DNA of 64,000 bases from an uncultured Poribacteria bacterium. GTDB taxonomy: Bacteria > Poribacteria > WGA-4E > WGA-3G. The number at the start of each line of letters is the position of its first letter. Position 1 is the first letter of the stretch. This document shows positions 1 through 64,000 of this stretch, in pieces. Both the position numbers and the translations under genes were made by a program. The stretch is from positions 3,728,767-3,792,766 of the forward strand of contig OX638352.1 in the NCBI GenBank assembly GCA_951813545.1, in the 5' to 3' direction. Below the pieces are notes generated by a model. The model was not told the origin of the DNA, made no database searches, and was given only the letters and a program-made list of their open reading frames with translations.

Positions 1-95
1 TGAAATCCGTTCTTTTTCAGCGCAAGTCCGAGCGAACCGCCGATTAATCCGACACCCCATATTGTAATTCGACGAAGTTGTTGTATTTGTCCCAT
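1..95 (-). CDS. tyrA: Prephenate dehydrogenase, N-terminal fragment (runs off the window edge)
   Basis: Manual translation from ATG at 95: MGQIQQLRRITIWGVGLIGGSLGLALKKNGF, with the GxGLIGGS Rossmann motif typical of TyrA. Confidence 0.75.
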   Translation of the reverse strand, partial: MGQIQQLRRITIWGVGLIGGSLGLALKKNGF

Positions 96-221
96 AATAA
101 ATCTTGGAAACCTTCAATCTGCGAACGTCCCGCGGCATACCCATATAATAGACAAAAGCCTCAATATATTCTAAGAGGTTCAGGCATCTTTGTCAAGTGA
201 AAAACGATAGATGTGGTTTTC

Positions 222-2132
222 TTACCAAATAAATCGATACATCGGTTTTTGCAGGAAGATACCGAGAAGTCCCCAGACACTCCCAACCAAGAATTCCCCC
301 AAAATCAATCCCAGAAAGAACGGTGCAACCCGCCGAAACGTCCGTATACCACCGAAACGCAGGATCGCTAATTTGATAAAATAACTGACAAAAACCGAAA
401 ACCAGAAAAAGTTCACCGCCCATGTTCCAGAGATAGCATACCCAATCGGATATAGGGGCCACCAGAAGAAACGGAGCCGAATCAAGGTAAGACCAAACGC
501 GAACAGAAGTCCGCACACCATGGCAATCAAAGACGGGACATTAACCGGCATCGGATTCGTTAGCCAATTTTGGGTGCGGTTAAACACGGAACCCGACCAG
601 ACCTCTATCGCACCGCTCTCGTAACCGAGATGCAGTGCACCCCAAAACGCAGCGAAGGGACTCAGCACCATAGCGAGGAGCATAGCGATAGCCATACGTC
701 GCGAAGGACTGCGCGATCGTTCCGCCAATTTCAAGCCCTCTAATTGATGCGGCATCGTATTCCCGCGATAGGCACGATTGAAGCAAAATATAAGGGAGAA
801 GAGTGCCAGATTCTGCCCTCCGAGTCTGCGCATCCCAAACATTTTGGGAAGTAAGACATCAGGTCCCATGGAGCGTAAGTCATGAATCGGTGGCCCCAAT
901 TCAGCACGGACACGGGTAATCACTGTCACCGTCGTCAGGTGGATAGCAAAGACGAGCACCGCCACCCAGAAAGACATCCCCGCAACCCACCAGAAACCAA
1001 CCAGCATTAGAAACCCACAGATTAGTCCTATCACCGCAGCACGATAGGATATCGGTTCGTTTGACCCCGTTTCTCTGTTCGCACGCCACGCCCGTGCAAG
1101 CACATTCTGTAGATGATGTCTTGCACTCCACAATGCCATGCCCAATACACCGATACAAACCCCGAACGACTGGTCGAAGATGAACGGAAACCCCGGAATT
1201 CGCTGTAAGCCAGCAATACTCCCAAAGATCATCTCAAACTTCCAGAAGATGTAGAAAAACCAGAATGTAAACGACAAATCAAGCGGGATAAAATACGCCA
1301 TTCCAATCACGAAAGGAAAAAGAACAACTGGGGTCCACCCAATCGCATTCCACGGTTTTGTTGTAAACAACGGACGCAAATCATAGAATTCTCCACCGAG
1401 TCCGGGAAAGTTTGGAAATAGAAAATGCAGTCCGTTAACCACATCTATCCCACCGGCAAGGATTACGCCTATCCACAACGGTTTTGAGCGGAAGAAATGT
1501 GTCGTCGTCATCTGGTATGGTAACTCAATAATCGGATAACTGAGTCGCTCTATTTCAATCCACTGCTTTCGCAGTATAACATTGATGCAAAACGTCGTGG
1601 AAAGCAGAACAATGATAAAGCCACTCCACGCAAGCACAGGTCGCCACCACAACTGGAGATGTGGACGCAGATAAAGAGTGGATTCCCCCGTAAAATAAAC
1701 GGTCAATCGGTTTTTATCCGTCAAGGCAAGCCACTCTGGAAGATAGCGGTGAAAAAGTGTAGTCCACTCATTCTCCTCCGTTGCCAACCATCCAACCGTG
1801 GCGATATTCGTAATGATCACCTCAAATAGGTCATGTCCACAGATAGCAGATGCCACGGATAGCATCGCGTAGAGTGTCAGCAATTCGCCTTGGGTGAGTA
1901 CGGCGCGCGGCGCGAACCGATGCAGGATTGTATTGAGGGCTATCAGGATGGTCAGTGCGAAGATAGTATTGAAAAAGAGGGACATCGTCGTTGGAAACCC
2001 CTGATCCCAACGTAGCGATGCGAAAACCCAATAGTTATTGAAGGGAATGAGCACAAGTCCAAGCCAAATAATCCGCCAACGGATTTTCTGGTGAGGAGAA
2101 GACGTAGAGAGGGCAGGCGAGTGTTGGAGCAT
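222..2132 (-). CDS. Large polytopic membrane protein (DUF6785/DUF6784-like, putative transporter)
   Basis: ~636 aa with many hydrophobic helices; motifs QWIEIERLSYPI, RVRAELG, WWPLYPIGY, PFFLGLILGE; ATG at 2132 chosen as start. Confidence 0.65.
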   Translation of the reverse strand: MLQHSPALSTSSPHQKIRWRIIWLGLVLIPFNNYWVFASLRWDQGFPTTMSLFFNTIFALTILIALNTILHRFAPRAVLTQGELLTLYAMLSVASAICGHDLFEVIITNIATVGWLATEENEWTTLFHRYLPEWLALTDKNRLTVYFTGESTLYLRPHLQLWWRPVLAWSGFIIVLLSTTFCINVILRKQWIEIERLSYPIIELPYQMTTTHFFRSKPLWIGVILAGGIDVVNGLHFLFPNFPGLGGEFYDLRPLFTTKPWNAIGWTPVVLFPFVIGMAYFIPLDLSFTFWFFYIFWKFEMIFGSIAGLQRIPGFPFIFDQSFGVCIGVLGMALWSARHHLQNVLARAWRANRETGSNEPISYRAAVIGLICGFLMLVGFWWVAGMSFWVAVLVFAIHLTTVTVITRVRAELGPPIHDLRSMGPDVLLPKMFGMRRLGGQNLALFSLIFCFNRAYRGNTMPHQLEGLKLAERSRSPSRRMAIAMLLAMVLSPFAAFWGALHLGYESGAIEVWSGSVFNRTQNWLTNPMPVNVPSLIAMVCGLLFAFGLTLIRLRFFWWPLYPIGYAISGTWAVNFFWFSVFVSYFIKLAILRFGGIRTFRRVAPFFLGLILGEFLVGSVWGLLGIFLQKPMYRFIW

Positions 2133-2248
2133 AGAGATTCCCAATCGAGGCGTGCGTTGTTTTACCTATGAACTCTCGATGTTATTATATAGCAGAATCC
2201 AACCTCACTCAAGATTTTTGTTTGCAAAATTAAAGCAAATCTGGTAGA

Positions 2249-4510
2249 ATGGCATTTAAAATTACCCTAAAGCAACCTTTCTCCTTTCCCAAACAAATGA
2301 ACGCTATAAAAGAGGCACACTATAACCTCGGTATCGCTTATCTGGAAGCAGAACAATATAGCAGAGCCGTCCCTGAATTTGAAGCAGCCATAAAGTTGGA
2401 TGCGAATTTTATAGGCGCGCACTGTGCGCTCTGCCGCGCCTACCTCGAACAGGACGAACTCGAGAAAGCAAGCACAGCGGTCACAGCAGCGTTAAAACTT
2501 GATGCCACACACCAACCCGCGATGCTGTTGTGTGACACCATCACACAAGCATACTACCACAGCGGTAGACAACATCTCGACGCTGGACGCTACGCTGAAG
2601 CCGTTCCCACATTTCAGAAAGCCTTAACACTTGATGCCGATTTAAAACACAGTTCACATGTCTCCGACACCGAAAATAAGCATATCCATGCCCACCTCGG
2701 TGCCGCTTATATCGGATTGAAAGCGTATCAGGAGGCAATCGATGCGTTACAAAACGCTATAGCCTTAGATGCTGATCTCGTTGATGCACACTACAATCTC
2801 GGTTACGCTCATGTCGAACAAGGATCCTATGACAAAGCAATACCGCATCTTGAACGGGCAATAATCATCGCTCCGAATCTCAAACGAGCACACTACAACC
2901 TTGCCCGTGCACACCGAGAATCAGGCAATTTGGAAGCGGCAACAAACGCTGTTATAGAGACATTAAAACTCGATGCCAACTATCAACCCGCTCGTGAACT
3001 TGCAAACTCGATAAAACAGGAGCACTACAACAGAGGGGTTACTGACCTCAACAATGAATGCTATAGCGAAGCCGTTACAGCCTTTCAGAATGCTATAACC
3101 CTCGACCCCGATTTTACCACTGCGCACTACAACTTAGGGTTAACCTACCTTAAGATGGAAACGTACCCACGCGCTGAAGATTCACTTCAGAAAGCAATAG
3201 TTCTGGATGCCACTTACAAAGCTGCACACCACGCCCTTGCCCTTGCTTACCTTGGACAGCAGGAACTCGGAAAGGCGAGAGAGAGAGCGAGAGAGGCGTT
3301 GAAATTGGATGAAAACTATCAACCCGCACGTTCTCTTTTACAAGCCATCGATCCAAGCTTCATACCTCCTGAGACACAGGCTACCATGCCGTCAGAACCG
3401 GAACAATCTGTAGACCCACAACCAGCTGCAAAATCGAAACAGGAAACACACTATGAACTTGGTACCGCTTACCGAAACGCGAAAATGCTTACAGAAGCGA
3501 TTGCAGAGTTCCAAAAGGCAATAGATTTAGATCCAGATTTTGTAGCAGCACACATCAGTTTAGGCGAAGTTTATCTTGAAATGGAACAACTTGATGACGC
3601 AGAAGATGCAGCGAATGCAGCTTTAAGGATTGACGCTGACTCCCAACCGGTGCGCCAACTCTTAGATAATATAAAACAGGCACGTCCCACCCCTCGCCAG
3701 CCTGCACCAACGAAGTCAGTAAGTACAGCACTAGTAAACGTATCTGATGTGACACAAGATTTAGAACGTGGACAGGTTTTTCTCAACAATAAACAGTATA
3801 ACCAAGCCGCCACTGCATTTAAAAAGGTAATAAAGGCAGATCCCAGCTTGGTGGAAGCACACTACGGTTTAGCGCAGGCTTACCTCGAAATAGGGGCATT
3901 TGACGATGCCAAAGCAGCTACGGACGAAGCGTTAAGGCGCAATCCAAACCATCGGCAAGCACGCGAATTCCTGCAAATCATAAAGTTCGACAGAAACTTA
4001 GAGAGAAATAAAAAGATCTGGAAGAAAATCAGGGTCTATGCTGTTATTTCGGGCATTATTGCTGTCGGAATCTTTGTTATGTTCAAGTTTGGAATACTGC
4101 CGTGGCCCCTGCTAGCATCTTCAGATCCGGACATTTCAATAGCAGTTTCTTTAGAGGAACCTTCAGGGAACGGCTTTCTTGATGCCGGTGAAACAGGACG
4201 GGTCAGACTAATTATCACCAACAAAAGCAGCACAGCACGCAACATTGAAATCAGGTTCGCCCCACCATCTATAGCGGGAGTGCGCTTTAAAAAACCGGGA
4301 GTGCTCTCAAAACTGAGCAAAAACGGAGAAGAAACCATTGGAATCTCTATAACAGCCGATAAAAATGTGAAAGGCAGGAATCAAAAACTGCAAATCCAAT
4401 TGTTTGGAAAAAGTGGATGGTTCGGAAAGAAGCAGCAGCTGGCTATTAACAATTTCTCCTTCAAAATTATACCGGCACTACAAAAACCAGCACTGCGACG
4501 AGGGAATTGA
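2249..4510 (+). CDS. Tetratricopeptide repeat protein with a C-terminal TM helix and an Ig-like extracytoplasmic domain
   Basis: Many AHYNLGxAY...A..LDP TPR units; hydrophobic segment VYAVISGIIAVGIFVMF followed by EEPSGNGFLDAGETG. Confidence 0.85.
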   Translation: MAFKITLKQPFSFPKQMNAIKEAHYNLGIAYLEAEQYSRAVPEFEAAIKLDANFIGAHCALCRAYLEQDELEKASTAVTAALKLDATHQPAMLLCDTITQAYYHSGRQHLDAGRYAEAVPTFQKALTLDADLKHSSHVSDTENKHIHAHLGAAYIGLKAYQEAIDALQNAIALDADLVDAHYNLGYAHVEQGSYDKAIPHLERAIIIAPNLKRAHYNLARAHRESGNLEAATNAVIETLKLDANYQPARELANSIKQEHYNRGVTDLNNECYSEAVTAFQNAITLDPDFTTAHYNLGLTYLKMETYPRAEDSLQKAIVLDATYKAAHHALALAYLGQQELGKARERAREALKLDENYQPARSLLQAIDPSFIPPETQATMPSEPEQSVDPQPAAKSKQETHYELGTAYRNAKMLTEAIAEFQKAIDLDPDFVAAHISLGEVYLEMEQLDDAEDAANAALRIDADSQPVRQLLDNIKQARPTPRQPAPTKSVSTALVNVSDVTQDLERGQVFLNNKQYNQAATAFKKVIKADPSLVEAHYGLAQAYLEIGAFDDAKAATDEALRRNPNHRQAREFLQIIKFDRNLERNKKIWKKIRVYAVISGIIAVGIFVMFKFGILPWPLLASSDPDISIAVSLEEPSGNGFLDAGETGRVRLIITNKSSTARNIEIRFAPPSIAGVRFKKPGVLSKLSKNGEETIGISITADKNVKGRNQKLQIQLFGKSGWFGKKQQLAINNFSFKIIPALQKPALRRGN

Positions 4511-5076
4511 TAATGAACGCCAGAATATGTGGTATCATCGGCGAACTCGCCCTGGTACTTGTCCTCCTCCTATCATCCTCTATACTAAAGTGAGTTCGCC
4601 TCAGAAAGTTGGAGAGTTCTACAATAGATAGCCCGCCTCTGTCTTTATATTTCCGTAGATTTAAAAAATCCTTTCGCTCAGTAAGTGCCTGCAACCAACC
4701 TCATAACAACATTTAATGTAAATCCCACCCATATTTGTGCCTGTCTTGTTTATTTCTTGCACATTCTGTACGTTTTTCGCTCCAAAATTGTGTCTTTAAG
4801 ACAGATTTAATTTGATTGATAAGCTGAAGTCAAATACAATCACTTATGTTAGGACAAATTTATGATAAAAAAAAATTATGAACAATATGTCCTAACCCAA
4901 GTTTTTATGATTGAATCTACATTTTTGTTCAGATAGCAACTTAGGTTGTTATACCATAATGGTTCTCCTTTTGGCACACAACCCCATTTTTTATGTAAAA
5001 CTCACATTATTAAACTGAGCGGACTTTCAAAATATCATCTTAATACCACAATTCAAATACAAATAGAGGAATAATT

Positions 5077-5914
5077 ATGAACACACGTATGATCGAAAAG
5101 TATTATGCCAAACAACGTAGGAATAAAGCACTGATATTCTCTTTGGTAGTACACGCAATCGCAATTATTTTCACAGCGATATGGTTACTGAAACCGCTGG
5201 TAGAACAGGTAGAAGATACGATTGCTGTGGATTTTGTTCCGCCACCGCCCCGGATACATAGACCGAAAAAGATAATCCGAGAGGTCGAACAGAGCAAAGC
5301 CGCCGCTACGGCATCTATTGAGAACCCAGCGGCAAAACGTCTACCCTCATCAATGTCCTCACTTCCACAAGTCAACGAAAAACCGAAGTTGGAAGCACCA
5401 CCGCTCTCCACAGTGGTAAGACTCGCCCCTTCACCGGAGTCCATCCTTGCAGCTTCTAAAGCTAACTCACCAACGATAGAAAGAGGGAGCGGAGAAATTG
5501 AGGAGGGGCGCAGTTATGGAAAGAGTGGAGAGGACTCTGGATATGGAAATACTCCGGGTAAAGGGACAGGGGGTGGAGGTTCAAACACAGGTCTTGGGAC
5601 TTTAACGCAATCAGGAGGCACCGGACAAGATGCATTCGGTGAGGGAATCTCGGATATTGTTGGCACTTACGCAGATGAAATTGGCGACAAACTCGGTAGT
5701 ATTATTGATGAGGAGGACGGTATCGTGCGAGGGCATATTCGGTTGATCCGCCTAAAGCACGATATGAGCGACTGATGGCAGGACCCGACAGCGATTCCGT
5801 CCTTAATAAAATGGTTGCGTGAGCACGTCCGTACGATTACTGCCGATATGAAATACACGGGTGGTTCATTATCGCTAACAGATGAGGACATTATGAATGC
5901 TCCACTAATGATAA
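5077..5914 (+). pseudogene. TonB-like N-terminal anchor plus DUF4159-like domain; nonsense codon at 5773-5775 and truncated by an IS
   Basis: N-terminal TM (SLVVHAIAII) and Pro/Gly-rich linker; the frame continues past the TGA as WQDPTAIPSLIKWLREH...NAPLMI up to the IS left end at 5915. Confidence 0.6.
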
Positions 5915-7316
5915 CTAAAGTTTGGACAATTTTTAGAATTATAGTGCGAAAAAGCAGAAAAGCCGGTATCCTTTCATAAACACATACCACTGTTTTGAAA
6001 GGAAAGTAAACATGAACCTCCTTTTCTGCTTAGGAGATATTCTATCGGATTTTCGTCATTTATTCAATGAACAAAACTTCTCGCTTTTCCAAGCGTTTAT
6101 CTTTGGCTTCATCGCCAATAGGGGGCGTGGAACGCTGACGGAAGTTTATCAATGTAGTGGTTCAGAGACGAAGTATTGGTCCTTTCCGAAGTTCCTTTCG
6201 CGGGGGCAATGGAGTGCCGATGCTGTCGCATCGGTTCTCATCAGGCACATCCAACACCGCTTTAGGGATTGGGTTTATGTCTATGATGAGACGAAGGCTC
6301 TGAAGACGGGCAAATTCCAATGGGGTCTGCATTTTTTCCGCAACTCCAGTTATCAAAAGGGAGGCGTGAATCAATCGAAGTTTCATTACGGACACGAGTT
6401 TGGCGCGTTAGGTTTACTTTGTCAGACGGCGACACAGTGGCATCTATTCCCCGTCTGGGTGAAACTCATGACTCCCCAGACGCTCCGCGATAAAAGCGAT
6501 GCGGTGTTGAAACGTATTTGTTCAAAGATCCTGCCGGGCCTTATTATCTTTGACCGTGGCTTCGCACGGCGAAAAGTGTTTACAATGGCATTGCGTTTCG
6601 GACATCATATCTTATGTCGTGCGAAATCTAATGCGGTTTTCTATCGTTTACCGAAACCCGCAAAACGTCGCCAACGCGGGTGCCCTCGGAAATACGGAGA
6701 CCGTCTCGATATTCGCCGACTGCGATATAACGACATAGATATAAACGCAAAAAGTTATTCGATTGCCTCAAAGGTCGTTCGGACGCGGATGTGTGATGCT
6801 GAAGTCCGACTCGTCGTTATCCGAAACCGCCCGAAGGTCTCAAAACCGTATCGGTATTTCTGCGTCTTTACAACCGATTTGACGCTTGAAATCCCGAAGA
6901 TTATCGAGTATTATCAACAAAGGTGGCAGATAGAAACTGCCTTTCGAGATGCCAAACAGCACTTCGGCTTCGATGCTTATCGCCTGAAATCTCGCAAGAG
7001 CATCAATCGGTTCGTTCAACTCAGTTGCGTCGCAGCAAGTCTTACAAAGTTGATATTCTCAACACGCCACGCGACGCAAAAAATGATATAAGTGTTCTCG
7101 AGGTCTGTCAGCATCTCGGCATTCATTGGTATCGTCCGACGAAACTCACACAAGGCTTACGGGTCGCTTATCTTCGCTCGCAAATGGCGATAGCGTTATT
7201 TTCTGCCAAGTTCAATGAAAAAACAAACTCGCAGAATATTAATGTCAGTGTTCAAGAGGATACACCCCTGCCTTTCGACAAGGCAGCATAAGTTTACAAT
7301 ATTGTCCAAACTTTAG
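5915..7316 (+). mobile_element. IS701-like insertion sequence
   Basis: Perfect 16-bp terminal inverted repeats CTAAAGTTTGGACAAT (5915-5930) / ATTGTCCAAACTTTAG (7301-7316) enclose a DDE transposase. Confidence 0.85.
6012..7291 (+). CDS. DDE transposase (IS701/IS4-like), apparent frameshift in an A-run near 7080
   Basis: YVYDET, FDRGF and YQQRWQIETAFRDAKQHFG motifs; the C-terminal tail continues in another frame to 7291. Confidence 0.8.
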
Positions 7317-7351
7317 TATATATTAAGGATACTACGTTTTGTGGGGGAGGT

Positions 7352-7475
7352 CAACCGAATTTCACGCTTCCGCGTCAGAGGACATAAACATGCCGCCCCG
7401 CTGAGGCTAAAGCGTTAGGGACATCGCTATACTATAAACATTACACCCTTACAGGTCTGAAAGAAAAAGCGCGGT
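7352..7475 (+). repeat. 124-bp direct repeat, copy 1 (contains a REP-like AAACATGCCGCCCCGCTGAGGCT unit)
   Basis: Matches 8584-8707 except for one base. Confidence 0.95.
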
Positions 7476-7636
7476 CTTGTGAGGTTTAAGTATTTAATTC
7501 GGTAATTCCCAGACCCAGTAGACGCGATTTGGAACTGCGCCCGGATTCGCCCAGAAATTACTGAATTAATTTTTTAATCTCCATGAAACCTCGGCAGTGA
7601 TAGGCTTCGGTGGTAGGTTAGGACATCTCCGTATTT

Positions 7637-8533
7637 TCAGAGATGTTTCGCAATTCTCTCTACGCCATTGATTGGGTCGAAGCTGTAGCCACCTAACGCA
7701 ATCAAGTCAACATTGCCTTTTGGAGTGTTGTCAAGGCAGTTTGGGTTAACAACAAAAACTGGTAGATTTAGATCCAGTGCTGCTTTTGCAGTAATAAAGG
7801 TCCCGCTCATTTTACCTTGCGTATCCCGTTCAGGTCCAGATTCAATAACCACCATCGCCTTAGAAAGGGCACATACAAGTTGATTTCGCTCCAACGCATC
7901 CCAGGCACTCCACTCGGTATCTGGGTCAAATTGTGAAACCACAAGCACATCTCGGTCCCAATTGAATTGCTTAAAGGCACTTTTCTGACGCAGCTGCTTG
8001 ATGCCCTCAGATAGAACGATTGTCGTTGTTCCCCGTGCTGCTAACGCGCCTAAATGCGCCTCTAAATCAACACCTTCGGCATATCCAGAGACGATATTTA
8101 TTCCCTTACCTACAAGTTCACCAGCCAGATTTTTCGTAATACGTATTCCTTTGTCTGATACATCCCGCGCGCCGACAATCGTGACGCTATCTGACATGAG
8201 ACGTTTTTGCTGCCCTTTAACAAACAGAATCGGTGCAATTTCAAGAAGATGTGGCGGAAAATTTGGGTGACTGGGGTAGATAATATTGATTCCGTGATCT
8301 TTAAGTTGCTCGTACGCTGCGGATACATTGTCTCTATCTTCTTCGCGGATTTCTCCCTTAAGGATTTTCGCTAACTTTGGAAATTGTGCCGAGAGATCGT
8401 TTTGGTTGAGTGGCAACATTTCTGGTCTTAGATTTTCTGCCTCTAATGTTTTAGCAATTGAGACCAGAAGTTTAGTATCTATACCTCGTGTTTTAAAGAG
8501 TCGGAACCAGAAATAATCTCTGTTAATGCTCAT
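7637..8533 (-). CDS. DprA/Smf-family DNA-processing protein
   Basis: IVGAR, IVSGYAEGVD..AH..AL, RNQLVCALS and SGT..TA motifs of the DprA Rossmann fold. Confidence 0.85.
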   Translation of the reverse strand: MSINRDYFWFRLFKTRGIDTKLLVSIAKTLEAENLRPEMLPLNQNDLSAQFPKLAKILKGEIREEDRDNVSAAYEQLKDHGINIIYPSHPNFPPHLLEIAPILFVKGQQKRLMSDSVTIVGARDVSDKGIRITKNLAGELVGKGINIVSGYAEGVDLEAHLGALAARGTTTIVLSEGIKQLRQKSAFKQFNWDRDVLVVSQFDPDTEWSAWDALERNQLVCALSKAMVVIESGPERDTQGKMSGTFITAKAALDLNLPVFVVNPNCLDNTPKGNVDLIALGGYSFDPINGVERIAKHL

Positions 8534-8583
8534 TTTTCGGTCCTTCCTTTGTGAATGAATATACCATGTTTTGTGATAGGAAG

Positions 8584-8707
8584 CAACCGAATTTCACGCT
8601 TCCGTGTCAGAGGACATAAACATGCCGCCCCGCTGAGGCTAAAGCGTTAGGGACATCGCTATACTATAAACATTACACCCTTACAGGTCTGAAAGAAAAA
8701 GCGCGGT
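8584..8707 (+). repeat. 124-bp direct repeat, copy 2
   Basis: Matches 7352-7475. Confidence 0.95.
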
Positions 8708-8765
8708 TGAAAACCGCGCCCACATCAAAAGATGAAATTGATCGTTGTGCCACTGAAGCGATGAC

Positions 8766-9791
8766 TTACATGTCTACCCGATACACACGAGTAGCGGTGT
8801 CGTGAAACAGTGCAGCGCGTTCATCGTCCGAGTAGCCGGATGACAACCGTTTGAACGCATTATACATTACATGGTAGGAGAACGAAACCTTGTCAACTGG
8901 GAAATTACTTTCAAACATGCACCGCTCTGGACCAAATTGCTCAATACAGTAATTCATGAAGGGAGCCATAGACTCGGCTAATTCTTCAGATCCGATCGGC
9001 TGTTCTCGTTCGTGCCAATCGAAGCCGGTGTGTGGCATTCCAATGCCCCCAAGTTTCATGTGGACATTCGGACAAGCCGCTACGGCAGCGATCCCGTTCT
9101 GCCAAGTCGCCAATACTTCGTCATCTCTGCCACCGTAGGGACCAACCCGTAGCAAACCGCCAATATGGTTTAGAATAATCGTCAAATCGGGCACCGCTTT
9201 CGCGAAATCAGCGAGTTCGGGGAGTTGTGGGAAATACATCCAACCCTCGAAAGACATCCCCATACGCGCCAACACCCGTGCACCTGCACGGAAATCCTCA
9301 CGCGCCAGTTGACCGGCTGTTCTGTATGCTGAGGTTCCGCCTATCTCTGGATGTGGATCCGAAGTGACAGAATGACGGATACCCCGAAACCGGTTCGGAC
9401 TTGCCGCTTGCAAGGCTTCCAGTACAGGCTCAACGCGTTCACCCAAATTCAAGTTTGCATGCCCGACGATTGCAGCTGCTGCGCGACTCGTGCCATATAA
9501 ACCGCTTGCACTCGCAGCGGCTAACCCTTGCACAAATTCGACCTCACCGATAGGGCGCATTTCCTCCGGTCCGTCAGCGCGGTACATCGCTCGTGCCTCA
9601 ACAAACACGGTAGAACGCACGTTGTGTCCACTGTCAATATCGGCTATCAGTTCATGGAGCAGATACCTTTGATAAGGAATACGCTCGGTTCGAAAATCCC
9701 AAAAATGGTGGTGCGGGTCACAGATGGGAATCTCCGGTTCTAACGTTGGTTCTTCAGTTAAAGCGAGCCAGTCGTTGCCTCCATAAGGCAT
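8766..9791 (-). CDS. Amidohydrolase_2 family protein
   Basis: ICDPHHHFWD, ILNHIGG and MFESNFPVD motifs; start MPYGGNDW preceded by GGAGG. Confidence 0.85.
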   Translation of the reverse strand: MPYGGNDWLALTEEPTLEPEIPICDPHHHFWDFRTERIPYQRYLLHELIADIDSGHNVRSTVFVEARAMYRADGPEEMRPIGEVEFVQGLAAASASGLYGTSRAAAAIVGHANLNLGERVEPVLEALQAASPNRFRGIRHSVTSDPHPEIGGTSAYRTAGQLAREDFRAGARVLARMGMSFEGWMYFPQLPELADFAKAVPDLTIILNHIGGLLRVGPYGGRDDEVLATWQNGIAAVAACPNVHMKLGGIGMPHTGFDWHEREQPIGSEELAESMAPFMNYCIEQFGPERCMFESNFPVDKVSFSYHVMYNAFKRLSSGYSDDERAALFHDTATRVYRVDM

Positions 9792-10128
9792 AGAAGTCCC
9801 TCCAATTTCTCTAATCAATTCAGGTTGTTCGCTCCGTTTCTTAAGCATACTGTAGGGCGTTAGGGGATTTTTGTCAACACTTTTTGGCATCTTTTTCTAT
9901 AGGTAGCGATTTAGGTTTGTATAACTTTTTTTAAGGGATGCAGCGACGATATACGTCTTATAGTAATATAAGTTTGACATAACTCGTAGGTTGGGTTGAA
10001 CGGGATCAGACTGAAAACCGCATAGAGAAGACAACTTTCAAGTTCAGGTTGTACTGCCTACGGTTTTTTAGACCACTCCCTAAAGGAAGATTGTGCTACA
10101 ATAACAATCTCATTGAAAGGAGTATCCG

Positions 10129-10413
10129 ATGGCCAAACGAAGACGATTTACCCCTAAGTTTAAAGCAGAAGTTGTGCTTGAAGCCCTCAGCGGTGAAAGT
10201 TCACAAGCGGAGTTGTGTCGACGCTATAACCTCAGCGAAAACCAAGTCTCAACGTGGAAACGCCAACTTCTTGAAAATGTCGAAACCTTCTTTGAATCTA
10301 CAGATAAGCAGTCAAGCGAGTCAGCGGAGCGGATCGTTCAACTTGAGCAACTCGTTGGCCGGTTGACATTGGCGTTGGAGATTGAAAAAAAAGCATCGAC
10401 TTTGTTGGATTGA
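10129..10413 (+). CDS. IS3 transposase OrfA (HTH)
   Basis: RRRFTPKFKAEVV..., followed by an A8G slippery site at ~10385-10393. Confidence 0.9.
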   Translation: MAKRRRFTPKFKAEVVLEALSGESSQAELCRRYNLSENQVSTWKRQLLENVETFFESTDKQSSESAERIVQLEQLVGRLTLALEIEKKASTLLD

Positions 10414-11252
10414 ATCCATCTGAACAGCGATGCCTCATTGAGACGTTGCGTAAGGAGTATTCGGTGCGACAGATTTGTGAGGTGCTGGGTTTCAACAAGA
10501 GCACCCTCTATTATCAACCGAAAATTGACCCGCGTGAAGAAGTCCTACGCGATAAAATAGAGCAGTTAGCAGCGGCGTATCCGACATACGGGTATCGGCG
10601 TATCACCGAGGTGCTGGTGCGTCAGGGATACAGCGTTGGGCATAGACGCATTGCCCGATTGATGAAAGAAGAAAATCTTTCGGTTTCCGTCAAACGGGTT
10701 TCCTGTCAAACGACAAGCTCCTTTGAAGGTCCACAGCCCTGGGGCAATAGAGTTCAGAACCTTGAGGTCTCTCGACAAGATCAGGTCTGGGTTGGCGATA
10801 TTACCTACGTCCGTCTCAAGGAACGCTTCGTCTATGTCGCTCTGCTCATGGATGTCTTCACTCGCATGATAAGAGGATGACATCTGAGTCAACATTTGAC
10901 GCAATCTTTGACTTTGAAACCCTTGGAGGAAGCCTTATGCCGAAGGGTGCCAGAGATCCACCATTCCGATCAAGGTGTACAATATCTTTCAAATGCGTAT
11001 CTCTCGGTGCTCAAAACGCACGATATTGAGATTTCGATAGCTCGGAGAGGGTGTCCTTGGGAGAACGGATCTGCTGAAAGACTCATCCGAACCCTCAAGG
11101 AGGAAGAAGTTCACCTCAACGACTATCAGGACATTCATGAAGCAAGAGATGGCATTGGTCATTTTATCACACAGGTGTATCATCAGAAACGCCCACATGC
11201 GGCGTTAGGGTATTTGACGCCTATCGAATTTCAACGAAAAACCTTATCTTAA
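10410..11252 (+). pseudogene. IS3 transposase OrfB (integrase core) with an in-frame TGA at 10878-10880
   Basis: YGYRRI, WVGDITY, HHSDQGVQY and ENGSAER motifs; the TGA replaces the usual Trp in R.I.GW. Confidence 0.85.
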
Positions 11253-11459
11253 CTTTGCGTAATTGTGGTCTAAATAAGCGTATGCACTACAGGTTGTTGG
11301 GTTTCGCTATCCCTATTAATATGGAAGGTTCATCGAAAATTAAAATTCCCCGTACAAACTAAAGAGTCTTTAGTCATTTATCGCTCAACCCAACCTACGT
11401 CTATACTAAACAACGAGTTAAATGAATCCATCCGTAATTACGCTTTTCTTCCTTATGAA

Positions 11460-14400
11460 ATGTTTTTGTGGTATAATAGAGGCAAGATGGTGAAAGACAG
11501 CCTTCAGATTCCGAGACGCGAACTTAATAAAGGGGTGACGGTGAAAATGATGAATCGAGCAAATGAGAGTAATCATGGGATTGTAGAGGGAGAGTCGGGA
11601 ATCGGAGTTCCCTCCTACAAAAGCAACCCTTTATCCATTGCTTGGGTTGCGTGTACTTTGTTGTTGCTTGTCCACTTTATGATTATAGGGTGTGGGACCT
11701 TGATGACCGATCCGCAATCCGGTATTCCTTATGGAGATTCGCCTGTAGATTCACGCCCCGAAAAAGTATGGCCCGTGGAACGGACGCTCGTCAGCAATGA
11801 AGTTAACTGTATTGCTGCAGATTCAGACAATGTATGGATTGCGACAGCACTCGGGGTTTCTCGCTGGGACCGCCAACAGGATAAATGGCTCCACTATACG
11901 ATGGAAGATGGATTGGCGAACGATATGGTGAATGCCGTTGCAATTGATGGGCAGTGGGTCTGGTTCGCTACGGATGAGGGTGTGAGTCGCTACGATATGC
12001 AAACAGAGACCTTCGCGACCTTCCGAACTATTGATGGCTTGGCAAGCGACCAAATCTCCTCTATTGCGGTGGACGGAAACTACGTCTGGTTTGGAACATC
12101 CGACGGGTTAAACCGTTACGACAAAACGATTGATAGTTGGGCAGTACGTACCCGAAAAGATGGCTTAGTCAGCAAAGTAATTACAACGATCGCGGTCGAG
12201 CCGGAGTATGTGTGGGTTGGCACCGATAGGGAAATAAACCCCGATCCGCATGGATGGGATGAGGATCCGAGGTTCAGCAGAGGTGGGGTAAGTCGTTACC
12301 ATCGAGATACCGATTCTTGGAATAACTATACAAAATCAGATGGCTTGATAGACAGTGAGATTACCACGATTGCGGTGGACGATGACAGCGTGTGGTTTGG
12401 TACGCAAAAAGAAGGTGTCAGTCAATACAATCAGGTCGATCAGACATTCATCAAAACATATACGAAAACCGATCTGCTCAAAAGCAATATGATCACCTCC
12501 ATTCGTACAGATGGTTTTCAAGTCTGGTTTGGAACTGCCAATGCGGGTGTACATCGGTTTATTAAACCTGTCAATACGTGGGTGCATTACACCAAAGCAG
12601 ATGGATTGTCAAGCAATCATGTGAGTTGGATTGTCACACAAGGTAATGATGTTTGGTTTGCGAGCAAAGAGGATGGTGTGAGTCGCTTTGATAAGATAAC
12701 TGGTGACTGGACAATTTATAAGCAAGCCGATTTTCTCGCCGACAACGATGTTCGTGCTATAATACGTGATACTGATGGGAACCTCTGGATGGCAACAGTC
12801 GCAGGAATTTCGGTTTACTCTCCTCAAACGCGCAGTTGGGAAATCATCTCTAAAGAAGATGGGCTGCCGACTCCGTATGTCACGTCAATACTTATTAGCC
12901 AGAATAGCCGTCAGCCGAAAGCCGAAAGCCATCAGCGCTTGGGGAAACACCCAAGCAAAAACACTGTCAGTAAAGAGACCTCTCATCAATCGGAAGCCTC
13001 TTCTGCTGACAGCCGAGAGCCGAAAGCCGAAAGCCGTTCTCGCGTCTGGATTGGGACCGATCGAGGACTTGGGACGCGGACATATATGGACAGTGAATGG
13101 ACATTCCATACGCCGAAAAATAGCAATCGGCAGTCAGCCGTCAGCAGTCAGCAAGAGGATATGGATGCATCAGAAATCTCTTTACCGAAAGCCATTCACG
13201 GTGAGGCTTTTGTGACAGCACTTGATACCGATACGGCACAACTCAACGGTATTGTCTGGCTCGGTACCAGTTCGGGTCCCGCCATGTATGACCCAACATC
13301 TCAAGAATGGACGCAGCTTGCTGTGCCGGATACGCCCAAAAATCCGCTGATACTGTCTGTGCTTTTTCGTGATGGTAATGTTTGGTTTGGTGGGGCTGAG
13401 GGTGTTTGGCGATATTCGATTGCTGATAAGAAGATGCACCCTGCTGCCGACGGACTTCCCAACCCCTATGTTAATGTCCTATTGTCCACAGGAGAAAAAG
13501 GGAAAGAAGAGACACTTTGGGCAGGGACACGCCGAGGTCTTGCAAGGTATGACAGTACCCAGCAGCGTTGGGTGCCTTCGTCCTTTAATGAACAATTGCC
13601 CTCCGCCAATGTCACCGCGCTCGCTTTACAAAATGGTGTTCTCTGGATTGGGACTCCCCAAGGGTTAGGAAGTTACACGATTGCTTCCGATTCTTGGAAT
13701 TCTCTCTCAAATGTGCCGTATAACATTCGCGACATACTATGTGCGGCAGATAAAACGATTTGGCTGGCAACTGACACAGGTCTCATTGAATATGGCACGC
13801 AAGATGGTAGAGAGGTACTGCATCAATCTCGTCCGGTGCGGGAACCCTTCCGTGAAACCAGGGTCTCACACATCAAATTTGATGGCGATTACATCTGGTT
13901 CAATAACTGGAGGGCTTCGCCGAACGGTAGTATTGTGCGGTTTCATCGTCCAACAGAAACGTGGCGGCGTTTCACACGCTTGGATATCCTACAGTCCACT
14001 CAGAAAAGATCCATGACCTTTATCCGTTGGACGTACGTAGATACTGATGCTGTCTGGTTTACGACAGACTACGGAATCCTGCGTTACGATAAAACTTTGG
14101 ATACGTGGCAGCATTTTACAAAAGAAGATGGACTTTCTACAGACGATGTAGACAAAATTGCTATAAGTGAGCAGAGTGTTTGGGTCATCCCGATGATAGG
14201 TCTGGAATTAAACCATTATAGTAAAGCGACTGGAACATGGAAAGTGGTTGAACAGGGGGATAATCGTGATATTGAGCGTATAAAATCGCTTGGCGTTGAT
14301 GGACCAGAAGTCTGGTTTGCGTCTGGGCGTGGGCTCACTCGTTACAATGAAATCACCCGTGAATGGAAGGATTTCGGACCAAGGGATGGACTGGCAGGTA

Positions 14401-15938
14401 GAGGCGGCGAATGGATTACTGTAGATGACGATTTCATCTGGGTTGCGCGTTCGGAATGGGACAGAGGCAGCAACCGCCCATTATCGCGATACGATAAGAA
14501 AACAAAAAAGTGGACGACATTTTCAACGAATGATGTGCTTGCTGCAAGAACCATTAGACGCATTATCGCAACAGAGAACGATGTTTGGATACTCTACAGA
14601 CCCTGGGATGACGCAGGTGTCACTCGATACGATAGGCGGAATAAGGAGTGGACCACAATCAGATCAGGGCGCGGAACGCTCGAACTGGCAGCCGATGACG
14701 ACTATCTGTGGTTAGCAGCACCCAACGAAGGGCTTCGACGATTTCATTTCGCTTCTGGCACCTGGGCAACGTTTAAAGACATCAAGGGGCTGCTCCATAA
14801 CCATGTCGGTGAGTATGGGCTTGCAGTCGATGAAGACTATGTATGGGTGGGGACCTTGCGTGGACTTTCCCGTTATGATAAGCAAAAGGAATCTTGGACA
14901 CCTTTGACTGCCCTGCCAACCCTTATTGGACGCACTGTCCGGACGGTAGATACAGATGAACGTTTTGTCTGGGTCGGTACCGATAAAGGTATGTCCCGCT
15001 ATGATAAGGCTCTGGGGATCTGGAAAAATTATCGGCAAGAGGGTGGATCCGAAAACATAGAAACGCACGGTGGTCATTGGCACCAGCATGGACGAAAAAA
15101 GAGAGACTCCCTCTCCGATAATGTTGTAAGTTCTATTGTTGTTGATGAACAATACGTCTGGGTTGGGACACGCGACGGTGCGAATCGCTTTGATAAAATA
15201 GCCTTGCGGTGGGATCAGTACAAAACTCACCACGGGTTGCCTGCTAATAATGTGACTTCTGTCAGCAGCGACGGAAATAATATCTGGGTCGGGACTAATT
15301 CTGGGATTGGGAAGTATCCGCGCACAGCGGATGATCTCAACGCATGGATTACCTACACATCAGGGACTGAGATCCAGCCCTCCGCTGTATCTAAGGAGTT
15401 CGCAGAATCGTTGGTTACTGATCAAATTTGGTGTATCACGGCGAGCAAGAAACACGTCTGGGTCGGGACACGCCGAGGTGTCAGCAAATACGATGTGGGT
15501 AGAGATATCTGGAAAACAATCACAGTGGAAGATGGGCTCGCGAGCGATGAGGTCAGTTGTATTGCTATTGACGGCGATCGCGTCTGGTTTGGCAGTGATC
15601 TCGGTGTGACACTCTATAATGAAAAGACACAAGTTTGGGCTGCCTATACAACGGAAGATGGACTCGCCAGCAATAAGGTTACCACTATCGGTGTTGATGG
15701 AACAGAGGTCTGGATCGGTACCTACAATGCCGGCGTCAGTCGGTTTGATCAGTTGACGAATACCTGGACGACTTATACTCGGGAAGACGGTTTGGCGCAT
15801 AACGGTATCCTTTCTATGACTATAGGTAACACCTACGTTTGGTTGGGCACATATCGTGGATTGAGCCGTCTCGATAAACGCACGGGCATTTGGGCGACCT
15901 TCACAGAGTCTTACGGACCAGAGGATATATTGAGGTGA
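11460..15938 (+). CDS. Very large multi-beta-propeller protein (Reg_prop/two-component regulator propeller repeats), probable lipoprotein
   Basis: Dozens of 'DGL.SN.V..IA.DG..VWFGT..G.SRYD' repeats; hydrophobic stretch ending IIGC; start codon uncertain. Confidence 0.85.
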   Translation: MFLWYNRGKMVKDSLQIPRRELNKGVTVKMMNRANESNHGIVEGESGIGVPSYKSNPLSIAWVACTLLLLVHFMIIGCGTLMTDPQSGIPYGDSPVDSRPEKVWPVERTLVSNEVNCIAADSDNVWIATALGVSRWDRQQDKWLHYTMEDGLANDMVNAVAIDGQWVWFATDEGVSRYDMQTETFATFRTIDGLASDQISSIAVDGNYVWFGTSDGLNRYDKTIDSWAVRTRKDGLVSKVITTIAVEPEYVWVGTDREINPDPHGWDEDPRFSRGGVSRYHRDTDSWNNYTKSDGLIDSEITTIAVDDDSVWFGTQKEGVSQYNQVDQTFIKTYTKTDLLKSNMITSIRTDGFQVWFGTANAGVHRFIKPVNTWVHYTKADGLSSNHVSWIVTQGNDVWFASKEDGVSRFDKITGDWTIYKQADFLADNDVRAIIRDTDGNLWMATVAGISVYSPQTRSWEIISKEDGLPTPYVTSILISQNSRQPKAESHQRLGKHPSKNTVSKETSHQSEASSADSREPKAESRSRVWIGTDRGLGTRTYMDSEWTFHTPKNSNRQSAVSSQQEDMDASEISLPKAIHGEAFVTALDTDTAQLNGIVWLGTSSGPAMYDPTSQEWTQLAVPDTPKNPLILSVLFRDGNVWFGGAEGVWRYSIADKKMHPAADGLPNPYVNVLLSTGEKGKEETLWAGTRRGLARYDSTQQRWVPSSFNEQLPSANVTALALQNGVLWIGTPQGLGSYTIASDSWNSLSNVPYNIRDILCAADKTIWLATDTGLIEYGTQDGREVLHQSRPVREPFRETRVSHIKFDGDYIWFNNWRASPNGSIVRFHRPTETWRRFTRLDILQSTQKRSMTFIRWTYVDTDAVWFTTDYGILRYDKTLDTWQHFTKEDGLSTDDVDKIAISEQSVWVIPMIGLELNHYSKATGTWKVVEQGDNRDIERIKSLGVDGPEVWFASGRGLTRYNEITREWKDFGPRDGLAGRGGEWITVDDDFIWVARSEWDRGSNRPLSRYDKKTKKWTTFSTNDVLAARTIRRIIATENDVWILYRPWDDAGVTRYDRRNKEWTTIRSGRGTLELAADDDYLWLAAPNEGLRRFHFASGTWATFKDIKGLLHNHVGEYGLAVDEDYVWVGTLRGLSRYDKQKESWTPLTALPTLIGRTVRTVDTDERFVWVGTDKGMSRYDKALGIWKNYRQEGGSENIETHGGHWHQHGRKKRDSLSDNVVSSIVVDEQYVWVGTRDGANRFDKIALRWDQYKTHHGLPANNVTSVSSDGNNIWVGTNSGIGKYPRTADDLNAWITYTSGTEIQPSAVSKEFAESLVTDQIWCITASKKHVWVGTRRGVSKYDVGRDIWKTITVEDGLASDEVSCIAIDGDRVWFGSDLGVTLYNEKTQVWAAYTTEDGLASNKVTTIGVDGTEVWIGTYNAGVSRFDQLTNTWTTYTREDGLAHNGILSMTIGNTYVWLGTYRGLSRLDKRTGIWATFTESYGPEDILR

Positions 15939-15945
15939 GGAATGG

Positions 15946-16081
15946 TTGTCAGAAGAATAGTTGTCAGTTATCAGTTGTCAGTTAAAAGAGGTTTTGGATA
16001 GTTCCAAAGTCTCTTTCTGAAAACTGAAAGGTTTTTCGCAGAAAAACCGAACTGACAACTGATAACCACTGATAACCGATA
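15946..16081. repeat. TCAGT/CTGAC-type imperfect palindromic intergenic repeat
   Basis: GTTGTCAGTTATCAGTTGTCAG ... CTGACAACTGATAACCACTGATAACC; similar elements near 32275-32390, 59743-59805 and 61710-61830. Confidence 0.65.
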
Positions 16082-16085
16082 AGAT

Positions 16086-18065
16086 ATGGAAATAAATGCA
16101 GACGACCGAAAGTCCCGGATCCGTGCCCGTTTTCCTGCTAAATGTCTTTTCTTCCTGTTGAAAGTCTTGCTTTGCTGTGTTCTCGTGCTCCGCGCTGAGG
16201 CAGAGGACGCGTACAGTCTATTCGGTAAATTGTTCCTGTCCGGACGCGTCGAATACGATTTCACAAATAGACGAAACTTCCTCGCAGATACTGAGGAGGA
16301 GCGAGTTAGGCAAGACAGTTTTGATTTTGACCGCCTCTTTCGGCGCGGTTTTCACAGTGTTATGGTAATTGAGGAAACCGCGGGCAGCGTCAAAAATATC
16401 CTCAGCCTCGGAGAGGTCCCGACAACCTTCACGAAATTCACCTTCGATCAGATTGACTTAAGCGGTGTCCGTTGGGAGGTCCGTTCCAACCGCACCGATT
16501 GGACGATTCTAATGGTCCCCGGTTTGCTCAATCGACTGAACGGACAAGAGGGAAAAACCGATGGATCAGGTATAGGCTTACGCGAGGTCACAAAGTTCGG
16601 CAGGTCGCAGTTGGGACTTTCTTGGTACTATCGCAAGGTCCCTGTATGGGCGGTGGATTTGGAAACCAATTTTACCAACTACGGTATAAAAGCCGAGGTG
16701 GCTGTCACGCCGAAAAGCGCGTTGCAAAAGAACTTGGGTTCACGTTTCGATGCAACGACAACAGTTTTCAAAGCCTTCCAAACTGCTGGTGATACGATTT
16801 TTCAGGCGGAAGCGTATCGTGTCGGTCCGAGGTTCGATGCCTCTCGCTCCGTCGGTGATAACGATGACCAGGACCGCTACTCCGATAATACACCTGCTGA
16901 TCCTCCCTCTCTAATTATTCCCGGTGACCTTGACAAAAATAACAACGGTATCTTCGACTACGAGGATGATATTCTACTTTTCGATGTCGATGAGGATTTC
17001 TTGGACGAAAGCGATCTAAACAACAACGGTATCCGAGACGAGGAGGAAAACGATCAGGACCCGAATTACGAGTTCGATGTTGGACTGCAAGGCGTACGGC
17101 TTTTCATGAACCGTAAAATAAGTCGTCAGGCGAGTGTGGTTGACTTAGATCTCGGGCTACAGATTGAAGAAAATCTCAGACTCAGAAATACCCCCTCTTC
17201 AACGAAAGCATTTGGCAATCTGATTTATCGGAAGGAACTTGCGCGGGCTTCGTCGCTCGTTTTTGAGAACGAACTGAAACTGGTAAAAGATCGGATTCCT
17301 GACGAGACATGGTATTTTGCTGGGTTTTTAAGCAGAACGGAGGAGCATCTCTATCGAGCACAACCAGAAGTCCGGAAAATGGAAAGGAACGGGGAAGTGC
17401 AATTCTTCGGTATTGATGGCGGCACCGAAGTCGAAAAACGGCGCAGGGATCCGCTGCTGATGCAGAACGACCTGATTAACACCGCCAAAATCACGTATGA
17501 ATACTTGGGAATTGAACGGATGGTCACGACGGCTCGCGCTAAAATTCAATACGATTACGATTTTGAAAAAGACAATCAGCATTACGAAGTCGGCATTTTC
17601 AAGACCCTATACCGGATGCGTCCCACCAAATCACTTGAGATTAGCCCAATGTTTAAGTCCACCATCCGTAACGGATTTCGGATGGCAGAGGACCGGCTTG
17701 AATACCTTTCCCTGAGCGGAGAAATCGACGGTCGGGAAGCCTTTCGCCGACTCCGATTGCGCCAGATTGAACGGGCGAATGTGAGGGATATGGCTTCAGC
17801 ACTCATCCTCAAGGTCGTCTATCAGTTTACGAAGACTATCAAACTCACCGGTGGTGGGCAAATTCTTTTGTTCAATGATATGCGTGATAATGATAACGAC
17901 TTTGTCCGTCAAGCACTGTTGGCTGAAATGGAGAAGAGTTTTGTCGCTTACGAGAAGCGACTCTTCCTTCATATTGGTGCCCGATACATAGATCAGCGCG
18001 CAATCGGAGATGTTAACGATCAGAATTACATGGAAATTTTTGTGCGTGTCTTTGGAAGGTTCTAA
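16086..18065 (+). CDS. Putative outer-membrane/secreted protein with Asp-rich Ca-binding repeats
   Basis: Signal-like N-terminus; DLDKNNNGIFD and DLNNNGIRD motifs; terminal amphipathic strand ending in Phe. Confidence 0.6.
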   Translation: MEINADDRKSRIRARFPAKCLFFLLKVLLCCVLVLRAEAEDAYSLFGKLFLSGRVEYDFTNRRNFLADTEEERVRQDSFDFDRLFRRGFHSVMVIEETAGSVKNILSLGEVPTTFTKFTFDQIDLSGVRWEVRSNRTDWTILMVPGLLNRLNGQEGKTDGSGIGLREVTKFGRSQLGLSWYYRKVPVWAVDLETNFTNYGIKAEVAVTPKSALQKNLGSRFDATTTVFKAFQTAGDTIFQAEAYRVGPRFDASRSVGDNDDQDRYSDNTPADPPSLIIPGDLDKNNNGIFDYEDDILLFDVDEDFLDESDLNNNGIRDEEENDQDPNYEFDVGLQGVRLFMNRKISRQASVVDLDLGLQIEENLRLRNTPSSTKAFGNLIYRKELARASSLVFENELKLVKDRIPDETWYFAGFLSRTEEHLYRAQPEVRKMERNGEVQFFGIDGGTEVEKRRRDPLLMQNDLINTAKITYEYLGIERMVTTARAKIQYDYDFEKDNQHYEVGIFKTLYRMRPTKSLEISPMFKSTIRNGFRMAEDRLEYLSLSGEIDGREAFRRLRLRQIERANVRDMASALILKVVYQFTKTIKLTGGGQILLFNDMRDNDNDFVRQALLAEMEKSFVAYEKRLFLHIGARYIDQRAIGDVNDQNYMEIFVRVFGRF

Positions 18066-18143
18066 AAAAATAGACGAATTATAAAAAATTATGCATTTTT
18101 TTCACAAATTTCCGTAAAATTGTGATTTTCTTTGTAAATTAAC

Positions 18144-18172
18144 TTGACAAGTGCTTTTTTAGGGTGTATAAT
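18144..18172 (+). promoter_or_regulatory. Consensus sigma70 promoter of the blaI/blaR-like operon
   Basis: TTGACA (18144-18149), 17-bp spacer, TATAAT (18167-18172). Confidence 0.8.
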
Positions 18173-18292
18173 ACTATTATTACGTATTTAGATTTAGTAT
18201 TTGCTGATCGTAATTCGCGGCATGAGCATTAACGTTCTGACTCGTGAGTCAAATTCACCTTTAACCTTTTATATAAGTAGGGACCACATCAG

Positions 18293-18679
18293 ATGAAAAC
18301 CAAAAGATTACACCACTTAGAACTTGAAGTGATGAAAGTTGTATGGAGGTTGACGCGTGCCACAGTCAACGATGTCCTTAATAACATTGATCGGAAGCTC
18401 GCCTATACCACCGTTGCCACCACCATGAAAAGCCTTGAGAAGAAAGGTTTTTTGTCGCATCAAGTAGATGGTAGGACGTTCGTTTATCAGCCTTTGGTCA
18501 AAGAAGCAGAGATTACGCATACAATGCTCAACGATTTACTGGAACGCCTTTTTGACAACTCAGCCGAAAAACTGGTGAACACGCTCCTCGAAGTGCGACA
18601 CACCAGCGCAGCTGAACACAATCGCTTACAAGCATTAATTAACAACTATCAACCTGAAGAGGAAAAAACCGATGACTAA
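18293..18679 (+). CDS. BlaI/MecI/CopY family repressor
   Basis: LELEVMKVVW, LAYTTVAT..L..KG and R.FVY.P motifs. Confidence 0.9.
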   Translation: MKTKRLHHLELEVMKVVWRLTRATVNDVLNNIDRKLAYTTVATTMKSLEKKGFLSHQVDGRTFVYQPLVKEAEITHTMLNDLLERLFDNSAEKLVNTLLEVRHTSAAEHNRLQALINNYQPEEEKTDD

Positions 18680-21600
18680 GCAAATCCTACTTTCTTTACT
18701 CAACTGCTCGTGGCAGTGGATGTTATTGGGTGGCTTGACATGGTTCATTACGAATTACCTGTTCCGCAAAAAGCGTCGTTCTAACACCACTGTTCACCTG
18801 TTATGGCTGTTGTCTTTGCTCAGTTTACCAATCCTGTTCGGTCTAAATCAATTTGTACCGGCACTTTCAATCAATGGCACGGTCCCGGAATTAACGCAGG
18901 CAGCACCAATAAACATATCCGGTTTAGCTGCGCCAACTACGACCCTACCGGAAATTTCATCCGCCGCAAGCCACACGCAAACCGGAAATCAACGCCTTAC
19001 AAGCGGTAAATCTTTTTTCAATTGGGAAACTAAGACCGATCTGCTATTGTGTCTTTGGGCAATCGGTGCATTCGCTATGCTCATCCGTTTCCTATTTGGT
19101 TTGTACCGAATCCGTCAACTCCGACGCGGTGCAGTCGTGGCTGATGATTCATATCAGGCAATCTGTCAACGCTTGGCGCGACAACTGAATATAAAGCGTT
19201 CGGTCACTGTCTGTTTCTCGGACCGCGTAGTATCGCCGATCTCATTTGGTTGGTTATCGTCCCACATCCTGATTCCGCGAGAACTGAATTTGGAGCAGTT
19301 TGAATTGGTAGCCGCCCACGAATTAGCACATGTGCAACGCCTCGATTGGTTAACGAACCTCTTTTCACACTTCGTAGGCGTGGTCTTCTTTTTCCATCCA
19401 ATTTACCATCTCCTTAATCGTGAACTCGTCCATCTACGAGAACGCATCTGTGACGACTGGGTCATCCAATTGACAGGTGCCAGAAAAAACTACGCACAGT
19501 GTTTATTAGATCTGGTACGCCGCGAAAACCGGACTGTTCCACTCGCGTTGTCACTTAATCAGCCATCGCAATTGGAATCTCGAATTGATTCTATCCTGAA
19601 AAGTAATCGACGGTTAGACGTGCAACTGAAGCCGCGCTTACAGCTGATAGTGGCAACCTTGCTCCTAACTTGCCTGCCATTATTGGCAATGGCACAATTG
19701 GTTCCACTGAAAACTTTCCAAGTTTCACTCTTCGCTCAGACACCTCAGAAATTAGAAAACGGGGTTGATAAGACTGAGAAAAAGCAAGGGATGGAGAAAG
19801 CGAAGGTTGGAAAGATGGGCGAGAAACAGTACAAAGATGAATCACACATTGAAGTGAAAGACCCAGCACTGTTTGAGCAGTCTGAAGAAAACAAGATATT
19901 CTCTGGACCGCAACCCGGCGAAAAACTCCCGGCATTGATGGTGACCGGCATTAGTGGCGAAACCGAGGGCCGGATATTGAATATCACCGCTAAGGTGGAT
20001 GGAAAGCCGCTCGTGTTATTCTTGCAAGATACCAATGCAGTTGGTATAAAAGGGCTTGTTAACGTGTCTAAGTTGCTCCTCAAAATTGATGCTTTCCAAA
20101 AAAGGCACAGCACGGCAACGGGTACCAAAACGTCTCATCAAGGGCTCCAGATAGGTGCTGTGTTCCTTGCAGATAATCTCGACACGCTACCTGAATGGGC
20201 GCATGATATGCTAAAAAAAGAGATTCCAAATGAGATATTAACAGGAATATCTCCCGATGGGCGTGAAGGACCGGGCAGTTACGGATTGAACCGCAATGTC
20301 GCACAGACCGTTCTTATCGCTAAAGATGGGAAAGTACTGCACAACTTTGCTTTCACACAACCGATGCTCTATACCGATCCACACTTCCTCGGTGCCATCG
20401 CACAAGCGATTGAAGTAGAACCCGCTACACTGGAGAAGTGGCTGAATGAAGCGTCAGCGAAACGCTATAAGGAAGACGATTTGGACAAAAAGACAATCGC
20501 TTCTAAGTTTGCCGAACTTCAAAAAGCCATCAGGAATGGAAAAATACCAAGATCGGAAGTGGCAGAACATCTCAAAAAACTGGGAATCACTTGGGAAGAA
20601 GGCGAACAACTTCTCAAGGAGACAAAAGATGATGCGCAGATGATGCGCAGAGAAGGTTGGATGGTCGGTGCGGAAGGACCGATTCTGCGGAGCAACGATG
20701 ATGCGCAGATAATGCGCAGAGAAGGTTGGATGGTCGGTGCGGAAGGACCGATTCTGCGGAGCAACGATGATGCGCAGATGATGCGCAGAGAACGCCAATA
20801 TGAAAATCGCCGTCAAATAGAAGTTGCTGACCCAGCAGATTTCGGTACGTCCGAAGAAAAACAGATATTTTCTGGACCGCAACCCGGCGAAAAACTTCCG
20901 CCGCTACTGGCGACAGGTATACGCGGTGGCGCAAAAGGTAAAACCTTTGATTTCATCGCTAAGGCAGATGATGGAAAGTTGCTTGTACTTTTGTTGCAAG
21001 ACGGTAGCGGTGTGGGTTTGCGTGGGTTGTATGATATTGCGGGTGTTGTTGATAAAATCTCCAACGCATCTAAGCAAGAACTACAGATGAGCGTCGTATT
21101 TCTTGGAGATGATCCCGCCGCGTTGAAACAAATCACACAGCATGTGCCAGAGAACATTGGCGATTTGGTCGGTATTTCTCCGGATGGGCGTGAGGGACCG
21201 GGTAACTACGGATTGAACCGTAATGTGGCACAAACAATTATCATCGCCAAGGATGGAAAAGTGCTTCATAACTTCGCTTTCACACAACCTTTGATCTATG
21301 CTGACCCACATGTCATCGGTGCCATCGCCCAGACAATCGGAGAGGATCCGTCAACAGTTGGGAAATGGTTGAACGAAGAGGCTGCTGAAAATGAGCGGAT
21401 GCAGCGCGACAGCGGACAAATGGAACGAGAAGATGCTCGCGATCGTGAACGCACGCCATCTCGGGAAGAACTTGTCAAACGGTTTGACAAAGATGGTGAC
21501 GGCAAATTGAATGAAGAAGAAGGCATGGCAGCGCGCCGCGCCTTAGCGAATCGGGAAAATCAAAACCGAAACCGCAGAGAGAACGTTGAAGTGAAAAATC

Positions 21601-22325
21601 CCGCTGAATTCAAGAAAGCACAAGGGACAGCAATTTTCTCTGGTCCACAACCCAGTGAAAAACTGCCACCTTTGATGGTTAAGGGTATCAATGGTGACGT
21701 TAAGGACAAAACCTACGATGCCATAGCCAAGGCAGATGGACAACTACTCGTTCTCTTCCTTCAAGACGAAAGCGGTCTTGGATTGCGTGGATTAGTTGGT
21801 GTTTCTCGTTTACTTGCTCAAACCGCTGAGAAATCTAAACAGGCAATGCATATAAGCGCTGTGTTTTTAGGGGACACACCCGATACCTTGGAGAATCAAG
21901 CCAGTAAGTTAGTACCACATATTCCAAGCGATGTCTTACTCAGTATTTCTCCGGACGGTCGTGAAGGTCCAGGCAGCTACGGGTTGAATCGTAATGTGGC
22001 GCAGACAGTCATCATCGCCAAAGATGGAAAAGTGCTACACAACTTTGCTTTCGCACAGCCGATGCTCCGTCCTGATCCATACGTGCTTGGTGCCGTTGGA
22101 GAGGCAATTGGGGTGAAGCCTGCCACGCTTGAAAAATGGTTGAACGAAGCACCTGCTGAAGATGAACGGATGGAGCGTGGAGGTGATTCCGACGAGGCGC
22201 AAGCCTTTGGCAGACGGCTTCGAGAGATGATCGAGAAGGGCGAAATCACTGGTGAAGAAGCCCGCGAACGATACGAGAAAGCCTTTCCACGTAGCCGAGA
22301 GCCCCGCCGTAGCAAGGAAGATTAA
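18672..22325 (+). CDS. BlaR1/peptidase M56 sensor fused to three repeated thioredoxin-like 'FSGPQPGEKLP' domains and an EF-hand
   Basis: HELAH zinc motif and ERICDD; three ~170-aa repeats; FDKDGDGKLNEEE. Confidence 0.8.
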   Translation: MTKQILLSLLNCSWQWMLLGGLTWFITNYLFRKKRRSNTTVHLLWLLSLLSLPILFGLNQFVPALSINGTVPELTQAAPINISGLAAPTTTLPEISSAASHTQTGNQRLTSGKSFFNWETKTDLLLCLWAIGAFAMLIRFLFGLYRIRQLRRGAVVADDSYQAICQRLARQLNIKRSVTVCFSDRVVSPISFGWLSSHILIPRELNLEQFELVAAHELAHVQRLDWLTNLFSHFVGVVFFFHPIYHLLNRELVHLRERICDDWVIQLTGARKNYAQCLLDLVRRENRTVPLALSLNQPSQLESRIDSILKSNRRLDVQLKPRLQLIVATLLLTCLPLLAMAQLVPLKTFQVSLFAQTPQKLENGVDKTEKKQGMEKAKVGKMGEKQYKDESHIEVKDPALFEQSEENKIFSGPQPGEKLPALMVTGISGETEGRILNITAKVDGKPLVLFLQDTNAVGIKGLVNVSKLLLKIDAFQKRHSTATGTKTSHQGLQIGAVFLADNLDTLPEWAHDMLKKEIPNEILTGISPDGREGPGSYGLNRNVAQTVLIAKDGKVLHNFAFTQPMLYTDPHFLGAIAQAIEVEPATLEKWLNEASAKRYKEDDLDKKTIASKFAELQKAIRNGKIPRSEVAEHLKKLGITWEEGEQLLKETKDDAQMMRREGWMVGAEGPILRSNDDAQIMRREGWMVGAEGPILRSNDDAQMMRRERQYENRRQIEVADPADFGTSEEKQIFSGPQPGEKLPPLLATGIRGGAKGKTFDFIAKADDGKLLVLLLQDGSGVGLRGLYDIAGVVDKISNASKQELQMSVVFLGDDPAALKQITQHVPENIGDLVGISPDGREGPGNYGLNRNVAQTIIIAKDGKVLHNFAFTQPLIYADPHVIGAIAQTIGEDPSTVGKWLNEEAAENERMQRDSGQMEREDARDRERTPSREELVKRFDKDGDGKLNEEEGMAARRALANRENQNRNRRENVEVKNPAEFKKAQGTAIFSGPQPSEKLPPLMVKGINGDVKDKTYDAIAKADGQLLVLFLQDESGLGLRGLVGVSRLLAQTAEKSKQAMHISAVFLGDTPDTLENQASKLVPHIPSDVLLSISPDGREGPGSYGLNRNVAQTVIIAKDGKVLHNFAFAQPMLRPDPYVLGAVGEAIGVKPATLEKWLNEAPAEDERMERGGDSDEAQAFGRRLREMIEKGEITGEEARERYEKAFPRSREPRRSKED
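20628..20792 (+). repeat. In-frame 69-bp tandem repeat (~2.4 copies)
   Basis: DDAQ[M/I]MRREGWMVGAEGPILRSN units starting at 20628, 20697 and 20766. Confidence 0.95.
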
Positions 22326-22399
22326 GATTTAGATTAACTTTTAAGGGCAGGTCTCTGTGCCTGCCCAATACCTATCTAACGTGAGTTTGATAATTAAAC

Positions 22400-22683
22400 G
22401 CAGGTTGGATAAAATATAAATATGGATGTAGGTGTTTTCGCTTGGGTGTTTCCCCTTAGGTTGAGCGGCAAAGCCACAGGAAACCCATTTTCGCTATACA
22501 CAACGTTGCGTTTTCAATGAGCCCTTCGGATAGATAGGTGTAGCGAAACCCGACATCGCAAACGGTGTCGGTATGATAATGCGTTGGGTTTCACTCGGTT
22601 TTTGGTGCTTTCAGATTTCTCTGTTCCGTTGAAAACACTGTGTCGTGTGCGATTTTAGTAGGTCTCCGTTCAACCCAACCTAC
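22400..22683. repeat. REP/MITE-like element of the GTAGGTTGGGTTGAACG family (reverse orientation)
   Basis: Ends CGTTCAACCCAACCTAC; internal GAAACCCGAC/GTTGGGTTTC arms as in 63333-63559. Confidence 0.7.
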
Positions 22684-22781
22684 AGGACTTACCAACGCAA
22701 GGGCGAGGATACAATCCTCGCCAGCAATGCTAAGACATCTCTTAAAACAACAAATTAGACAAAACATTTGGAGAAAATAGC

Positions 22782-23426
22782 ATGACACGGACTAAACACA
22801 CTTCCACCTTGTTCACACAGACTGAACTCTCCTCTATTGATGAGCGTGAGTTAGTAGAGCGATTTCAGAGTGGTGACACGGAGGCTTTTAACCCGCTTGT
22901 TCTCAAATATCAACAAAAAATCTATAACCTACTCTATCTACGGATTGGAGATCGGGAGGCAGCAAAAGACCTTTCCCAAGATGTTTTTCTAAAGGCGTTT
23001 CAGGCACTGCCTCACTTCAAGCAGGATTCTGAATTTTACAGTTGGCTTTACCGAATTGCCATTAACTGCAGCATCGACTTCATACGGAAACAGAAGCGGA
23101 AGGAGGCACTGATGCTTGGCGAATTACCGCTTGACGCGGATAATAAACTCCAGATGATGTGTATGTATCCATCGCCTGCTGAAGTGATTGAAAACGAGGA
23201 GCTTGGGCGTATTATTCGTAGAGCGGTTCGGCAACTTTCCCCGGGGCAGCGACGCGTTTTTAAGATGCGCTACCGAAGGGAACTCCCCATTAAAGAAATT
23301 GCTATCCGTTTGAATAAGTCGGAAGGTACTGTTAAAGCACACTTGCACCACGCTCGTCAAAAACTTCGGATCCTGTTGGCACCTTATCTACAGAACGAAC
23401 CACTGCACTGGAATGGAGGAGATTAA
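22782..23426 (+). CDS. ECF sigma factor
   Basis: DLSQDVFLKAF, FYSWLYRIAIN and SEGTVKAHLHHAR regions 2 and 4. Confidence 0.9.
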   Translation: MTRTKHTSTLFTQTELSSIDERELVERFQSGDTEAFNPLVLKYQQKIYNLLYLRIGDREAAKDLSQDVFLKAFQALPHFKQDSEFYSWLYRIAINCSIDFIRKQKRKEALMLGELPLDADNKLQMMCMYPSPAEVIENEELGRIIRRAVRQLSPGQRRVFKMRYRRELPIKEIAIRLNKSEGTVKAHLHHARQKLRILLAPYLQNEPLHWNGGD

Positions 23427-23427
23427 A

Positions 23428-24801
23428 ATGAGAGCGACCAAAAGATGTGACGGAATAAACCGTCGCGATTTCTTACGCGTCGGTGGATTGGCAGCACTTG
23501 GACTCGGATTAGGCGACTTTTTCCATCTCCAACGCGCCTTTGCCGTAGGGGCGAGGTTACCTCGTCCGTACACAGCAAAAGCAAAATCCTGTATCCTGAT
23601 ATGGCTTGATGGGGGTCCGAGTCATCTGGAGACCTTTGACCCCAAACCGGACGCTCCGCAAGAAGTCCGCGGACCGCTGAAAACCATTCCTACAAATGTG
23701 ACAGGCGTACGCATCAGTGAATGCTTGGAGCGGACAGCGGGCATTATGGATAAAATCGCCATTATTCGCTCAATGACTTCACCGTTGGGTGAACACAGCC
23801 TCGGCACCCAATACTTGATGACAGGATACAAACCCACACCAGCGTTGGAGTATCCAACCTTTGGGGCAACAGTTACCTATGTCAGATCTCAAAGTAGTAA
23901 GAATGCTTCAGAAGATACGCTAACTGCTTTACCGCCAAACATCGCAGTTCCGAACTTCACAGGTCAAGTATCGGGGAGCGGATATTTACCGAGTGCAACC
24001 CGTCCATTTGCTGTTGGCGGCGATCCGAAAAGACCCGACTTTAAAGTTCGTGACCTCGACTTCTATGAGGGGATCGATTTACAACGCGTTTCTCGGCGTA
24101 GGCAATTCGTCGATGCGCTCAACGCATTCAGTCGTGCCAAAGACGCTGACGCAACGATGGTATCGGACCCGGAGTTAGAACGTGCCTACAATCTGATTAC
24201 ATCGCCCGAAGCCAAAGCGGCGTTCACGCTTTCCGAGGAGCCGCAAGAGGTGCACCAGCGATATGGTCCCGGTGGTGTGAATGGAATCGGGCAGAGTTGT
24301 TTATTGGCACGGCGGCTTGTTGAGAGAGGTGTACCATTTGTAACTGTCAACCATACCGGCTGGGACACACATCAGGATATCTTCACACTTAAAGAACGTT
24401 ACCCTACGGATCGGAATGCACATCTACCATCACTTGATAAGGCACTGAGCGCGCTAATCCAAGACCTTACCGATCGCCGTATGTTGGACGAGACGCTTGT
24501 GGTGGTTATGGGTGAGTTCGGACGCACACCAAAGATTAACTCGCAAGGCGGGCGCGATCACTGGCCTAACGTGTTCAGCGTGATGTTGGCAGGTGGCGGC
24601 GTGCAAGGGGGTCAAATTATCGGCAGTAGCGATGCGCTCGGTGAGTTTCCAAAGGAACGTCCCGTGACACCTTCGGATCTGTCAGCCACAATCTATACGC
24701 TGCTGGGTATTGACCCCAGTTTTGAGTTGCATACCAGTGATGGAAGACCTGTTCGAGTTGCGCCTGACGGTGCTAATGTCATATCGGAATTAATCGCCTA
24801 A
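23428..24801 (+). CDS. DUF1501 family protein with Tat signal
   Basis: NRRDFLR twin-Arg; GGPSHLETFDPKP, LARRLVE.GV, WDTH, GEFGRTP and GRDHW motifs. Confidence 0.9.
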   Translation: MRATKRCDGINRRDFLRVGGLAALGLGLGDFFHLQRAFAVGARLPRPYTAKAKSCILIWLDGGPSHLETFDPKPDAPQEVRGPLKTIPTNVTGVRISECLERTAGIMDKIAIIRSMTSPLGEHSLGTQYLMTGYKPTPALEYPTFGATVTYVRSQSSKNASEDTLTALPPNIAVPNFTGQVSGSGYLPSATRPFAVGGDPKRPDFKVRDLDFYEGIDLQRVSRRRQFVDALNAFSRAKDADATMVSDPELERAYNLITSPEAKAAFTLSEEPQEVHQRYGPGGVNGIGQSCLLARRLVERGVPFVTVNHTGWDTHQDIFTLKERYPTDRNAHLPSLDKALSALIQDLTDRRMLDETLVVVMGEFGRTPKINSQGGRDHWPNVFSVMLAGGGVQGGQIIGSSDALGEFPKERPVTPSDLSATIYTLLGIDPSFELHTSDGRPVRVAPDGANVISELIA

Positions 24802-24827
24802 TCCAATTATCTTAAAGCGAGTTGGCT

Positions 24828-25901
24828 ATGAGAAAATTAATGGGCTGCCTGTTAATCGGGATTGTTTTACTCGGTTGCGGTGGAGATGAGATGGTTGAAG
24901 ACCAACCTGAAATAACCCGAACCGAAGTCGTTGATAATACGCCGCTTCGCGTGATTACTTCGGAGAAAGATGGCGCAGCGATGGTGTTGCTCCCTGCAGG
25001 TTCCTTTGAAATGGGCGATCATTTCGATGAAGGAGCGGCAGATGAACTTCCTGTCCATCAGGTAGAGTTAGACGCTTTTTATATTGACCGACATGAGGTG
25101 ACAATTGGGCAATATAAACGGTTTTTAAGAGAAACAGCCTACGGAACCTTACCCGACCAAACGCCTGACTGGATAGCAGAAAAGGCGATTGTACTCGCAC
25201 AAAAAGGTGTGCACCAGGTGGTTGGTTTCACTACACCGACCAACAGGCACCCTGTGGCAAATGTCACCTTTAATGATGCTCAAGCCTATGCGCAGTGGGC
25301 AGGTAAACGGTTGCCCACCGAAGCCGAATGGGAATACGCAGCACGAGGCGGGTTAGTCGGGAGACAATACGTTTGGGGAAACAAACCACCCCGAAAAACG
25401 GACTGTAACTTTACCGGCTCCTTTGGCGGCGAACAGGCGGATGACGGTTATTCATACACAGCACCGGTGGGGAGTTATGCTCCTAACGGCTATGGATTAT
25501 ATGATATGGCAGGGAACGTCTGGGAATGGTGCGCGGATTGGTATGATGAAAACTATTATGCAAGTTCTGTGCCCAAGAATCCAAAGGGACCAGAAACAGG
25601 AACGGAACGAGTGATAAGAGGCAGCGGATGGTCGAGTTACCTTCAACACCTACGCCTATCCCGCCGCTTAAAACTCTCTCCGACAGCGGCCGGATTTCCA
25701 CAGGCAATCGAATCTTCAGGCTTGGAGAAACCAGCCTTGGACTTGGAGAAACCAGCCTTGGATAAGAACATCCCTATAGACGAACAGAAACCGAATCAGG
25801 AGCAGAAACCACAAGTGGATCCAGCCCGAGAAAAACAGGTGCCCGACAATACCGTTCGGGTTGGCTTTCGATGTGTGGTAAATCTGGCAATAGATGAGTA
25901 G
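24828..25901 (+). CDS. Formylglycine-generating-enzyme (SUMF1/FGE-sulfatase) domain lipoprotein
   Basis: Lipobox LLGC; RLPTEAEWEYAARGG, GLYDMAGNVWEWC and GFRC motifs. Confidence 0.9.
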   Translation: MRKLMGCLLIGIVLLGCGGDEMVEDQPEITRTEVVDNTPLRVITSEKDGAAMVLLPAGSFEMGDHFDEGAADELPVHQVELDAFYIDRHEVTIGQYKRFLRETAYGTLPDQTPDWIAEKAIVLAQKGVHQVVGFTTPTNRHPVANVTFNDAQAYAQWAGKRLPTEAEWEYAARGGLVGRQYVWGNKPPRKTDCNFTGSFGGEQADDGYSYTAPVGSYAPNGYGLYDMAGNVWEWCADWYDENYYASSVPKNPKGPETGTERVIRGSGWSSYLQHLRLSRRLKLSPTAAGFPQAIESSGLEKPALDLEKPALDKNIPIDEQKPNQEQKPQVDPAREKQVPDNTVRVGFRCVVNLAIDE

Positions 25902-25942
25902 CCCAGTATCCTTCTTAACAAAAAACATCTTTTGACTCTAAT

Positions 25943-26060
25943 TATGGTAAAGTTCACAATTATTTCAACATTACAGGAAGGCGAGGATACAATCCTCGCC
26001 AGCGGCGGTGAGGGTTGCCTTTACTGAAAAACTGTCTACATATTTTCCGACTTTACTATA
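25943..26060. mobile_element. MITE-like repeat (TAT[A/G]GTAAAG...CTTTACTATA family)
   Basis: Terminal IRs and internal GGCGAGG..CCTCGCC hairpin; homolog at 46837-46953. Confidence 0.65.
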
Positions 26061-26189
26061 GAAGTCATATTGAGTAAAACATAAGGATGTAGTAAAATAG
26101 GGAAAAAGAAAGTATTGATTTATGTCCCATTCTTTCCCGTTCAGATACCTATTTGCTTTGCGTTCTTAGCTCTTACTCGCTATGAGTTC
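26061..26189. mobile_element. MITE related to the end of the IS5-like element at the window end
   Basis: Imperfect IRs GAAGTCATATTGAGTAA / TTACTCGCTATGAGTTC; ATA on both flanks; right end matches 63853-63868. Confidence 0.65.
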
Positions 26190-26197
26190 ATAAACAA

Positions 26198-26560
26198 CTA
26201 TGGTTTGGACAGTTTCTGTCGGCCTCGCGTCGTGTTTTCAAGCGTGCCTCTATTTTCCTGATAGTTTTGGGGTGGGTATAACTCACTGAAAAGCGCGTTT
26301 ATGGCCAAAAGGGGCAGCTTGACATAGCACGCCGCTGGCGTGCGGGCCCCTGCGCATGCTATTTCTATAGACATATCACGCCCCTGGCGTGAGGAGACAT
26401 CGTAATGTTGGGTATCGTTAGTTCCATATTGATTGCGTCTGGCACCTTGATAGGTTCTGGGTCTTTGCTCCAGCGGAGCAATATGTCTATAGAAATAGCA
26501 TCCAGTCCTGCACGCCAGCGGCGTGCTATGTTTAAAAATTAAAAATTGTCCAAACCATAG
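26198..26560. mobile_element. MITE with IS701-like ends
   Basis: Perfect 14-bp IR CTATGGTTTGGACA / TGTCCAAACCATAG, similar to the IS end CTAAAGTTTGGACA; internal CACGCC..GGCGTG palindromes. Confidence 0.7.
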
Positions 26561-26587
26561 TATAAACAAACATAGATAGGTTTATTT

Positions 26588-27924
26588 ATGAAACGTATAC
26601 CCACAACAATTCTAACCCTAATTTCAGTCAGTGTATTCGCTTTGGCTTGCGCGCTTTACGCACAAAATGCGACAACAGAGAATTATTGGAATCAATTCCG
26701 CGGTCCGAATGGAGATGGCAAAGCAATTGCGACTGACCTCCCTATGCAATTTAGCGAAACGGAAAACGTCCGTTGGAAAACACCGATTCACGACAAGGGA
26801 TACTCATCACCTGTTGTTTGGGATGACCAGATTTGGATGACAACCGCACGTGAAGATGGCAGAGAACTCTTCGCGATCTGTGTGGACTTAGAGAGCGGTA
26901 ACACCCTACACGATATAAAAGTGTTTGATGTCGCGGAACCGCAACTCGAACACGGGGACCTCAACAGTCATGCGTCGCCTACGCCTATTGTAGAAAAAGG
27001 ACGCATCTATGTTCACTACGGCACTTATGGCACTGCCTGTCTGGACACGAAAACAGGCGATAAACTTTGGGAACGTCGAGACCTCAACTGTGATCATCGA
27101 GTGCGTCCTGCGTCTTCCCCGATTATTGATGCGGATACACTATTTCTGACTTTTGATGGCGTTGATGTGCAATTTATTGCCGCACTCGATAGAAATACCG
27201 GCGATACTTTATGGCTGCAGCATCGAAAGGTTGACTCCAATTTTGAGGATGTTCTCAAAGCAAAGGGTGTTAAGGATATTGAAGAAACGAAAAAAGAGAA
27301 GCCGAACGATAACAGGAAATCTTACGCGACCCCTACAATTATTACGTTCCAAGGAAAGAAACAGTTGGTGAGTCCCGCAGCGGAAGTCACAATTTCCTAC
27401 GATCCAAAAACAGGCGATGAACTCTGGCGCGTTCGACATGAAGGGTGGGGGTGGAACGTTGCGTGTAGACCGATTTTTGCCCACAATCTTGTCTATTTTA
27501 CAACTGGCGTGGAAAAATTATTGTTAGTGGTTGATCCATCTGGCAGAGGTGATGTTACCGATTCGCATATCGTTTGGCGCAATCGCAAGGGTGCCCTGAA
27601 ATACCGTCGCCACTTATCATCGACGATTTGATGTTCATGGTTAATGAAGGAGGCGTGGTTTCTTGCGTAGAGGCAAAGAACGGGAACCCGGTATGGAAGG
27701 GGCGTGTCGGTGGGAATTATTGGGCATCACCGCTATATGCAGGTGGCAACATCTATTTTTTCAGTATGGAGGGAAGAGTGTCGGTTATCTCTGCCGAGCG
27801 ACAGTTCAAGTTGCTTGCTCGGAACGAATTTGATGAAGGATTTATTGCATCGGGTGCTGTCGCTGGAAACACCCTAATTCTGCGTTCCGAGAGGCATCTC
27901 TATTGTATTGAGGACAAGCCTTAA
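26588..27924 (+). CDS. PQQ-like/BamB-type beta-propeller protein; split by a 1-nt frameshift near 27595
   Basis: WNQFRGPNGDG, SSPVVW, ASPTP and YATP motifs; continues PEIPSPLI...LILRSERHLYCI in the shifted frame. Confidence 0.8.
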
Positions 27925-28012
27925 ACTCTTACAAAACCTTTTAAAGATATAAAGAACATCACAAGCCAAGTACTTGCATTTCGGTCAAATAAAACAATAC
28001 AAGGACAAAAAG

Positions 28013-30223
28013 ATGAAAGCGATCCAATTAACGCTCATAGCATTGATCCTGTTAGCGGTGTCAATTTTATGTGGTCCCATCTATCAAAATACTTCCGTAG
28101 CAAATGACGAGTCGTTTGGTTTAGCGACATCCAACCGCGTTGATTTTGAAAATGATTTGATACCAATATTCACAAAGTTTGGATGTAATGCCGGAGCATG
28201 TCATGGTTCAGCCGCTGGTAGAGGTGAGTTCAAGTTATCGCTCTTTGGCGGCAATCCACAAGCGGACTATAAGGCGATTGTTCGACAACTCGCAGGAAGG
28301 CGTATCAATCTGATGCACCCAGAAGAAAGCCTCGTCATTCTAAAACCGACAGCGCAAACCAACCATGGCGGTGGTCAGGTTCTGGACGAAAATGGGGAAG
28401 GTGCGCTATTACTCCGCAACTGGATCCAACAAGGTGCATCCTATGAAACGCTACGTCGTTTGGAACGAGTGGAAATATCACCACAAAAACAGGTGATAAC
28501 AAATCTTGAAAGTCCAATTCAACTGCAAGCAAAGGCATATTTTTCTGATGCCACAACCGAAGATGTAACACGATGGACTGTCTTTACACCAGAGGACAGT
28601 TCAGCGATTGAAATTGACACAGCCACTGCCGTCGCCAAAGTGCGTCGTCGTGGTCGGCATATCATTCTGGCTCGCTATCTCACGGAAGTCGTACCCATCG
28701 AGTTCATCTCGCCTTTGAATGAAACTCCTATACAGAATAACGGTGAAACGCACACGTCTCCAGAATCAACTGACACCAGTATCGATGATGAAATTCTCAA
28801 ATTACTCTCAACGCTCCGATTACCTGTGTCACCCGCTGCAGATGATGCAACCTTCTTACGTAGAGTGACACTTGACCTCACTGGACACCTCCCTACACCA
28901 GAGGTGGTAACCGCATTTCTTGGAGATCCAGATACAAATAAACGGGAAACGTTAGTGAATGCCTTGCTTAACTCCAATGAATTTAACGAGTACTGGACAT
29001 TGCGGCTGGCGAAACTGCTACGGATTGGCGCGCAGGAAAGAAATACACAAGGCGCGTTTGTCTATCACCAATGGCTTTCCGAACAGATTAGCGATGGGAA
29101 CGGGTATGACCAGATGGCACGCGCAGTTATTTTAGCAACAGGTGACTCCCACGAAATTGGTCCGGCGAATTTTTACCGCACCGTGGACGGACCGCGTGAA
29201 CAAGCCGAATTCATGAGTGAACTCTTCATGGGTGCTCGACTCCGATGCGCGAATTGCCATAACCACCCACTCGACAAGTGGACACAGGACGATTACCACG
29301 GATTAGCGGCGATCTTTGCTAAAATAGAAGGCGATCAGATCGTTAAGGTAAAACCGTCGGGTGAGGTTATCCATCCAGCGACGCGGGAAAAAGCGATACC
29401 GCGGATTCCCGGCAATCGGTTCCTGCCTGCCGATGTTGCTGATGGTCGAGTCGAATTGGCAGACTGGCTAACAGGTTCAGACAACCCCTATTTCGCTGAA
29501 GCCATCGTCAACAGATTATGGAAGGCGATGATGGGACGCGGCTTAGTCGAACCCGTTGACGATTTCCGAGCTACCAACCCAGCCACGCATCCCGAATTGC
29601 TAACAGAGCTTGCTGACGATTTTGTGACACACGGTTACGACCTTCGGCATACACTCAAACGCATCGCGCGCAGTGAATCTTACGCGCGCAGTGCAAATAC
29701 GTTCCCTCAAAACGCGACGGATGATCGTTTCTATTCGCATGCGCTGCAAAAGCCGCTTGAACCAGAGGTGTTGGCGGATGCCATTTCGGATGTCCTCGGT
29801 ATACCTGACACCTACGGCAATGAGCCGGAAGGCACTCGTGCTGTCTCTCTATTCAATCCAAACACTGAATCCGAGGCACTTGATATCTTAGGGCGATGTG
29901 GACGTGAGACCTCATGTGAGAGTGCTACTGAAGTAACGGATGGACTTCAGCGTAAATTGCACCTATTTAACGGCAATCTTCTCAATGCGCGCATCGGTGT
30001 ATCTGGTAGTCGGCTTGATAAACTGATGTCGGAAGGGAAATCGCCGATGAAGATTCTCGACGAGTTCTACCTCGCCGCGCTGAGTCGGCATCCAACGGAG
30101 ACTGAGCAACAATTTTGGGAACAACACATTGATGTCAGCGCGTCTGCAAATTCGCAACGCGCAATCCTTGAGGATATGGTCTGGAGTCTACTAACCTGTA
30201 ATGAATTTGTGATGAATCACTAA
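28013..30223 (+). CDS. DUF1549/DUF1553 (PSD1) planctomycete-type protein with an Ig-like domain
   Basis: GCNAGACHG, FLRRVTLDLTG, CANCHNHP, NPYFA..IVNRLW and HPELL..LA motifs. Confidence 0.9.
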   Translation: MKAIQLTLIALILLAVSILCGPIYQNTSVANDESFGLATSNRVDFENDLIPIFTKFGCNAGACHGSAAGRGEFKLSLFGGNPQADYKAIVRQLAGRRINLMHPEESLVILKPTAQTNHGGGQVLDENGEGALLLRNWIQQGASYETLRRLERVEISPQKQVITNLESPIQLQAKAYFSDATTEDVTRWTVFTPEDSSAIEIDTATAVAKVRRRGRHIILARYLTEVVPIEFISPLNETPIQNNGETHTSPESTDTSIDDEILKLLSTLRLPVSPAADDATFLRRVTLDLTGHLPTPEVVTAFLGDPDTNKRETLVNALLNSNEFNEYWTLRLAKLLRIGAQERNTQGAFVYHQWLSEQISDGNGYDQMARAVILATGDSHEIGPANFYRTVDGPREQAEFMSELFMGARLRCANCHNHPLDKWTQDDYHGLAAIFAKIEGDQIVKVKPSGEVIHPATREKAIPRIPGNRFLPADVADGRVELADWLTGSDNPYFAEAIVNRLWKAMMGRGLVEPVDDFRATNPATHPELLTELADDFVTHGYDLRHTLKRIARSESYARSANTFPQNATDDRFYSHALQKPLEPEVLADAISDVLGIPDTYGNEPEGTRAVSLFNPNTESEALDILGRCGRETSCESATEVTDGLQRKLHLFNGNLLNARIGVSGSRLDKLMSEGKSPMKILDEFYLAALSRHPTETEQQFWEQHIDVSASANSQRAILEDMVWSLLTCNEFVMNH

Positions 30224-30277
30224 TACAACGACTCTGTTAAAATAGAGTCGGATCGTATCCGTTGTTTTATAGGTAAG

Positions 30278-30432
30278 TTTCGTGCTACGTCCCTTTTTTG
30301 CCATTTTGCTTGCGCTCAGCTGCGTGGTTTCCATTGCCACCACACAGGAGGAAATTTCGTGCTACGTCCCTTTTTTGCCATTTTGCTTGCGCTCAGCTGC
30401 GTGGTTTCCATTGCCACCACACAGGAGGAAAT
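30278..30432 (+). repeat. 77-bp tandem duplication spanning the start of the GH29-like gene
   Basis: TTTCGTGCTACGTCCC...CAGGAGGAAAT repeated at 30278 and 30355. Confidence 0.95.
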
Positions 30433-32275
30433 TATGCATAACCAAGGTGCCGTTGAGGTAAACGACAAGGCATTGATTGTGGATATGGTGCGTGCAGCGG
30501 GCAACCATTCCGGTGTCAATATAAACCCACTGTCCGATAGCCAGGAGGGATCCCAATCCACCCGGGCAGATGAAGTGATTAAGAAATGGATTGATGAAAA
30601 TGGAGAATCAATCGTTGGTACTCGCGGCGGTCCCTTTAATCCTACCGATCAATATGTAACCACCTACAAGAATAATAAAATCTATGTTCACGTCCTTTCC
30701 TGGGGTGGAAAGAACAACATCATACTTCCAGCAATCATTGATCGGGTGGTGAAAAACGCTTGGATCCTCGAAAATCCGGAAGCAGATGGTGCATCGTGGG
30801 GAATCGTGCGCCAGCATCCATGGGGGCTTTTGATTGTAGTCCCGGAAGACTATCAAAATGGCGTTGATGACATTATCGTTCTTGATATTGAAGGGGATCC
30901 TGCTACCCTTAAGAAGCCACAATTGATTGAGGCAGATCCATCAACAGTTATTTATCTTTTCGGGAACAGTGCCAAGGTAGATGGCGGTCTTGTGCACTTG
31001 CAAGCGCAGGACTGGATTGAAGGTTGGAATAAACCATCCGCTTCACTTTCATGGAAGGCGAAACTCCCGATGTCTTCTGATTACGAGCTTGCGGTCACTT
31101 ATACTGCGGATGCCGATGCAATAGGCTCGAAGTTCGAGATTGTTGCAGGACAAAACAGAATCACTATGACAGTCCGCCGAACGATCGGATGGGCAGGAGA
31201 TTCGCAGAACTTTGAAAGGATACCGCTTCAGGGAACATTGCACCTGCCTATAGGTGAAAGCACAATTACGCTTCGTCTTATCGGAGAAGCAAAATCCAAG
31301 GCGAACGTGAAAATCCATTCTCTTGAGTTGATTTCGTCCGGCGCGGCAAAGACAATGATTGCCTCAAGGGAGAAGGCGCAGCAGATGCGTGCGAGTACCG
31401 ATTGGTTCATTGAAGCAAAGTACGGCGTGATGTTCCATTGGTCAACAACGACGCAGCCGTTGCGGGGTCCCCAAAAACCTTACCCGGAGGCAGTGGAGGC
31501 TTTTGATGTCAACGCTTTCGCAGATATGGTGAGTGAAACCGGAGCGGGCTACGTCATTTTCACCGCTGTCCACGGAATTATGCATTTCCCTGCTCCTTTA
31601 AAATCGGTTGAAGCGGTTATGTCGGAACGCACGTGCAAACGCGATCTGATTGGAGAGATGGCGGATAAACTGAATGAACGCGGCATTCCGCTCATTCTTT
31701 ACTTTCATCACGGTGTTGGAGATTCTGAGTGGGTGAAAGCTGCTGGATTTTTGAGTAAGGATAAATCTCGGTTCTTCAAAATCGAGCGTGATATCCTTAC
31801 TGAAATCGGGCACCGATACGGTAAAAAGGTTGTGGGATACTGGTTCGATGATCGGTATCCGCTCCAACCCTTTGAAGAATTGTATGAGGCGACCAAAGCC
31901 AGTAATTCTGATCGCATCGTCGCTTGGAACAGTTGGATTCTCCCCAAAACGACTGAATTTCAAGAATACTACGCTGGTGAGTTTGGCGGTGCGCTTGTAA
32001 ATCCACCAGCAAGTTTCTTTGTTGAAGATGGCAGCGCAAGTGGGCTACAACCGCATGGTTTAATCTTTCTTGACGATCCTTGGCAGCACGGATATCCAGA
32101 TACCGATATTGCCCCGCCTTTATTTACTACGCAGCAGATTGTCGATTACGTGCAGATGTGTATTGCCCAAAAACTCGTAATTACAATGAATATAGGGATC
32201 ACTCAGGATGGAAAGGTCTCGCCTGCGACACTTGAACAGATGAAAGCTTTGCGGCGAACAATCCGAGCGGAATAG
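30359..32275 (+). CDS. GH29 alpha-L-fucosidase-like protein with rearranged domain order
   Basis: C-terminal half has WF.EAKYG.MFHW, GAGYVIFT..H and GYWFD; N-terminal part has W..ENGESI.GTR plus a beta-sandwich. Confidence 0.7.
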   Translation: MLRPFFAILLALSCVVSIATTQEEIMHNQGAVEVNDKALIVDMVRAAGNHSGVNINPLSDSQEGSQSTRADEVIKKWIDENGESIVGTRGGPFNPTDQYVTTYKNNKIYVHVLSWGGKNNIILPAIIDRVVKNAWILENPEADGASWGIVRQHPWGLLIVVPEDYQNGVDDIIVLDIEGDPATLKKPQLIEADPSTVIYLFGNSAKVDGGLVHLQAQDWIEGWNKPSASLSWKAKLPMSSDYELAVTYTADADAIGSKFEIVAGQNRITMTVRRTIGWAGDSQNFERIPLQGTLHLPIGESTITLRLIGEAKSKANVKIHSLELISSGAAKTMIASREKAQQMRASTDWFIEAKYGVMFHWSTTTQPLRGPQKPYPEAVEAFDVNAFADMVSETGAGYVIFTAVHGIMHFPAPLKSVEAVMSERTCKRDLIGEMADKLNERGIPLILYFHHGVGDSEWVKAAGFLSKDKSRFFKIERDILTEIGHRYGKKVVGYWFDDRYPLQPFEELYEATKASNSDRIVAWNSWILPKTTEFQEYYAGEFGGALVNPPASFFVEDGSASGLQPHGLIFLDDPWQHGYPDTDIAPPLFTTQQIVDYVQMCIAQKLVITMNIGITQDGKVSPATLEQMKALRRTIRAE

Positions 32276-32425
32276 TTTTCAGTCCTCAGTTAAGAGTCCG
32301 TTGTGGCAATCGCGAACGTTTACCACTGCCACAAGGTTCTCTGACTGACAACCGATGACTACTCTTTTGACGACTGAGAACTACTAACAGTGCCCGTGAC
32401 TTCAGGACGTATTGGAGATTAATCG

Positions 32426-33784
32426 ATGAAGCGTGAACAGCACCTAAATTTAGTAGTTCCTGTATCTATCTTTAGTTTCATATTTGTCTTGGTGTTTGCT
32501 GCACTCACTGTTCCAGCAGACTCCAAAACTGAGGTTGACTTTGAAACACAGATTTTACCTATCCTCCAAAACCGTTGCTTTAATTGCCATAGCGCGCCAA
32601 AGGTAGATGCCAGCGGCATCATTACAAAACCGAAGGGTGGGGTTCAACTGGATAGCGTGAAAGGCGTTGAGGCGAGCCTGCACGGAGAAGTGATTGTCGC
32701 TGGCGAACCTGAGGATTCCCTTCTCTACCAACGTATCACGTTACCCGAAGGCGAAACCGGTATCATGCCACCGCCGGAAGCCGGTGATCCATTGACGGAA
32801 CAAGAAATTGGTCTTATCCGAAAGTGGATTGAGCAGGGAGCAACCTATGGAGAATGGAAGGGAAATCAATCGGATCTTAAGCCATCGACGACCAACACCA
32901 ATCTACACCAACCTACCGTCATGCCACCGATTACGTCTCTCGCGTTTTCACCGGATGGAAAATCTGTCGTTGCATGTTCCCAAGCGGGGTTACACGTTTA
33001 CGATTTCCCCACACTCAACCTACAGCGGATGATTAAGGCAGAAGCACGCAATATACATGCGCTCGCGTTTTCACCTGACGGCGATCGGTTGGCTGTTGGC
33101 GGCGGAAATCCAGCAACTAAAGGCATCATAGAAATTTTTTCGTGGCCAGAGGGAAAGTCAATCCATGTTTTGAGAGAGCATCGGGATTCAGTTACGGCTG
33201 TGGCATGGCAGAATACGTCATCACTTGCATCGGCAAGCCTGGACCGACGCGTCATTCTTTGGGATTTGCAAACTGGTACCCCCATCCAGCAGTTGGAAGG
33301 TCATTCAAAAGGGGTATCATCCCTCTGTTTCCTAAATAATAAAGAAATACTCGTAAGCACTGGGATAGATCAGAGTGTCCGCGTTTGGGATCTGACATCT
33401 GGTGAGTTGATTCGGAGTATGAACAATCATACGCTGCCAGTGCATGATCTTGCCCTGCGTCCAAGTGATGAGGGGCTACCTGTAATCGTCTCGGCGGGTG
33501 ATGACCGTACCGTCCGATTCTGGCAGCCAACTATTGGTCGCATGGTAAAGTTTGCACGGCTCGAGGAAGCACCGCTTGACACGGCATGGTTGAGCGACGG
33601 TTCAAAGGTTGTCGCCGTGTGTACCGATGGTGCTGTTCGTCTGGTTGATCCAGATTCCGTAGAAGTTACGGATGAGATTCATGCGCTAAACGGTTGGGCT
33701 TACTCGCTTGCCGTTCACCCAACGAATAGTAGTATTGTTATCGGTGGACCGAACGCACAGATCCGACGGATTATGCTGAAGTAA
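32426..33784 (+). CDS. Planctomycete cytochrome c domain plus WD40 repeat protein
   Basis: VDFETQILPIL..RCFNCH, MPP and IRKWIEQGA; LAFSPDG, GH and WD repeats. Confidence 0.9.
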   Translation: MKREQHLNLVVPVSIFSFIFVLVFAALTVPADSKTEVDFETQILPILQNRCFNCHSAPKVDASGIITKPKGGVQLDSVKGVEASLHGEVIVAGEPEDSLLYQRITLPEGETGIMPPPEAGDPLTEQEIGLIRKWIEQGATYGEWKGNQSDLKPSTTNTNLHQPTVMPPITSLAFSPDGKSVVACSQAGLHVYDFPTLNLQRMIKAEARNIHALAFSPDGDRLAVGGGNPATKGIIEIFSWPEGKSIHVLREHRDSVTAVAWQNTSSLASASLDRRVILWDLQTGTPIQQLEGHSKGVSSLCFLNNKEILVSTGIDQSVRVWDLTSGELIRSMNNHTLPVHDLALRPSDEGLPVIVSAGDDRTVRFWQPTIGRMVKFARLEEAPLDTAWLSDGSKVVAVCTDGAVRLVDPDSVEVTDEIHALNGWAYSLAVHPTNSSIVIGGPNAQIRRIMLK

Positions 33785-34040
33785 CCGAAACTTTAATAAA
33801 TCGGGCTTACAAGGTTTCCCTCACACAAGAAATTCCCCCTCCATAAGAGTCCTTAGCAACATATCCTCATGTCATTTCAACGACAGTGCCTAACCCTTTC
33901 ACTTCCACTGCTGCAAGTTCCATTGATGCAGCGACTGCATCTGGCACCGCCACACCTACCGATTGAAAACGTGATTGCCTTCTCTAACTGGCATCTGGAC
34001 TTATCTCCGTTGGCAACTTCACCGATGCTTCTGACACATT

Positions 34041-34979
34041 CTATTGAGCACGCAAGGCTTCAAGTTCGGTGCGAAAAGTTGGCATGTCATTGATTCTTAC
34101 TGCACCAGTGGCGTTAATGATAGAGTCGTAAGCGATTGACCCTGCCCCTCCGACAAACAGGGCAACATCTTCTTGAATTCCACGTCGAATTTTCCGTAAT
34201 TCATTTGCTATATGTGGATCATCTATCGGGTAAACGATACTCAACCCGATCGCCTTTGCTTCATTTTGCGCTGCACACCCTATAATCTCTTCAGCTGGCA
34301 AGTTGGGACCGAGGTAGGTAACTTTCCACCCTTGCGACGCTGCAGTGGTTCCCGCAATTAATGCGCCGATTTCGTGGAGTTGACCCCGCGGTGTCGCGAC
34401 CACTAAGTTTGGCATTGAGGCAGATACATCAGCTCCTTGGCAGATATTGCCCAACAGTGTCCGGACAACTGCTGTGGCAAGATGTTCGTGGGCAATCCGC
34501 AAAGTTCCTGCCTTCCACTGTTCACCAATTTCCTGCATCAGGGGTGCGATCAACTTTTCGAGGAAAACAGGCTGGCTGAAAGCGGCTGATGCAGCGAAGA
34601 GTGTTGACTCAAGTGCTTGCGCCTCAAACTGCTTAACCGCTGCGATGCACGAAGCGATGTAAAAACGAACGGATGTTTCTTGTGAGACAACCTCTTTCGC
34701 GATTGCAGGAGACTGGGCAATCGTGCCTTCCGTTCCAATGCGTTCCAGAAGTTCTTCGGTCGGTAAATTTGCTATGCATCCAATGCTATGCCCTGCCTCA
34801 GTCGCCAGACGAAGCAATGTGAGCCGCGATATATCCGCATCGGAATAGAGACGACGATTCGTTGCGGTTCGCAGCGGCGTGACCACATCATATCGGTTTT
34901 CCCATGCCCGAATGGTAAATTGTGTTAATCCTGTCTGAATGGCAACGGTTTTAATACCGTGTTTGTGTTGATCTGTCAT
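34041..34979 (-). CDS. carH: MerR-family B12-binding photoregulator (CarH/LitR-like)
   Basis: IRAWENRY..P.RT..N.RLYS HTH; W-x9-EH (WKAGTLRIAHEH); QLHEIG B12-binding His; YLGPNLP and VGG; divergent from the crt genes. Confidence 0.8.
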   Translation of the reverse strand: MTDQHKHGIKTVAIQTGLTQFTIRAWENRYDVVTPLRTATNRRLYSDADISRLTLLRLATEAGHSIGCIANLPTEELLERIGTEGTIAQSPAIAKEVVSQETSVRFYIASCIAAVKQFEAQALESTLFAASAAFSQPVFLEKLIAPLMQEIGEQWKAGTLRIAHEHLATAVVRTLLGNICQGADVSASMPNLVVATPRGQLHEIGALIAGTTAASQGWKVTYLGPNLPAEEIIGCAAQNEAKAIGLSIVYPIDDPHIANELRKIRRGIQEDVALFVGGAGSIAYDSIINATGAVRINDMPTFRTELEALRAQ

Positions 34980-35017
34980 CAGCCTCTTCCTTTTTTCCGC
35001 TTGTTATCTTACGATTT

Positions 35018-35058
35018 AGTATAACATTATATATGCTATTTGTCAATAATTTTGTCTA
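35018..35058 (-). promoter_or_regulatory. Probable carH promoter with TnGACA repeats
   Basis: Minus strand TTGACA (35046-35041), 17-bp spacer, TATACT (35023-35018); TAGACA just upstream. Confidence 0.6.
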
Positions 35059-35199
35059 AATTTTAAAATTAAGACGGAGGAGAAATCTTAATTTCCTTTC
35101 GATCTGATTATCTGTGATAGGTATTCGTTGCGTAATTTTGTGCTATTTCCCTACATAATTTCTATACAAAATTTGATTAACGATAGTATAAATTTTTTC

Positions 35200-35236
35200 T
35201 TGACATAATATAGACAATATGTAATAATAATGTACA
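35200..35236 (+). promoter_or_regulatory. Probable crt operon promoter and CarH operator
   Basis: TTGACA at 35200 and TAGACA 11 bp later at 35211; TGn-AATAAT extended -10 at 17-bp spacing. Confidence 0.6.
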
Positions 35237-35297
35237 TGGAGATTTACGCCCTAATTTAACTTGAGAAATTATACCGATACGAAGGAAATGAATATCA

Positions 35298-35837
35298 ATG
35301 ATACAAGAGCATGTCATACTCGTAGATCATACGGGCAGAGAAATCGGCACGCAAGAAAAGCTGCAAGCACACCGTGAGGGTAAATTACACAGTGCATTTT
35401 CGATCTTTGTCTTTAACACCGTAGGTGAATTATTGCTTCAGAGACGGGCATGGACAAAATACCACTCCGGTGGACTGTGGACGAATACGTGCTGTAGTCA
35501 TCCACGTCCGGGCGAAAGTTATTATCGCGCAGCGAGGCGACGACTCAATGAGGAAATGGGTTTCGATTGTGAATTGACTGGGCTTTTTAGTTTTATTTAT
35601 CATACGCAACTCGACAATAGCCTATTTGAACACGAACTGGATCACGTCTTTGTTGGGCACTATAACGGTCAACCTACTCCGAATCCGAACGAAGTTGATG
35701 ATTGGAAGTGGATGAACATAAACGTGTTGAAGCAGGATGTTCGGGAGAATCCGGAAAATTACACGTACTGGTTCAAACTGACGTTAGATCGTGTCGTTAA
35801 ACAGTCCGAGAAAATCAGTTTTTGTGATGAAACTTAA
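35298..35837 (+). CDS. idi: Isopentenyl-diphosphate delta-isomerase, type 1
   Basis: LHSAFSIF, WTNTCCSHP and EHELDHVF motifs. Confidence 0.95.
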   Translation: MIQEHVILVDHTGREIGTQEKLQAHREGKLHSAFSIFVFNTVGELLLQRRAWTKYHSGGLWTNTCCSHPRPGESYYRAARRRLNEEMGFDCELTGLFSFIYHTQLDNSLFEHELDHVFVGHYNGQPTPNPNEVDDWKWMNINVLKQDVRENPENYTYWFKLTLDRVVKQSEKISFCDET

Positions 35838-36390
35838 CCGATGTGTTTATGTCAATTTAATATTCGTATTGCTTTTCTCGTTGCGAGTTGACGGTGCTGC
35901 ATCTAACAAGTCAGTGGAAGAAATGTTGGAAGTTGCACGAAAGCAATTCTATGCAGCGATCGAAAATGAAAAGTGGATTGAGCCGACAATTGAGTTGTTT
36001 GAACGGATTGGGCAAGTGGAACCAGAGTATGCTGGACGTACACAGGTCTACATCGGTGCACTTGTTGCCCTCAAGGGTAAGCATGCGTTTTTCCCGCACA
36101 CCAAACTCAAGTGGACGAAGCGCGGTTTAGCAATCATGGATGATGGCTTAAAGAAAGCACCAGCAGACATTGAAGCACTGTTCATTCACGGAACAACTTG
36201 TTATTACTTGCCGTTCTTCTTTAAACGTGGTGATGATGCGCAGCGCGATTTCAGGAAAATTATAAAATTGATGCCACAGCAGGTGGATACCTATGACCTT
36301 AAGTTAATCAAAAATGTCGTTGTGTTCTTACTTGAAAATGTGAAGCTGACGGATGATGAGAAAACATATCTCCACACACTTTTTAAATAA
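35827..36390 (+). CDS. Hypothetical exported helical (TPR-like) protein in the carotenoid cluster
   Basis: Signal-like N-terminus; overlaps the idi stop; YLPFFFKR motif. Confidence 0.6.
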   Translation: MKLNRCVYVNLIFVLLFSLRVDGAASNKSVEEMLEVARKQFYAAIENEKWIEPTIELFERIGQVEPEYAGRTQVYIGALVALKGKHAFFPHTKLKWTKRGLAIMDDGLKKAPADIEALFIHGTTCYYLPFFFKRGDDAQRDFRKIIKLMPQQVDTYDLKLIKNVVVFLLENVKLTDDEKTYLHTLFK

Positions 36391-36535
36391 CTGGCCTCTG
36401 GGCATCGTTCCACTTCGTTTCACGATGGTTTATGGTCAATTTCAATAGGGTCTGTTGCCAAAACGCTATTTGAAACTATCGGAAACCACCGCGTAATGAA
36501 ATGGAGCGGTGTCCAAGTGCCGAATCATTTAAAAA

Positions 36536-37219
36536 ATGAAATTTGAATATCTTCTGTTTAATCTTGTTGTTATTATCGGACCTGTTGTATCCCAATTCAG
36601 TCGTCAGATTAGACACGTTTCACACTGGCGATTGAAACTACTCGTGAGTGGAATTGTCATGATTCCGTATATTATATGGGATGCCATTGTTACTGGTTCG
36701 CATTGGTGGTTCAACGAGGCGTATACACTCGATTTTCGATTGTTAGGTTTGCCGATTGGGGAGTGGCTCTTTTTTCTTACCGTTCCATTTGGATGTTTGT
36801 TGGTATGGGAGACACTACCGCATGGCGATAGTTGGTTAGTCCAGTTGAAATTCCTTCGGTACATCAGAGCGGTTTTATATGCTATACTACCGACCAGTGT
36901 ATGGATTTTCAGTACGGGTAGGCAGTACACCGGACTGGTTCTATTGTGCTTAGGACTCATTGGAATAGCAGATATGTTATTGAACGTTAATCTACTTCTA
37001 CAACCGAAGACATATCTCTATCTGGCAATTGTCACTGGTTTGATTTTGGTGTTCAACGGTTACCTCACAGCGCGACCGATTGTTTTGTATGGCGAGGCGT
37101 ATCAGAGTGGTTACCGAATTTTGACGATCCCTATTGAGGATTTTGGATACGGGTTCACACTGATGCTCTTTAACACCTTACTTTATGAAAAATTGAAGGC
37201 GGTTTGGCATGAAAAATAA
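36536..37219 (+). CDS. crtY: Lycopene cyclase, fused CrtYc/CrtYd type
   Basis: Two repeats with LPIGEWLFF and IPIEDFGY motifs; highly hydrophobic. Confidence 0.85.
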   Translation: MKFEYLLFNLVVIIGPVVSQFSRQIRHVSHWRLKLLVSGIVMIPYIIWDAIVTGSHWWFNEAYTLDFRLLGLPIGEWLFFLTVPFGCLLVWETLPHGDSWLVQLKFLRYIRAVLYAILPTSVWIFSTGRQYTGLVLLCLGLIGIADMLLNVNLLLQPKTYLYLAIVTGLILVFNGYLTARPIVLYGEAYQSGYRILTIPIEDFGYGFTLMLFNTLLYEKLKAVWHEK

Positions 37220-38702
37220 AGGGGTGGCAATTATCGGTGGTGGACTTGGAGCACTAAGTGGTGCGATTCGACTCGCGCGATTAGGATTTTCTGTTCAGTT
37301 GTTTGAGAAGAATGAAAAAATCGGTGGTAAGGTAAACGAAGTCGCTTTAGGAGGCTACCGATTTGATACTGGAGCGTCTCTATTGACAATGCCATCTGTG
37401 ATTGATGAACTGTTCGATTTTGCTGGTTTTAACCGGTCAGATTATCTCGATTTCGTGCCGATTGACCCGATATGCCGATACTTCTTTTCAGATGGCTCAG
37501 TGATGGATGCAAGTGCCGACAAAGCGAAGATGAAAAACGCTATCGCACAGCTATCAACTGATGACGTGGAAGCGTATGAACGGTTCTTAAAATACGCAGA
37601 ACGTATTCACGACGTAACAGCCGAAATCTTTATGTTTACACCGATCCATGAGTTCAAGAAACTCATAAAACCTCGGCATTTTCAGACACTTTTCAGGCTT
37701 CATCAAATTGATCCGTTTCGGACTGTGCACCAAAGTGTCTCCCGTTTTTTCTCCGATCCGCGCCTCATTCAACTGTTCGATCGCTACGCCACTTACAACG
37801 GTTCAGATCCGTTTCAAGCACCCGCAACCCTTAACATAATTCCGTATATCGAATATGGGTTAGGAGGGTACTACATCAAAGGGGGTATATATCGTTTGAT
37901 TGACGTGTTGGAATCGGTAGCATGTGGGTTAGGGGTTCGGATTCAGACATCAGCAAAAGTTGAGAAAATCTGTCACGATGGTAAGCGAGTCAGTGGTGTG
38001 CAAGTTAATGGTGAAAAAGTCGAAACGGATTATGTACTGTGTGGTGCAGACGCAGTCGTAGCACATGATGAATTGATTGATGGGTATCAACATCGATCCA
38101 AGAAACTAAATCGGTTGGAGCCGTCGTTGTCAGGAATGGTGTTCCTGTGGGGTGTTAGTGCCAAACACCAGAAGTTAGCGCACCATAATATTATCTTCTC
38201 CGGCGACTACGATGCGGAATTTAAGCAGATTTTTAAACACCAGCAAGTACCAGATGATCCGACTATCTATATCGCTATATCGAATAAAACGGATGTAGGA
38301 CATGCCCCGGCTGATGGCGAAAATTGGTTCGTGTTGTTGAACATGCCGTATTTGGCACCCGGACAGATATGGGAAAAAGAGAAAGTTCGGATGCGATCCG
38401 TTGTTCTGAATAAATTAAAGCAAATTGGTCTTGACATCGCGGATCGAATTGAAGTGGAGCAGGTTTACACACCGGAGGATTTTTCTGAACTTTATGCCAG
38501 CAATCAGGGGAGCATTTACGGTATATCGTCAAATAGCAGAACGACTGCGTTCAAGCGTCTACCGAACCGCAGTCGTGTCTTGGAAAGGCTTTATTTCGCA
38601 GGAGGTTCGGTGCATCCGGGAGGCGGGATTCCATTGGTGATATTATCTGGAAAAATGGCAGCAACGTTGATTGCGGAGGATCACGCATCGAAGGACTTTT
38701 AA
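37209..38702 (+). CDS. CrtI-family carotenoid desaturase/oxidase (probably CrtD-type 3',4'-desaturase)
   Basis: IGGGLGAL, FDTGASL, RYATYNGSDP and GGSVHPGGGIP motifs. Confidence 0.8.
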   Translation: MKNKGVAIIGGGLGALSGAIRLARLGFSVQLFEKNEKIGGKVNEVALGGYRFDTGASLLTMPSVIDELFDFAGFNRSDYLDFVPIDPICRYFFSDGSVMDASADKAKMKNAIAQLSTDDVEAYERFLKYAERIHDVTAEIFMFTPIHEFKKLIKPRHFQTLFRLHQIDPFRTVHQSVSRFFSDPRLIQLFDRYATYNGSDPFQAPATLNIIPYIEYGLGGYYIKGGIYRLIDVLESVACGLGVRIQTSAKVEKICHDGKRVSGVQVNGEKVETDYVLCGADAVVAHDELIDGYQHRSKKLNRLEPSLSGMVFLWGVSAKHQKLAHHNIIFSGDYDAEFKQIFKHQQVPDDPTIYIAISNKTDVGHAPADGENWFVLLNMPYLAPGQIWEKEKVRMRSVVLNKLKQIGLDIADRIEVEQVYTPEDFSELYASNQGSIYGISSNSRTTAFKRLPNRSRVLERLYFAGGSVHPGGGIPLVILSGKMAATLIAEDHASKDF

Positions 38703-38784
38703 TTATGGACTCCTGGGCTACGCTTACGCGCAGATTTCTGGGAAAAAATAAAATGTCTTGTAGTATAAACTGTTAGTTTGTGTG

Positions 38785-38899
38785 ATACCATTTCTATAAA
38801 ATAACATACCTTTTAAGAAATAGCTGGTTCGTAGTCGCGCAATTTATTGCGCCTCGGACATTCTAATTCGAAAGGGAAATTCATTTATAGAATTGGTAT
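38785..38899. repeat. MITE-like inverted-repeat element between the two desaturase genes
   Basis: ATACCATTTCTATAAA ... TTTATAGAATTGGTAT. Confidence 0.6.
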
Positions 38900-39003
38900 G
38901 AGGTTAACGAAGCCGTAGCCTGCAACAACGGCGCAGGCGGATATACGGAAATGAACGTTATCGATCCAACCTACCTCAACGAACCGCAAGGTATAATTAA
39001 AAT

Positions 39004-40497
39004 ATGAAACGGAAAATTGTCATCATCGGTTCAGGATTTGGCGGACTCGCAGCAGCGATTCGACTGCAAGCGCAAGGCATGCAAGTCACGCTTCTGGAGA
39101 AGAATGCGAAAGTTGGTGGACACGCGTATCAACTTGTTAAAAACGGCTACACTTTCGATATGGGACCCTCAATTATCACCGCGCCTGATTTGATCCAACG
39201 TGTGTTTGCGTCTGCTGATACGCGGATGGAAGATTACCTTGATTTGGTAAAACTCGACCCATTTTATCGTATCTACTTCCATGACGGTACATCTCTCGAT
39301 TATACGGACAATGGCGAACAGATGAAACGACAGATGGCGCGATTCAGTGCGAAAGATGCTGATAACTATGATCGCTTCATGGCACATACACGTCAACTTT
39401 ACGATGCTGTCATCACGGACGGATTAGGTGCAACCGCCTTTGATTTACCGACGATGCTCGGCTTTCTGCCGCGTGCTTTACGGCTTCAAGCATTGATGCC
39501 TGCTTATGATTTCGTTAAGAGGTATTTTGAGGACCCGCGCCACCGTTTCACCTTCTCATTTCACCCGTTGTTCATCGGCGGCAATCCGTTCCGGGCACCA
39601 GCGGTTTACCTCATGATTCCGTTTCTTGAAAAAGTTGGGGGTGTCTGGTTCTGCAGGGGTGGCATGTATAGCCTCGTACATGCGTTAGAAGACGTGTTCA
39701 AGCAGCTCGGTGGTGTCGTCGAAACCGATACAGAAGTTGAACGGATCGTTGTTGAAAATCGGCGTGCAAAGGGTGTTATTGCGAACGGACAATTTTACGA
39801 AGCAGATGGCGTTATTTCCAACGCCGATCTGGCACACACCTATGGCGAACTTATTAATTCTGAACATCGTAGGAAATGGTCTGACAAGAAACTCAGAAAG
39901 ACCCAATATTCGATGAGTGCCTTCCTGCTGTATCTTGGTGTTCGTAAAAAATATCCGCAACTGAAGCACCATACGCTCATTCTTTCTGAAAGATATAAAG
40001 GGTTGATAGATGATATTTTTGACAATAAAGTGCTTCCAGACGATTTTTCAATGTATCTCCATATTCCATCGCAAACCGATCCATCAATGGCACCGAGAGG
40101 CTGTGAGAGTATGTACGTCCTGATTCCGGTGCCGAATTTGGAGGGCGGTGTCAACTGGAAAAAGACAAAGGCAGCGTATACGGACAGGGTGTTGACGTTC
40201 TTGGAAAACGACTTTGGGTTGGCAGACCTAAAGCGTTCGATTGAAGTGCTTGAAACGTTTACACCTTCAGATTTCAAACAGAAACGGAATAACCATCTCG
40301 GTAGTGCATGGGGCGTTGAGCCAAAACTGACACAGACAGCGTATTTTCGACCCCACAACCGAAGTGAAGATATACAGAAACTATACTTTGTCGGCGCAAG
40401 TACGCATCCGGGTGCGGGCGTACCGGGTGTTCTACTGACAGCAGAAACGACGGTCAAGCTTGTCGTCAAGGATTTAAATGCGGAGGATTTATCATGA
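39004..40497 (+). CDS. crtI: Phytoene desaturase
   Basis: IGSGFGGLAAAIRL, FDMGP, SFHPLFIGGNP and GASTHPGAGVPGVL motifs. Confidence 0.92.
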   Translation: MKRKIVIIGSGFGGLAAAIRLQAQGMQVTLLEKNAKVGGHAYQLVKNGYTFDMGPSIITAPDLIQRVFASADTRMEDYLDLVKLDPFYRIYFHDGTSLDYTDNGEQMKRQMARFSAKDADNYDRFMAHTRQLYDAVITDGLGATAFDLPTMLGFLPRALRLQALMPAYDFVKRYFEDPRHRFTFSFHPLFIGGNPFRAPAVYLMIPFLEKVGGVWFCRGGMYSLVHALEDVFKQLGGVVETDTEVERIVVENRRAKGVIANGQFYEADGVISNADLAHTYGELINSEHRRKWSDKKLRKTQYSMSAFLLYLGVRKKYPQLKHHTLILSERYKGLIDDIFDNKVLPDDFSMYLHIPSQTDPSMAPRGCESMYVLIPVPNLEGGVNWKKTKAAYTDRVLTFLENDFGLADLKRSIEVLETFTPSDFKQKRNNHLGSAWGVEPKLTQTAYFRPHNRSEDIQKLYFVGASTHPGAGVPGVLLTAETTVKLVVKDLNAEDLS

Positions 40498-41423
40498 AGA
40501 ATTTGTGGAAAGCAGAAGAGAATCGAGATGCATTTGAGTATGCTCGCAGGGTAACCGCCCACTATTCAAAAAGTTTTTATTTTTCAGCAAGGATGCTGCC
40601 CAGAGAACAGCGTTGGGCGACATTCGCACTATACGGTTTCTGTCGACACTGCGACAATCTGATTGATACGCCGCGTCAACGGACTGAAGCAGAAATCCTC
40701 AGAGAGGTTCAACTCTTGACAGAAGAATTACAGATTGCTTACAATACAGGTGAATCTCAACATCCAATTATTCGTACGTTTATTCTCGTTGCCAAGGCGT
40801 ATAGTATTCCTATTGCATATCCACTTGATCTGCTCAAGGGAGTTGCCATGGATGTTCGGCAGACGCGGTATAAAACGTTCGATGAACTCTCGCTTTTCTG
40901 TTATCGGGTTGCTGCCGTTGTAGGACTGATGATGACCCATGTACTCGGCTATAAGGACGAACGTGCCTTTGGTTACGCAAAGCAACTCGGTATCGCCATG
41001 CAACTAACCAATATTCTGCGGGATATAAAAGAGGATAAAGAGATGGGCCGGCTTTATATACCACAAACGGATTTGGCACAGTTCGGCGTAACGGAACAAG
41101 ACATTTTCAACGAAAAAATGACCCCGCAATTACGAACACTGATGAAATTCCAAGTCGAACGCGCTGATCAATACTATACTGAAGCAATGCCTGGCATCTC
41201 CTTACTCAAAACGGAATCGCAGTACGCGATCTATTCAGCGGCTAAAATTTACCGTGGTATTTTAAGAAAAATCGAAGAGTGCGACTACAACCCGTTTTTA
41301 AGTCGGGTCTTTGTACCGTCAACTCAGAAAATCAAAATTTTACTACACGAGAGACTCCGGACAAAAGTCCTATCGGCACAAGAGAAACTGTTTCCAGCCC
41401 ACTCCGGAATAATAAATAAATGA
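40494..41423 (+). CDS. crtB: Phytoene synthase
   Basis: SKSFY, YCYRVA-like FCYRVAAVVG, LGIAMQLTNILRDIKED and GRLYIP motifs. Confidence 0.95.
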   Translation: MKNLWKAEENRDAFEYARRVTAHYSKSFYFSARMLPREQRWATFALYGFCRHCDNLIDTPRQRTEAEILREVQLLTEELQIAYNTGESQHPIIRTFILVAKAYSIPIAYPLDLLKGVAMDVRQTRYKTFDELSLFCYRVAAVVGLMMTHVLGYKDERAFGYAKQLGIAMQLTNILRDIKEDKEMGRLYIPQTDLAQFGVTEQDIFNEKMTPQLRTLMKFQVERADQYYTEAMPGISLLKTESQYAIYSAAKIYRGILRKIEECDYNPFLSRVFVPSTQKIKILLHERLRTKVLSAQEKLFPAHSGIINK

Positions 41424-42076
41424 TTCGTACACAGCACCGCCTCTGGGCGGACATCATCTTCCAACCGTATCTGATGGGGCTGTTCAAGCGGAATTTTCAC
41501 GAGATTCGGTTATTAGGAACGCTACCGGAAACATCTGACGATCTGCCGTTGCTACTACTGCCCAACCACAGTACGTGGTGGGACGGATTCTTTGTCTATC
41601 TGCTCAACAAACGGATTTTTCGCCGCACAGCCTATCTGATGATGTTGGAGGCGCAGCTATCAAAATACAAATTCTTTGCAAAAATAGGTGCTTATTCAAT
41701 TGAACCGGAGAATCGACGTGGTGTCATCGAATCACTTGAATATACCGTCGAATTACTGCGCCGAAAGATGGCACTCGTCGCTATTTTTCCGCAAGGACAA
41801 CTGTTGCCGTGGCACACGCGCCCGCTCGACTATAAGCGCGGCGTTGAGTGGATCTTACGGGAATATGGAAAGCCCGTCACTGTGCTCCCCTTGGCAATTC
41901 GCACTGAGTTCCTCGGTGAAAAGCGTCCAAGTGTATTCTTTCTGTTTGGGGATATCCATTCGTTTGACGCAGGAACATTTCGCGGAATGGACTGGCTCGA
42001 AAAGACTGAAATTGATTTGCTGGATGACTTGGCATTGCAAATACTTCGTCAGGAAGATGGAAAAAATTTGCTTTAA
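41420..42076 (+). CDS. PlsC-type acyltransferase (carotenoid glycoside acyltransferase, CruD-like)
   Basis: NHSTWWDG and IFPQG motifs; operon context. Confidence 0.8.
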   Translation: MIRTQHRLWADIIFQPYLMGLFKRNFHEIRLLGTLPETSDDLPLLLLPNHSTWWDGFFVYLLNKRIFRRTAYLMMLEAQLSKYKFFAKIGAYSIEPENRRGVIESLEYTVELLRRKMALVAIFPQGQLLPWHTRPLDYKRGVEWILREYGKPVTVLPLAIRTEFLGEKRPSVFFLFGDIHSFDAGTFRGMDWLEKTEIDLLDDLALQILRQEDGKNLL

Positions 42077-42079
42077 TGG

Positions 42080-43228
42080 TTGCCGGTTAAAGGTACGGTA
42101 ATAATATTGTTTGTATTGATATTTATCACCATTGGGTTGCTGGTGGTTGTCTTAGCGGTCACACTATTTAACGCTGTGACTGCCCCAATGCTCAAAAACG
42201 CAAGTGAATGCCGGAACCATCCACGCGTCTCGGTGTTGATTCCTGCTCGCAATGAGGAAGCCAATATAGGTGCTTGCCTTGAGGGATTTCTGGCGCAAAA
42301 GTACGACAATTTCGAGATTCGCGTTCTCGATGATCAGTCAACCGATCATACCGGAGTCATCATCAAACAGTTTGACCAACGGCATCCTGAAGTTCAAGCG
42401 ATTCGTGGTGAGTCGCTGCCGTCAGGCTGGATGGGAAAAAATTGGGCGTGCCACCAATTGAGTCAGCATGCGGATGGAGAGATACTCATTTTCACCGATG
42501 CGGATAACCGTCCTGCACCGAACGCGATTGCGAATACCGTTGCCTACATGCAGAAATTGGAACTTGGATTACTCTCGGCGTTCCCAGAGAAAGTGACAGT
42601 AACTTTAGGAGAAAAACTTATAGTGCCGGTGGTTGACATGTTCGTTTATGCTGGGCTTCCATTATGGCTTACGTACTTCAGTCGTTCGCCTTCGCTTGCT
42701 GCCGCGAGCGGCTTGTGGATCGCATTCACCCGTAAGGCTTATAAACAGATTGATGGTCATCAAGCGGTATCAAATCAGATTGTTGAAGACGTTGAGTTAA
42801 GCCGATTGGCAAAAAAGAGAGGTATCAAGATCTTGACTTCGGCTGGCACTGGCGTGGTATGTTGTAGAATGTATCATTCGTTTCGTGAGGTATGGAGTGG
42901 ATTTTCCAAAAACCTTTTCGGGCTTGTCGGATACAAGGCAGTTCCGTTTTTTGTTCTAACGCTTGTTCTGTGGACGATGTGCGTCCTACCCTACATCACT
43001 GTCTGGTTCTCACCATTTATGGAACTGTCGCTTATTGCTATCTTTATGAACATCGCTATGCGGATGGTGCTGGCACTCAAATATAGGCACCCGTTCTTTA
43101 CAAGCGTGATTCTGCATCCGTTTGGTGTACTGTTGACCTTACTGATTGGTATCAATTCGTTCTTTCAAGTCAAACGCGGTCGCCTGCAGTGGAAGGGACG
43201 GCAGATCAACATGCAGGTGAATGAGTAA
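42080..43228 (+). CDS. GT2 glycosyltransferase (carotenoid glycosyltransferase, CruC/CrtQ-like)
   Basis: VLIPARNEE, DDQSTD, GWMGK.WAC, FTDAD, VEDV and WKGR motifs. Confidence 0.85.
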   Translation: MPVKGTVIILFVLIFITIGLLVVVLAVTLFNAVTAPMLKNASECRNHPRVSVLIPARNEEANIGACLEGFLAQKYDNFEIRVLDDQSTDHTGVIIKQFDQRHPEVQAIRGESLPSGWMGKNWACHQLSQHADGEILIFTDADNRPAPNAIANTVAYMQKLELGLLSAFPEKVTVTLGEKLIVPVVDMFVYAGLPLWLTYFSRSPSLAAASGLWIAFTRKAYKQIDGHQAVSNQIVEDVELSRLAKKRGIKILTSAGTGVVCCRMYHSFREVWSGFSKNLFGLVGYKAVPFFVLTLVLWTMCVLPYITVWFSPFMELSLIAIFMNIAMRMVLALKYRHPFFTSVILHPFGVLLTLLIGINSFFQVKRGRLQWKGRQINMQVNE

Positions 43229-43915
43229 GTGAATAAACTAAAAATAGGTGTTCTTTATCTACTTTTAGGAGCCGGTGGGTTGTGGCATGTACTCGGTGTT
43301 TTCCAAGGAACCATGCGCGTCCTCGCTTCGCCGATGATGTTTGGCTTAGCGGTTTGGCTGTTTTGGGAATGCTGGCGGATATGCCCACAGGAAGAAAAGC
43401 GCAAATTTTTTCTCTGGGGTATATGTGTTGTTGTTGGTAGTTTCGGAATTGAGTGGCTTGGTGTTCGGACGGGACAGATTTTCGGTTCGTACGTGTATGG
43501 ACAGACACTGCGTCCGTCGATTGATGGTGTCCCAATTAGTATTGGATGTGCGTGGTTTGTAATGCTTGTCGCCTCGGTCGCTGTCGTTCAAAGAATCGCA
43601 CCGAAATCGATAGTTAAAAGTTCAGTCAAATTGGCATTGTGCGTGGCGTTGTTAATGTTCTGTTTCGACCTGTTTATGGAACCCGCAGCGGGAATGTTAG
43701 ACTATTGGATATGGATGGATAACCGTATTCCTCTGCGGAACTATCTGGCATGGTTCGGATTGAGTTTCGTCCTCGCGATGATTGGTATAAGGGCTGGCTT
43801 GTTTTCCGACCCGCCCCTTCTCAGTAACGGGTGGGGACCCCTGCCTCGAATCGCGTTTCACTTCTATTTTGCGCAACTCCTTTATTTCGGACTCGTGAAT
43901 TTGAAGGGCTTATGA
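43229..43915 (+). CDS. cruF: Carotenoid 1,2-hydratase
   Basis: EWLGV.TG..FG.Y.YG, GVP....W, D..MEP and NYLAWF motifs. Confidence 0.85.
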   Translation: MNKLKIGVLYLLLGAGGLWHVLGVFQGTMRVLASPMMFGLAVWLFWECWRICPQEEKRKFFLWGICVVVGSFGIEWLGVRTGQIFGSYVYGQTLRPSIDGVPISIGCAWFVMLVASVAVVQRIAPKSIVKSSVKLALCVALLMFCFDLFMEPAAGMLDYWIWMDNRIPLRNYLAWFGLSFVLAMIGIRAGLFSDPPLLSNGWGPLPRIAFHFYFAQLLYFGLVNLKGL

Positions 43916-44628
43916 AACCGCCAAACAAGGGTTTATTCATTGCATTAGCGATTATCGGTCTGTGGGGATTGAGTCTCTCAATTTTCCTCACACTCGATGT
44001 CGTTCGAGTGAGCATTGCGCTGATACCATTGGGCATACTTTGGCAGACATTTCTCTATACCGGTCTGTTTATCACAGCGCACGATGCGATGCATGGCGCA
44101 GTTTGTCAAGCATACCCGCGAGTCAACAATATAATAGGGATAATCGCTGTCAGGTTATACGCGCTGTTTTCATATCGCAAATTATTAGAGAAGCATTGGG
44201 CGCACCACCGAACACCGGCGAGCGATGCAGACCCCGATTTTCATGACGGAGAACACAGTGATTTCTTAGCGTGGTATCTTCGTTTTATGAAAGAATACCT
44301 CAGTTGGAAGCAGATAATTGGCATGGCGGCTGTCTTTCAGATCATGGAATACGTTTTGGGGCTTCCGACTCTCAACCTGATACTGTTTTGGGTTTTTCCC
44401 GCATTGCTTAGCACGCTACAACTCTTTTATTTCGGGACATATCTGACGCACCGCACCCCAGAGGGCGGATATGACAACCCACACCACGCGCAGAGCAATG
44501 CGTATTCGACATTCTGGTCGTTTATTACCTGTTATCACTTCGGCTATCACTGGGAACATCACGAGTATCCATACGTTCCGTGGTGGAATTTACCAGAGAA
44601 ACGCAAAGTTAGTGAACATTCCCACTGA
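43912..44628 (+). CDS. crtW: Beta-carotene ketolase
   Basis: TGLFITAHDAMHG, HWAHH, DPDF, QLFYFGTYL.H and CYHFGYHWEHH histidine boxes. Confidence 0.9.
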   Translation: MKPPNKGLFIALAIIGLWGLSLSIFLTLDVVRVSIALIPLGILWQTFLYTGLFITAHDAMHGAVCQAYPRVNNIIGIIAVRLYALFSYRKLLEKHWAHHRTPASDADPDFHDGEHSDFLAWYLRFMKEYLSWKQIIGMAAVFQIMEYVLGLPTLNLILFWVFPALLSTLQLFYFGTYLTHRTPEGGYDNPHHAQSNAYSTFWSFITCYHFGYHWEHHEYPYVPWWNLPEKRKVSEHSH

Positions 44629-44647
44629 ACCCAGTAGCAATTTCTCC

Positions 44648-45613
44648 TCACGCCATTTCAGCGACGGTGCCTAATCCTTTTGCTTCTGCCTCTGCAAGTA
44701 CCGCTGCGCCTGCGACTGCGTCTTGCACCGCTACCCCAACCGATTTGAAGAACGTGATTTCGTCATCTGACTGCCGTCCGGGTTTGTCACCGTTAATGAT
44801 TTCGCCGATTTCAGCATCAATCTCAGCGTTCGGAATAATCAGATCTCCTGCCTCCTCTAAGCAGTCTTCCCGCGAATCGACCACAATTCGATGCGCCCGT
44901 TTTATCGTCGTCGTATCGACTTCCCGTTTTTCTGGAACGAACGTGCCAACGGCTGTAATATGTGTTCCCGGTTGTAGAACGTTTCCATCAAAAAGAGGGG
45001 TTGCAGATGTCGTCGCACAGATAACAATATCAGCATCTTCCACTACCTGTCGTGGTGTAGAGACAAGATTGACTTCGGGAGCGTCTGTCCATGCCGAAAT
45101 CTCAGTGGCGAGTTGTTGTGCCGATGCTTCTGTACGACTGATGAGATTCACGGACGCGATGTCTCTGACCGCCATCACCGCCTGTAATTGTGCTCTTGCC
45201 TGTACACCTGCTCCGAACAGTCCAACCTTTTTTGCATCTTGTCGGGAAAGTAAGTCTGCCGCCACACCGCCACCGGCTCCTGTTCGGATTGCAGTGAGAC
45301 TGGCACCGTCCATGAATGCTTTCGGAACTCCTGTAACTGGGTCGAGGACTAAAACCGTTGCGGTGATACGGGGTAGATCGAGGTTCGGATTATCGTCGTA
45401 AACGGAGACGACTTTGATGCCGAACTCACTGCGTTCAGGTAGATAGGCAGGCATGATGAGTGTAACGCCTTTGTCAGTGGAAAGATGTTGCCGTGGCGGT
45501 GCGGTTACCTTGTCTGCTGAGAGTTGGCTATAAGCGTGCCGCATCGCATCAATCGCTTTAGGCATGGGTAAGGCTGCGCGGACATCAGATGCGGAGAGGA
45601 TTCTAATAGGCAT
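44648..45613 (-). CDS. Ornithine cyclodeaminase/mu-crystallin family (possible delta1-pyrroline-2-carboxylate reductase)
   Basis: LTAIRTGA, FGAGVQA and FKSVGVAVQD motifs. Confidence 0.85.
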   Translation of the reverse strand: MPIRILSASDVRAALPMPKAIDAMRHAYSQLSADKVTAPPRQHLSTDKGVTLIMPAYLPERSEFGIKVVSVYDDNPNLDLPRITATVLVLDPVTGVPKAFMDGASLTAIRTGAGGGVAADLLSRQDAKKVGLFGAGVQARAQLQAVMAVRDIASVNLISRTEASAQQLATEISAWTDAPEVNLVSTPRQVVEDADIVICATTSATPLFDGNVLQPGTHITAVGTFVPEKREVDTTTIKRAHRIVVDSREDCLEEAGDLIIPNAEIDAEIGEIINGDKPGRQSDDEITFFKSVGVAVQDAVAGAAVLAEAEAKGLGTVAEMA

Positions 45614-45617
45614 GCAA

Positions 45618-46721
45618 TTACTCCACGCGAACTACCGCTTCACCTAACACATCCATATTCGGCATGATGCCCAAACCGGATTGCGTTGAAGCTGCCATCT
45701 TGCCGTTAACCCGTTGTGGAGCACCTTCTGCCGTGCTGACGGTGACGTAACTGTTGAAATCGGTTGCTGTGAATAGGAATTCTGTGGGTGTACTGTGGGC
45801 GAGATGGGCAATCGCTGCGGTTGTGATGTCGCCACCCCAGCTATCTTCGATTGTCATTGCAACGCCAAGTTCAACGCATAGGTCTCTGGCGAGTTTTGCT
45901 TTGGTCAGCCCACCGAATTTGCTTATCTTGATGTTGACGACATCCATCGCCCGATCCGCGTGACCGCGTAATAACGCGTGGATGCTGTCAATCGTCTCAT
46001 CAAGAACAAAGGGGTGATCTGTACGCTGACGGATGGCGAGGCATTCTTCATAGGAGAGACAGGGTTGCTCGATGTAGACATCCACATCCCTCACACCCCG
46101 GACGACGCGGGCGGCTTGGTGCATCAACCAACCGGTATTCGCGTCCGCAATGAGCACGTCCCCGGGTTCCATCAATTCAGCGACCGCATGGATGCGTTCA
46201 ATATCTGTATTTGGATCACTACCGACTTTCAACTGGAATTTGCGATACCCTTCCGCACGATAGGTAGCAACCTTCGCCGCCATCTCGTCCGGAGCTTGTT
46301 GGGAAATCGCACGGTAGAGCATGAAATCGTCACCATACCTTCCACCGAGGAGGGTACAAACCGATTGGTTTGAAACCTTGCCAAGGATATCCCAACACGC
46401 GATGTCAATTGCGGATTTCACATACGGGTGTCCCTTGAGTGCGATATCCATGTATTGATTGAGCGGAAGCAGTTGTGTTGGATCTTCGCCGATGAGGTGC
46501 GGCGCGAGTTCGGCGATACCAGTACGGGTTCCTGTTGCATAAGCAGGGAGATAGAAAGGTCCCAACGGGCAAACCTCGCCGTAACCTGTAATGCCTTCAT
46601 CCGTTTCAACTGAGACGATGGTGCTGTCAAAGACGGATACGGATTTGCCGCCCGACCAGTTGTAGCTGCCTTCATGTAACGGAAGGTCAACTTGATGGGC
46701 GTTAATACCGCGAATTTTCAT
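45618..46721 (-). CDS. Enolase-superfamily (MR/MLE) enzyme, cis-3-hydroxy-L-proline dehydratase-like
   Basis: [36 protein letters not shown] and EDSWG motifs. Confidence 0.75.
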
Positions 46722-46836
46722 GTTTTTAATTTACCTTGCGGTTCGGTGAGGAAAATTGGTGTTCTCACACGTCTCTCCGTATATCTGGAAGAAACACCCA
46801 AGCAAATAAACCCGGCGCGTTGCTTGGGACTACTTT

Positions 46837-46953
46837 TATAGTAAAGTCCACAATTAACTTATACACTTATAGAAGGCGAGGTTCCAAACTCCGCCAGCGA
46901 TGGAGCGGGTCGTTGCTACCGAAAGTGTAAATATGTTTTCGGGCTTTACTATA
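46837..46953. repeat. MITE-like repeat, homolog of 25943-26060
   Basis: TATAGTAAAG...CTTTACTATA ends and internal GAAGGCGAGG..CGCCAGCG. Confidence 0.65.
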
Positions 46954-46968
46954 ATTTACCTTTTAGTG

Positions 46969-47700
46969 TTAGTTACTGGAAGTTGGCACTTTTTCGATGA
47001 TACGGTCAGCTAACTTTGAAAAAGGTAGGCTCTGGAGGTAAACGGTACCAGCACCTCTCAGTGTCGCAAGGAAAAGTCCCTCGCCGCCGAAGAACATTGA
47101 CTTTAGACCTTTGACCATTTCAATGTCGTAGTCAACACCAGAAGTGAAGGCAACAAGACAACCGGTGTCAACACGAAGCGTCTCATTGACGAGTTCCTTT
47201 TTGATGACTGAACCACCAGCATGTACAAACGCCATGCCGTCGCCGCGTAGGCGTTGAAGAATAAAACCCTCACCACCAAAAAACCCGGCACCCAATTTCC
47301 GTGAGAAGGCAATGTCCAGTTCAGTACCCAAGGCAGCACAGAGGAAAGCATCCTTCTGACAGAGCAACTCTCCGCCGATTTCTGCCAGATCTATGGGGAG
47401 AATGTGTCCGGGGTAGGGCGAGGCGAAAGCCACCCGCCTTTTATCGCTACTCGTGTTGGTGAAGTGTGTCAAAAACAGTGACTCCCCACTGAGTGCTCGT
47501 TTCCCGGCACTCAGAAACTTGCCCATCAAACCCCCATCACCACTGGAGCCATCGCCCATCTTTGCCTCATAGACAATGTCATCCTCCAACCAATTCATAG
47601 CACCTGCTTCCGCTATGATTGTCTCGCCTTTATCAAGTTCAACCTCAACGACCTGCATATCGTTACCAAAAATTTCATAATCTACTTCGTGACTCTGCAT
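46969..47700 (-). CDS. TIGR00266/AIM24 family protein
   Basis: AEAGAM, GESLF, CQKDAFL, FFGGEG (twice) and QSLPF motifs. Confidence 0.9.
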
Positions 47701-47953
47701 TGTTTTGTTGTTCCTTTTAACTTTTAAATGTTGTTACAGCAGAGGGAAACCTTACAATCGCGATGCGTTTTAATCAACTGGAAAAATAATAACACGTTTG
47801 ACGGAAACCTTCAAGAAAAATCGGGTTTGAAAAGTGTAGTCAGGCGGTAAGATATTTCGTATAATTAGAAAACATGAGTTGGGTGTAAGGATTTAGAAAA
47901 ATCTGGTTTCCAGTAAATCTTTACGCCAAGATATTTAAAAGGCAACAATTCTA

Positions 47954-48676
47954 ATGAGTTCAATAATCATCCCTGTTGTAGGATTTGCATTTGTGGGACT
48001 GCTGTGGCTTTTCTTTAGACCGCCTTTCGGGAAAAATATTATTCGCATCAACACAGACCAACGGATTGTCGCGCTCACTTACGACGATGGACCAAATCCG
48101 CCTTATACTGAGCGGTTACTTGATGTCCTCGCGAAGCACAACGTCAAAGCCACCTTCTTCATGATCGGAAATCGGATTGAAAAGCATCCGGAAACGGTAA
48201 GTCGGGTTATCGCTGAGGAGCATCAGATTGGCAATCACTCTTACAGTCATCCGCTGCTGGGTTTCTTGCCACCTTTCTGTGTTCGACGACAAATTGAACG
48301 CACGGACGACCTTCTTCAGCAATACGGCATTGCAAAGGATAGTGTATTTAGAGCACCAATGCTAACACGGTTTCTACCAGTCGCTTATGTCCTCGCGAAA
48401 GGTGATCGAACACACATCAGTTGCAATGTATGGAGTTGGGATTGGACGACGCAGAATCCGGACAAGATCACTGAGACGGTATTGAAAAAAACACTTTCAT
48501 CTACAGGGGCGGGTTCGATTATCGTCCTACACGATGGGAAAGCGGAAAATAAGGACGCAAACCGTTCAGGGACAATCGAAGCAACAGACCGAATCATCAA
48601 CGCACTGAAACGGGACGGCTACCGGTTTGTACGGTTGTCGGATGTCAGAAGAATGGCAATCAGCAAGAGAGATTAG
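47954..48676 (+). CDS. Polysaccharide deacetylase (CE4) with N-terminal anchor
   Basis: ALTYDDGP, IGNHSYSH, FRAP and IIVLHD motifs. Confidence 0.9.
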   Translation: MSSIIIPVVGFAFVGLLWLFFRPPFGKNIIRINTDQRIVALTYDDGPNPPYTERLLDVLAKHNVKATFFMIGNRIEKHPETVSRVIAEEHQIGNHSYSHPLLGFLPPFCVRRQIERTDDLLQQYGIAKDSVFRAPMLTRFLPVAYVLAKGDRTHISCNVWSWDWTTQNPDKITETVLKKTLSSTGAGSIIVLHDGKAENKDANRSGTIEATDRIINALKRDGYRFVRLSDVRRMAISKRD

Positions 48677-48759
48677 ATTACAAAAACCTCATTTCTTATG
48701 GCTAACTGCTATTCCGCTGAGCAGAGAACGCGCTTCCACTGTAAGCAGGTAACTGCTCC

Positions 48760-50391
48760 TCAGTCTGCAGTTTCCACAGAAACTTTTGCGTGGAAAGCGT
48801 TTATATCGCCTATCTCACTCCATTGATCTCCAGTCACGCATAATTTAAAGCGTTGACCACGAGCGAACTGATACGTAATTTGTCCAGATTCACCGGGGAA
48901 TATCCCCCAGACTCTGGTAAGTGCGCCAAGTGCCTTCTTATATTCATCGCTTTCTTGGCTGTTCCATTCTGTAGGATCAATGCCATCAGGTGCTTTTTCC
49001 GTCGGGAGTTTTTTGTCTCCGTCGAGGAGATGGAAAATCCCTATTCCTTTGTCTCTTCCGACTTGGATGTTAGCAGTGAGTGTGCCACTCCCTTCAAACG
49101 CCGTGGCATCAATGTAGACAACAGTGTAATCCTGATGTGCGAGCATCGGGGTACGAAAAGTATCTACGACCTCCTTTGAGGGTTGCTCGGGTGTAAGGAT
49201 AAGATCGCCCAACCCAGGACGTTTTCCTTCCAAGGACTCCCTGAGAAATAGTAGGTAAGGTTCGGCATGGTCATCAGACTCCGTCAGTTTGTCAAGGAAC
49301 ATATAAGCCGCGTGGTCGGGTTCCGTCATATTGTCAAGAAATATATTGTAGTCTATGCCACCCATCGCTTCAAACTCCGGTGAGATAACCAAACAATCCA
49401 CTGGTGAACCCTTTTTCCAGGTTTTGATAATTGCTTGTGCTAAGGGATGGCTTGTGTCGAAGATCTTACCTTCGCGTTCGCGTCGCTTGGCAATCGGTTC
49501 TCGCAAACTCGGCGTTCGTCCTAACTCCGCGTTGGGTACCCACGCGTTGATGAAGTTTTGGTTCAAGAATTCTATGATTCGATCTTCAGAGAGCTCAACT
49601 GCCCTCAGGATTTTACCACTCCCTCAGCACGCCTCGTCAAAGAGCGGCCCATCCACTGAGATAACATGGATCGGTTTCCCTTGTGCGGGTGCCATCTCCA
49701 ACACTTCCTCCAGCGATACCCAGTTAATTTTCTGAAACTTGTAGAAACGTGATGACAGCGCGCGTTCGACTTCTTCCTGCGTGATTGATGCGGTGAATTC
49801 GACATCAGGCAGTTGCGTACCAACAGAGATCTCCATTTTCGGACAAAAACCGATCTCCGCGGCAGTCCCTTCATCTCGCGTCCAACCCGCATCGAAGTTC
49901 AGTGTCGTTGGCGGCACGTACATTTTAAAGGAGACGATCTTCTCTTGGAGTCGGTCAACGACGAGATGTCCAGCAAATTGTGATGGCGTAAACTTACCGC
50001 TCTCCATGATGAATTCTGCATGAATACGGAACACAATGTCAGCAAGTTCATCATTGTAAGCACGCAAGCATCCCCACAATCCACGAGAATCTCCCGAATC
50101 AATGGTCAACTTCAGTCGTGGGTTGGGATGAAGCTGCTTCAGTAGTGTTAGTACGCCTTCTTCTTGAATTTCCCAACATTCACCCACCGAAACCGATTCC
50201 GATGGGAGGAATGCTTGGAAAACCGAGGCCGGATACTGTTTTTCTGGTTCAGCAACCTGCAGATTCGCCAACTCGTCCCATTCTACGTGGAAGTTGTATT
50301 GCGTGTATTCAATCGGCGCGATGGAACCTTTGACGTTGACTTCTGCGTCGCCGTCAAGATTAAGCGTAATTTTGTTTGATAATGTATTCAT
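48760..50391 (-). CDS. Selenoprotein N-like protein, copy 5 (543 aa; Sec TGA at 49624-49626)
   Basis: ORFs 49624-50391 and 48760-49566 are in frame; junction reads DEAC-U-GSGKILRAVELSEDRIIEFLNQNFINAW. Confidence 0.88.
49589..49606 (-). promoter_or_regulatory. Candidate bacterial SECIS, copy 5
   Basis: GAGGGC-AGTTGA-GCTCTC hairpin starting 17 nt after the UGA. Confidence 0.6.
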
Positions 50392-50392
50392 T

Positions 50393-52348
50393 TCAATTTT
50401 CCTCTACAGAAATCTTTAGGTAGAAAGCGTTCATGTCCCCTTTTTTACTGAACCAGTCGCCGGTGGCACCCAGTTTAAAAACTTCGCCTCGCTCAAAACG
50501 ATGTCTGATTGTTGTCGCTGTATTGGGTTTAATCCCCCATGCCGAGACGATCGCATCAGGTATCCCTTCTGTCGGGAGTTCGGTGTCGCTATCAAATAGA
50601 TCAAACGACCCTGCCGCGTCTGCACTTCCGACCTGAACATAGATAGTAAGCGTGCCACCGTCTTCAAACGCCGTTGTATCTATATTGACGACAGTGTAAT
50701 CTTGATAACCGTTTCCCGGTGCCCGAAAAAGATCCAATATTTCTGGTGACGATTGGGCACTGTCGAGTACAACACGCAAGCCAGTTGAAGGTGTGCCTTC
50801 ATTTGAATTTTCCTGTACGGAAACTGTTGCGCGAAAAGCGTTGACACACGGTTCCGCTCTATCCCAATCTCCGGTAGCACCCAACTTAAAAAGTTGACCG
50901 CGATCGAAGCGGTGCATGATCTGCCTTGTAGCACCGGATGCAATCCATGTCCGAGCAAGCGTGTTTTTAGGTGTTTTTTCTTCCGTGGAAAGTTCACTAT
51001 CGCCGTCAAACAGACAGAACCCACCTTCACCTTCATCTCTCCCAGTTTCAATGTCAATAGTGAGGGTGCCACCATTTTCAAAGTCCGTCGTATCAATCAA
51101 GACAACGGTATAATCTTGATAGCCGACCGTGGGGGTCCGAAAAACGTCCAACACTTCCTGCGAAGGCGACTCTCTGGTGAGGATGAGGTTCCCCAATCCG
51201 GGTTGTTTCCTGGCTAAGGCTTGCTGGAGGAATATGAGATAATATTCATACTGCGGGAGTCCTTTGCGATTACTGTCTTCATAGAGCTCGTTGACGAGTT
51301 GTCTGCCCATCAATTCAAGATCTGGCGAGATAATCAAACAGTCTACGGGTGAATGTTCTTTCCATCCCTTCATGACGGCTTCTGCCAAAGGATGTTTTCT
51401 ATTAAACAGTGCTCTGGATCCGTCTTCAAATCTCTGCGTCGCATAGTCACGCATTACGGATGTCCGCTCTAATACGATATTCGACACCCAGGTATTAATG
51501 AAATTTTCATTTAAGAATTCAATATTTTTATCATAAGAGAGGACACCTGCCCTCAGACCTTTGCCGCTCCCTCAGCACGCCTCATCAGTGAGCGGGCCAT
51601 CTATTGAGATAACATGAATCGGCTTCTGTTGTGTTTGTGCAATTTCTAACGCCTGCTCCGGCAGCACCCAGTTAATTTGTTCTGATTTATAGAAACGCTG
51701 TGTTAGGATGCGTTTCGCTTCTTCATCGGTAATGGAATCCCCTATGAATTCGACATCTCGGACTGGGTTCTGTGTTCCGACACGGAGTTCCATTTGCTGG
51801 CAAAGACCGCTATCGATAATAGAATATTTTTCTTGCTTCCAACTAACATCAAAGTTTATTGGACCCTCAGGAACGTACATCTCGAAAAAAGTAACCTTCT
51901 CTCCGGTTCGGTCAACCACAAGATGTCCCGTAAACTGCGAGGGTGTAAACCTGCCATCTTCAAACTTGAACTCTGCATGAATCCGAAACACAATGTCGGC
52001 GAATTGATCGTTGTACGCGCGCAGGCATGCCCATAACCCGCATGAATCACTGACATTGATGCTCATATCTAAATTTGGATTCGGATGCAGTTGCTGAAGT
52101 AATTCCGTTACACCGTCTTCCTCAATCTGCCAGCATTCACCCACTGAAACCGATTCCGATGGAAGAAATGCTTGGAAAACAGATGCGGAATACTGCTTTT
52201 TTGGTTCGGCAACCCGTAAGTTTGCCAATTCATCCCACTCAATGTGGAAGTTGTTTATTGTATATTCAATCGGGGCAATGAAGGCTTTGACGGATACTTC
52301 TGTGTCCCCATCAAGATTAAGCGTGATTTTGTTTTCTAAGGTTTCCAT
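50393..52348 (-). CDS. Selenoprotein N-like protein, copy 4 (651 aa; Sec TGA at 51572-51574; duplicated C-terminal domain)
   Basis: In-frame join DEAC-U-GSGKGLRAGVLSYDKNIEFLNENFINTW. Confidence 0.9.
51539..51554 (-). promoter_or_regulatory. Candidate bacterial SECIS, copy 4
   Basis: GAGGGC-AGGT-GTCCTC hairpin starting 17 nt after the UGA. Confidence 0.65.
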
Positions 52349-52349
52349 G

Positions 52350-53912
52350 TCAGTTCTCCTCTACAGAAATTCTTGCCTGAAACGCATTGGTGCTGCCTTT
52401 CTCACTTCTACCGCAACACCCGGTAGCACCCAATCTAAAAAACGCACCTTGGTCAAAGCGATGTGTGAGTTGCCCTGTCTCATCAGGCTCAATCCATGCA
52501 GAAGCAAGTCTCTTATCTTTAGGCACCCGTTCATCCATTGGAAGCTCGCTGTCACCATCAAACAAATAGAAGTACCCTTCCGCATCCGCTCTACCAGTTT
52601 CAATATCAACGGTTAACGTGCCACCATTTTCAAACGCTCTTGTATCAATGACAACGACTGTATAATCCTTATACCCAACCATCGGTGTTTGGAAAACATC
52701 CATGACCTCCTGAGAAGGTTCTTCACTGTTCAGAGTGATGTTCCCCAATCCGGGTTGCTTTCCCTCCAAGCACTCCTTGAGAAACATAAGGTAACCCTCC
52801 TCCCACCGGAGTTTTCTACGCCAGGTGTCGTCAATAAAATCATTGACAAGCAGCCTACCCATCAATTCAAACTCTGGTGAAATGACGAAACAATCCACAG
52901 GTGACCCTTTTTTCGATCCAGTTTTCCAGCCGCTTATGATCGCTTGTGCCAACGGATGGCTTGTGTCAAACGTTTTCCCCTCGCGCTCGCGTCTCTTCGC
53001 AATCGGCTCTTGCAGACTATGGATACGCCCTAATTCTGCATCTGCTATCCAAGTGTTGATAAAATTTTCGTTCAAGAATGCTATGATTCCATCGTCATAG
53101 AGGACACCTGCCCTCAGGCATTTGCCACTGCCTCAGCACGCCTCGTCCAAAAGCGGTCCACCTACTGAGATGACATGAACCGGTTTCTGTTGTGTGGGTG
53201 CCATCTCTAACGCTTCCACCAACGATACCCAGTTAATTTGTGCCGACTTGTAGAAACGGAGCATCAGCGCGCGTAGTGCTTCCTCTTGGCTGATAACTTC
53301 TGCGAATTCGGCACCTTCCAAAACATCTCGCGCTTCTGCATGGAGTTCCATTTGCGGGCAAAAACCGATGTCCGCCCCGCTGCGTTCGTCTCCAAATAGT
53401 TTCCAACGTACATCAAAATTCAGTGTGGTTTCTGGAAGGTGCATCTTGAAGGCAGCAACTTTCTTTTCTAACCGGTCAATAACCATATATCCGGTAAACT
53501 GCGATGGGGCAAACCAGCCTTTTTCTAAAACGAATTCCGCATGGATACGGAACAAAATCTCAGCAAACGCATCATTGTAGGCGCGTAGACACGCCCACAA
53601 ACCGAAAGAATCCTCCGCAGCAACGTCCAACTCCAATTGTGGGTTTGGACTGAGTTGTCGCAACAGTGTTAACGCCCCTTCTTCTTCAATCTGCCAGCAT
53701 TCACCTACAGAGACCGGCTCCTGTGGCAAAAATGCTTGAAAAACGGAGGCAGGATATTGCTTTTCGGGTTCAGCAACCCGCAGATTCGCTAATTCGTCCC
53801 AGTCCACGTGGTAGTTGCGTTGCGTGTATTCAATCGGCGCGATGAAACCTTTGACAGACACTTCTGCATCATCATCAAGCTTAAGTGCAATTTTATTGTT
53901 GAAAGTTTGCAT
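52350..53912 (-). CDS. Selenoprotein N-like protein, copy 3 (520 aa; Sec TGA at 53133-53135)
   Basis: Start MQTFNNKI aligns with the paralogs; join DEAC-U-GSGKCLRAGVLYDDGIIAFLNENFINTW. Confidence 0.9.
53100..53115 (-). promoter_or_regulatory. Candidate bacterial SECIS, copy 3
   Basis: GAGGGC-AGGT-GTCCTC hairpin starting 17 nt after the UGA. Confidence 0.65.
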
Positions 53913-54048
53913 TTTTCGGTATGAACTTCCTTTTCGGTATAGGATACCATTGCCATTGGAAAGAGGCAATGATTCGCTTATACACATTTTTGGATGCACT
54001 TATATATACTAAAGTTTGGACGATTCGTGTTGCATGCAAGTTAAGTTT

Positions 54049-54576
54049 TCAAAGTGTTTCGCTCGCCTCTTTAAGCACCGCGTCGATCAAACCGCTACTG
54101 AGTCGGAAGCCTTTTTCCTGGAGTTGCAATAGTAACGGTCGAACCGCTCTAATTTTGCCCTTCTTTTTCGCAAACAAAAGAAAACCTGCTACACCGGCTG
54201 CTTGCAATCCTAAAGATTGAGCAACTTTTCGCCCGCGTAGGTCATCAACAAACACGTTCGTTACATCCAGTTCCGTTGCTAATACCAGTGTTTCAGCCTC
54301 TCCTTTATCTAATGTCGCCATTAGCATTGTAACTGCCGATGTGTTAGAAACGGTTTGTCTTTCAACAAAAGTCGCCTGTCGCAATTCTTTTTCACCCGGT
54401 CTCCCTTCTCCGCGTTCAACAACTTCCTCCCAAACTTTGTCCGCGATGATCAGCGTTCCGACAAGTGCTTTCAAAGTGTCCCACTGTTGGCAAAGAGAGA
54501 TACCAATTACAAATGAAGCATCCGCGACAACTATCAACTTGCTTGCCTCGGTTACTTTGTTTGTTGTATTAAGCAT
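54049..54576 (-). CDS. PIN-domain (DUF3368) putative toxin
   Basis: VVADAS, LDKGEAE, VDDLRGR and GFRLS motifs. Confidence 0.85.
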   Translation of the reverse strand: MLNTTNKVTEASKLIVVADASFVIGISLCQQWDTLKALVGTLIIADKVWEEVVERGEGRPGEKELRQATFVERQTVSNTSAVTMLMATLDKGEAETLVLATELDVTNVFVDDLRGRKVAQSLGLQAAGVAGFLLFAKKKGKIRAVRPLLLQLQEKGFRLSSGLIDAVLKEASETL

Positions 54577-54836
54577 TCGACAGCCTTCAATTCCTGTTGG
54601 ATTTCCTCATCATCGTATTCAGCAATCGGGATATCCTGCTGACTCAGAAGTCGAATAAAATCCCATAAGTGTAGTTCCGCCAATTTTGCAGCTTGCCCTA
54701 AAGAGAGAATGTTACGCTCGAAGAGAGAGATCGCAAGCAACCGTTTTGCCTCCTCAGTCAGTTTTTCTTGATTATAGCCGGAAATAGAAAGTGGAGTTGA
54801 AAGCTCATTAGGGACATCCAACGTGATAGAACGCAT
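54552..54836 (-). CDS. UPF0175 family putative antitoxin
   Basis: LAISLF...LSLGQAAKLA.....F..LL motif; overlaps the PIN gene. Confidence 0.85.
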   Translation of the reverse strand: MRSITLDVPNELSTPLSISGYNQEKLTEEAKRLLAISLFERNILSLGQAAKLAELHLWDFIRLLSQQDIPIAEYDDEEIQQELKAVECLIQQTK

Positions 54837-54996
54837 GATTCTTACCTCTATATCGCATTAAGGGTATCACCAAAATGTAGTTCGTTTTTGATTACAAAAC
54901 ACTGCCCATAGGTCCAGTAGCAGTATAACACTTTTCACAAGAAAACGTAATTTTAATTTCACTTTATCCAAACTTTAGTGTATAGCATCGCAAATG

Positions 54997-56682
54997 CTAC
55001 ATTGATTCAAGCTTTTCTGCTGGTTCTACAGAAATTCGTGCTTGAAAGGCGTTGACATACTCTTTCTTATCCATAAGTTCAGAAGAGACAATCACCAACT
55101 TAAAAACTTGACTCCGGTAGAAAGGATACGTAATTTGCGCCGTTCCACTGGGCGGAACATCCGTAGCATTGGCAATAGACTGGTCGTAACGCTGTCCGCG
55201 TTCTGCGGGGAATTTGATGTCGCTATCGTACAAATAGAACGAACCTGCGAGTTCGGCACTTCCGAGACGTATATCAATCGTGAGTATCCCACCCTTTTCA
55301 AACGCGGCAGCATCAATTGTTACAATGGTGGATTCCTGATAACCGACCTCCGGCGTACGTATAACGTCCACTACTTCCAACGTTGGCTGTGCGGTGCTTA
55401 GCACCACGTCCAATCCTGTTAAGAAAGGCTTGAAAGGGCTTTCTTGCTCCGAGATATCCCCTTCCTCACCTAATAGATATGCGAAAGAATTATCAGCACT
55501 AAATCCCGGATATTTATCTTTTAAGGCTTCCATGAGAAAGAGTCGGTAATTTTCCGCCCTTGTCCTTCCGCCATCCCAGTCGTGACCGTCATAGAGATAT
55601 TTATTCAAAGGGAGTTTCCCTTTCAATTCAAAGTCAGGTGATATAACGAGACAGTCCACAGGTGAGCGTTCGTGCCACCCCTTTTTGATTGCTTGTGCTA
55701 ACGGATGAGTAGTGTCAAACGATTTAGATTGGTGTGCGTACCTTTTGGCAATATATTCTCGCATATACGGTTTCCGTTCCAATTCAAAATTGGATACCCA
55801 TGTATTGATAAAATTTTCGTTCAAGAATTTGATGATGCGTTCATTCGCGAGGACACCTGCCCTCAAATCTTTACCGCTCCCTCAGCACGCCTCATCGGTG
55901 AGCGGACCATCGACTGAAATGACATGAACGGGCTTCTGTTGTGCCTGTGTCATTTCCAATGCTTCCCCCAGCGATACCCAGTTAATTCGTTGTGATTCAT
56001 AGAATCGCAGGATTAAGAGACGTTCGGCTTCTTCTTGTGTGATTGCGTCTGTGAATTCGGTGTCTTGTAGAACATCTTGTGTTCCAGCACGGAGCTCCAT
56101 TTGCGAGCAGTAGCCGCCATCTGTAATCCATCGGGGAGCGTCCCAACCTTCTAATGTCGTTTCCCAATGAACGTCAAAGTTAAGTGTGCCTGCGGGGAGG
56201 TACATCTGAAAGAAAACAATATTCTCTTGTGCCCGATTAATAATGAGATGTCCAGCGAACTGGGAAGGCGTAAACCAACCGTCGGTTAAGGCAAATTCCG
56301 CGTGAATGCGAAACATGATGTGAACAAGTTGATCGTTGTAAGCGCGCAGACATGCCCAAAGACCTTTAGCCTCTTCTATGCCATACATCTCCGCACGCAT
56401 TTCCAGAGAAGGATAGGGATGAAGTTGTTTCAGTAATTTTTGGACACAGGCTTGTTTAATTTCCCAACACTCACCTACTGAAACTGCCTCGGCTGGAAGA
56501 AAATCTCGAAACACAGACGTAGAATACTGCTTTTCTGGTTCCGCAGCGCGTAGATTCGCCAACGCATCCCATTTCCTATGAAAGTTGCCTGCGGTATGCT
56601 CAATCGGTGCGATGAAGGCTTTGACCGATACATCTGCATCCTCAGCAAGATTAATTGTGATTTCGTTTGGTAGCGTCTTCAT
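54997..56682 (-). CDS. Selenoprotein N-like protein, copy 2 (561 aa; Sec TGA at 55882-55884)
   Basis: In-frame join DEAC-U-GSGKDLRAGVLANERIIKFLNENFINTW. Confidence 0.9.
55849..55864 (-). promoter_or_regulatory. Candidate bacterial SECIS, copy 2
   Basis: GAGGGC-AGGT-GTCCTC hairpin starting 17 nt after the UGA. Confidence 0.65.
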
Positions 56683-58206
56683 TATTAATTTCCTCTACAG
56701 AGATTTTTGCCAGAAATGCGTTGGTACACACTTCTCCTTCGTCCCAATATCCTGAAGCACCTAACCTGAAAAGTTGTCCTCGGTCAAAACGGTGTGTAAT
56801 CTGCAGTGTATCTTCGGGTTCACCCCACGTCCCAGTGAGTGCATCTTTCGGTTCTTCTTCATCTATGGAAAGTTCGCCATCCTCGTCAAATAGATAAAAC
56901 TCACCGTCACCACTGTCCCTGCCGATTTTAATATCAATGGTTAATGTCCCGCCGTTTTCAAAAGATGTGACATCAATCACGACAACGGTGTAATCTAAAT
57001 AACCGACAGTTGGTGTCCGAAAAACGTCCAGCACTTCCTCTTCAGGATGCTCACGGGTAAGAACAATGTTCCCCAATCCGGGCTGTTTCCCTTCGAGGGC
57101 TTCCGTAAGGAATGTGTGATAATATTTCGATGGAGAGATATTATCCCTTGCGAGTTCATTAAACTGTTGTTTACCCATCACTTCAAATTCGGGTGATATA
57201 ACGAAGGAATCCACCGGCGACCCTTTTTTTGAGCCGATCTTCCATCCCCTCATGATGGCTTGTGCCAAAGCGTGGGTTGTATCAAACGGCTTGCCTTCGC
57301 GCTCGCGTCTTTTCGCGATCGGTTCTCGTAAACGACGGACACGTCCCAACTCAGAGTGGGGGACCCATGTGTTAATGAAATGTGCGTTCAAAAATTCAAT
57401 AATTTCGTCTCTTGAGAGGACACCTGCCCTCAGACCTTTGCCACTGGCTCAGCAGGACTCATCGAAGAGCGGTCCATCTATGTGATCGCGTGGATCGGTT
57501 TCTGCTGTGCCGGTGCCATTTCCAAAGCCTCCTCCAGCGATGCCCAGTTAATGTGCTGAACCTTGTAGAAACACGATATCAGTGCACCTTCGGCTTCTTC
57601 TTGTGTGATTGACGCGATAAATTCGACATCCTGAGGTAGTGTCCCTGTGCAGAGTTCCATTTGAGGACAATAGCCAATATCGGATCCGATTGTGTTCCGA
57701 TAAGTATCAAAGTTCAGCGTCCCTTTAGGAACATGCATCTGAAAAAATGTGATTTCTTTTTTGATTCGGTCAACAACGAGATGACCAGCAAACTGGGAAG
57801 GTGTGAACCTACCATCTGCAAATTCAAACTCGGCATGGATGCGAAATACAATGTCAGCAAATTTCTCGTTGTAAGCGCGTAGACATGCCCACAAGCCATA
57901 CGAATCCCCGTTATTGATGTCCAAATTCAATCTCGGATTCGGGTGAAATTGCCTTAGTAATTCGAGCACACCCGTTTCTTGAATCTCCCAACATTCACCC
58001 ACCGAAACCGGTTCCGATGGAAGGAATGCCTGAAAAATGGATGCGGCATGTTGCTTTTCTGGTTCGGCGACTTGCAGATTTGCCAATGCCTCCCACTCTA
58101 CGTGAAAGTTGTATTGCGTGTATTCAATCGGTGCGACGAACCCTTTAAGGGAGACTTCTGCGTCCGCATCAAGATTGAGTGTGATTTTGTTGTTCAAAGT
58201 TTTCAT
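56651..58206 (-). CDS. Selenoprotein N-like protein, copy 1 (Sec TGA at 57449-57451; 1-nt frameshift at ~57480, either error or pseudogene)
   Basis: KPIHAIT/[I]DGPLFDESC-U-ASGKGLRAGVLSRDEIIEFLNAHFINTW; restoring one A (ACA ATA) restores the frame. Confidence 0.8.
57416..57431 (-). promoter_or_regulatory. Candidate bacterial SECIS, copy 1
   Basis: GAGGGC-AGGT-GTCCTC hairpin starting 17 nt after the UGA. Confidence 0.65.
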
Positions 58207-58208
58207 TG

Positions 58209-59711
58209 TTATCCATCCTGCGTTGTTCTTGGGATGATGTCGTGAACACCGCCTTCACGAATACTTGCTGAAGAGACTAACACAAATCTCGCTTTTTGAC
58301 GAAATTCCGGTAGCGATATCGCCCCACAATTACATAGAAGTGATCGGATTTTTGCGAGGGTCGTTTTCAAATTATCGTTCATTTTTCCCGCATAAGGCAC
58401 ATAGGCATCGGCACCCTCCTCGAACAATAATTCTGTACCGCCGCCTTCGTGGTAGCGTTGCCAATTAGCAGCTCGCTTTGTTCCTTCTCCCCAATATTCT
58501 TTTACTGTATTCATACCAAGTTTTCTTAGTTTACTTGGACTTTCATCAAATCTCGCAAAATATCTGCCCATCATCACGAAATCAGCACCCATGGCGAGTG
58601 CCAAACCGATATGATAATCTTGGAATATACCACCATCTGAACAAATCGGCACGTAAACACCGGTCTCCTTCAAATACAGGTCCCTTTGCCGGGCGACTTC
58701 AATGACAGCAGTTGCTTGCCCACAACCGATTCCTTTCTGTTCCCTTGTTATACAAATGGCACCCCCACCGATCCCTACTTTTACAAAATCAGCACCGGCT
58801 TCTACCAAATACATAAATGCATCGCCGTGAACGACATTCCCGCCGCCTACTTTCACAGTATCGTTGTACTCATTTTTAATAAATCGAATGGTGTCTGATT
58901 GCCATTCTGTATACCCTTCGGACGAATCAACGCAGATAATATCAACACCTGCTGCTACCAGTGCTGGTACTCTCTCTTTATAATCTCTTGTATTAATTCC
59001 GGCACCTACCACGAGTCTTTTCTGCGAATCTACGGATTCAAGTGGATTTTTTTTATGGTCATCGTAATCTTTCCTGAAGACCAGATGTACCAGTTTACGA
59101 TTTTCATCAATAATCGGCAGACAATTTATCTTGTGTTTCCAAATGAGGTCGTTGGCATCCTCAATCGTAATTCCCTTTTGACCGACAATTAGTTCGGGAA
59201 ACGGGGTCATGAATTCGCTTACTTTAGCGTTTAGATCTACTCGACTCAGTCTATAGTCCTTATCCGTTATGAGTCCGAACAGTTTTCCTGAAGACGAACC
59301 GTCTTCGGTTATGGGAATCGTCGAGTGTCCTGTTTCTTCGGTAAGTTTCACGACATCTGCTATCGTGCTATCACGCTTTAAATTTGAGTCGCTGACGACG
59401 AAACCTGCTTTGTGACTTTTAACTGTCCGGACCATTGCTGCCTGCTCTTCAATACTTTGGGACCCATAAATAAAGGAGATCCCGCCCTGTCTTGCGAGTG
59501 CGATTGCCAAATTGTGGTCCGAAACGGCTTGCATGATGGCTGAAGCAAACGGAATATTCACTTCCAGAGAGGGTGGTTGCTGCCCTGCTTTAAACTTCAC
59601 CAGAGGGGTTTTCAGGACAACGTTTTCAGGGATACAATCCTTCGTGGTTAAGTTGGGTAAAAGCAGGTACTCGCTGAAAGTCCGGCTTGCTTCCGAAAAA
59701 AAGTGAGCCAT
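58209..59711 (-). CDS. guaB: Inosine-5'-monophosphate dehydrogenase (with CBS domains)
   Basis: [27 protein letters not shown] (catalytic Cys), SDGGI and MMGRYFA motifs. Confidence 0.95.
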
Positions 59712-59846
59712 TGTTCATTCCTCCAGTCAAAAAATAAAAAATGATTGTCGGTTAAGAGAGGGTTTGGTTTGGCAAGTCCCTCTTTAGTTGAAGACCGATA
59801 ACCCTCTTCCGCTCATTTTGAGATTCTTGATTTGGGTAACACATAA

Positions 59847-60545
59847 TTATACTAATTCGGAAACGATGTCGCACAACTCCGAGATTTCATCAACGGCAAT
59901 TCCCCGCCAGTCTTCTACTTCAGGTCGATATGAGTCGTAGACATCCGTTAGATCAGCACGTTTCAGTATCGGTAGCATACCGACCGCTGATGCACCCGTC
60001 AATTCTTCACCGCTTCCATCCCCAACGTAAAGACACTCCTGTGGTTGGACCTTCAGTCGCTCACACGCTATCTGGTAGATGCGACGTGCTGGTTTTCTAA
60101 TCCGTTCTTCACAGGAGAAAACAGGAACGTCAATGTATTGGGCTAACGAAGACCGAGAGAAAGCGGATGGGATAGGCGGTCTGCAATTGGTGATAAGTCC
60201 TAAAAGTAAACCATCACTTTTTAGTGTATTCAATGCCGCTAAGACCTTGGGCTCGATCACGAGCGTACTCTCTGAGAATTCATAATGCAGAGTGACAACC
60301 TGCTCAATTTGGGTCGTATTCACTTTAACACTTAAGCGACGACATATCTCAAGTATATTGTCTTCAACGGCATGATAGCCACCTGAAGATTTATCGTTGA
60401 TTGTTTCCAGCATGACTTGCCGGAATTTTGGGTATGGAATATCAAGGGTTTTTGCCATCTGTTCTTGGACTTGGTCGTACGCGTGGCTGCTGAAATTTTC
60501 AACTAATGTCCCATATAAATCAAATATGATGGCTTTGTAAGGCAC
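59847..60545 (-). CDS. HAD-superfamily hydrolase
   Basis: IFDLYGTL, ITN, KP..RIY and YVGDG motifs. Confidence 0.9.
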   Translation of the reverse strand: MPYKAIIFDLYGTLVENFSSHAYDQVQEQMAKTLDIPYPKFRQVMLETINDKSSGGYHAVEDNILEICRRLSVKVNTTQIEQVVTLHYEFSESTLVIEPKVLAALNTLKSDGLLLGLITNCRPPIPSAFSRSSLAQYIDVPVFSCEERIRKPARRIYQIACERLKVQPQECLYVGDGSGEELTGASAVGMLPILKRADLTDVYDSYRPEVEDWRGIAVDEISELCDIVSELV

Positions 60546-60719
60546 TTTCGCTCCTTATGTTTAAGGTTTGGAGGATTTTTTAGATAACAATAGATATATT
60601 ATGGTTAACCGACAGAAATTTGGTTTCTTCAGATTTTTAAGAAATATTCGGGAGACAGTTAGACAGTTCGTCGGTTAGACTGGATATAGTGGAATCCAAT
60701 TTGTTCACATCCGAGACTG

Positions 60720-61020
60720 CATGGTGCGGTTAGGAACCGCCTCATAGGTCAATTTAGGGATATTTCGTTGTATTTTATAGGAACGTCCTTACAAATGCCG
60801 CCCCTACGGGGCTTGGGTTTTTTGTCCACACGCTGCTATAAACATTGTGAAGAAACACCCAAGCAAATAAACCCTACGGGACTAAAGAGGTTTTTGAAGT
60901 CTTCAAGGTTTCCGCGTAGGATCCGGTTCGGTTAGGAAACCGAACCTACCGGTCTGGGGCTGCGACGGTTGTTTTTTCTTAAATTGACAGTTATGGTTCG
61001 GTTAGGAAACCGCACCTACC
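60720..61020. repeat. Cluster of REP-like palindromes
   Basis: GGTTCGGTTAGGAAACCG[A/C]ACCTAC at 60925 and 60995; GCCCCTACGGGGC at ~60800. Confidence 0.7.
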
Positions 61021-61098
61021 TAATTGCGAGGACGATGAACTTCGGAAAGCCCATTGGAGCATGCTCAATTGATGCCTATGGAATGGAGTGTTGTGGAA

Positions 61099-61689
61099 TT
61101 ATGAGGGATTCTGGGTTTCATAAGTAGCAATGTCTGCTTCATATTGTAAAGTCCAACCGATTTCATCAAGTCCGTTGAGCAGGCAGTACTTCTCAAAGTC
61201 CCCGATTTCAAAAGTGTGGGCAGTGCCGTCAGAACAGATGACTGATTGCTCTTCTAAGTCTATCATCAGCTGGTAGCCCTCGGTGTCCTGTGCCTCTTGA
61301 CTGAGAGATGTAATAACTTCTGCTGGCAGTGCTATCGGCAGGATACCGTTCTTATAGCAGTTGTTTCGGAAGATGTCTGCAAACGAGGGCGCGAGAATCG
61401 CTTTGAAACCGTACTGCTGGAGTGCCCACGGCGCATGTTCACGGGAGCTGCCACAACCGAAATTCGCGCCAGCGATGAGAATACTCGCGTTTGCGTAACG
61501 CGGATCGTTCAGCACGAATTCTGGGTTTGGGTCGCCATTTTCAAGGTAACGCCAATCGTTAAAGAGAAATTCACCGAAGCCTGTCCGTTCAATCCGTTTT
61601 AGGAATTGCTTCGGGATAATCTGGTCGGTATCAACATTAATCCGGTCGAGTGGGACGACAAATCCAACGTGTTCTTTGAATGCTTCCAT
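61099..61689 (-). CDS. leuD: 3-isopropylmalate dehydratase small subunit
   Basis: [26 protein letters not shown] and SFADIF motifs. Confidence 0.97.
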
Positions 61690-61828
61690 GTTTTTCTATT
61701 TCCTCTGGAGGATGGCTGTCAGTTATCGCCTTAGTCCTTATCGAAAACCATCGGTAGCTGTGGTGGTTGCAAAGGTTCTTACCTTCTACAAGTTCTACCG
61801 ACAGCCGACGGCTGACTGCCGATTGCTA

Positions 61829-63229
61829 TTAAGAAAATTTTCGGATGTCTACAAAGCGGCCTGTAACCGCCGTTGCAGCCGCCATCTGTGGACTGACGAG
61901 ATGCGTGCGCCCGCCTTTGCCTTGTCTGCCTTCAAAATTTCGGTTCGATGTACTGGCACAGCGTTGACCCGGACTCAGGGTGTCTGGGTTCATGCCAAGA
62001 CACATACTGCAACCGGCTTCGCGCCATTCAAAGCCTGCGTCTTGGAAAACCTTGTCAAGTCCTTCTGCCTCCGCTTGGCGTTTAACTGCCTGCGAACCGG
62101 GGACGACCATCGCGCTGACGTTCTCTGAGACTTTTCTGCCTTTTGCGACTTCCGCAGCAGCCCGTAAATCGCTGATGCGGGAGTTGGTGCAGCTACCGAT
62201 GAAAACCCTGTCCACAGGAATATCTGTTATCGGGGTGCCGGGTTGGAGATCCATATATGCCAAAGCGTGTTCGGTAGCAGTCTTTTCGTCGGCTGTCGCC
62301 ATGTCTGCTGGATCTGGAACGTGTCCTGTCACATCCGTCACCATACCGGGATTTGTGCCCCATGTTACCTGCGGTGCGATGTCCGCTGCATCAAGTTGTA
62401 GCGTTCGATCGTAGGTCGCGCCTTCGTCAGTTGGAAGTTGCTTCCAATGTTCAACTGCAGCGTCAAAATCTTCTGCTTTCGGTGCGAAACGTTTGCCAGC
62501 GATATATTCGTAGGTGGTATCGTCAGGTGCAATCATACCGGCGCGGGCACCTGCCTCAATCGACATATTGCAAACGGTCATCCGTTCTTCAATGCTGAGG
62601 GCGCGGATTGCAGAGCCTGTGTACTCAACCACGGCACCGTTGCCACCATCAATACCGATATGCCCGATAATTGCGAGGATGATGTCTTTCGCGGTCACGC
62701 CGTAGGGCAGTGTCCCATCAATCCGAATCTCGAAGGTTTCCGATTTCTGTTGCAAGAGGCACTGCGTCGCGAGGACATGCTCAATCTCACTCGTGCCGAT
62801 ACCGAAAGCGAGTGCTCCGAGTGCGCCGTGCGTTGAGGTATGGCTATCACCACACACAATGGTTTTGCCGGGCAACGTGATGCCGAGTTCGGGTCCGATG
62901 ACATGGACGATGCCTTGCTCAGGACTGTCAATGTCGTAGAGCGGAATGTCGAACTGGGTGCAGTTTTCCGCGAGCGTTTCCATCTGCTTCGCTGCGATCA
63001 GGTCAGTAATCGGCAGCGATCTATCCGTTGTCGGCACATTGTGGTCCATCGTGGCGAATGTCAAATCGGGACGGCGGACCTTCCGGTTATTGAGCCTCAA
63101 CCCTTCAAATGCCTGTGGGGATGTGACTTCGTGAACGAGGTGCGTGTCGATATAGAGGATTGGCACCTCGTCTGCGGAGGCGCGCACCAGATGCGCCTCC
63201 CATATCTTTTCATACATCGTTTTTTTCAT
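61829..63229 (-). CDS. leuC: 3-isopropylmalate dehydratase large subunit
   Basis: [32 protein letters not shown] and [12 protein letters not shown] motifs. Confidence 0.97.
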
Positions 63230-63332
63230 ATCTTTTCTTTTACCTCTGTCCTATTTGTCCTTACGAAGAATAAAATCGTTAAAGCATTATCAACGACAAG
63301 TATATCAGTAAACGTGAGTTTGACATAAGCCC

Positions 63333-63559
63333 GTAGGTTGGGTTGAACGGGGTCTCACTGAAAACTACACTGAGAAGGAAACTTTCAGTCCATCCAGAAC
63401 CTGAAATTACAAGAACACGAGTGAAACCCAACGCATTCTCACACCGACAGTTTGGATTGTTGGGTTTCGCTGTACCTATCTATACGGATAACTCATTAAA
63501 AATCAACATCCTCCATATAAATTGTACGGATCTTGGGCTTACCGCTCAACCCAACCTAC
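63333..63559. repeat. REP/MITE-like element GTAGGTTGGGTTGAACG...GCTCAACCCAACCTAC
   Basis: Terminal IRs; homologous to 9986-11398 and 22400-22683. Confidence 0.75.
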
Positions 63560-63603
63560 CACAGCACACTACCTGCGAGTTATTGTTGATGGGTAAGACA
63601 AGG

Positions 63604-63852
63604 TTACTCAAAGGGTTGCAATGTGCCGTCTTTTACTATGAGTGCCTTCAGGTCATAAATAGCGTCGCCATCGGCATTAAAAGAGAATTTTCCGAAAACT
63701 GTATCCAAGCCTCTGATATTCGCCAGCGCGTCTCGGATTGAAATTGAATCGGCTGCTTCGGCACTCTTAATCGCCTCTGCTAAAATATAGACAGCGACAT
63801 ACGATGCCGTAGCGAAGACGTTTGGGGTCGTACCGAAAGTCTCGCTATAATT
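63604..63852 (-). pseudogene. C-terminal fragment of a branched-chain amino-acid-type ABC substrate-binding protein, interrupted by an IS
   Basis: Manual translation NYSETFGTTPNVFATASYVAVYILAEAIKSA...IRDALANIRGLDTVFGKFSFNADGDAIY...QPFE*. Confidence 0.7.
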
Positions 63853-64000
63853 GAACTCATAGCGAGTACGCGTTATGAATGGTTGAAAGTTATCCGCAAG
63901 TTAATCATAGAATAAGCTAAATGGCGAAACCCTAACCGGGTCTCTTTGAGTTTATCGTAGCTCAGTGCGAGTCTTCGGTAAGTATCCTGCCATCCGAAAG
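63853..64000 (-). mobile_element. End of an IS5-family element (transposase C-terminus at 63873-64000)
   Basis: FGWQDTYRRLALSYDKLKETRLGFRHLAYSMINLR...* resembles IS5 transposase C-termini; terminal GAACTCATAGCGAGTA shared with the MITE at 26061-26189. Confidence 0.7.

Follow-up and report, generated by a model that had tools for sequence, protein, structure and literature searches.

A tandem array of SELENON-family genes in a Poribacteria genome, probably translated through an internal UGA codon

Introduction

Why should five neighbouring genes of a Poribacteria genome each be interrupted by a UGA codon at the same site, and why should they resemble SELENON, which is described as an animal protein that also occurs in some algae (PMC12839072, PMC7539508)? 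SELENON (also SEPN1) stands for selenoprotein N, whose human form is known from muscle disease. The five genes lie in the window, that is, the whole 64,000-nucleotide stretch of DNA analysed here. A preliminary description had read them as selenocysteine-containing orthologs of SELENON, expanded five-fold in a probable sponge symbiont and pointing to gene transfer between host and symbiont or to a eukaryote-like symbiosis factor. Our literature search found no paper describing a bacterial SELENON. From sequence comparisons, we consider it probable (about 0.85) that all five genes belong to the SELENON family, as bacterial members whose internal UGA would be translated as selenocysteine (Sec).

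Results

Organization of the array

Five minus-strand paralogs, c1 to c5, were found with their TGA codons exactly where they had been placed (49624, 51572, 53133, 55882 and 57449; Table 1). As first described, four of them are in frame: c1-c4 each form a single open frame once TGA is read as U, while c5 is out of frame in this assembly. The motif ...GPLxDE[A/S]C-U-[G/A]SGKxLRA...FLNxxFINxW is common to all five. The products (520-651 aa) contain one or two copies of a C-terminal module of ~130 aa, with two in c2 (about 50396-50800 and 50801-51220). The length given for c3 is counted from the ATG at 53912; a GTG upstream, at 53999, is likewise open. The reading frame of c5 runs 32 nt into the start of c4, and a pair of small overlapping genes (UPF0175 and DUF3368, 54049..54836) divides the array between c3 and c4.

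The nearest loci, at 80-87% identity, all belong to Poribacteria MAGs, in agreement with the organism proposed. The tandem expansion is real, but five-fold understates it: this genome has about 16 SELENON-like loci of exported and non-exported kinds, of which five form the array. Tandem arrays are common in related genomes, and in a census that sampled 121 genomes of the phylum, 95 had the family, the highest number of matches in a single genome being 17.

Table 1 Features of the SELENON-like array in the window
Feature	Position	Strand	Details
c1 SELENON-like selenoprotein gene	48760..50391	minus	543 aa, Sec TGA 49624-49626 = U256
c1 hairpin, shifted-register variant GAGGGC / loop AGUUGA / GCUCUC	49589..49606	minus	begins 17 nt after UGA
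c2 SELENON-like selenoprotein gene	50393..52348	minus	651 aa, Sec TGA 51572-51574 = U259
c2 SECIS-like hairpin GAGGGC-AGGU-GUCCUC	51539..51554	minus	
c3 SELENON-like selenoprotein gene	52350..53912	minus	520 aa, Sec TGA 53133-53135 = U260
c3 SECIS-like hairpin	53100..53115	minus	
DUF3368 gene	54049-54576	minus	array-splitting pair, overlaps UPF0175 gene; outside selenoprotein family
UPF0175 gene	54552-54836	minus	array-splitting pair, outside selenoprotein family
c4 SELENON-like selenoprotein gene	54997..56682	minus	561 aa, Sec TGA 55882-55884 = U267
c4 SECIS-like hairpin	55849..55864	minus	7 pairs incl. flanking U-G; -9.3 kcal/mol, z -2.3
c5 SELENON-like gene	56651..58206	minus	Sec TGA 57449-57451; 1-nt frameshift ~57479-57481 in this assembly
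c5 SECIS-like hairpin	57416..57431	minus	

The array proteins contain the SELENON core

The c4 product (P0001) served as the query in homology comparisons. In a protein search of 5.8 billion sequences, a named match was a fish selenoprotein N (E 6.4e-14). BLASTP aligned c4 with wombat SELENON (UniRef A0A4X2KGP4) over residues 76-295, across the Sec site, at 31% identity (E 8e-30). With hhalign (99.9% probability, E 8.4e-33), 314 columns were aligned, pairing P0001 residues 47-389 with residues 197-581 of the 588 of the wombat protein. This spans the whole SELENON core and reaches the animal C-terminus, so the homology first proposed extends over the full core.

The proposed motif correspondence was also seen, here against wombat, mollusc and fish proteins, the human protein not being among them. 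These references contain FRIHAEF, F.PSQF.GH, PQMEL, DDQSC, LNEKFISTW and Y.EFL.E; shared with the array proteins are FRIHAEF, PSQF.GH, QMEL, C-U-GSG[KR].LR, LNE.FI.TW and Y..FL.E. In both groups Sec directly follows a Cys: ...DDQSC is where the ORFs of mollusc SELENON stop, and the wombat model shows a gap of two residues precisely at U-G.

On the other hand, the array proteins start at the core, aligning only from animal residue 197 onward, without the N-terminal membrane anchor. No EF-hand was matched in them with Pfam, whereas starfish SELENON does show one, and they add the C-terminal modules. Animal SELENON faces the ER lumen according to PMC12839072; in the five window copies, inspection by eye found no hydrophobic N-terminus and no room upstream for an export signal. 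The paralogs L124, L103 and L106, in contrast, have a hydrophobic N-terminal export segment. Animals have one gene, compared with many paralogs per genome here. The term ortholog is therefore too strong for what are paralogous members of a bacterial branch without the animal anchor and EF-hand, although the homology itself stands.

Unnamed metagenome data hold 452 clusters of the family at 50% identity, and many or most of these relatives carry bacterial lipoprotein or signal peptides. The lipoprotein or secreted forms (for example L131, P0164 and P0203), known from metagenome gene calls only, have the same core and the same UGA position; L131, a lipoprotein form on a JGI metagenome contig, reads ...DDQSC-TGA-GSGR... 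in one frame. Unlike the array proteins, they are ~390 aa long, possess a lipobox or signal peptide, do not have the C-terminal module and show DDQSC-U, as in animals, instead of DE[A/S]C-U. A second type of homolog (P0103, P0105, P0116, P0123) has the same core with Cys in place of Sec (...ESC-C-GSGK...), as read at the protein level from database entries. P0105 is in addition fused to N-terminal sigma-70 regions 2 and 4 (an ECF-sigma fusion), which suggests a sensing role for that protein; the window copies give no sign of one.

Phylogeny favours a bacterial family

In trees, the Poribacteria copies form two clusters, both within a half that consists of unnamed proteins carrying bacterial export signals, and the nearest non-Poribacteria neighbours of their clade include the Cys forms P0103 and P0105. 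In the other half, nine sequences from animals (mammal, fishes, amphioxus, starfish, molluscs) group in a clade of their own with 100% support; this half also holds the lipoprotein and secreted relatives described above. Forcing the animals and the main Poribacteria clade together cost 44.7 log-likelihood units (p-AU 0.0176), in trees without a sponge sequence and for a group named after the tree had been inspected.

These trees bear on whether a eukaryote-like factor was recently taken from animal SELENON by a sponge symbiont and then amplified. Sponges are the habitat of Poribacteria, the sponge Amphimedon has one SelN according to PMC3473315, and in the Atlas one cluster bears the name 'Putative selenoprotein n 1 (Fragment)', its label being 50% Eukaryota and its most frequent phylum Poribacteria; the description of SELENON as an animal and algal protein would also fit. 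Such a transfer is nevertheless very unlikely, given the separate tree halves, the rejected joint clade and the bacterial neighbours, one of them fused to a sigma factor. Moreover, the genes carry a bacterial in-frame hairpin, whereas PMC3473315 describes a 3'UTR SECIS for the sponge gene; the proteins are without anchor or EF-hand; and array and flanks have equal G+C, with no compositional anomaly. A recent import from the sponge host is thus not supported. The family looks like an old bacterial one, widespread among bacteria, and the trees, the AU test, the phylum census and the even G+C indicate that the array arose by duplication within Poribacteria.

Eukaryote-like proteins of sponge symbionts include ankyrin, TPR and LRR repeat proteins. 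The array family resembles them in that its closest named relatives are eukaryotic and that it is expanded in a sponge symbiont, but its phylogeny leads to a bacterial family and not to a host import, and its members are enzyme-like, not repeat proteins.

The UGA site is conserved and the genome encodes the Sec machinery

A tblastn set of 212 matches, from 74 Poribacteria loci and the window, included 207 that cover the site, five falling short of it. TGA occupies the same aligned codon in all 207, and both halves are always in one frame with conserved connecting codons, a pattern far beyond chance. Among unnamed representatives covering the N domain, 78 of 91 stop precisely at the Cys that precedes the site, and 4 of 91 continue as Cys-Cys. 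Trp occupies the site in a few relatives (P0091, ...ESC-W-GT; P0019).

The genes needed for Sec, whose presence had been suggested as a check, were all detected in the same genome above curated cut-offs: selA (601 bits), selB (351 bits), selD (360 bits), which has one in-frame TGA of its own, and the tRNA-Sec gene selC (78 bits; gathering score 47), placed just after selB. Otherwise TGA is a stop in this genome: c1 ends in TGA at 48760-48762, the terminators of c2 and c3 are also TGA, and table 11 leaves selA, selB and IMPDH open.

In public gene calls the halves appear apart, with N-halves ending ...DEAC and C-halves beginning 'MRAGVL', as if UGA terminated translation and each locus gave a separate N-half and an internally started C-half protein. 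The case for read-through is made here at the sequence level, which leaves this reading a small place; it is still highly improbable. The uninterrupted frame in every site-covering match speaks against it, as do the Cys-type homologs, which are single proteins, and animal SELENON, which is one chain aligned across the site. Simple termination would likewise offer no reason for the synonymous-codon bias described below, and the Sec machinery is present in the genome.

A SECIS-like hairpin follows the UGA

With the U of UGA taken as nt 1, a hairpin with a 6-bp stem and the loop AGGU occupies nt 21-36. Bacterial SECIS elements usually carry G/U in an apical loop that lies 16-37 nt after the UGA, and the array hairpins, with a stem shortly downstream of UGA, agree with this consensus. 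Pairing was found in 96.3% of cells, compared with 46-80% when the partners were slid (148/179 distinct 62-nt sequences). None of 500 shuffles reached either the covariation score or the number of double changes, a figure that is not a probability since the sequences are kin; changes on both sides were seen at only one stem pair. Constraint at the RNA level is evident from codon choice: all 200 copies use AGG/AGA for the stem Arg, a choice made at 29% of the 1867 other Arg codons of the same genes, and for the opposite Leu 192 of 199 use CTC, whose share elsewhere is 17.5%. In L131, too, a hairpin stands at this distance after the UGA; its stem has 8 bp and its loop is GGUC.

Conservation of the LRAGVL peptide explains part of the conservation of the hairpin, which is short. 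Whole 62-nt sequences fold no better than shuffles (z +0.28 to -1.58), no covariation was seen in a longer alternative stem, and no Rfam family, SECIS included, was matched in 48600-58400. In selD of the same genome no clearly similar hairpin was seen, so that it provides no internal positive control. In animals the SECIS is in the 3'UTR; the array genes abut or overlap and therefore offer no 3'UTR for a eukaryotic SECIS. Human SELENON does have an RNA hairpin 3' of its UGA, the SRE (PMC2248747, PMC12936836).

According to PMC2248747, that human hairpin stimulates read-through at UGA as well as at UAG. Together with the few Trp relatives, this leads to the idea that near-cognate insertion of Trp or Cys, or a local change of the code, lets the UGA be read without selenium, and that the hairpin is a general read-through stimulator. 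We give this little credence, even less than termination at the site. TGA is an ordinary stop within the same operon, a complete Sec pathway is retained, down to a selD with its own in-frame TGA, and a redox-active Sec accords with both the conserved Cys immediately ahead of the site and the Cys-Cys homologs.

Integrity of the copies

The N-terminal ORF of c5 ends ...KPIHAIT-TAG at 57478-57480, and the frame with IDGPLFDESC-TGA-ASGK starts one base off, as if, compared with the other copies, 1 nt had been deleted. In three other sequencing runs, contigs have one extra base behind 57479, which brings both c5 parts into one frame (under table 4). Contigs from the RNA libraries of one study span the UGA of c2, c4 and c5, but these libraries may contain DNA and cannot show read-through. 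A copy in a second array of this genome is broken by TAA and a ~950 bp insert, and one ortholog elsewhere has Gly (GGC) in place of Sec. Together with the c5 frameshift, these cases mean that not every copy need be active.

That the whole array is a decaying pseudogene set kept only through recent duplication is most improbable: the c5 frameshift, the interrupted second-array copy and the unrelated gene pair inserted mid-array would fit it, but four copies are intact at only ~54% identity to c4, which indicates purifying selection since duplication, relatives carry an in-frame c5, and c4 orthologs at 74-91% identity are open in many genomes.

Discussion

Homology, the conserved UGA, the constrained hairpin and the Sec machinery are what the sequences show; Sec insertion itself, the fold, the redox chemistry, the clients and the cytoplasmic location are inferred from them. 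For SELENON-family selenoproteins translated through the UGA, the following mechanism can be proposed. SelB with Sec-tRNA(Sec) would recognise the short hairpin inside the coding sequence, a 6-7 bp stem with an AGGU-type loop, 17 nt after the UGA and made of the L-R-A-G-V-L codons, while the hairpin-less UGA codons at the ends of c1, c2 and c3 would still terminate. The products would be complete SELENON cores with an adjacent Cys-Sec pair (DE[A/S]C-U-[G/A]SGK), the counterpart of the animal SCUG redox motif. SCUG is reported to resemble the GCUG of thioredoxin reductase (PMC12839072). The C-terminal GCUG centre of that enzyme likewise has adjacent Cys and Sec, but in the array proteins the pair is internal.

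With neither signal peptide nor membrane anchor nor EF-hand, the five copies are most likely cytoplasmic thiol/selenol oxidoreductases. For the array proteins, no sequence homology to any solved structure and no match among Pfam or NCBIfam models was found, so the proposed oxidoreductase mechanism is read from the motif. A selenenylsulfide cycle would reduce an oxidised client. In the redox activity of animal SELENON this client is SERCA2.

A tentative scenario, possible but on balance doubtful, is that SELENON is older than animals and has its roots in an old family of bacterial selenoenzymes that were exported lipoproteins. The SRE would then be a leftover of a bacterial SECIS on the same codons (L-R-x-x-V-L), and Poribacteria would have shifted the family to the cytoplasm, added the C-terminal module and amplified it to about 16 copies per genome. 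If true, the SELENON expansion of Poribacteria would rank with the largest of any single selenoprotein family in a bacterium.

Five SELENON-like genes interrupted by a UGA codon

When open reading frames were listed with TGA translated as selenocysteine (Sec, U), pieces that are separated under genetic code table 11 became joined. This listing reproduced the five UGA-broken minus-strand paralogs (c1 to c5) of the preliminary description at the coordinates it had proposed, and the motif that it had noted around the UGA was found in all five copies. One internal in-frame TGA is present in each of c1 to c4. The greater length of c2 (651 aa) is due to two tandem copies of a C-terminal module.

The true stop codon is also TGA in c1 (48760-48762), c2 (50393-50395) and c3 (52350-52352), and in each case a single base separates it from the ATG of the following gene, a spacing suggestive of translational coupling. 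In c1 to c3, the terminating TGA lies in the same transcript direction as the earlier TGA that would be read as Sec. The c5 frame overlaps c4 by 32 nt. Between c4 and c3, two overlapping genes, UPF0175 and DUF3368 (together 54049-54836), split the array and resemble a small mobile two-gene module. The array is flanked upstream by an IMP dehydrogenase gene and downstream by a polysaccharide deacetylase and an AIM24-family gene, none of which suggests a redox partner. Its G+C content (0.44-0.48) is that of the flanks, and a promoter and terminator scan gave chance-level hits, no better than shuffled sequences.

Features of the array and related loci. Plain coordinates are window positions; C1 denotes the contig of the genome named
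Feature	Location	Strand	Remarks
c1	50391..48760	-	TGA 49624 in frame; 543 aa, U256
c2	52348..50393	-	TGA 51572 in frame; 651 aa, U259
C-terminal modules of c2	50396-51220	-	two tandem copies
c3	53912..52350	-	TGA 53133 in frame; 520 aa, U260
DUF3368 gene	54049-54576	-	between c4 and c3, overlapping UPF0175 gene
UPF0175 gene	54552-54836	-	between c4 and c3, overlapping DUF3368 gene
c4	56682..54997	-	TGA 55882 in frame; 561 aa, U267
c5	58206..56651	-	TGA 57449; N-terminal ORF out of frame with downstream part
Second SELENON-like tandem array	G000:C1:4386869-4394755	+	source genome; loci L101, L111, L107, L104, L119
SELENON-like gene pair	C1:2277367-2283796		source genome
L124	G000:C1:2277367-2279076		exported paralog, source genome
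L128	G001:C1:545086-546903		exported-paralog ortholog, another Poribacteria genome
selD	among G000:C1:3617452-3618375, C1:5668552-5670975		source genome; one in-frame TGA

Homology to animal SELENON and domain architecture

A word-indexed search of 5.8 billion proteins returned 86 matches, among which the sole named one from outside Poribacteria was a fish selenoprotein N isoform X2 (E 6.4e-14). With HMMER, 1.84 billion representatives were searched exhaustively, giving 452 matches (E up to 1e-3), including a wombat record named 'EF-hand domain-containing protein' (UniRef A0A4X2KGP4). BLASTP aligned c4 residues 76-295 to this record with 31% identity (E 8e-30), with a 2-residue gap exactly where the wombat gene model omits U-G. 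In addition, a profile of ten bacterial members matched it with 99.9% probability (E 8.4e-33), residues 47-389 of the c4 product (P0001) being aligned to wombat residues 197-581 of 588, that is, to the entire animal sequence that follows the EF-hand region, C-terminus included. Mollusc SELENON ORFs terminate at ...DDQSC and are hence cut at their own UGA. Thus, the likeness to SELENON put forward in the preliminary description extends over the core and, as judged from these alignments, the array genes are members of the SELENON superfamily.

When four copies were scanned against Pfam and NCBIfam, the only match was one to BrnA in c2, dismissed as sub-threshold, and a PDB sequence search with c4 gave no match. 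These empty results carry little weight because animal SELENON itself matches no Pfam family except EF-hand. No solved structure of any SELENON family member was found by sequence search. The single match of a PDB profile search (8zvk_A, E 0.024) concerned the C-terminal module and was too weak for use.

Unlike animal SELENON, the array proteins have neither an anchor nor an EF-hand, and their C-terminus carries an extra module of about 130 residues, present twice in c2, to which no family or fold could be assigned. This module also ends two metagenomic proteins, one of the prolyl-oligopeptidase family (Peptidase_S9, P0236) and one with an ECF sigma domain (P0229). Another metagenomic protein (P0105, 668 aa) combines sigma-70 regions 2 and 4 with a SELENON-like domain of the Cys type, the two parts being separated by a hydrophobic stretch. 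The fusion hints that the SELENON-like domain may act as an extracytoplasmic sensor in some bacteria.

Selenocysteine machinery and conservation of the UGA

The preliminary description had proposed a search of the genome for selA, selB, selC and selD, and all are present. In the 6.1-Mb genome, selA (601 bits), selB (351 bits) and selD (360 bits) score above curated thresholds, as does a tRNA-Sec (78 bits) located about 440 nt past selB. One TGA also lies in frame within selD (...KCAG-U-ASK), making this gene a selenoprotein gene too.

A scan of one genome per species gave 74 distinct loci, all from Poribacteria or 'uncultured bacterium' MAGs. Five of the 212 tblastn matches do not reach the UGA site; in the 207 that cover it (the 74 loci and the window), TGA is found 207 times. 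At the protein level, 91 representatives, drawn from the 150 matches listed and the fish protein, cover at least 170 N-domain residues, and 78 of them end exactly at the Cys preceding the UGA site. The remaining 13 comprise four with Cys-Cys, one with Trp, one with Ala, two animal gene models from which the site is missing and five partial sequences. Elsewhere in the source genome, TGA is a stop codon. Overall, the features by which bacterial selenoproteins are usually predicted, namely the machinery, conservation of the codon, a recoding signal and a TGA that otherwise means stop, are found together here.

In public gene calls (P0021-P0089), the N-terminal half ends at ...DEAC, and the C-terminal half starts with 'MRAGVL' at a Leu codon within the hairpin described below; both halves, in the calls examined, are 'hypothetical protein' or unnamed. 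The 308-residue database matches are such N-terminal halves. Proteins of 553-606 residues with Gly at the site were considered as translations of TGA as Gly, which was ruled out since the DNA of one of them (P0010, from genome G001) carries a real GGC. In L128, an ortholog of the exported paralog L124, the Sec TGA is replaced by GGC (Gly) and the downstream hairpin is kept intact (GAGGGC-AACU-GCCCUC); L124, which is 85% identical to it, retains the TGA. L128 is a natural case of Sec being lost in favor of a residue that is not redox-active.

A putative recoding hairpin downstream of the UGA

The codons of L-R-A-G-V-L, 17 nt past the UGA, form a predicted hairpin (GAGGGC-AGGU-GUCCUC). Among 179 distinct 62-nt sequences found, 148 were aligned, and 96.3% of their hairpin cells are paired, versus 46-80% with slid 3' partners. 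At pair 24-33, 106 sequences have G-C, 14 have G-U and 11 have A-U; at pair 25-32, the counts are 99 for G-U, 28 for G-C and 13 for A-U. The observed covariation score was reached by none of 500 shuffles, a count which, the sequences being related, is not a probability. Codon usage in the stem is more telling than this score. The stem Arg codon is AGG (175) or AGA (25) in 200 of 200 copies, against an AGR share of 29% among the 1867 remaining Arg codons up to 100 codons away in either direction, and the opposite Leu codon is CTC in 192 of 199 copies versus 17.5% elsewhere. On an unrelated JGI metagenome contig (L131), a lipoprotein form reads ...GALDDQSC-TGA-GSGRLLRAGLL... without a change of frame, and an 8-bp hairpin with a GGUC loop follows at the matching place after the UGA.

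A longer stem, pairing the UGA region with a 3' arm, was rejected: it is 81% paired and shows no covariation (410-463 of 500 shuffles score as high). Z-scores for folds of the whole 62 nt were not significant, an Rfam search up to E 10 gave two chance-level matches only, and selD of the source genome, taken as internal SECIS control, has no clear parallel hairpin.

Expansion in the genome and the phylum

Searching the source genome with c4 gave 28 matching pieces that make up about 16 loci, almost all of which contain a single TGA in frame. Besides the window copies, these include a second tandem array, a gene pair and six further scattered loci. The second array contains two intact copies of different subtypes, a lone C-terminal module and one copy disrupted both by TAA codons and by roughly 950 bp of inserted sequence. 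A signal peptide or lipobox is found in three paralogs; six others and the five window copies have neither.

When the phylum was sampled evenly, matches were obtained in 95 of the 121 genomes, with up to 17 per genome, which points to a heavy and hitherto unnoticed investment of sponge symbionts in selenium-based redox chemistry. By family, the matches occur in 79 of 81 genomes of the source genome's own family, in 8 of 9 and 7 of 19 genomes of two sister families, and in 0 of 11 genomes of five further families.

Relationship of the bacterial and animal proteins

Trees were built from 105 N-domain rows with FastTree, including four animal sequences, and from 63 rows, picked afterwards to span the first tree, with IQ-TREE, including nine animal sequences from mammal to mollusc. 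In both, the animals form one clade with 100% support on a long branch. The same half of the tree holds unnamed proteins that carry the motif DDQSC-U together with a lipobox, LRR repeats or a signal peptide. The window copies fall in the other half, which has the motif DDESC-U or DEAC-U, in a Poribacteria clade with 96-98% support. Near this clade are the Cys forms P0103 and P0105, and four more source-genome paralogs make a second cluster in the same half. Constraining the animals together with the main Poribacteria clade, a group named after the tree had been seen, was disfavored (-44.7 lnL, p-AU 0.0176).

Both trees leave the position of the root open, include no sponge sequence and give no taxa for the unnamed proteins; with the root open, they cannot show an animal origin from within bacteria. 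Cluster-member lists for ten unnamed proteins of the animal-containing half hold no taxon names, so that their bacterial nature is indicated by lipoboxes, signal peptides and fusions. An Atlas hint of Planctomycetota (score 0.76) is a lead only. The Atlas cluster 'Putative selenoprotein n 1 (Fragment)' has a 50% Eukaryota label, its commonest phylum being Poribacteria. Symbiont sequences may be filed under host names in public records.

Proposed function and significance

In humans, mutations of SELENON underlie a group of congenital myopathies, and the chemistry and clients of the protein are poorly defined. The bacterial branch offers expressible and crystallisable SELENON-type proteins, since it includes naturally occurring Cys forms as well as soluble, presumably cytoplasmic forms. 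Its members also vary naturally at the active site (Sec, Cys, Gly, Trp and Ala), and bacterial gene neighborhoods and fusions, e.g. with ECF sigma factors, can indicate function. The adjacent Cys-Sec pair, likened to the GCUG center of thioredoxin reductase in a 2026 review (PMC12839072), suggests a selenenylsulfide redox cycle, in which a nearly invariant Cys about 77 residues past the Sec (motif SPVDC, C344 in c4) is a possible further partner. The window copies would be cytoplasmic oxidoreductases, and paralogy and extra C-terminal modules would diversify the choice of clients or partners.

The same review places SELENON orthologs in vertebrates and some invertebrates, an evolutionary story that the bacterial branch alters, and an algal survey reports SELENON in a few algae. 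No description of a bacterial SELENON was found in the literature searched, which left supplements and subscription journals outside its scope. What the literature linked to both Poribacteria and selenoproteins concerned hydrogenases. In the main text of two prokaryotic selenoproteome reviews, SELENON is absent beyond word fragments and reference titles. The whole word 'SelN' does not occur in the Sargasso, GOS, ISME J 2016 and deep-Sep 2025 papers or in two review papers, as judged from their main texts, and in PMC4807772 'selenoprotein N' stands only in a reference title. The family could appear under a different name in lists of candidate selenoprotein families, for instance in S9 Table of PMC4807772, and at least one public record is already called 'Putative selenoprotein n 1 (Fragment)'. 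The finding amounts to the occurrence in bacteria of a known selenoprotein family that has its own bacterial recoding signal there, differs in architecture and presumed location, and is unusually expanded. It offers a concrete hypothesis for where the human gene acquired its unusual in-frame recoding hairpin. In terms of annotation, SELENON-like genes are split into two 'hypothetical proteins' across the public data examined.

Contigs from RNA libraries and the c5 frameshift

Part of the window is contained in 20 public runs; those with less than 0.2 of the words were excluded from the habitat assessment. Contigs of two DNA-type and two metatranscriptome runs were compared with the window at ≥90% likeness, contig depths not being used to rank genes and array parts not covered by RNA contigs being uninformative. 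RNA-library contigs span the UGA of c4 (55716-56172), c2 (51440-51924) and c5 (57404-57673), which shows the presence of these sequences in a related strain's RNA library, not read-through. In contigs of two RNA-library runs, position 54001 is joined to 56693 with 81 other letters between (likeness threshold 90); related strains may thus lack c4 and the UPF0175/DUF3368 pair, although this is uncertain.

In c5, the N-terminal ORF reaches a TAG stop at 57478-57480 and the downstream frame is off by one base, as if 1 nt had been deleted in comparison with the other copies. An extra base at 57479 is found in one contig each of the public runs X1 (depth 60.8 of 106), X2 (22.9 of 22.9) and X14 (an RNA run; 58.6 of 58.6), and it puts c5 in one frame. 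The c5 frameshift is thus strain-specific, heterogeneous or an assembly error.

Follow-up and report, generated by a model that had tools for sequence, protein, structure and literature searches.

Each of five internal UGA codons in a 64,000-nucleotide stretch of DNA from an uncultured Poribacteria bacterium (the window) is followed, at a fixed distance, by a short RNA hairpin. That this hairpin is under nucleotide-level selection across two phyla is strongly supported: synonymous constraint is strong, and covariation events are few. Judged from sequence, it is very probably a functional bacterial SECIS (bSECIS), that is, a signal of an already known kind. The genes that carry it, arranged in tandem, are paralogs; their family, marked by a C-U-G-S-G motif, is large and spans Poribacteria and Planctomycetota.

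Five internal UGAs are each followed by a hairpin at the same distance

The preliminary description of this DNA had placed hairpins at five positions, exactly 17 nt past each internal UGA, and all five are found on the minus strand (Table 1). The gap between the UGA and the first stem base is 17 nt in every copy, and the apical loop follows the UGA by 23 nt, again in all five. Each stem has six pairs, five Watson-Crick and one G.U, with one stem extended to seven, and the loop is 4 nt long in four copies and 6 nt in the fifth. The four identical AGGU hairpins are carried by paralogs with only 50–62% protein identity, and the spacer codons between UGA and stem vary from copy to copy. For the hairpin of paralog 2, RNAfold favours by a small margin a competing extended fold of -13.2 kcal/mol.

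Table 1. The five window paralogs, their in-frame UGAs and their hairpins, as read from the window sequence (5' arm / loop / 3' arm).
Feature	Position	Strand	Details
Paralog 1, SelenoN-like selenoprotein	48760..50391	-	543 aa with TGA read as U; true TGA stop at end; peptide downstream of U: GSGKILRAVELS
Paralog 1, in-frame UGA (predicted Sec codon)	49624..49626	-	motif DEAC-U-GSGK
Paralog 1, putative SECIS hairpin	49589..49606	-	GAGGGC / AGUUGA / GCUCUC; family consensus register
Paralog 2	50393..52348	-	651 aa; C-terminal beta-sandwich domain duplicated
Paralog 2, in-frame UGA	51572..51574	-	
Paralog 2, putative SECIS hairpin	51539..51554	-	GAGGGC / AGGU / GUCCUC; class B register
Paralog 3	52350..53912	-	520 aa; query P0003; model mean pLDDT 92
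Paralog 3, in-frame UGA	53133..53135	-	
Paralog 3, putative SECIS hairpin	53100..53115	-	GAGGGC / AGGU / GUCCUC
Paralog 4	54997..56682	-	561 aa; TAA/TAG-type stop
Paralog 4, in-frame UGA	55882..55884	-	
Paralog 4, putative SECIS hairpin	55849..55864	-	7-bp extended stem: UGAGGGC / AGGU / GUCCUCG
Paralog 5	56651..58206	-	motif ESC-U-ASGK; 1-nt frameshift near 57478-57480
Paralog 5, UGA	57449..57451	-	in frame with downstream half of gene
Paralog 5, putative SECIS hairpin	57416..57431	-	GAGGGC / AGGU / GUCCUC

As a control for chance, every TGA triplet on the minus strand between positions 48700 and 58300 was considered whatever its frame, 206 in all. A stem of at least 6 bp exactly 17 nt past the triplet is present at nine; five of the nine are the internal in-frame UGAs, which leaves only four among the other 201. 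No such hairpin follows the true TGA stops of the two genes whose ends lie at 50393 and 52350, and the 45 nt past them fold with minimum free energies of -2.6 and -1.8 kcal/mol, compared with -11.6 to -14.6 kcal/mol past the five internal UGAs.

One detail of the preliminary description has to be reversed. The copy that it called shifted, that of paralog 1, pairs in the family consensus register, with G1 opposite the second base of the Ser codon; it is the four AGGU copies whose register is displaced, by 2 nt from the family consensus.

The hairpin conforms to the bacterial SECIS model throughout the family

The published bSECIS model specifies a loop of 3–9 nt with a G within its first two positions, as a rule with G or U next to it on the 3' side, a stem of 4–16 bp and a UGA-to-loop distance of 16–37 nt. 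The window hairpins lie within the coding sequence 3' of the UGA and agree with this model in loop, stem, loop G and distance, in line with the early proposal that a G near the start of the loop, a short way past the UGA, suits a bacterial SECIS. The UGA also aligns with Cys in homologs (P0141, P0149, P0152, P0166 and L106). All 101 unique Sec-type sequences of the family match the model with a stem of at least 5 bp (family range 5–9 bp), the generic model being permissive: a hairpin of at least 5 bp within 60 nt also forms in 46% and 40% of synonymous recodings, and one of at least 6 bp in 18% and 17%.

The family uses three architectures, classes A, B and C, the last with its arms swapped (for example GACCCUC / CGUGC / GAGGGUC). 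Its loops are AGGU, AGUUGA, GGUC and CGUGN, and the distance from UGA to loop is 24 nt in class A, 23 nt in class B and 18 nt in class C. A distance of 18 nt is also seen in an fdhA-like gene of the source genome, where the UGA is followed by 11 nt and then by CGUUGCC / GGUCU / GGCAGCG. Comparison with the genome's own fdh and selD elements had been proposed at the outset; the GGUC loop of the fdhA-like element is the family consensus loop, and selD has GCUC / CGGGU / GAGC.

The E. coli fdhF SECIS has a bulged U in its stem. The family stem is short (6–7 bp) and has no such bulge; its sequence is unrelated to that of the E. coli fdhF/fdnG-type elements, being dictated by the codons for L-R-A-G-P/V-L-S, and three interchangeable architectures occur in one protein family. 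Shared with the fdh type are the placing of the stem-loop within the coding sequence, directly 3' of the Sec-UGA, the small apical loop in which a G precedes G or U, and a UGA-to-loop distance in the range of 16–37 nt.

The source genome encodes the genes for Sec insertion: selA (601.2 bits), selB (350.9 bits), selD (360.3 bits, the gene itself containing a TGA) and selC, a tRNA-Sec with anticodon TCA (78.1 bits), all score over the curated cut-offs, and the Sec machinery is complete. We infer that SelB binds these hairpins and that Sec is inserted at the UGAs. The proposed element would be a bSECIS lying within the reading frame for a SelenoN-like selenoprotein with a thioredoxin fold. With the ribosome at the UGA, the hairpin would sit just beyond the mRNA channel: counted 3' from the codon, it is 17 nt to the base of the hairpin and 23 nt to its apical loop. 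SelB, loaded with GTP and Sec-tRNA(Sec), would bind the G[G/U]-containing loop through its C-terminal part, and Sec would then reach the A site instead of release factor 2, yielding an active-site C-U redox pair.

A real RNA element that works without SelB, by pausing or anti-termination at the UGA or through mRNA stability, with the SelB site elsewhere or loosely defined, appears unlikely. It could draw on the SELENON mRNA, in which a hairpin beside the UGA boosts recoding in addition to a 3'UTR SECIS; on the difference in loop distance between classes (18 versus 23–24 nt); and on the persistence of the hairpin in some Gly and Cys forms. Against it, RNAalifold on the sequences downstream of the UGA, a check that had been suggested for this element, recovers only the hairpins already described and no other conserved structure within 60 nt; the loop GGU is invariant and matches that of the fdhA-like SECIS in the same genome; and the hairpin agrees with the bSECIS model on every point. 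In bacteria the SelB site typically lies immediately 3' of the UGA.

The hairpin is selected as RNA

Could conservation of the peptide L-R-A-G-[PV]-L-S alone produce the hairpin as a by-product, with no function as RNA? The peptide is conserved in Cys-type homologs too (ALRAGPLS in P0141 and P0149), Ala-Gly-Pro codons are intrinsically self-complementary, and the only Cys-type DNA seen (L106) still folds. We compared the family with synonymous recodings of the same peptides: a hairpin of at least 6 bp arises at the same place in 10% of recodings in the low-GC set and 5% in the high-GC set, whereas a stem of at least 6 bp with the loop starting 20–26 nt past the UGA is present in 97 of the 101 unique Sec-type homologs, a count that overstates independence because the sequences are related.

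Synonymous sites within the hairpin are near-fixed in both GC sets. Arg at codon +7 is AGR in 82/83 low-GC and 16/17 high-GC sequences, against gene-wide usages of 28% and 6%; Gly at +9 is GGU in 65/65 and 15/15 (usage 30% and 12%); Leu at +11 is CUC in 80/83 and 17/17 (usage 17% and 46%); and Pro at +10 is CCG in 36/38 and 12/12. In contrast, neighbouring residues that are just as conserved (Gly -8, Leu -6, Ser -2, Gly +3 and Leu +20) use two to five codons each.

Pairing is also maintained where bases change. Class A contains the compensatory changes C-G to U-A (two sequences) and G-C to A-U (three sequences). In class B a pair between two synonymous third positions appears as G-C, G.U or A-U, with 276/276 cells paired, although percent-paired figures for classes A and B are circular because these classes are defined by pairing. 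One pair of class C is seen as CG, GC and UA, and the swapped-arm hairpin occurs where the peptide itself differs (LRARVL, LRESLL). True covariation is scarce, with 5/378 cells in class A and 3/276 in class B, because the element is nearly invariant. Covariation across homologs, whose absence the preliminary description had named as one ground for refutation, is present if sparse, and the suggestion made there of selection on the RNA and not on the codons alone is strongly supported by codon conservation, recoding controls and compensatory changes together. Given codons near-fixed inside the hairpin and free outside it, covarying synonymous positions and a hairpin that survives a change of peptide, we regard the by-product explanation as very improbable.

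An expanded family of probable bacterial selenoproteins

The family comprises 494 representatives (E of at most 0.001) in two phyla, with the consensus DDESC-U-GSGK at the site; the window copies read ACUG (four) and SCUA (one). In 33 of 41 related genomes there are matches, almost all of them containing a single in-frame TGA; among sampled Planctomycetota genomes, 12 of 401 have matches. In the source genome 15/15 paralogs have both the TGA and the hairpin; in other genomes the TGA is present at 53 of 54 loci, the remaining locus running off its contig. In an alignment of family representatives with the window paralogs (66 sequences), 53 sequences end exactly at the Cys preceding the UGA. In gene calls every copy is broken in two at the UGA, and the NCBI names for the halves are 'hypothetical' or 'BrnA antitoxin family'.

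The proteins have a thioredoxin-like core, with structure matches to 3ira and 7tkv, and an extra C-terminal beta-sandwich domain; some members have signal peptides or ECF-sigma fusions, and the window proteins begin straight at a beta-rich domain. The 1-nt frameshift of paralog 5 lies about 30 nt upstream of its UGA and points to a pseudogene or to an indel introduced in assembly. None of the 119 prokaryotic families in a 2026 selenoprotein inventory corresponds to this family, which is apparently an uncatalogued, very expanded bacterial selenoprotein family.

That the UGAs are not Sec codons at all, but mark pseudogenes or split genes or are read as Gly or Trp next to an unrelated hairpin, is the least credible explanation and very improbable: close orthologs do have Gly (GGA/GGC) and one homolog Trp at the position, and one window copy is frameshifted, but TGA occupies the same codon at 104 of 110 family sites examined, with the protein halves on either side both conserved, Cys homologs (P0141, P0149, P0152 and P0166) read C-C-G-S-G-K at the position of the window's C-U-G-S-G-K, TGA is the ordinary stop of three of the same window genes, and the genome's Sec machinery is complete.

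The concept of fossil SECIS elements in Cys-containing homologs of selenoproteins is familiar from comparative studies of fdhA. Here, Cys-type L106 (CGAGCG / GGUC / CGCUUG) and Gly-type L078–L081 and L086 keep most of the hairpin without a UGA. The stem is kept in four of the five Gly-type orthologs; the loop G is lost in one of these four and also in the fifth. These hairpins, in six sequences only, may be such fossils, with the difference that the replacement is usually Gly and not Cys.

Relation to animal SELENON

According to the SELENON literature, the mRNA has, besides its 3'UTR SECIS, a hairpin within the coding sequence that directly follows the UGA on its 3' side and stimulates recoding, the selenocysteine redefinition element (SRE); the SELENON redox motif is S-C-U-G. 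The preliminary description was right that SELENON uses a 3'UTR SECIS and incomplete in passing over the SRE. In eukaryotes the SRE hairpin is thought to slow release-factor action at the UGA. A transfer of the gene from animals, which the preliminary description entertained, is not demonstrated: the family is represented broadly in two bacterial phyla, and the case for SELENON kinship consists of the SCUG-type motif and one language-model match. In the ESM-Atlas, the nearest named cluster to residues 150–417 of Cys-type P0149 is 'Selenoprotein N' (Eukaryota/Chordata, score 0.87), a language-model neighbour with 193/256 shared features. Searches of Pfam, NCBIfam and PDB sequences with family proteins gave no matches, and among longer proteins no similarity to animal SELENON came up in a profile search. 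We treat homology to animal SELENON as a lead suggested by motif and embedding.

Beyond the S-C-U-G motif, the two proteins share a thioredoxin-like core. They differ in that no EF-hand or ER membrane anchor is detected in the bacterial forms (Pfam on P0001–P0004 matched no EF-hand or other domain), which have the additional beta-sandwich domain. As for the RNA, both hairpins are coding-sequence structures that follow the Sec-UGA closely on its 3' side, in genes that appear homologous. The human SRE disease mutations (G463, R466 and R469; Sec is residue 462) fall at codons +1, +4 and +7, and the bacterial stem spans codons +6 to +12, a comparison by position alone; codon +7 is the conserved Arg in bacteria, its AGR codon lying in the 5' arm of the stem. 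The SRE is an enhancer working with a 3'UTR SECIS, SBP2 and EFSec, whereas the bacterial element is predicted to be the sole SelB-binding signal.

It is conceivable, if on balance doubtful, that the SELENON SRE and the bacterial SECIS are the same RNA by descent. This reading would also mean that Poribacteria and Planctomycetota possess a large family of selenoproteins, with 15 paralogs in the source genome, that the 2026 inventory lacks. A SelenoN-type gene would then have passed between bacteria and early eukaryotes, in either direction, together with the hairpin that follows its C-U-G-S-G codons, and the eukaryotic hairpin would have lost SelB and been retained as an enhancer of UGA recoding. 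If true, this would explain why a bacterial-looking hairpin, unusual among animal selenoproteins, stands beside the SELENON UGA, and why mutations of human R469 (codon +7) cause myopathy.

Implications

Three hairpin solutions on one homologous set of codons constitute a natural data set for the real requirements of SelB. If the SELENON kinship holds, the family would also offer a testable origin for the SRE, whose mutations cause human myopathy, and a bacterial system in which to study the SelenoN catalytic core. For Poribacteria themselves, selenoproteomes are underestimated, because an apparently uncatalogued, expanded family has every copy split at the UGA by gene callers.

A tandem array of SelenoN-like genes

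Five SelenoN-like genes, here called paralogs 1 to 5, share the motif DE[A/S]C-U-[G/A]SGK around an in-frame TGA (read as U, selenocysteine or Sec). At two junctions a single base separates the TGA stop of one paralog from the ATG of the next, which gives the array the look of a single, tightly packed operon. It is broken by two overlapping small genes, DUF3368 (175 aa) and UPF0175 (94 aa), which may form a toxin-antitoxin-like pair. Paralog 2 is 651 aa long, against about 520-560 aa in the other paralogs, because its C-terminal beta-sandwich domain is doubled, with the block FR.P..GYQDYTVV...FE.GGTLTI occurring twice in tandem. The 1-nt frameshift of paralog 5 lies about 30 nt upstream of the UGA, near 57478-57480, where a base is missing at an AA/A position relative to the other copies: the reading ends in ...KPIHAIT-stop, the other frame then resumes with IDGPLFDESC-U-ASGK, and the hairpin is intact. 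Either the gene became a pseudogene recently or the assembly contains an indel there. The genes flanking the array are ordinary, and none of them is a Sec-machinery gene.

Table. Features of the array and its flanks, with the hairpin that follows each internal UGA
Feature	Position	Strand	Remarks	Hairpin
Paralog 1	48760-50391	minus	one in-frame TGA	49589-49606
Paralog 2	50393-52348	minus	one in-frame TGA	51539-51554
Paralog 3	52350-53912	minus	one in-frame TGA	53100-53115
Paralog 4	54997-56682	minus	one in-frame TGA	55849-55864
Paralog 5	56651-58206	minus	one in-frame TGA; 1-nt frameshift	57416-57431
Frameshift site, paralog 5	57470-57485	minus
Doubled beta-sandwich, paralog 2	50393-51487	minus
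Junction after paralog 2	50389-50395	minus	stop and ATG one base apart
Junction after paralog 3	52346-52352	minus	stop and ATG one base apart
DUF3368 and UPF0175 genes	54049-54836	minus	between paralogs 3 and 4
IMP dehydrogenase	58209-59711		flank
AIM24-family protein	46969-47700		flank
Polysaccharide deacetylase	47954-48676		flank

UGA as a probable selenocysteine codon

The host genome encodes tRNA-Sec next to selB, in a selB/selC locus at G000:C1:5668552-5670975, and selA and selD are also present, all with scores over the cut-offs; selD has a TGA of its own. TGA occupies the Sec codon in all 15 family paralogs of this genome. We found family matches in 33 of 41 related genomes, with one in-frame TGA in nearly all matches listed (two in one row, and Gly in five orthologs), and in 12 of 401 sampled Planctomycetota genomes, where every match spanning the Sec site has TGA. 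The Gly-type genes (L078, L079, L080, L081 and L086), each from a different related genome, are orthologs of the signal-peptide-bearing host paralog G000:C1:2277379-2279049; GGA or GGC takes the place of TGA, so that Gly rather than Cys has replaced the redox residue, and the stem survives for the most part. Trp stands at the Sec position in another homolog, P0049.

A hairpin at a fixed distance from each UGA

The hairpins reported in the preliminary description are present at their coordinates, as GAGGGC-AGGU-GUCCUC in four copies and GAGGGC-AGUUGA-GCUCUC in paralog 1, and in five of five the stem starts exactly 17 nt 3' of the UGA. All frames of the minus strand of 48700-58300 together hold 206 TGA triplets, of which nine are followed by a stem of at least 6 bp at this distance; these nine include all five in-frame UGAs and 4 of the 201 other triplets. 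Folding energies are -11.6 to -14.6 kcal/mol after the internal UGAs versus -2.6 and -1.8 kcal/mol at the genuine TGA stops of two paralogs. An Rfam scan of 48000-59000 (E≤10) returned no SECIS family and two chance matches only. For one window copy a competing fold is slightly more stable than the hairpin. A longer alternative fold, in which GGGAG pairs with CUCUC around an inner CUG / AGGG / CAG, was rejected as it is not the alignment consensus, though RNAfold favours it in some class B copies.

We grouped 102 unique 63-nt segments by their pairing into class A (54), class B (46) and neither (2). Class A is the family consensus, GAGAGCG / GGUC / CGCUCUC; class B, GAGGGC / AG[G/U]U / G[UC][CU]CUC, includes four of the window copies. 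The two outliers, together with three more planctomycete genes, make up class C. In this class the two arms have changed places, a CGUGN loop begins 18 nt 3' of the UGA, and one pair is seen as CG, GC and UA. Across the family the UGA-to-loop distance is 18 to 24 nt. This classification reverses one reading of the array: it is the paralog 1 hairpin, previously labelled as shifted, that is in the class A register, and the four AGGU copies are displaced, by 2 nt. RNAalifold recovered the class A and B hairpins exactly and no other structure.

Paired cells amount to 98.7% in class A and 100% in class B, figures that are partly circular, pairing having defined both classes. Compensatory changes are still informative despite this. 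Class A shows two C-G to U-A changes and three G-C to A-U changes, and in class B a pair whose two bases are both synonymous third positions is G-C in 33 segments, G.U in 10 and A-U in 3, with no mismatch. Covariation events are few across the family.

Selection acts on the RNA

We gathered 110 family sites, of which 104 are Sec-type, 5 Gly-type and 1 Cys-type, and which yielded 101 unique Sec-type sequences. Pattern matches judged unrelated, two from other loci and five from the genome itself, were left out. The published bacterial SECIS model, which the hairpins had been said to fit, is matched with a stem of at least 5 bp by 101 of 101 unique Sec-type sequences. This generic test is weak: 46% and 40% of synonymous recodings pass it at 5 bp or more, and 18% and 17% at 6 bp or more. 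A place-specific test (at least 6 bp, loop start 20-26 nt after the UGA) is passed by 97 of the 101, against 10% of synonymous recodings in the low-GC and 5% in the high-GC lineage set.

Codon usage is the clearest sign that the hairpin is selected as RNA. Counting codons from the UGA, Arg +7 is AGR in 82/83 low-GC and 16/17 high-GC sequences (gene-wide usage 28% and 6%), and GGU encodes Gly +9 in 65/65 and 15/15 (usage 30% and 12%). Likewise, CCG encodes Pro +10 in 36/38 and 12/12, CUC encodes Leu +11 in 80/83 and 17/17, and Ser +12 is UCN without exception. Peptide constraint cannot be the source of this pattern; at positions beyond the hairpin that are just as conserved (Gly -8, Leu -6, Ser -2, Gly +3 and Leu +20), between two and five codons occur. 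The near-fixed hairpin codons, the excess over recodings and the compensatory changes bear out the earlier suggestion of selection on the RNA and not on the codons alone.

Cys-type DNA as a negative control comprised one sequence (L106), with none in the 401 Planctomycetota genomes, and is not decisive; L106 keeps a 6-bp hairpin with a GGUC loop. Four of the five Gly-type orthologs keep the stem, and the loop G is lost in one of these four and in the fifth. Hairpins of Cys- and Gly-type genes may be fossil elements, in a sample too small to show decay; the Gly-type orthologs are too recent for it to show.

Other probable SECIS elements of the host genome

Comparison with the fdh and selD elements, proposed in the preliminary description, proved feasible in the same genome. 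In the fdhA-like gene (L119, G000:C1:3642135-3643580), whose match scores below the TIGR01553 cut-off, the in-frame UGA is followed after 11 nt by CGUUGCC / GGUCU / GGCAGCG; in selD (L020, G000:C1:3617452-3618375) the hairpin after the in-frame TGA is GCUC / CGGGU / GAGC. Both loops contain GGU. In E. coli and Moorella, SelB contacts the loop G and U. The GGUC loop common to the fdhA-like gene and class A, together with the selD loop, makes it plausible that a single SelB reads a G-G/U loop.

The protein family

Nothing scored over the cut-offs of Pfam or NCBIfam for the window proteins, a BrnA_antitoxin identity was dropped as spurious (E=0.042, below threshold), and a sequence search of the PDB came back with no match. 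An exhaustive HMMER search returned 494 cluster representatives at E≤0.001. When representatives were aligned with the window's paralogs, 53 of the 66 sequences ended exactly at the Cys before the UGA position and have therefore been cut off by gene callers; Cys takes the place of U in four homologs of full length (C-C-G-S-G-K). Named matches are Candidatus Poribacteria, and the DNA loci come from MAGs of Poribacteria and Planctomycetota.

The AlphaFold model of P0003, the paralog 3 protein, is confident (pLDDT 92.1), with a beta-rich N-terminal domain, a thioredoxin-like middle domain whose C-U pair lies where a helix begins, and a beta-sandwich at the C-terminus. Foldseek against the PDB gave weak, domain-level matches only (beta-sandwiches; thioredoxin-like 3ira and 7tkv), with no SELENON structure among the matches listed. 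In homologs P0141 (Cys-type), P0222 and P0205 an ECF sigma-70 module (Sigma70_r2/r4) and, after it, a hydrophobic stretch are fused to the N-terminus, which suggests that the SelenoN-like domain can work in extracytoplasmic sensing or in an anti-sigma-like role.

Relation to animal SELENON

For residues 150-417 of the Cys-type full-length homolog P0149, the nearest named ESM-Atlas cluster is a chordate 'Selenoprotein N' (0.87, 193 of 256 features shared); for the whole protein, the only named cluster is a Planctomycetota 'hypothetical' one (0.80). Kinship to SELENON, drawn from this neighbour rather than from alignment, is a lead. A profile search of longer proteins found no eukaryotic SELENON, which is weak evidence, and the EF-hand and membrane anchor of the animal protein are not present in the window proteins at Pfam cut-offs. 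Chernorudskiy 2020 gave no support for a solved bacterial SelenoN structure: bacteria are unmentioned, and 'crystal' occurs in a reference title only.

In the SELENON literature, the catalytic motif of the animal protein is S-C-U-G. Animal SELENON had been contrasted with the bacterial genes as relying on a 3'UTR SECIS; that element exists, and the contrast is incomplete, for the same literature also describes the selenocysteine redefinition element (SRE), a hairpin that follows the UGA directly on its 3' side. Disease mutations of the SRE affect G463, R466 and R469, which with Sec at 462 are codons +1, +4 and +7. The mutated codon +7 (human R469) corresponds to the bacterial Arg whose AGR forms the 5' arm. 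Compared here by codon position alone, the SRE and the bacterial hairpin are possibly homologous.

The host family is apparently uncatalogued so far. It is absent from the 119 families in Table 1 of a 2026 review of the prokaryotic selenoproteome, and full-text literature searches found nothing joining Poribacteria with 'selenoprotein N', or SelenoN with prokaryotic and sponge. The sole full-text match for 'selenoprotein N' and Planctomycetes, PMC4807772, has the term in a reference title only; its Table S9 includes, for a planctomycete, an unnamed selenoprotein candidate labelled 'hypothetical' that has a Cys homolog in Rhodopirellula and might be this family.

Judged from their sequences, the window hairpins are very probably functional bacterial SECIS elements. 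Weighing against this reading are the hairpins kept in the Cys-type gene and most Gly-type orthologs, the small number of covariation events, the spread of loop distances and the competing fold of one window copy. A hairpin within the coding sequence behind the Sec UGA is the textbook bacterial arrangement, and the window hairpin is therefore a known kind of element. The interest comes from the SelenoN-like selenoprotein family itself, which is greatly expanded in Poribacteria, and from its possible link to the SELENON SRE.
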